A DNA stretch of 6,152 bases, taken from a virus. The notes under the pieces were generated by a model. The model searched no databases and was not told the origin of the DNA. It saw only the letters and a list, made by a program, of their open reading frames with translations. The translations under genes and the position numbers were made by a program. Location: IMG/VR virus record IMGVR_UViG_3300045988_001503, positions 1 through 6,152 of that record. One strand, given 5' to 3'. Shown piece by piece: positions 1 through 6,152 of the stretch; the first letter of the stretch is position 1; each line of letters opens with the position of its first letter.

Positions 1-77
1 AATATGGTTCGGTAGCTGTTTTACCTTCTCAGTCTTCTGCATTTGCTTCTAACCGTGTTGTGTTTAGTCCTAATGAG
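1..77. repeat. Terminal redundancy, copy 1. It is identical to 6076-6152 and marks the overlap of a circular-genome assembly (unit length 6075 nt).
   Basis: The string aatatggttcggtagctgttttaccttctcagtcttctgcatttgcttctaaccgtgttgtgtttagtcctaatgag occurs at 1-77 and again at 6076-6152. The repeat lies inside a continuous reading frame, and 6075 is divisible by 3. Confidence 0.95.
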
Positions 78-953
78 TCAATACAATCTCCTGCTTCCGG
101 TTTATTAAATCTTTCAAATTCTCAAAATGTTCAGTCAGATAGTACGTCTACTTCTGCTCGCTCTGCTTATGTCGCTGCAGACCTTTCCGCCCTCTCAATT
201 CGTGCAACTGAATACTTACAGCGCTGGAAAGAAGTAGTACAATTCTCCAGCAAAGACTATTCTGATCAGATGGCCGCTCAGTTTGGCATTAATGCTCCTG
301 AATACATGGGTAATCATGCGCATTATATTGGTGGTTGGTCTAATGTGATTAATATCAACGAGGTTCTTAACACTAATTTGACTGCTGATAACTCTCAGGC
401 TGTTATTGCCGGTAAAGGTGTTGGTTCTCAATCTGGCCATACTATTAGTTATAACTGTGGTGCTGAGCATCAGGTGATTATATGTGTGTATCATTCTGTT
501 CCCTTGCTTGATTGGTCTCTTAAGGGTCATAATCCTCAATTGTTGTGCACGTCTATTTCTGATTTCCCGCAGCCTGCTTTTGACCAGTTAGGTATGCAAC
601 CCGTTCCGGCTCTAACTCTTAATAATAGCCCGTCCGCTCCTACTGGTAATATTGGTTATAATCTGCGTTACTGGCAATGGAAATCTGCCGTTGATACCGT
701 TCATGGCGCATTTCGTCCTAAAGCTGCTTATCAATCTTGGGTTGCTCCGCTTCAAGGTTCCCAAGTTCAGGTTTCCGGTCAATCTTCGCTAAGTTATCAA
801 TCATTTAAGATTCGTCCTCAGCAGCTAAACTCTATTTTTGAGCCGCAGATTACTACTAGTAATTATAATGTGGCTTATGATCAATTATTATGTAATGTTA
901 ATTTCCAAGTATACGCTGTACAGAACTTGGATCGAAATGGTTTACCTTTTTAA
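3..953 (+). CDS. VP1: Major capsid protein VP1, C-terminal part. Bases 3-77 duplicate 6078-6152, and the unique continuation is 78-953.
   Basis: The frame is open from base 3 with no stop until the TAA at 951-953. The GTG 'start' at 60 in the ORF track is an artefact of linearisation. Codon usage is strongly T-ending, as in the other genes. Confidence 0.9.
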   Translation, partial: YGSVAVLPSQSSAFASNRVVFSPNESIQSPASGLLNLSNSQNVQSDSTSTSARSAYVAADLSALSIRATEYLQRWKEVVQFSSKDYSDQMAAQFGINAPEYMGNHAHYIGGWSNVININEVLNTNLTADNSQAVIAGKGVGSQSGHTISYNCGAEHQVIICVYHSVPLLDWSLKGHNPQLLCTSISDFPQPAFDQLGMQPVPALTLNNSPSAPTGNIGYNLRYWQWKSAVDTVHGAFRPKAAYQSWVAPLQGSQVQVSGQSSLSYQSFKIRPQQLNSIFEPQITTSNYNVAYDQLLCNVNFQVYAVQNLDRNGLPF

Positions 954-965
954 TTGTGTGTCGTT

Positions 966-1418
966 ATGAGAAATTTTGCTTATGTGAATCCTGAGTTTGA
1001 ACAGGATAGTGTTACTCCTGAATTGATCGAAGGAAATCCCTGTTACGAACCTAGTGTATATGATTCGGTTATGCTGGAGGAATTGTCTGACGGTTCGTAT
1101 ATGTATATGGATATGACGTCTATTCTTCTTAATCAAGAAAAATATCGTCGCTTGCTTGGCGATATGAATGTTCAGAATATTCTTGCTCAGATGTACCCTT
1201 CTCAATCTACTTTTATGGACGGTATGACCGATGAAGATCGGTTTAATTGTGTTATCTCCCGTCATTGTCAAACTCTATCAGAGCGTCAAGCTGTATTACA
1301 ACAGTTGGCTAGTGAGAAGTCTGAGTTAACTAAGTATGCGCAGGCAATGTTGGAAGAACAATTGGCAGAGAGTGAGGCAGCGCCATCTACGGATTCCGCA
1401 CCTGCCTCTGAATCATAA
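966..1418 (+). CDS. Small acidic protein (150 aa), possibly an internal scaffolding protein (VP3-like).
   Basis: The ATG at 966 is the first ATG in this frame. The ORF track starts at TTG 954, immediately after the VP1 stop. The protein is rich in D/E, with a low-complexity acidic tail AESEAAPSTDSAPASES. Its stop overlaps the VP2 start as TAATG (1416-1420). The functional call rests only on size, charge and position between VP1 and VP2, not on a recognised motif. Confidence 0.7.
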   Translation: MRNFAYVNPEFEQDSVTPELIEGNPCYEPSVYDSVMLEELSDGSYMYMDMTSILLNQEKYRRLLGDMNVQNILAQMYPSQSTFMDGMTDEDRFNCVISRHCQTLSERQAVLQQLASEKSELTKYAQAMLEEQLAESEAAPSTDSAPASES

Positions 1419-2506
1419 TGGGCTTGTTTGATGCTATTGCTTCTACTGTAGGAAACCTTACCGATAATGTTGTCGGTATGGTTAACCAAAATCATCAGAA
1501 TAAGGTTAATCTCCGTATGATGCGCGAGCAAAATGCATTTAACGCTGACCAGGCTGCCATACAACGTCAGTGGTCAACTGATATGTGGAATCGCAATAAT
1601 CTCTATAATTCCCCTGATGCTATGATTTCTCGTGGTTTGAATCCGTTTGTTCAAGGTTCTGCTGCTATGGCTGGTTCTAAGGCTCCTGCTTCAGGCGGAG
1701 CTGCTGCTACTGCCGCTCCTGTTCCTAGCATGCAGGCTTATAAACCTAATTTTTCTGGCGTGTTTCAGTCTCTTGCTTCCCTTGCTGAAGCTAAAGCCTC
1801 AGAGGCCTCTGCTCGTGAATCGGCCTCTCGTTCACGTCAGACTGATACGGTAACTCCTCTTTTGTCTGATTATTATAGAGGTCTTACTAACTGGAAGAAT
1901 CTAGCTATTGGCTCTTCTGGTTATTGGAATCAGGAAACGGGCCGTACGTCTGCCGCTCTAGACCAGTCTACTGAGGCTCAGAATCTAAAGAACGCCCAGT
2001 TTGCTGAGCGTATATCTGCCGCTCAAGAGGCTCAAATCCTACTTAATTCTGAAGCTCAGCGTGTTATGAATAAATATATGGATGAGAATCAACAGGCTGA
2101 TTTGTTTATCAAAGCCCAAACTTTGGCTAATCTTCAGACTAAAGGTGCTCTTACAGAAAAACAGATTCGGACTGAAATACAGCGTGCTATCCTTGTTGCT
2201 GCCGAGGCTTCTGGCAAGAAAATTGATAATCGTGTGGCTTCTGAAACGGCTGATTCTCTGATTAAGGCTGCTAACGCTTCCAATGAGTTGCAATATCGTG
2301 ATAGTACGTATGATTATAAGAATGTTAAGCTTCGTAAACATACGGAGTATAAAACTTCTATGGCGAATCAGAAAGCTGCTGAATATGGTGCAGACTTGGC
2401 TCGCAAACAAAGCCGTACTCATTATTGGGAATCTGTTTCTCGTGGTCTTGGTTCTATTGCTTCTGGTTCTGGCAATTTTGTCGGTGCATATAATGGTCGT
2501 AAATAA
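1418..2506 (+). CDS. VP2: Minor capsid / DNA pilot protein VP2 (phiX174 H analogue), 362 aa.
   Basis: The N-terminal block NLRMMREQNAFNADQAAIQRQWSTDMWNRNNLYNSPDAMISRGLNPF resembles the conserved N-terminal region of gokusho/alpavirus VP2. It is followed by an Ala/Ser/Gly-rich linker (GSAAMAGSKAPASGGAAATAAPVPS). The C-terminal half is long and Q/A/E/K-rich with helical or coiled-coil character, consistent with an H-tube-like pilot protein. The gene is translationally linked to the upstream gene. Confidence 0.85.
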   Translation: MGLFDAIASTVGNLTDNVVGMVNQNHQNKVNLRMMREQNAFNADQAAIQRQWSTDMWNRNNLYNSPDAMISRGLNPFVQGSAAMAGSKAPASGGAAATAAPVPSMQAYKPNFSGVFQSLASLAEAKASEASARESASRSRQTDTVTPLLSDYYRGLTNWKNLAIGSSGYWNQETGRTSAALDQSTEAQNLKNAQFAERISAAQEAQILLNSEAQRVMNKYMDENQQADLFIKAQTLANLQTKGALTEKQIRTEIQRAILVAAEASGKKIDNRVASETADSLIKAANASNELQYRDSTYDYKNVKLRKHTEYKTSMANQKAAEYGADLARKQSRTHYWESVSRGLGSIASGSGNFVGAYNGRK

Positions 2507-2607
2507 ACATTGCTATTCGTTGTCTTATATTTTTATCTATCATCTATTTTTGTTGTGAATATTTGATTTTGCGAAATATTTTGACTCTCGGTAGTAAAAT
2601 AATATTA

Positions 2608-2838
2608 CGTATACATTCTTTAGGACTAGAAGCCCATCGCGGCGTTTGAGCGATATACACCCGCCGCCCGCGTAGGGCCTGGTCTAAAAATGGAGCGGAG
2701 CGACTTCCTTATAGGAGCGCCCCGCTCCGGTATTTTAGCACGGAGTGCGCAAAGGCAGGTTCTATCTGACCTGCCGTGCTTATACCCCCTCCTGTATCCA
2801 TCTACTTGTTAATTAAGCGAAGCCCCTAGTTGTATACG
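2608..2838 (+). other. GC-rich multi-hairpin noncoding module. It is a candidate ssDNA complementary-strand origin (ssi-like) or a structured RNA.
   Basis: Closing stem: CGTATACA (2608-2615) plus ACTAG (2625-2629) pair with the contiguous CTAGTTGTATACG (2826-2838), leaving a 9-nt bulge on the 5' side. Hairpin A: GCCC 2632-2635 pairs with GGGC 2675-2678, and GCGGCG 2639-2644 pairs with CGCCGC 2662-2667. Hairpin B (2692-2728): GGAGCGG/CCGCTCC, GCG/CGC and TCCT/AGGA with loop TAT, 14 bp in total. Hairpin C (2737-2780): AGCAC plus GGCAGGT pair with the contiguous ACCTGCCGTGCT, with a 12-nt bulge GGAGTGCGCAAA. The direct repeat GAAGCCC (2629-2635 and 2819-2825) abuts both arms of the closing stem. 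No track ORF lies wholly within this gap on either strand; the only one reaching it, 2283..2558, merely runs in from within VP2. Confidence 0.6.
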
Positions 2839-2843
2839 AAGTA

Positions 2844-2866
2844 AATTCGAGTTATCCTCTCGAATT
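2844..2866 (+). repeat. Perfect 8-bp inverted repeat hairpin followed by a pyrimidine tract. It may be a terminator-like element or part of the structured module.
   Basis: AATTCGAG (2844-2851), loop ttatcct, CTCGAATT (2859-2866), then ctctctcttcttgtc. There is no clean U-tract, so assignment as an intrinsic terminator is weak. Confidence 0.35.
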
Positions 2867-2916
2867 CTCTCTCTTCTTGTCTATAAACGTACAACTCACA
2901 CTCTACGGTAGGATCT

Positions 2917-2926
2917 AAAAAAAAAA
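2917..2926. repeat. A10 homopolymer tract flanked by GGAT on both sides.
   Basis: The sequence is ggatct-aaaaaaaaaa-ggattt. It ends 8 nt upstream of the -33 element of the predicted promoter. Confidence 0.9.
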
Positions 2927-2934
2927 GGATTTCT

Positions 2935-2966
2935 TTTGGAATTATAAAAAATAGTTTTTATATTTG
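2935..2966 (+). promoter_or_regulatory. Bacteroidetes sigma-A type promoter with -33 TTTG and -7 TAnnTTTG elements. It would drive the small-gene cassette and probably VP4.
   Basis: TTTG lies at 2935-2938 and TATATTTG at 2959-2966, separated by a 20-nt spacer. This matches the published Bacteroides fragilis promoter consensus (-33 TTTG, -7 TAnnTTTG). The next ATG-initiated gene starts at 3011, after an AT-rich leader with no Shine-Dalgarno sequence. Confidence 0.55.
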
Positions 2967-3010
2967 CTCCCAGTTAGAAGTTACAATCATTATTAACATT
3001 TTAAACTCTT

Positions 3011-3211
3011 ATGATTATGCAAAAATTTATTATTTCAGTTAAAGCAAAAGTTACTGGTCATGATGTTGTTCCGCCTTATATCGTTAATTCTCTCGATGGT
3101 CTTGGAACTTATTCTGAGCGAATGTCTTCGTTGGGTTTTATCGTTATTGTGGATTCGATTAAAGAGGAAAACGATTTTGTTTATTTTAAATCTCAAGATA
3201 ATGAAGAGTAA
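3011..3211 (+). CDS. Hypothetical protein, 66 aa, with an acidic C-terminus.
   Basis: This is the first ORF after the predicted promoter. Its T-ending codon bias (gtt, ggt, tct, act, gat) matches the phage genes. Its stop (TAA 3209-3211) overlaps the next ATG (3201) by 11 nt. I recognise no motif. Confidence 0.55.
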   Translation: MIMQKFIISVKAKVTGHDVVPPYIVNSLDGLGTYSERMSSLGFIVIVDSIKEENDFVYFKSQDNEE

Positions 3212-3284
3212 TAATATTTGGAAAATTGTGATTGGTGCTGTATCTGCTGCACTAGGTTATATTCTTAATGCTATTGGACTATGA
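3201..3284 (+). CDS. 27-aa single-pass membrane peptide, a candidate holin-like or membrane-lesion partner of the peptidase.
   Basis: The internal ATG at 3201 of track ORF 3060..3284 gives MKSNNIWKIVIGAVSAALGYILNAIGL. This has a short N-terminus with two Lys, followed by a hydrophobic segment of about 19 residues. Its stop TGA (3282-3284) overlaps the peptidase ATG (3281-3283) as ATGA, the classic arrangement for translational coupling. The upstream part of the track ORF (3060-3200) is the +1 frame of the 66-aa gene and is probably not coding. Confidence 0.45.
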   Translation: MKSNNIWKIVIGAVSAALGYILNAIGL

Positions 3285-3589
3285 ATTGTACTCTTATGCA
3301 TTTTTTTGAATACCTGTTGTATTCTAATGTCCATTTTTCGGTAACTAGCGCTAGACGAACTCCCGAACAAAATAAGGCTTGTAATGGCGCTCCGAATTCT
3401 CAGCATCTTGTGGGTGAAGCTATTGATATTAAACCTTATGGTTCTACTTCGTTTAGTAAGTTGCTCGAAATGATTCATTCTTTCTCTGATAATGTTTCGC
3501 CATTCGATCAGCTCATTATATATCCGGCATTTATTCATGTTTCATTCTGTTCTCGTAATCGTAGGCAGGTAATAGATAAACGTAAATAA
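3281..3589 (+). CDS. Zinc D,D- or L,D-peptidase of the M15 family (Peptidase_M15_3 / YcbK-like fold), a probable endolysin of 102 aa.
   Basis: The block VTSARRTPEQNKACNGAPNSQHLVGEAIDI matches the family signature (S/T)GYR(S/T)PxxNxxxGGxxxSxHxxGxAxD. His42 is at 3404-3406 and Asp49 at 3425-3427, giving H-x6-D. A distal FIHVS contains His86 (3536-3538) at the position of the third metal ligand. There is no signal peptide or cell-wall-binding domain. Confidence 0.8.
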   Translation: MNCTLMHFFEYLLYSNVHFSVTSARRTPEQNKACNGAPNSQHLVGEAIDIKPYGSTSFSKLLEMIHSFSDNVSPFDQLIIYPAFIHVSFCSRNRRQVIDKRK

Positions 3590-3591
3590 TT

Positions 3592-5271
3592 ATGAATTAT
3601 TCTCCCGATTTGATTAAGGCTGTTGATCATTGTCAGCATCGTTCTTTTATCACAAATAGATATAATGGCGCCCGCATTGCTGTAGATTGCGGTCAATGTG
3701 ATTATTGTATTCATAAGAAATCCCAAAAAGCGTCCATGCGTGTGAAGACCGCTGGAAGTGCTTTTAAGTATTCTTATTTCGTTACACTTACTTATGATAA
3801 TGAACATGTTCCTCTTATGGCTTGTAAGGTTTTACATAGTGATTATGATGACGCTCTAGGCATTTCGGGAGATATTCATTTTGGCCATGAATGTCATAAA
3901 TATATTCCTGTTTCTGAATATCAATGTGATGATGACTCCGTGCTGCGTCATATATTCTTCGAGCAAGTACAAGGTACAGTGCCGTTTGACCGTGAGATTA
4001 AGGAATATGCTCCTGTTAAGGATAATTGGTTTCTTAGTATGGCTGCTATTCGTAGTTTTATCTATAAGACGCAATCGGTTGACAAAACGGATTATCCCGT
4101 TTCTGAACAATATGGTCGTGATAACCTTATTCCCTTTTTGAACTATGCTGATGTTCAGAATTATATTAAAAGATTACGTAAATATTTATATAAACAGTTA
4201 GGTTCTTATGAAACGCTACATTTCTACGCTGTCGGTGAGTACGGCCCTGTGCATTTCCGTCCGCATTATCATATCTTATTATTCACGAACTCGGAAAAAG
4301 TCTCAAAGGTATTACGATACTGTCACGATAAGAGTTGGAAATTCGGTCGTTCAGATTTCCAGCTTGCCCGAGGTGGAGCTTCTTCGTACGTTTCGAGTTA
4401 CGTTAATAGCCTTAGTTCTACTCCCTTATTATATCGCTCATGCCGCGCGTTTAGACCCAAGTCGCGTGCGTCTGTCGGATTCTTTGAGAAAGGTTGCGAT
4501 TTCGTGGAAGGTGAAGAACCTTATGCGCAGATTGAGCAAAAAATCGATTCTGTCGTTAATGGAAGAGTCTATAACTTCAACGGTCTCAGTATTCGGTCAG
4601 CTCCACCCATGTCGTATATCCGTACCTTATTGCCCAGATTCTCGTCTGCTCGCAATGACGATAGTATTGCGATTGCTCGAATTCTTCGCGCTGTACACTC
4701 AACGCCAAAGAGAATTGCAAAATTTGGATTCATCGACTATAAACAGGACTCAGTCTTAAGTCTTGTTCGTACTTATTATCAATATCTCAAAGTTCAGAAT
4801 ATTCTTACAGATGATGATAAAATTATATTACATGCTTCTCGGTGTCTTACTAGGTTCTGCAACAGTTCTAGCGATGTCGATATTGAGTCTTATATTAATA
4901 AGCTGTATCGGCTGTTCCTATATGTCCATAAGTTCTTCCGTAACTGGCATTTGCCTTCCTTTGGCTGTAATATTGATTCTTATGCCGGTCGTATTATGTT
5001 TATCATTAAGACAGGTATAGAATATGAGAAGAAGAAGAATTATGAAGATTTGCGAAGTGTATATGGCCTTCGTTCCCAATACCCTGAACTCTCGGATTGT
5101 ATGTTCGTTCTACCTGCGAACGGCCAAGAGTCAGATGTCTTACAGTCTGTTTCACGTGAAACGTCTCAGCTCCTTGAGCAACTCCGGTACCGTAGTGCAA
5201 CATTCTGTCGTGATATGATTAAGCATAAGAAACTTAATGACGCTAATAATATTTTCAATCGTATGGTTTAA
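3592..5271 (+). CDS. VP4: Replication initiation protein VP4, an HUH rolling-circle endonuclease (phiX174 A analogue), 559 aa.
   Basis: RCR motif 1 is FVTLTYD (3778-3798). Motif 2 (HUH) is PHYHILLF, with HYH at 4264-4272. Motif 3 has the double tyrosine YVSSYVNS, with Tyr266 at 4387-4389 and Tyr270 at 4399-4401. The N-terminal Cys/His cluster HCQH...CGQCDYCIHKK is typical of gokusho/alpavirus Rep proteins. Confidence 0.92.
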   Translation: MNYSPDLIKAVDHCQHRSFITNRYNGARIAVDCGQCDYCIHKKSQKASMRVKTAGSAFKYSYFVTLTYDNEHVPLMACKVLHSDYDDALGISGDIHFGHECHKYIPVSEYQCDDDSVLRHIFFEQVQGTVPFDREIKEYAPVKDNWFLSMAAIRSFIYKTQSVDKTDYPVSEQYGRDNLIPFLNYADVQNYIKRLRKYLYKQLGSYETLHFYAVGEYGPVHFRPHYHILLFTNSEKVSKVLRYCHDKSWKFGRSDFQLARGGASSYVSSYVNSLSSTPLLYRSCRAFRPKSRASVGFFEKGCDFVEGEEPYAQIEQKIDSVVNGRVYNFNGLSIRSAPPMSYIRTLLPRFSSARNDDSIAIARILRAVHSTPKRIAKFGFIDYKQDSVLSLVRTYYQYLKVQNILTDDDKIILHASRCLTRFCNSSSDVDIESYINKLYRLFLYVHKFFRNWHLPSFGCNIDSYAGRIMFIIKTGIEYEKKKNYEDLRSVYGLRSQYPELSDCMFVLPANGQESDVLQSVSRETSQLLEQLRYRSATFCRDMIKHKKLNDANNIFNRMV

Positions 5272-5282
5272 TTTTAATTTTG
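5252..5282 (+). promoter_or_regulatory. Possible second Bacteroidetes-type promoter just upstream of VP1 (near-consensus).
   Basis: TAATTTTG at 5275-5282 fits TAnnTTTG. TTTC at 5252-5255 is one mismatch from TTTG, and the spacer is 19 nt. The implied transcript start would fall within a few nt of the VP1 ATG at 5289. The context is AT-rich, so a chance match is quite possible. Confidence 0.25.
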
Positions 5283-5288
5283 TTATTT

Positions 5289-6152
5289 ATGAGTGATTTT
5301 AATCCTTTAGATCGAGCGAAAATTCCTACCCATCGCTCTTCCTTCGACTTGTCTAGTAAAAAATTGTTTACAGCGAAAGTCGGAGAAATTTTACCTTGTT
5401 ATTGGCAGATTGCCATCCCTGATACTAAGTATCGTATTTCCTCCGACTGGTTTACCCGCACCGTTCCGGTTAATACGGCTGCTTATACCCGTATTAAGGA
5501 GTATTATGATTTCTACGCTGTGCCGCTGCGCCTGATTTCTCGTGCGCTTCCGCAGGCATTTACCCAGATGACGGATTATATGACTTCCGCTGCTTCTAAT
5601 TCTGCTAATACAGCACAGTTGACTAGTGTTCCTTATGCTCCTGTTGGTAATATTTCTGCCGAGATTCAAGCTCGTGTGGCTGCTAATACTGTTGACGATG
5701 CTGGCTTTGGCTTCGCCTATGGTTCTTGTAAATTATTGGATATGCTTGGTTATGGTTCATTTGTTGGTGCTGGTAACGCTAAGAAAAAAGAGATTACTAT
5801 GCAGTATCTTGGTCTTGACTCTGCTTCACTCTCTGACGCTCAGAATCCTCTTATTTATGGTACCAGCATTAATTTGAATCTTCTTCCTATTTTTGCCTAT
5901 CAGAAGGTTTATTTCGATTTCTATTCAAATTCCCAATGGGAAAAACATTTGGCTTATTCTTATAATGTAGACTATTGGGATGGTGAGAGTTCTATTGAGA
6001 TTTCCGCTGATATGATTAAGCTTCGCTATGCTAACTATCCTAAGGATTATTTTCTCGGTGTACTTCCTGCTTCTCAATATGGTTCGGTAGCTGTTTTACC
6101 TTCTCAGTCTTCTGCATTTGCTTCTAACCGTGTTGTGTTTAGTCCTAATGAG
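5289..6152 (+). CDS. VP1: Major capsid protein VP1 (phiX174 F analogue), N-terminal part. It continues through the circular junction into 78-953.
   Basis: The ATG at 5289 lies 17 nt after the VP4 stop, and the frame is open to the window end. My own translation gives MSDFNPLDRAKIPTHRSSFDLSSKKLFTAKVGEILPCYWQIAIPDTKYRISSDWFTRTVPVNTAAYTRIKEYYDFYAVPLRLISR ... LLPIFAYQKVYFDFYSNSQWEKH ... PKDYFLGVLPASQYG. These are blocks I recognise as conserved in gokusho/alpavirus-type VP1. The frame is the same as 3..953. The joined length is 1740 nt, or 579 aa. Confidence 0.9.
   Translation, partial: MSDFNPLDRAKIPTHRSSFDLSSKKLFTAKVGEILPCYWQIAIPDTKYRISSDWFTRTVPVNTAAYTRIKEYYDFYAVPLRLISRALPQAFTQMTDYMTSAASNSANTAQLTSVPYAPVGNISAEIQARVAANTVDDAGFGFAYGSCKLLDMLGYGSFVGAGNAKKKEITMQYLGLDSASLSDAQNPLIYGTSINLNLLPIFAYQKVYFDFYSNSQWEKHLAYSYNVDYWDGESSIEISADMIKLRYANYPKDYFLGVLPASQYGSVAVLPSQSSAFASNRVVFSPNE
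6076..6152. repeat. Terminal redundancy, copy 2 (same sequence as 1-77).
   Basis: Exact 77-nt match to the window start. Confidence 0.95.

What the first reader, a model, noticed from the sequence alone, without database searches (positions are those of the whole stretch)
2608..2838. Discrete GC-rich three-hairpin module closed by a long-range stem, inside a 504-nt noncoding gap of a 6-kb microvirus
Microvirus genomes are tightly packed, yet 2507-3010 (8 % of the genome) is not covered by any credible ORF on either strand. Within this gap, about 200 nt (2631-2830) are about 56 % GC by my hand count, and 59 % over 2631-2800. The 100 nt upstream (2521-2620) are about 23 % GC. The GC-rich stretch also abandons the T-rich composition of the rest of the + strand. 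It folds on paper into three strong hairpins at 2632-2678, 2692-2728 and 2737-2780. These are enclosed by a 13-bp closing helix: 2608-2615 plus 2625-2629 pair with 2826-2838. Both the closing helix and hairpin C have a continuous 3' strand and a 9-12-nt bulge on the 5' strand. A GAAGCCC direct repeat sits immediately inside both arms of the closing helix. A C-rich single-stranded run, CCCCCTCC (2785-2792), could pair with the GGAG of the hairpin C bulge (2742-2745) to form a pseudoknot. My leading hypothesis concerns the packaged strand, which in Microviridae is the + strand. The module may be a complementary-strand origin or single-strand initiation signal. It would be analogous to the multi-hairpin DnaG-dependent origin in the F-G intergenic region of phage G4, or to the PriA-dependent primosome assembly site of phiX174. 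No such element has been defined for gokusho/alpavirus-type phages. Three alternatives remain open. It could be a structured phage-encoded ncRNA or leader, since a weak TAnnTTTG match lies at 2545-2552 upstream. It could be a folded-ssDNA recombination site like the forked hairpin attP of CTXphi. It could also be a host-derived insertion.
Basis: partly seen in the sequence, partly recalled or inferred. Interest (0 to 1): 0.78.

Follow-up and report, generated by a model that had tools for sequence, protein, structure and literature searches.

The report
Conserved folded-DNA control region of gut microviruses

Summary
It is conserved in about 130 distinct microvirus sequences, so it is neither a chimera nor host DNA. 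The proposed architecture fails. The 13-bp closing helix is complementary in only 1 of 96 homologues. Hairpin C is really two hairpins, and hairpin A's long stem is contradicted. The gap is modular: accessory hairpins A and C, a terminator-like hairpin B, an insertion hotspot, then module D (2806-2905), an A-tract and a Bacteroidetes-type promoter. D is a three-way junction with 99.3% of cells paired and 11 of 19 pairs compensated. It also occurs in the cultivable Bacteroides fragilis phage phiHBP1, whose Rep is 31% identical. The gaps of three lineages carry a plus-strand-specific excess of GCGNAGC-type DNA mini-hairpin words. Such words also lie at or beside annotated origin features in the G4 and phiX174 records. 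Best reading: replication-origin signals in folded ssDNA. Whether D serves complementary-strand or viral-strand initiation is unresolved, and function is untested.

The parts
2507..3010 (+). Single large intergenic region between the pilot-protein gene (VP2, 1418-2506) and the operon that ends with Rep (small ORF 3011, M15 peptidase 3281-3589, Rep 3592-5271)
   Evidence: ORF list; Pfam hits for M15 and Rep; VP2 named from annotated relatives
2626..2685 (+). Module A: GC-rich hairpin cluster. Supported helices are A1 (2636-2639/2651-2654) and A2 (2666-2669/2675-2678). A competing long-range pairing, 2632-2635/2675-2678, is kept by one variant (L011). The module is absent from L114, and modules A-C are absent from L122, L127, L132 and L138.
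   Evidence: 2639/2651 is G-C 90, A-T 6, C-G 2; 2669/2675 is C-G 97, T-A 3
2692..2738 (+). Module B: terminator-like hairpin. The local stem 2714-2719/2723-2728 (loop CCC) is followed by GGTATTTTAG (2729-2738). An alternative longer stem is 2692-2698/2722-2728. The module contains the GCGGAGC word at 2695-2701.
   Evidence: Terminator scan. 2715/2727 is G-C 62, A-T 35. 2698/2722 is G-C 98, A-T 6 in the first alignment. L122, L127, L132 and L138 have a plain hairpin plus T-run in place of modules A-C, and L114 keeps B followed by a longer T-run.
2738..2748 (+). Module C1: mini-hairpin GCAC-GGA-GTGC
   Evidence: 2740/2746 is A-T 77, G-C 23, with no exceptions
2749..2779 (+). Module C2: hairpin with helices 2749-2751/2777-2779 and 2754-2760/2769-2775
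   Evidence: Five compensated pairs, for example 2758/2771 A-T 52, G-C 48
2780..2805 (+). Variable linker and insertion hotspot at the 5' edge of module D. Relatives carry insertions of 31 nt (MG945572) and about 170 nt (L011). L132, which lacks modules A-C, carries a similar sequence just upstream of D.
2806..2905 (+). Module D: universally conserved three-way junction. Its parts are P0 mini-hairpin GCGAAGC (2817-2823), P1 (2828-2834/2890-2896), P2 mini-hairpin ACGAAGT (2836-2842), P3 (2844-2851/2859-2866, loop TTATCCT), single-stranded J (2867-2889, ending CTTGTCTATAAACG) and a 3' tail CACACTCTA.
   Evidence: 125 distinct sequences, 99.3% of cells paired, 11 of 19 pairs compensated, 0 of 500 shuffles as good, slid controls 21-41% paired. 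The covariance model finds D in mar56, L143, L128 and all nine phiHBP1-lineage genomes.
2917..2926 (+). A-tract (10 A; the length varies among relatives)
2935..2966 (+). Bacteroidetes-type promoter motif: TTTG (2935-2938), a 20-nt spacer, then TATATTTG (2959-2966), 44 nt before the ATG at 3011
   Evidence: Read from the sequence. Both boxes are invariant or nearly so in the 10-sequence alignment. The consensus TTTG/TAnnTTTG is from my own knowledge.

Best explanation
The 504-nt gap is the phage's cis-acting control region, and its conserved hairpins work mainly in the folded single-stranded (+) DNA as replication-origin signals.

Module D (2806-2905) is the core. It is a three-way junction that carries two GCGAAGC-type DNA mini-hairpins and conserved unpaired stretches. 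Together with the other mini-hairpins of the gap, it would stay folded when host SSB coats the incoming genome. That would mark the site where host priming machinery starts the complementary strand, as at the G4 origin or RSF1010 ssiA. The viral Rep may also act there.

The GC-rich hairpins A and C are replaceable accessories. Hairpin B also, or instead, ends the structural-gene transcript.

Shown here: conservation, the pairings, the modularity, the folding strand for A-C, and the motif excess. Inferred: every functional assignment.
For: - Conservation above the genome-wide level in 35 GenBank records and well over 100 IMG/VR contigs.
- Module D: 99.3% of cells paired and 11 of 19 pairs compensated.
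- D is kept in a lineage whose Rep is only 31% identical, and that lineage has its own compensatory changes.
- Nearly all changes in D are strict Watson-Crick swaps: 3 G.T cells of 2,375.
- P2 fits C-GNA-G or C-GNNA-G in 117 of 125 sequences: GCGAAGC, CCGAAGG, ACGAAGT, GCGAAAGC, CCGGAGG and others.
- Mini-hairpin words in the gap, + strand versus - strand: 4/0 (window), 6/2 (phiHBP1), 8/0 (mar56). Shuffles give about 0.6; P = 0.002, <0.0002 and <0.0002. The density is 5-40 times that of the rest of each genome, and GNA is the commonest triloop class in each.
- The review PMC13037366 states that these words form extraordinarily stable DNA hairpins, that the RNA versions are much weaker, that they bind SSB poorly, and that they occur at the G4, St-1 and alpha3 priming sites and in RSF1010 ssiA.
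- Checked on the records: G4 has GCGAAAGC inside the annotated primer region. phiX174 has GCGAAGC in the F-G gap and CCGAAGG beside the (+) origin.
- G.T wobbles in A-C lie on the + strand.
Against: - No experiment exists, and the + strand is also the mRNA-sense strand.
- Module D alone is not unusually stable (z about -1.6).
- Mini-hairpin words occur at origins of both polarities, and only one or two occur at each classical origin. The motif is suggestive, not diagnostic.
- Chp2 shows no enrichment.
- D has no significant similarity to any mapped origin.
- D sits just upstream of a promoter, so a transcriptional role is possible.
- Eight of 125 P2 variants do not fit the mini-hairpin class.
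Confidence: 0.45

Rival explanations
1. Module D is the viral-strand (+) origin, the site where Rep binds, nicks and later re-joins the strand. The lineage-specific GC-rich hairpins upstream (A and C here, different ones in phiHBP1 and mar56) are the complementary-strand origin.
For: D is universal and conserved across lineages, whereas the upstream hairpins are replaceable. From my own knowledge, this mirrors coliphages, where the (+) origin is shared and the (-) origins differ. D is AT-rich (37% GC), with weak stems and invariant unpaired stretches such as CTTGTCYAT. It lies next to the promoter of the Rep operon in both lineages. The phiX174 (+) origin is flanked by a CCGAAGG mini-hairpin. 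The 5' edge of D is an insertion and module-swap hotspot. Strict Watson-Crick stems would also suit extrusion from duplex DNA.
Against: Similarity to the phiX174 and M13 origins is no better than for shuffled queries, and the best alignments fall elsewhere. In phiX174 the origin lies inside the Rep gene, and a phiX-like word also exists inside this Rep gene at about 4886-4900, which is unresolved. No nick-site data exist for this Rep family.
Confidence: 0.2
2. The elements act as RNA. They would form the structured 3' end of the structural-gene mRNA (terminator plus protective hairpins), or a regulatory or processing element for the downstream operon.
For: In close relatives the pilot-protein (VP2) annotation ends 0-1 nt before the conserved block, so the element would be co-transcribed. 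Hairpin B with GGUAUUUUAG scores as terminator-like. L122, L127, L132 and L138 have a plain hairpin plus T-run in place of modules A-C. G.U wobbles occur on the sense strand. The RNA fold has z -4.3.
Against: There is no Rfam match even at E up to 10. D lies downstream of the terminators, with no Bacteroidetes promoter motif before it. D has almost no G.U pairs. Its loops belong to a class that is stable as DNA but weak as RNA. Near-invariance of about 100 nt across lineages is more than a terminator or stabiliser needs.
Confidence: 0.2
3. Module D is a duplex-DNA binding site for a phage or host protein that controls the adjacent promoter of the Rep operon, or a DNA-condensation or packaging contact.
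For: The position relative to the A-tract and promoter is fixed in both lineages. The stems are perfect inverted repeats at the DNA level.
Against: Compensatory changes that preserve pairing while changing the sequence argue for a folded strand, not a sequence-specific duplex site. From my own knowledge, microviruses need no packaging signal.
Confidence: 0.08
4. The region is a folded-ssDNA recombination site (CTX-type attP), a host-derived insertion or an assembly chimera.
For: Only the local GC excess and the hairpins.
Against: The genome-collection scan gave one hit, and it has no profile match. No plasmid match was found. The element is present in many independent assemblies from dog, lemur, human and marmot samples and in an isolate. 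The phiHBP1 authors found no lysogeny (PMC13064476).
Confidence: 0.03

Closest known systems
Complementary-strand origins of coliphages G4, St-1 and alpha3 (DnaG-dependent), and the primosome site in the phiX174 F-G gap
   Same: A non-coding gap of a microvirus holds several hairpins in the packaged strand. A GCGNAGC- or GCGNNAGC-type mini-hairpin lies at the site. This was checked on the G4, alpha3 and phiX174 records and is described in PMC13037366.
   Different: There is no sequence similarity. The architecture differs: a three-way junction plus a cluster of 4-8 mini-hairpin words, against one word per site in the coliphages. The host phylum differs. The enzyme that would recognise it is unknown.
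Intergenic region of filamentous phages (M13/f1)
   Same: One gap of about 500 nt combines a terminator hairpin, complementary-strand origin hairpins and the viral-strand origin. The Rep proteins share a Pfam family (REP_ORF2-G2P). The M13 layout is from my own knowledge.
   Different: The resemblance of D to the gene II protein binding site is not significant. No Bacteroidetes promoter-like boxes were seen inside the hairpins, so an RNA-polymerase-primed origin of the M13 type is not indicated.
Single-strand initiation signals and single-strand origins of plasmids (RSF1010 ssiA/ssiB; ssoA/ssoU types)
   Same: These are orientation-specific folded-DNA elements of about 40-300 nt. ssiA contains a CCGAAGG mini-hairpin, which is also the second commonest P2 variant here.
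   Different: No homology, and no plasmid match. The phage encodes no primase of its own.
Conserved intergenic hairpins predicted in reekeekee- and roodoodoo-microviruses (PMC9865509)
   Same: These are conserved gap hairpins with compensatory substitutions. The authors tentatively linked them to negative-strand initiation and said this could not be certified.
   Different: They come from different clades, are single short hairpins, are unrelated in sequence, and no mini-hairpin motif or multi-module layout was reported.

Membership tests
Any Rfam RNA family, tRNA or tmRNA | Covariance-model match at or near the family's gathering score; ARAGORN detection | tested here: not met
   The best hit in the region is mir-383 at 21.7 bits against a gathering score of 70, E 0.33. 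ARAGORN finds no gene.
DNA mini-hairpin motif class (GCGNAGC / GCGNNAGC) | A C-G pair closing a GNA or GNNA loop, with a further complementary pair outside it | tested here: met
   Window words: 2695 GCGGAGC, 2740 ACGGAGT, 2817 GCGAAGC, 2836 ACGAAGT. P2 fits in 117 of 125 sequences, and its outer pair is compensated as G-C, C-G or A-T.
DNA mini-hairpin motif class (GCGNAGC / GCGNNAGC) | Extraordinary thermal stability and poor SSB binding of the folded DNA | not testable with these tools
   These are properties reported for synthetic oligonucleotides (PMC13037366). A-T-closed variants such as ACGAAGT may be weaker.
G4-type (DnaG-dependent) complementary-strand origin | Sequence homology to the G4, St-1 or alpha3 origin hairpins | tested here: not met
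   Distant-mode BLAST searches of the phage collection return only this microvirus clade and mar56.
G4-type (DnaG-dependent) complementary-strand origin | Primase starts an RNA primer at a defined site on SSB-coated ssDNA | not testable with these tools
   This requires in vitro priming or primer mapping.
phiX174 / M13-type viral-strand origin | Similarity to the mapped Rep recognition and nick sequence | tested here: not met
   The best local alignments of D to the whole phiX174 and M13 genomes are not at the origins. P = 0.19-1.0 against shuffled queries.
phiX174 / M13-type viral-strand origin | Site-specific cleavage by the phage Rep protein | not testable with these tools
   This requires a Rep cleavage assay or nick mapping.
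Intrinsic (factor-independent) terminator, for hairpin B | A GC-rich hairpin followed directly by a T-rich run on the sense strand, downstream of an operon | tested here: inconclusive
   The scan flags 2714-2728 plus GGTATTTTAG, but the T-run is short. L122, L127, L132 and L138 have a plain hairpin plus T-run in place of modules A-C, and L114 keeps B with a longer T-run.
Bacteroidetes sigma-A promoter, for 2935-2966 | TTTG at about -33 and TAnnTTTG at about -7, separated by roughly 19-21 nt (consensus from my own knowledge) | tested here: met
   TTTG 2935-2938, a 20-nt spacer, TATATTTG 2959-2966. Both boxes are conserved. phiHBP1 has TATGTTTG before the Rep ATG. Activity is not tested.
CTX-type folded-ssDNA attP / temperate microvirus | Integrated copies in host genomes with junctions in the element | tested here: not met
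   One hit in 185,579 species genomes, with no profile match. No lysogeny was found for phiHBP1. Only one 21-nt word from hairpin A was scanned.

The most novel reading that the evidence does not exclude
Bacteroides-infecting microviruses use a previously undescribed origin design. It has a conserved folded-DNA three-way junction (module D) flanked by a cluster of SSB-resistant GCGNAGC mini-hairpins, read by the Bacteroidota priming machinery, by Rep, or by both. A strand-specific cluster of such mini-hairpin words would then be a general, sequence-only predictor of origin regions in uncultured ssDNA phages. phiMH2K also shows the enrichment.
Probability: 0.35. Interest if true: 0.7.

Novelty: new variant of a known kind. 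Interest (0 to 1): 0.55.

Why it matters
Microviruses are among the most abundant phages of the human gut. Yet everything known about how they start DNA replication comes from E. coli phages. For Bacteroides-type microviruses, neither origin has been located.

This analysis narrows the search to about 100 conserved bases with a defined, testable structure. It also shows that the same element is present in phiHBP1, a phage that can be grown on Bacteroides fragilis, so direct experiments are possible.

It gives comparative evidence that DNA mini-hairpins, so far studied mainly as a chemical curiosity, are under selection in nature. It also flags annotated 'hypothetical proteins' that overlie this region in public records. 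At least the 136-aa phiHBP1 entry is probably spurious.

Tried and rejected
1. Rfam at E up to 10 and ARAGORN: nothing.
3. Host origin or prophage: the one genome-collection hit (a soil MAG) has no profile match, and neither do two hits of the hairpin-A word and eight of the module-D word in large viral contigs. There is no plasmid match.
4. An apparent natural deletion in L021 was my own artefact. I had wrapped a linear contig that ends inside the element.
5. Similarity of D to the M13 gene II protein site and to the phiX174 origin looked persuasive by eye, but it failed an unbiased local-alignment test.
6. A phiX-like word inside Rep (about 4886-4900): it is conserved, but so are its surroundings, which also carry an overlapping ORF. 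Inconclusive.
7. Coding potential of 2690-2812: the start codon is not conserved.
8. Rep-based sampling with a three-lineage alignment returned only close relatives. The mar56 Rep query returned nothing.
9. Folding energy of D alone is unremarkable.
10. Using G.T frequency to separate RNA-level from DNA-level modules: it depends on which alternative pairing is accepted for hairpin B, so I did not rely on it.
Full report
WHAT THE WINDOW IS. The window is a circular microvirus genome with a 77-nt terminal overlap, giving a unit length of 6,075 nt. All genes are on the + strand. A 5'-cut ORF at 60-953 continues, through the terminal overlap, the reading frame that opens at about 5289. I take this to be the major capsid protein (VP1), as annotated in relatives. 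Next come an ORF at 954-1418, the pilot protein VP2 at 1418-2506, the 504-nt gap, a small ORF at 3011-3211, an M15 peptidase at 3281-3589 and Rep at 3592-5271 (Pfam REP_ORF2-G2P). Gene identities rest. The closest records are uncultured faecal microviruses from dog, lemur and human samples, about 70-81% identical genome-wide.

CHECK OF THE OBSERVATION. The gap is ORF-free. Its one 40-codon ORF (2690-2812) has ACG in place of ATG in a third of relatives. The stretch 2600-2845 folds better than dinucleotide shuffles, with z -4.3 (RNA +), -4.0 (DNA +) and -4.8 (RNA -). Rfam at E up to 10 and ARAGORN find nothing. The 13-bp closing helix is a perfect complement in this window.

CONSERVATION. A distant-mode BLAST search found the gap in 35 phage records at 78-85% identity. 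That is at or above the genome-wide level, and the conserved block runs from about 2618 to 3007. Exact-word scans of IMG/VR with a hairpin-A word and with a module-D word, followed by a profile search, gave about 130 distinct homologous sequences. The single hit in the 185,579-species genome collection, and the hits in large viral contigs, have no profile match and are chance matches. No plasmid carries the element. A chimera or a host-derived insertion is therefore excluded.

- The 5' arm of the closing helix (2608-2615) lies outside the conserved block. It is complementary to the 3' arm in 1 of 96 distinct homologues.
- The 3' arm instead pairs with 2890-2896. Relatives show six complementary versions of this helix: GTTGTG/CACAAC, GTTGCG/CGCAAC, GTTCAA/TTGAAC, GTTCGA/TCGAAC, GTTGTA/TACAAC and GTTGTC/GACAAC.
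Six pairs of hairpin A vary only by breaking. The outer stem of hairpin C is 79.6% paired with no compensation.
- A structure of short local hairpins gives 97.6% and 126 cells, and every helix has at least one compensated pair. These hairpins are A1 (2636-2639/2651-2654), A2 (2666-2669/2675-2678), B (2714-2719/2723-2728), C1 (2738-2741/2745-2748) and C2 (2749-2751/2777-2779 plus 2754-2760/2769-2775).
- Some alternative pairings keep partial support: the long stem of B through 2698/2722, and GCCC/GGGC in A through variant L011. A and B may therefore be bistable, which I could not resolve.
- The proposed pseudoknot partners and the first GAAGCCC copy are not conserved.

THE GAP IS MODULAR. In L122, L127, L132 and L138, hairpins A-C are replaced by a plain hairpin plus T-run after VP2. 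L114 keeps only B, followed by a longer T-run. A simple scan flags 2714-2728 plus GGTATTTTAG as terminator-like. B is therefore probably the terminator of the structural operon. Insertions of 31 and about 170 nt occur just before 2806. What every complete genome retains is module D (2806-2905), then an A-tract (2917-2926), then TTTG (2935-2938), a 20-nt spacer and TATATTTG (2959-2966). These boxes match the Bacteroidetes promoter consensus as I know it, and they are conserved.

MODULE D. D is a three-way junction:
- P0 (2817-2823, GCGAAGC)
- P1 (2828-2834/2890-2896)
- P2 (2836-2842)
- P3 (2844-2851/2859-2866, loop TTATCCT)
- a 23-nt pyrimidine-rich single strand, J, ending CTTGTCTATAAACG
- a 3' tail CACAC

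On 125 distinct sequences, 99.3% of cells pair and 11 of 19 pairs show changes on both sides. No shuffle of 500 does as well, and slid controls give 21-41% pairing. Only 3 of 2,375 cells are G.T.

A covariance model of D finds it in the marmot virus mar56 (72.8 bits), in L143 and L128, and in phiHBP1 (40.4 bits, E about 5e-8). phiHBP1 is described as the first isolated Bacteroidota-infecting microvirus, and its host is B. fragilis (PMC13064476). Its Rep is 31% identical to the window's. All nine genomes of that lineage have D 40-90 nt upstream of the Rep start codon, with their own compensatory changes: ACTTTCG/CGAAAGT versus ACTTTTG/CAAAAGT, and CCGG versus TCGG/CCGA. The phiHBP1 gap has the same order: terminator hairpin, GC-rich hairpins, D, A-tract, TATGTTTG, Rep ATG. 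An annotated 136-aa hypothetical protein with no Pfam match lies over it. By energy alone D is unremarkable (z -1.5 to -1.7).

MINI-HAIRPIN WORDS. P2 varies as follows:

| P2 variant | Sequences |
|---|---|
| GCGAAGC | 58 |
| CCGAAGG | 30 |
| ACGAAGT | 11 |
| GCGAAAGC | 10 |
| CCGGAGG | 5 |
| CCGTAGG, CCGAAAGG, CCGTAAGG | 1 each |

So 117 of 125 fit C-GNA-G or C-GNNA-G. The review PMC13037366 says that GCGNAGC and GCGNNAGC form extraordinarily stable DNA hairpins. It also reports that the RNA versions are much weaker (r(GCGAAAGC) has a Tm of 39 C) and that such hairpins bind SSB poorly. They occur at the G4 primer site (GCGAAAGC), in St-1 and alpha3 (GCGTTAGC), in RSF1010 ssiA (CCGAAGG) and in N4 hairpin promoters (GCGGAGC).

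I counted such words, requiring one further complementary pair outside the C-G pair:

| Gap | + strand | - strand | Gap + strand per kb | Rest of genome + strand per kb | P vs 5,000 shuffles (mean about 0.6) |
|---|---|---|---|---|---|
| window | 4 | 0 | 7.9 | 1.4 | 0.002 |
| phiHBP1 | 6 | 2 | 14.6 | 0.3 | <0.0002 |
| mar56 | 8 | 0 | 13.5 | 0.7 | <0.0002 |

GNA is the commonest of the 16 triloop classes in each gap. The middle base differs between lineages (GAA and GGA here; GCA and GTA in mar56). The motif class, not one particular sequence, is therefore maintained.

Calibration on annotated records:
- G4 has GCGAAAGC at 3977, inside the annotated primer region 3970-3997.
- alpha3 has GCGTTAGC in its G-H gap.
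- phiX174 has GCGAAGC at 2358 in the F-G gap. PMC9865509 places the hairpin recognised by the primosome ahead of gene G. phiX174 also has CCGAAGG at 4333, beside the (+) origin at 4306.
- M13 has two of its four + strand words in the intergenic region.
- phiMH2K has 7 of 14 words in its two gaps.
- Chp2 has none in its gaps.

The words therefore mark origin regions of both polarities. They are suggestive, not diagnostic.

WHICH STRAND, AND WHICH MOLECULE. In A-C, the wobble pairs lie on the + strand and would be A.C mismatches on the - strand. Examples are G2749.T2779 in 10 sequences, T2635.G2675 in 19, and G2693.T2727 in 35 if the long B stem forms. The + strand is both the packaged DNA and the mRNA sense, so this does not separate DNA from RNA. 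The DNA reading is favoured by the loop class, by the near-absence of wobble in D, by D lying downstream of the terminators with no promoter motif before it, and by the absence of any Rfam match. These are inferences.

MINUS OR PLUS ORIGIN. By eye, D resembled the M13 gene II protein site and the phiX174 origin. An unbiased local alignment of D against both whole genomes put the best hits elsewhere, with scores no better than shuffled queries (P 0.19-1.0), so I reject that similarity. A phiX-like word inside Rep (about 4886-4900) sits in a generally conserved stretch that also holds an overlapping ORF, and it is uninformative. The pattern seen here, a universal D with lineage-specific, replaceable GC-rich hairpins upstream, would fit D as the Rep site and the hairpins as the (-) origin. 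It fits equally well with D as a host-read priming site. I cannot decide between these, and I give the (-) origin reading only a modest edge.

PRIOR WORK. Three full-text searches found no description of this element. PMC9865509 predicted conserved gap hairpins with compensatory changes in unrelated small microviruses and tentatively linked them to negative-strand initiation.

VERDICT. The feature is real and conserved. It is most likely the replication-origin region of Bacteroides-type microviruses acting as folded ssDNA. I class it as a new variant of a known kind, with function untested. It is now directly testable in phiHBP1.

Noticed in passing
window 4763-5020 (+ strand, +1 frame inside Rep 3592-5271): An 85-codon ORF that overlaps Rep stays open over its full length in 88 of 122 distinct homologues, against 11 for the third frame. 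The surrounding 4761-4940 is unusually conserved at all codon positions. It may be an overprinted gene, as with the genes nested in phiX174 gene A.
   Followed up: partly
window about 4886-4900: TCTTATATTAATAAG inside Rep resembles the phiX174 (+) origin core CTTGATATTAATAAC. It is conserved, but no more so than its neighbours, so whether it is a cis element is open.
   Followed up: partly
L148 (phiHBP1, PV598014) 2326-2736; also CDS features over the element in OP549867 and Dulem virus 242: Annotated 'hypothetical protein' genes lie over the conserved non-coding element. The phiHBP1 one has no Pfam match, and in the window the homologous region has no ORF longer than 40 codons. At least the phiHBP1 annotation is probably spurious.
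   Followed up: partly
window about 2780-2806; L011, L132 and L002 at the homologous place: The junction just 5' of module D is a hotspot for insertions. MG945572 has a 31-nt insertion and L011 one of about 170 nt. L132, which lacks modules A-C, has a similar sequence just upstream of D.
   Followed up: partly
L208 (Bdellovibrio phage phiMH2K) 2786-3031 and 3287-3515: Seven of the 14 + strand mini-hairpin words of this gokushovirus fall in its two intergenic gaps, which make up about 10% of the genome. Only one - strand word falls there. Chlamydia phage Chp2 shows no such enrichment.
   Followed up: no
L122, L127, L138 and L114, between the terminator T-run and module D: Genomes that lack hairpins A-C share a short conserved string, TTTTTCCGAAAGTA(T)CG, which contains a CGAAAG core. 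Its role is unknown.
   Followed up: no
L004 and L008 (Dulem virus 254 and 255), locus 168-400: These relatives carry an extra segment of about 160 nt, with a small annotated ORF, between VP2 and the conserved element.
   Followed up: no
L024 and L108 (7.1-7.3 kb contigs): Each holds two slightly different copies of the element about 5.8-6.1 kb apart. This suggests longer-than-unit assemblies that merge two strains, not true duplications.
   Followed up: no
L143 (4,074-nt contig), upstream of module D: A divergent module D is preceded by what looks like an ORF on the opposite strand, with its own TAnnTTTG box. That would be unusual for a microvirus. The contig is incomplete.
   Followed up: no

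What the first reader, a model, noticed from the sequence alone, without database searches (positions are those of the whole stretch)
3011..3589. Three overlapping small genes ending in an M15 peptidase: a holin/endolysin-style lysis cassette in a microvirus
The classical Microviridae (phiX174 and relatives) lyse with a single overprinted amurin, protein E, which inhibits MraY. They encode no muralytic enzyme. Here a dedicated accessory block sits between the structural genes and Rep, under its own predicted promoter. Its first gene is a 66-aa unknown (3011-3211). This overlaps by 11 nt a 27-aa single-TM peptide (3201-3284). The peptide is ATGA-coupled to a 102-aa M15 zinc peptidase (3281-3589), whose stop lies 2 nt before the Rep ATG. 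The peptidase has no secretion signal, so it needs a membrane-permeabilising partner. The coupled TM peptide is the obvious candidate. From memory, M15-type peptidase genes have been noted sporadically in uncultured Microviridae. I know of no functional characterisation of a microvirus holin-endolysin pair.
Basis: partly seen in the sequence, partly recalled or inferred. Interest (0 to 1): 0.62.

Follow-up and report, generated by a model that had tools for sequence, protein, structure and literature searches.

The report
Tiny membrane peptide beside microvirus peptidase
This gut single-stranded-DNA phage carries a known type of small cell-wall peptidase directly behind a real, very strongly conserved but never annotated 27-residue membrane peptide, which is the best candidate for how these abundant phages burst their hosts, although close relatives keep the peptide without the peptidase.

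Summary
All three ORFs exist exactly as described: the 11-nt overlap, the ATGA junction and the 2-nt gap before Rep are all there. The 102-aa protein is a minimal Peptidase_M15_3 (PF08291, 38.3 bits against a 23.2 cut-off) with an invariant H-x6-D...H zinc site. Its model is confident and shows the LAS fold. M15 peptidases in microviruses are not new: Roux et al. 2012 reported them and proposed an endolysin role.

The 27-aa ORF is a real gene. It is intact in 139 of 140 related loci. Its pN/pS is 0.08, against about 0.29 for its neighbours, and no record annotates it. A homologous peptide lies just downstream of the peptidase in a third microvirus lineage.

Seven of 80 peptide-bearing relatives, three of them complete circles, lack the peptidase altogether. 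The peptide is therefore the constant part and the enzyme is optional.

The 66-aa gene is also real, but its function is unknown. A conserved Bacteroidota-type promoter precedes the block.

The holin/endolysin reading is partly supported. A peptide that causes lysis on its own remains a serious rival. This scan has noted the same module before on other genomes.

The parts
2935..2966 (+). Bacteroidota-type promoter match, TTTG-N20-TATATTTG (-33/-7 consensus TTTG ... TAnnTTTG), 45 nt upstream of the first small gene
   Evidence: It is the only match in the window on either strand; 0.17 are expected by chance. An exact consensus match lies at the same relative place in 48 of 73 clade A loci and 52 of 59 clade B loci, and these account for most + strand matches in those loci. 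The consensus itself is from my own knowledge of Bacteroides promoters.
3011..3211 (+). p66: a small acidic protein without a membrane span, function unknown. Relatives mostly start at the second ATG, 3017.
   Evidence: Third codon positions are the most variable. pN/pS is 0.26-0.29 and mean identity 85%. It is kept in relatives that lack the peptidase. The AlphaFold2 model is all-beta with pLDDT 77.9. It has no significant PDB match; in BFVD it matches only uncharacterised microvirus proteins. It has no Pfam, PHROG or NCBIfam family.
3201..3284 (+). TM27: a 27-residue single-pass membrane peptide, MKSNNIWKIVIGAVSAALGYILNAIGL
   Evidence: The hydrophobic span covers residues 9-27 (mean KD 2.01). 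The small or polar residues G12, S15, A16, G19, N23 and G26 fall on one helix face. The ORF is intact in 139 of 140 related IMG/VR loci that have upstream sequence and in 14 GenBank relatives. pN/pS is 0.08 with pS 0.41. No fetched record annotates it.
3281..3589 (+). Minimal M15_3 (LAS-fold) zinc peptidase, 102 aa, with no signal peptide or membrane span
   Evidence: PF08291 scores 38.3 bits against a 23.2 cut-off; residues 19-87 match profile positions 43-107 of 108. R26, S40, Q41, H42, G45, A47, D49, D76, H86 and S88 are invariant in 54 sequences. The AlphaFold2 model has pLDDT 94.7. The best PDB match is 1LBU, a Zn DD-peptidase (probability 1.00, rmsd 2.2 A), followed by VanY, LysECD7, Ply500, LdcB and the T5 endolysin. 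It is 44% identical to the endolysin of Stenotrophomonas phage Salva, which lies in a holin-spanin cassette.
3592..5271 (+). Replication initiator (Rep), 2 nt downstream of the peptidase; context, probably the same transcript
   Evidence: PF23343 at 1.9e-16; PHROG 942 at 5.8e-33. No terminator-like site lies between 3011 and 3592.

Best explanation
The block holds three separately translated genes, probably transcribed together with Rep from a Bacteroidota-type promoter.

TM27 inserts into the inner membrane with its lysine-bearing N-terminus inside. It self-associates along its glycine, serine and asparagine face and, once enough has accumulated, damages or depolarises the membrane. That is the core step of host lysis in this microvirus group.

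The 102-aa M15 zinc peptidase has no export signal. It is an added endolysin: it reaches the peptidoglycan only after TM27 has breached the membrane, and then cuts peptide stems or cross-links. The ATGA junction ties its synthesis to that of TM27. Because complete relatives lack the peptidase but keep TM27 almost unchanged, the enzyme helps lysis but is not required.

Shown here:
- All three genes are real.
- The peptidase belongs to M15_3 and its metal site is intact.
- TM27 and the peptidase are linked in three lineages.
- TM27 is kept where the peptidase is absent.

Inferred:
- The membrane topology and oligomerisation of TM27.
- Membrane damage by TM27.
- The substrate of the peptidase.
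- Any role in lysis.

The role of p66 is not known.
For: - **The TM27 frame is under strong purifying selection.** Its pN/pS is 0.08, against 0.29 for the peptidase, 0.26-0.29 for p66 and 0.30 for Rep. Its synonymous divergence is high (pS 0.41), so the constraint acts on the protein, not the DNA.
- **TM27 abuts the peptidase in two clades.** The peptidases of these clades are only 45-50% identical.
- **A third lineage has a different gene order.** A peptide sharing the core I-x-A-V-x-A-A-L-x-Y overlaps the 3' end of the peptidase in all 5 members. The two most similar members have identical peptides with only synonymous DNA differences.
- **Possible transfer together.** That lineage includes MG945328 and MG945336. 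Kirchberger et al. 2022 describe them as different families sharing a recombined 700-nt peptidase region.
- **Homologues are endolysins elsewhere.** In tailed phages they sit in holin/endolysin/spanin cassettes. In Bacteroidales genomes, 65-68-aa proteins with two membrane spans lie directly upstream of related peptidases.
- **The peptidase has no hydrophobic span**.
- **No other candidate lysis gene is visible** in the 6-kb genome.
Against: - Seven of 80 relatives have TM27 and p66 but no peptidase. Between TM27 and Rep they carry a 51-61-nt spacer with no peptidase remnant. TM27 therefore does not need the enzyme.
- TM27 has no charged C-terminal tail and no dual start, and it matches no holin family.
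- Its near-invariance is unlike the rapid divergence usual for holins. It fits binding to a conserved host protein better.
- Several other microvirus lineages with M15 peptidases, and the cultured Bacteroides microvirus phiHBP1, showed no such peptide next to the enzyme in my screen.
- No expression or activity data exist.
Confidence: 0.5

Rival explanations
1. TM27 is a single-gene lysis protein, a 'protein antibiotic' in the manner of phiX174 E or the 37-residue LysM. Its helix binds and blocks a conserved membrane enzyme of peptidoglycan precursor synthesis or export in Bacteroidales. Growing cells then burst. The peptidase only finishes the job once the cells have opened.
For: TM27 is kept almost unchanged in complete genomes without any peptidase, and those genomes have no room for another lysis gene. 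Its pN/pS of 0.08 is far below that of every neighbouring gene, as expected for a specific protein-protein contact. Its size and single span resemble known single-gene lysis proteins (papers listed, and my own knowledge). Classical microviruses lyse in this way.
Against: It is tightly linked to the peptidase, usually by overlap, in three lineages and in two gene orders. That fits joint action better. It shows no similarity to any known lysis protein. No target is known.
Confidence: 0.22
2. TM27 has a membrane role unrelated to lysis, for example superinfection exclusion or anchoring of replication or assembly. Its position next to the peptidase reflects only the compact genome.
For: It is co-transcribed with Rep and with p66, whose function is unknown. 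It occurs without the peptidase. It has no holin family match.
Against: It reappears next to the peptidase in a different gene order, within a block that two unrelated microvirus families share. Without TM27 the peptidase-less genomes would have no visible lysis gene at all.
Confidence: 0.15
3. The peptidase works inside the cytoplasm on cell-wall precursors, as the M15 enzymes VanX and VanY act on D-Ala-D-Ala and pentapeptide. It starves wall synthesis and needs no membrane partner.
For: It has no export signal. VanY structures are among the closest folds. Small phages are known to lyse by blocking wall synthesis.
Against: Its closest sequence relatives are endolysins in holin/spanin cassettes of tailed phages and peptidases that lie behind holin-like genes in Bacteroidales genomes. 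The fold match to VanY is weak (rmsd about 6 A).
Confidence: 0.05
4. The 27-aa ORF is not a separate gene. It is either a chance ORF, part of a longer 74-aa multi-span protein starting at ATG 3060, or the N-terminal signal anchor of the peptidase, split off by a frameshift or a sequencing error.
For: The same frame is open from 3060 and reads as hydrophobic. Three GenBank records extend the peptidase 21 codons upstream.
Against: Upstream of 3201 the most variable sites are second codon positions of that frame, so it is not coding there. The openness and hydrophobicity follow from T-rich third positions in p66. Relatives have stops there. The extension in the peptidase frame is not conserved (24 synonymous against 446 non-synonymous) and carries stops in the window and three other relatives among the nine compared. 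The arrangement recurs in about 150 independent assemblies.
Confidence: 0.02

Closest known systems
M15_3 peptidase genes of gut Alpavirinae and Gokushovirinae (Roux et al. 2012, PMC3394797); 'peptidase' accessory genes in Kirchberger et al. 2022 (PMC9239249); the M15A metallopeptidase of Bacteroides microvirus phiHBP1 (PMC13064476)
   Same: Same Pfam family, same kind of phage and same gut setting. An endolysin role was already proposed there.
   Different: None of these papers mentions a membrane peptide or holin next to the gene in microviruses. The enzyme here is a shortened 102-aa form that does not match the first 42 profile positions. phiHBP1 has a full-length 134-aa enzyme, and I found no such peptide beside it.
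Holin-endolysin(-spanin) cassettes of tailed phages with M15 endolysins, e.g. Stenotrophomonas phage Salva (MW393850)
   Same: A homologous peptidase (44% identity over residues 21-101) lies next to small membrane proteins. The enzyme lacks an export signal.
   Different: Salva has two holin/antiholin genes of about 105-125 aa and a spanin pair. Here there is one 27-aa peptide with no cytoplasmic tail and no spanin. The peptide also persists in genomes without the enzyme.
Single-gene lysis proteins of small phages (phiX174 E, 91 aa, blocks MraY; levivirus M LysM, 37 aa, blocks MurJ)
   Same: A very small single-span membrane protein in a minimal phage genome. It is the only visible lysis candidate in the relatives that lack the peptidase.
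   Different: There is no sequence similarity. TM27 is not overprinted inside another gene, apart from an 11-nt overlap. It is usually paired with a wall-cutting enzyme, which the classical systems lack. Its target is unknown.
   Same: Similar length.
   Different: No match in the window at E <= 10. hmmscan found no match for four peptide variants.

Membership tests
Peptidase M15 (Pfam PF08291 Peptidase_M15_3; LAS zinc peptidases) | Profile score above the curated cut-off | tested here: met
   38.3 bits against 23.2, E 1.6e-9. All listed relatives carry a precomputed PF08291 match.
Peptidase M15 (Pfam PF08291 Peptidase_M15_3; LAS zinc peptidases) | Zinc ligands H-x6-D and a distal H, within the S-x-H-x-x-G-x-A-x-D motif | tested here: met
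   SQHLVGEAID gives H42 and D49; FIHVS gives H86. All are invariant in 54 sequences.
Peptidase M15 (Pfam PF08291 Peptidase_M15_3; LAS zinc peptidases) | LAS / DD-peptidase fold | tested here: met
   The model has pLDDT 94.7. The top PDB matches are 1LBU, VanY, LysECD7, Ply500, LdcB and the T5 endolysin. E-values are weak (best 6.3e-3) but the hits agree.
Peptidase M15 (Pfam PF08291 Peptidase_M15_3; LAS zinc peptidases) | Full-length domain | tested here: not met
   Only profile positions 43-107 of 108 are matched. Full-length relatives have about 30-45 more N-terminal residues.
Peptidase M15 (Pfam PF08291 Peptidase_M15_3; LAS zinc peptidases) | Peptidoglycan-cleaving activity | not testable with these tools
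   Needs purified enzyme and sacculi.
Holin | Small protein with at least one membrane span, encoded next to the endolysin | tested here: met
   Mean KD 2.01 over 19 residues. ATGA junction with the peptidase.
Holin | Hydrophilic, charged C-terminal tail | tested here: not met
   The peptide ends inside the hydrophobic span (...NAIGL). Its only charged residues are K2 and K8.
Holin | Match to a described holin family | tested here: not met
   No Pfam family. In PHROGs there is only one weak hit, E 0.47, to a family of unknown function. No NCBIfam family.
Holin | Occurs together with an endolysin | tested here: inconclusive
   The two occur together in about 150 loci and three lineages. But 7 of 80 relatives have the peptide alone.
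Holin | Timed lethal hole formation | not testable with these tools
   Needs expression experiments.
Single-gene lysis protein (amurin) | Sufficient for lysis without a wall-cutting enzyme, by inhibiting a peptidoglycan synthesis step | not testable with these tools
   Only indirect evidence: complete genomes without a peptidase keep the peptide.
Pfam DUF6486 (PF20096) | Profile match | tested here: not met
   No match in the window at E <= 10. No match by hmmscan.

The most novel reading that the evidence does not exclude
TM27 is a new class of phage lysis effector and would be the shortest I know of. One version is a 27-residue pore former that is enough to let an 11.8-kDa enzyme out. The other is a 'protein antibiotic' that blocks a conserved membrane step of cell-wall synthesis in Bacteroidales. 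On this reading it is the ancestral lysis gene of a very abundant group of gut microviruses, and the M15 peptidase was inserted behind it later.
Probability: 0.25. Interest if true: 0.8.

Novelty: new variant of a known kind. Interest (0 to 1): 0.58.

Why it matters
Outside the phiX174 group, how microviruses lyse their hosts is unknown, yet they are among the most common phages of the mammalian gut. This work gives a concrete candidate gene that can be made and tested. At 84 nt it is shorter than any CDS annotated in the records fetched here.

It also shows that the well-known peptidase is optional and the peptide is constant, which changes what should be tested first. If the peptide targets a conserved Bacteroidales membrane protein, it would point to a new weak spot in their cell-wall synthesis.

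There is a practical point for annotation too. T-rich third codon positions create long, hydrophobic, stop-free reading frames in these genomes. These can mislead both readers and gene callers.

Tried and rejected
1. **A 74-aa multi-span 'holin' from ATG 3060.** Rejected: upstream of 3201 the frame's second codon positions vary most, and some relatives have stops there.
2. **A peptide-peptidase fusion or frameshift,** as implied by the GenBank CDS of Dulem viruses 226, 238 and 243. Rejected: that frame is not conserved and carries stops, and I saw no slippery site.
No match.
4. **Homology between p66 and the 54-aa ORF upstream of the phiHBP1 peptidase.** hhalign probability is 0.2.
5. **A function for p66 from its structure.** No significant PDB match. 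In BFVD it matches only its own uncharacterised microvirus relatives. No PHROG family.
6. **Peptidase sequence against PDB sequences and NCBIfam.** Nothing found.
7. **Wider survey of distant microvirus peptidases in IMG/VR.**
   - The alignment was too divergent to search with.
   - The MT135448 peptidase found no relatives.
   - The bajarodmic 388 peptidase found only contigs of 14-28 kb.
8. **Host from long contigs.** One is a three-copy concatemer. The other is a possibly chimeric 24.7-kb contig.
9. **Remnant of the peptidase in peptidase-less relatives.** None found, so I cannot tell gain from loss.
10. **Rfam on the window.** No family.

Full report
**What the window is.** The 6152-base window is a complete circular microvirus record with direct terminal repeats. 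All genes lie on the + strand:
- the major capsid gene, split across the ends;
- a 154-aa gene;
- the pilot gene (1418-2506);
- about 500 nt of non-coding DNA;
- the three small ORFs of the finding;
- Rep (3592-5271).

The ORFs are at 3011-3211 (66 aa), 3201-3284 (27 aa) and 3281-3589 (102 aa). The 11-nt overlap, the ATGA junction and the 2-nt gap before the Rep ATG are all as stated.

**The peptidase.** The 102-aa protein passes Pfam Peptidase_M15_3 (38.3 bits, cut-off 23.2). Only profile positions 43-107 of 108 are matched, so this is a shortened domain. PHROG 894, 'endolysin', matches at 2.7e-13.

In 54 sequences down to 43% identity, the motif S-Q-H-L-x-G-x-A-x-D (H42, D49), the distal H86, and also R26 and D76, never change. 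An AlphaFold2 model built on that alignment is confident (pLDDT 94.7). Its best PDB matches are:
- the Streptomyces Zn DD-peptidase 1LBU (probability 1.00, rmsd 2.2 A);
- VanY;
- the phage endolysins LysECD7, Ply500, LysB4 and T5;
- LdcB.

The E-values are weak. The protein has no hydrophobic span.

Its nearest non-microvirus relatives are endolysins of tailed phages. The Stenotrophomonas phage Salva homologue (44% identity) sits in an endolysin, holin/antiholin, holin, i-spanin, o-spanin cassette. In Bacteroidales genomes, related full-length peptidases follow 65-68-aa proteins with two membrane spans.

**What was already known.** Roux et al. 2012 found M15_3 genes in 11 new Alpavirinae and Gokushovirinae genomes. 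They inferred horizontal acquisition and proposed an endolysin role. Kirchberger et al. 2022 list peptidases as likely lysis genes and state that their analysis omits overprinted genes. The first cultured Bacteroides microvirus, phiHBP1, has an M15A peptidase.

The family is very common: 1579 protein clusters match this protein, and GenBank often labels it 'peptidase'. None of the papers I found mentions a membrane partner.

**The 27-residue peptide is a real gene.**
- *Frame test.* In nine GenBank relatives, codon differences in its frame are 303 synonymous to 126 non-synonymous. In the other two frames they are 77/383 and 24/446.
- *Presence.* In IMG/VR the peptide is intact in 77 of 77 clade A loci with upstream sequence. 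It is also intact in 3 further clade A-type loci and in 59 of 60 clade B loci. The one exception carries a nonsense codon and a small duplication.
- *Selection.* Over 40 ungapped clade A sequences, pN/pS is 0.08 (pS 0.41). The values are 0.29 for the peptidase, 0.26-0.29 for p66 and 0.30 for the first 300 Rep codons. Mean identity is 94% for the peptide and 77% for the peptidase.
- *Shape.* Residues 9-27 form one hydrophobic span, with K2 and K8 before it. G12, S15, A16, G19, N23 and G26 line one face of the helix.
- *Annotation.* No record I fetched annotates it. Three records instead extend the peptidase by 21 codons in the wrong frame.

**The longer ORF is an artefact.** The same frame is open from ATG 3060 (74 aa) and looks like a multi-span protein. 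Upstream of 3201, however, its second codon positions are the most variable. Those positions are the T-rich wobble positions of p66, which explains both the lack of stops and the hydrophobic reading.

**Linkage to the peptidase.** In clade A the peptide stop overlaps the peptidase ATG in nearly all loci. In clade B it ends 3 nt before the ATG in most.

In a third lineage, pig-faeces microviruses with a full-length peptidase, a 29-30-residue peptide overlaps the 3' end of the peptidase in all five members. It shares the core I-x-A-V-x-A-A-L-x-Y. MT135448 and MG945328 encode identical peptides whose DNA differs only at synonymous sites. This lineage includes MG945328 and MG945336. The 2022 paper names that pair as different families sharing a recombined 700-nt peptidase region, so the peptide may travel with the enzyme.

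I found no adjacent tiny membrane ORF in four other microvirus lineages with longer peptidases (126-152 aa). The same holds for phiHBP1. Two further lineages have a hydrophobic segment at or just before the peptidase N-terminus, but I did not test whether it is conserved.

**The peptide also stands alone.** I followed a lead from earlier notes of this scan and searched IMG/VR with a degenerate DNA pattern for the peptide. Seven of the 80 contigs returned have p66, the peptide and Rep (81-90% identical to the window's) but no M15 peptidase anywhere. Three of them have terminal repeats and so are complete circles. In these seven, a conserved 51-61-nt spacer separates the peptide from Rep, with no remnant of the enzyme. 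The peptide and p66 are therefore the constant part and the peptidase is optional. I cannot tell whether the enzyme was gained or lost.

**p66.** It is a real gene: third codon positions are the most variable and pN/pS is 0.26-0.29. It is acidic, has no membrane span, and is predicted to be all-beta (pLDDT 77.9). It has no informative structural or family match. Its function is unknown.

**Promoter and host.** The only match in the window to the Bacteroides promoter consensus TTTG-N18-22-TAnnTTTG lies at 2935-2966, 45 nt before p66 (0.17 expected by chance). An exact match lies at the same relative place in 48 of 73 clade A and 52 of 59 clade B loci. No terminator-like site separates the block from Rep. 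These points, together with the faecal sources and the Bacteroidales relatives of the peptidase, suggest a Bacteroidales host. They do not prove it.

**Reading.** My best explanation, at about 0.5, is a two-part lysis module:
- TM27 is the membrane-acting core.
- The peptidase is an add-on endolysin that reaches the wall only after the membrane is breached.

The main rival, at about 0.22, is that TM27 is a protein-antibiotic type of single-gene lysis protein. That rival fits the extreme conservation of TM27 and the peptidase-less genomes well. A role unrelated to lysis (about 0.15) and a peptidase acting on precursors in the cytoplasm (about 0.05) remain possible. The artefact readings are refuted.

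**Novelty.** The peptidase is already known. The peptide gene, its strength of conservation, its recurrence in three lineages and its independence from the enzyme are not in the literature I could search. This scan has, however, noted the same module repeatedly on other genomes.

Noticed in passing
window 2507-3010, especially 2600-2900: A non-coding stretch of about 500 nt between the pilot gene and p66 folds strongly as single-stranded DNA (-50 kcal/mol, z = -5.26). It has a GC-rich hairpin at 2692-2728 and another at 2844-2866. Nucleotide matches to many Dulem viruses start at 2617/2618 and run through Rep, so this stretch, the small genes and Rep behave as one conserved unit joined to different structural genes. 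It may be a complementary-strand origin. No Rfam family matches.
   Followed up: partly
L323:9878-12226: A 24.7-kb Logan contig carries the end of p66, the peptide, the peptidase, Rep and the first 24 capsid codons. This segment is 81-83% identical to window 3158-5352. It is embedded among genes typical of tailed phages (dUTPase, D5_N/DUF5906 primase-helicase, Bro-N), and no microvirus capsid gene lies in the 20 kb fetched. It is either a chimeric assembly or a capture of the module by a larger element.
   Followed up: partly
L005, L006, L007 (Dulem viruses 238, 226, 243), locus positions 1438-1812: The GenBank peptidase CDS is extended 21 codons upstream. That extension is the wrong-frame reading of the peptide gene: it is Cys/Trp-rich and not conserved.
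   Followed up: yes
window 3060-3200, frame of the peptide: T-rich third codon positions of p66 leave the +1 frame free of stops and hydrophobic for 80-134 codons in most relatives. This mimics a multi-span membrane protein. One gene caller called it as a 113-aa ORF in L323.
   Followed up: yes
L123:1100-1200: The one clade B locus with a broken peptide gene has a GAA to TAA change at codon 4 and a short duplication, while its peptidase is intact. It may be a defective genome or a sequencing error.
   Followed up: no
L167, L202, L212, L219, L221, L234, L242: spacer between the peptide and Rep: The conserved 51-61-nt spacer in peptidase-less relatives contains TATATTTG or TATATTTA. This resembles the Bacteroides -7 box and may be a separate Rep promoter.
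   Followed up: no
L278, L288, L296, L299 (Tannerellaceae and Parabacteroides genomes), just upstream of the peptidase match: Proteins of 65-68 aa with two membrane spans (for example MKGVTVQLVMAILLVVGGIVLIFSGFWVAPEGE...) lie directly upstream of related full-length M15 peptidases. They look like holin-endolysin pairs of Bacteroidales prophages.
   Followed up: partly
L324: A 17.7-kb ENA scaffold is a head-to-tail assembly of three copies of a related microvirus genome, not a prophage.
   Followed up: yes
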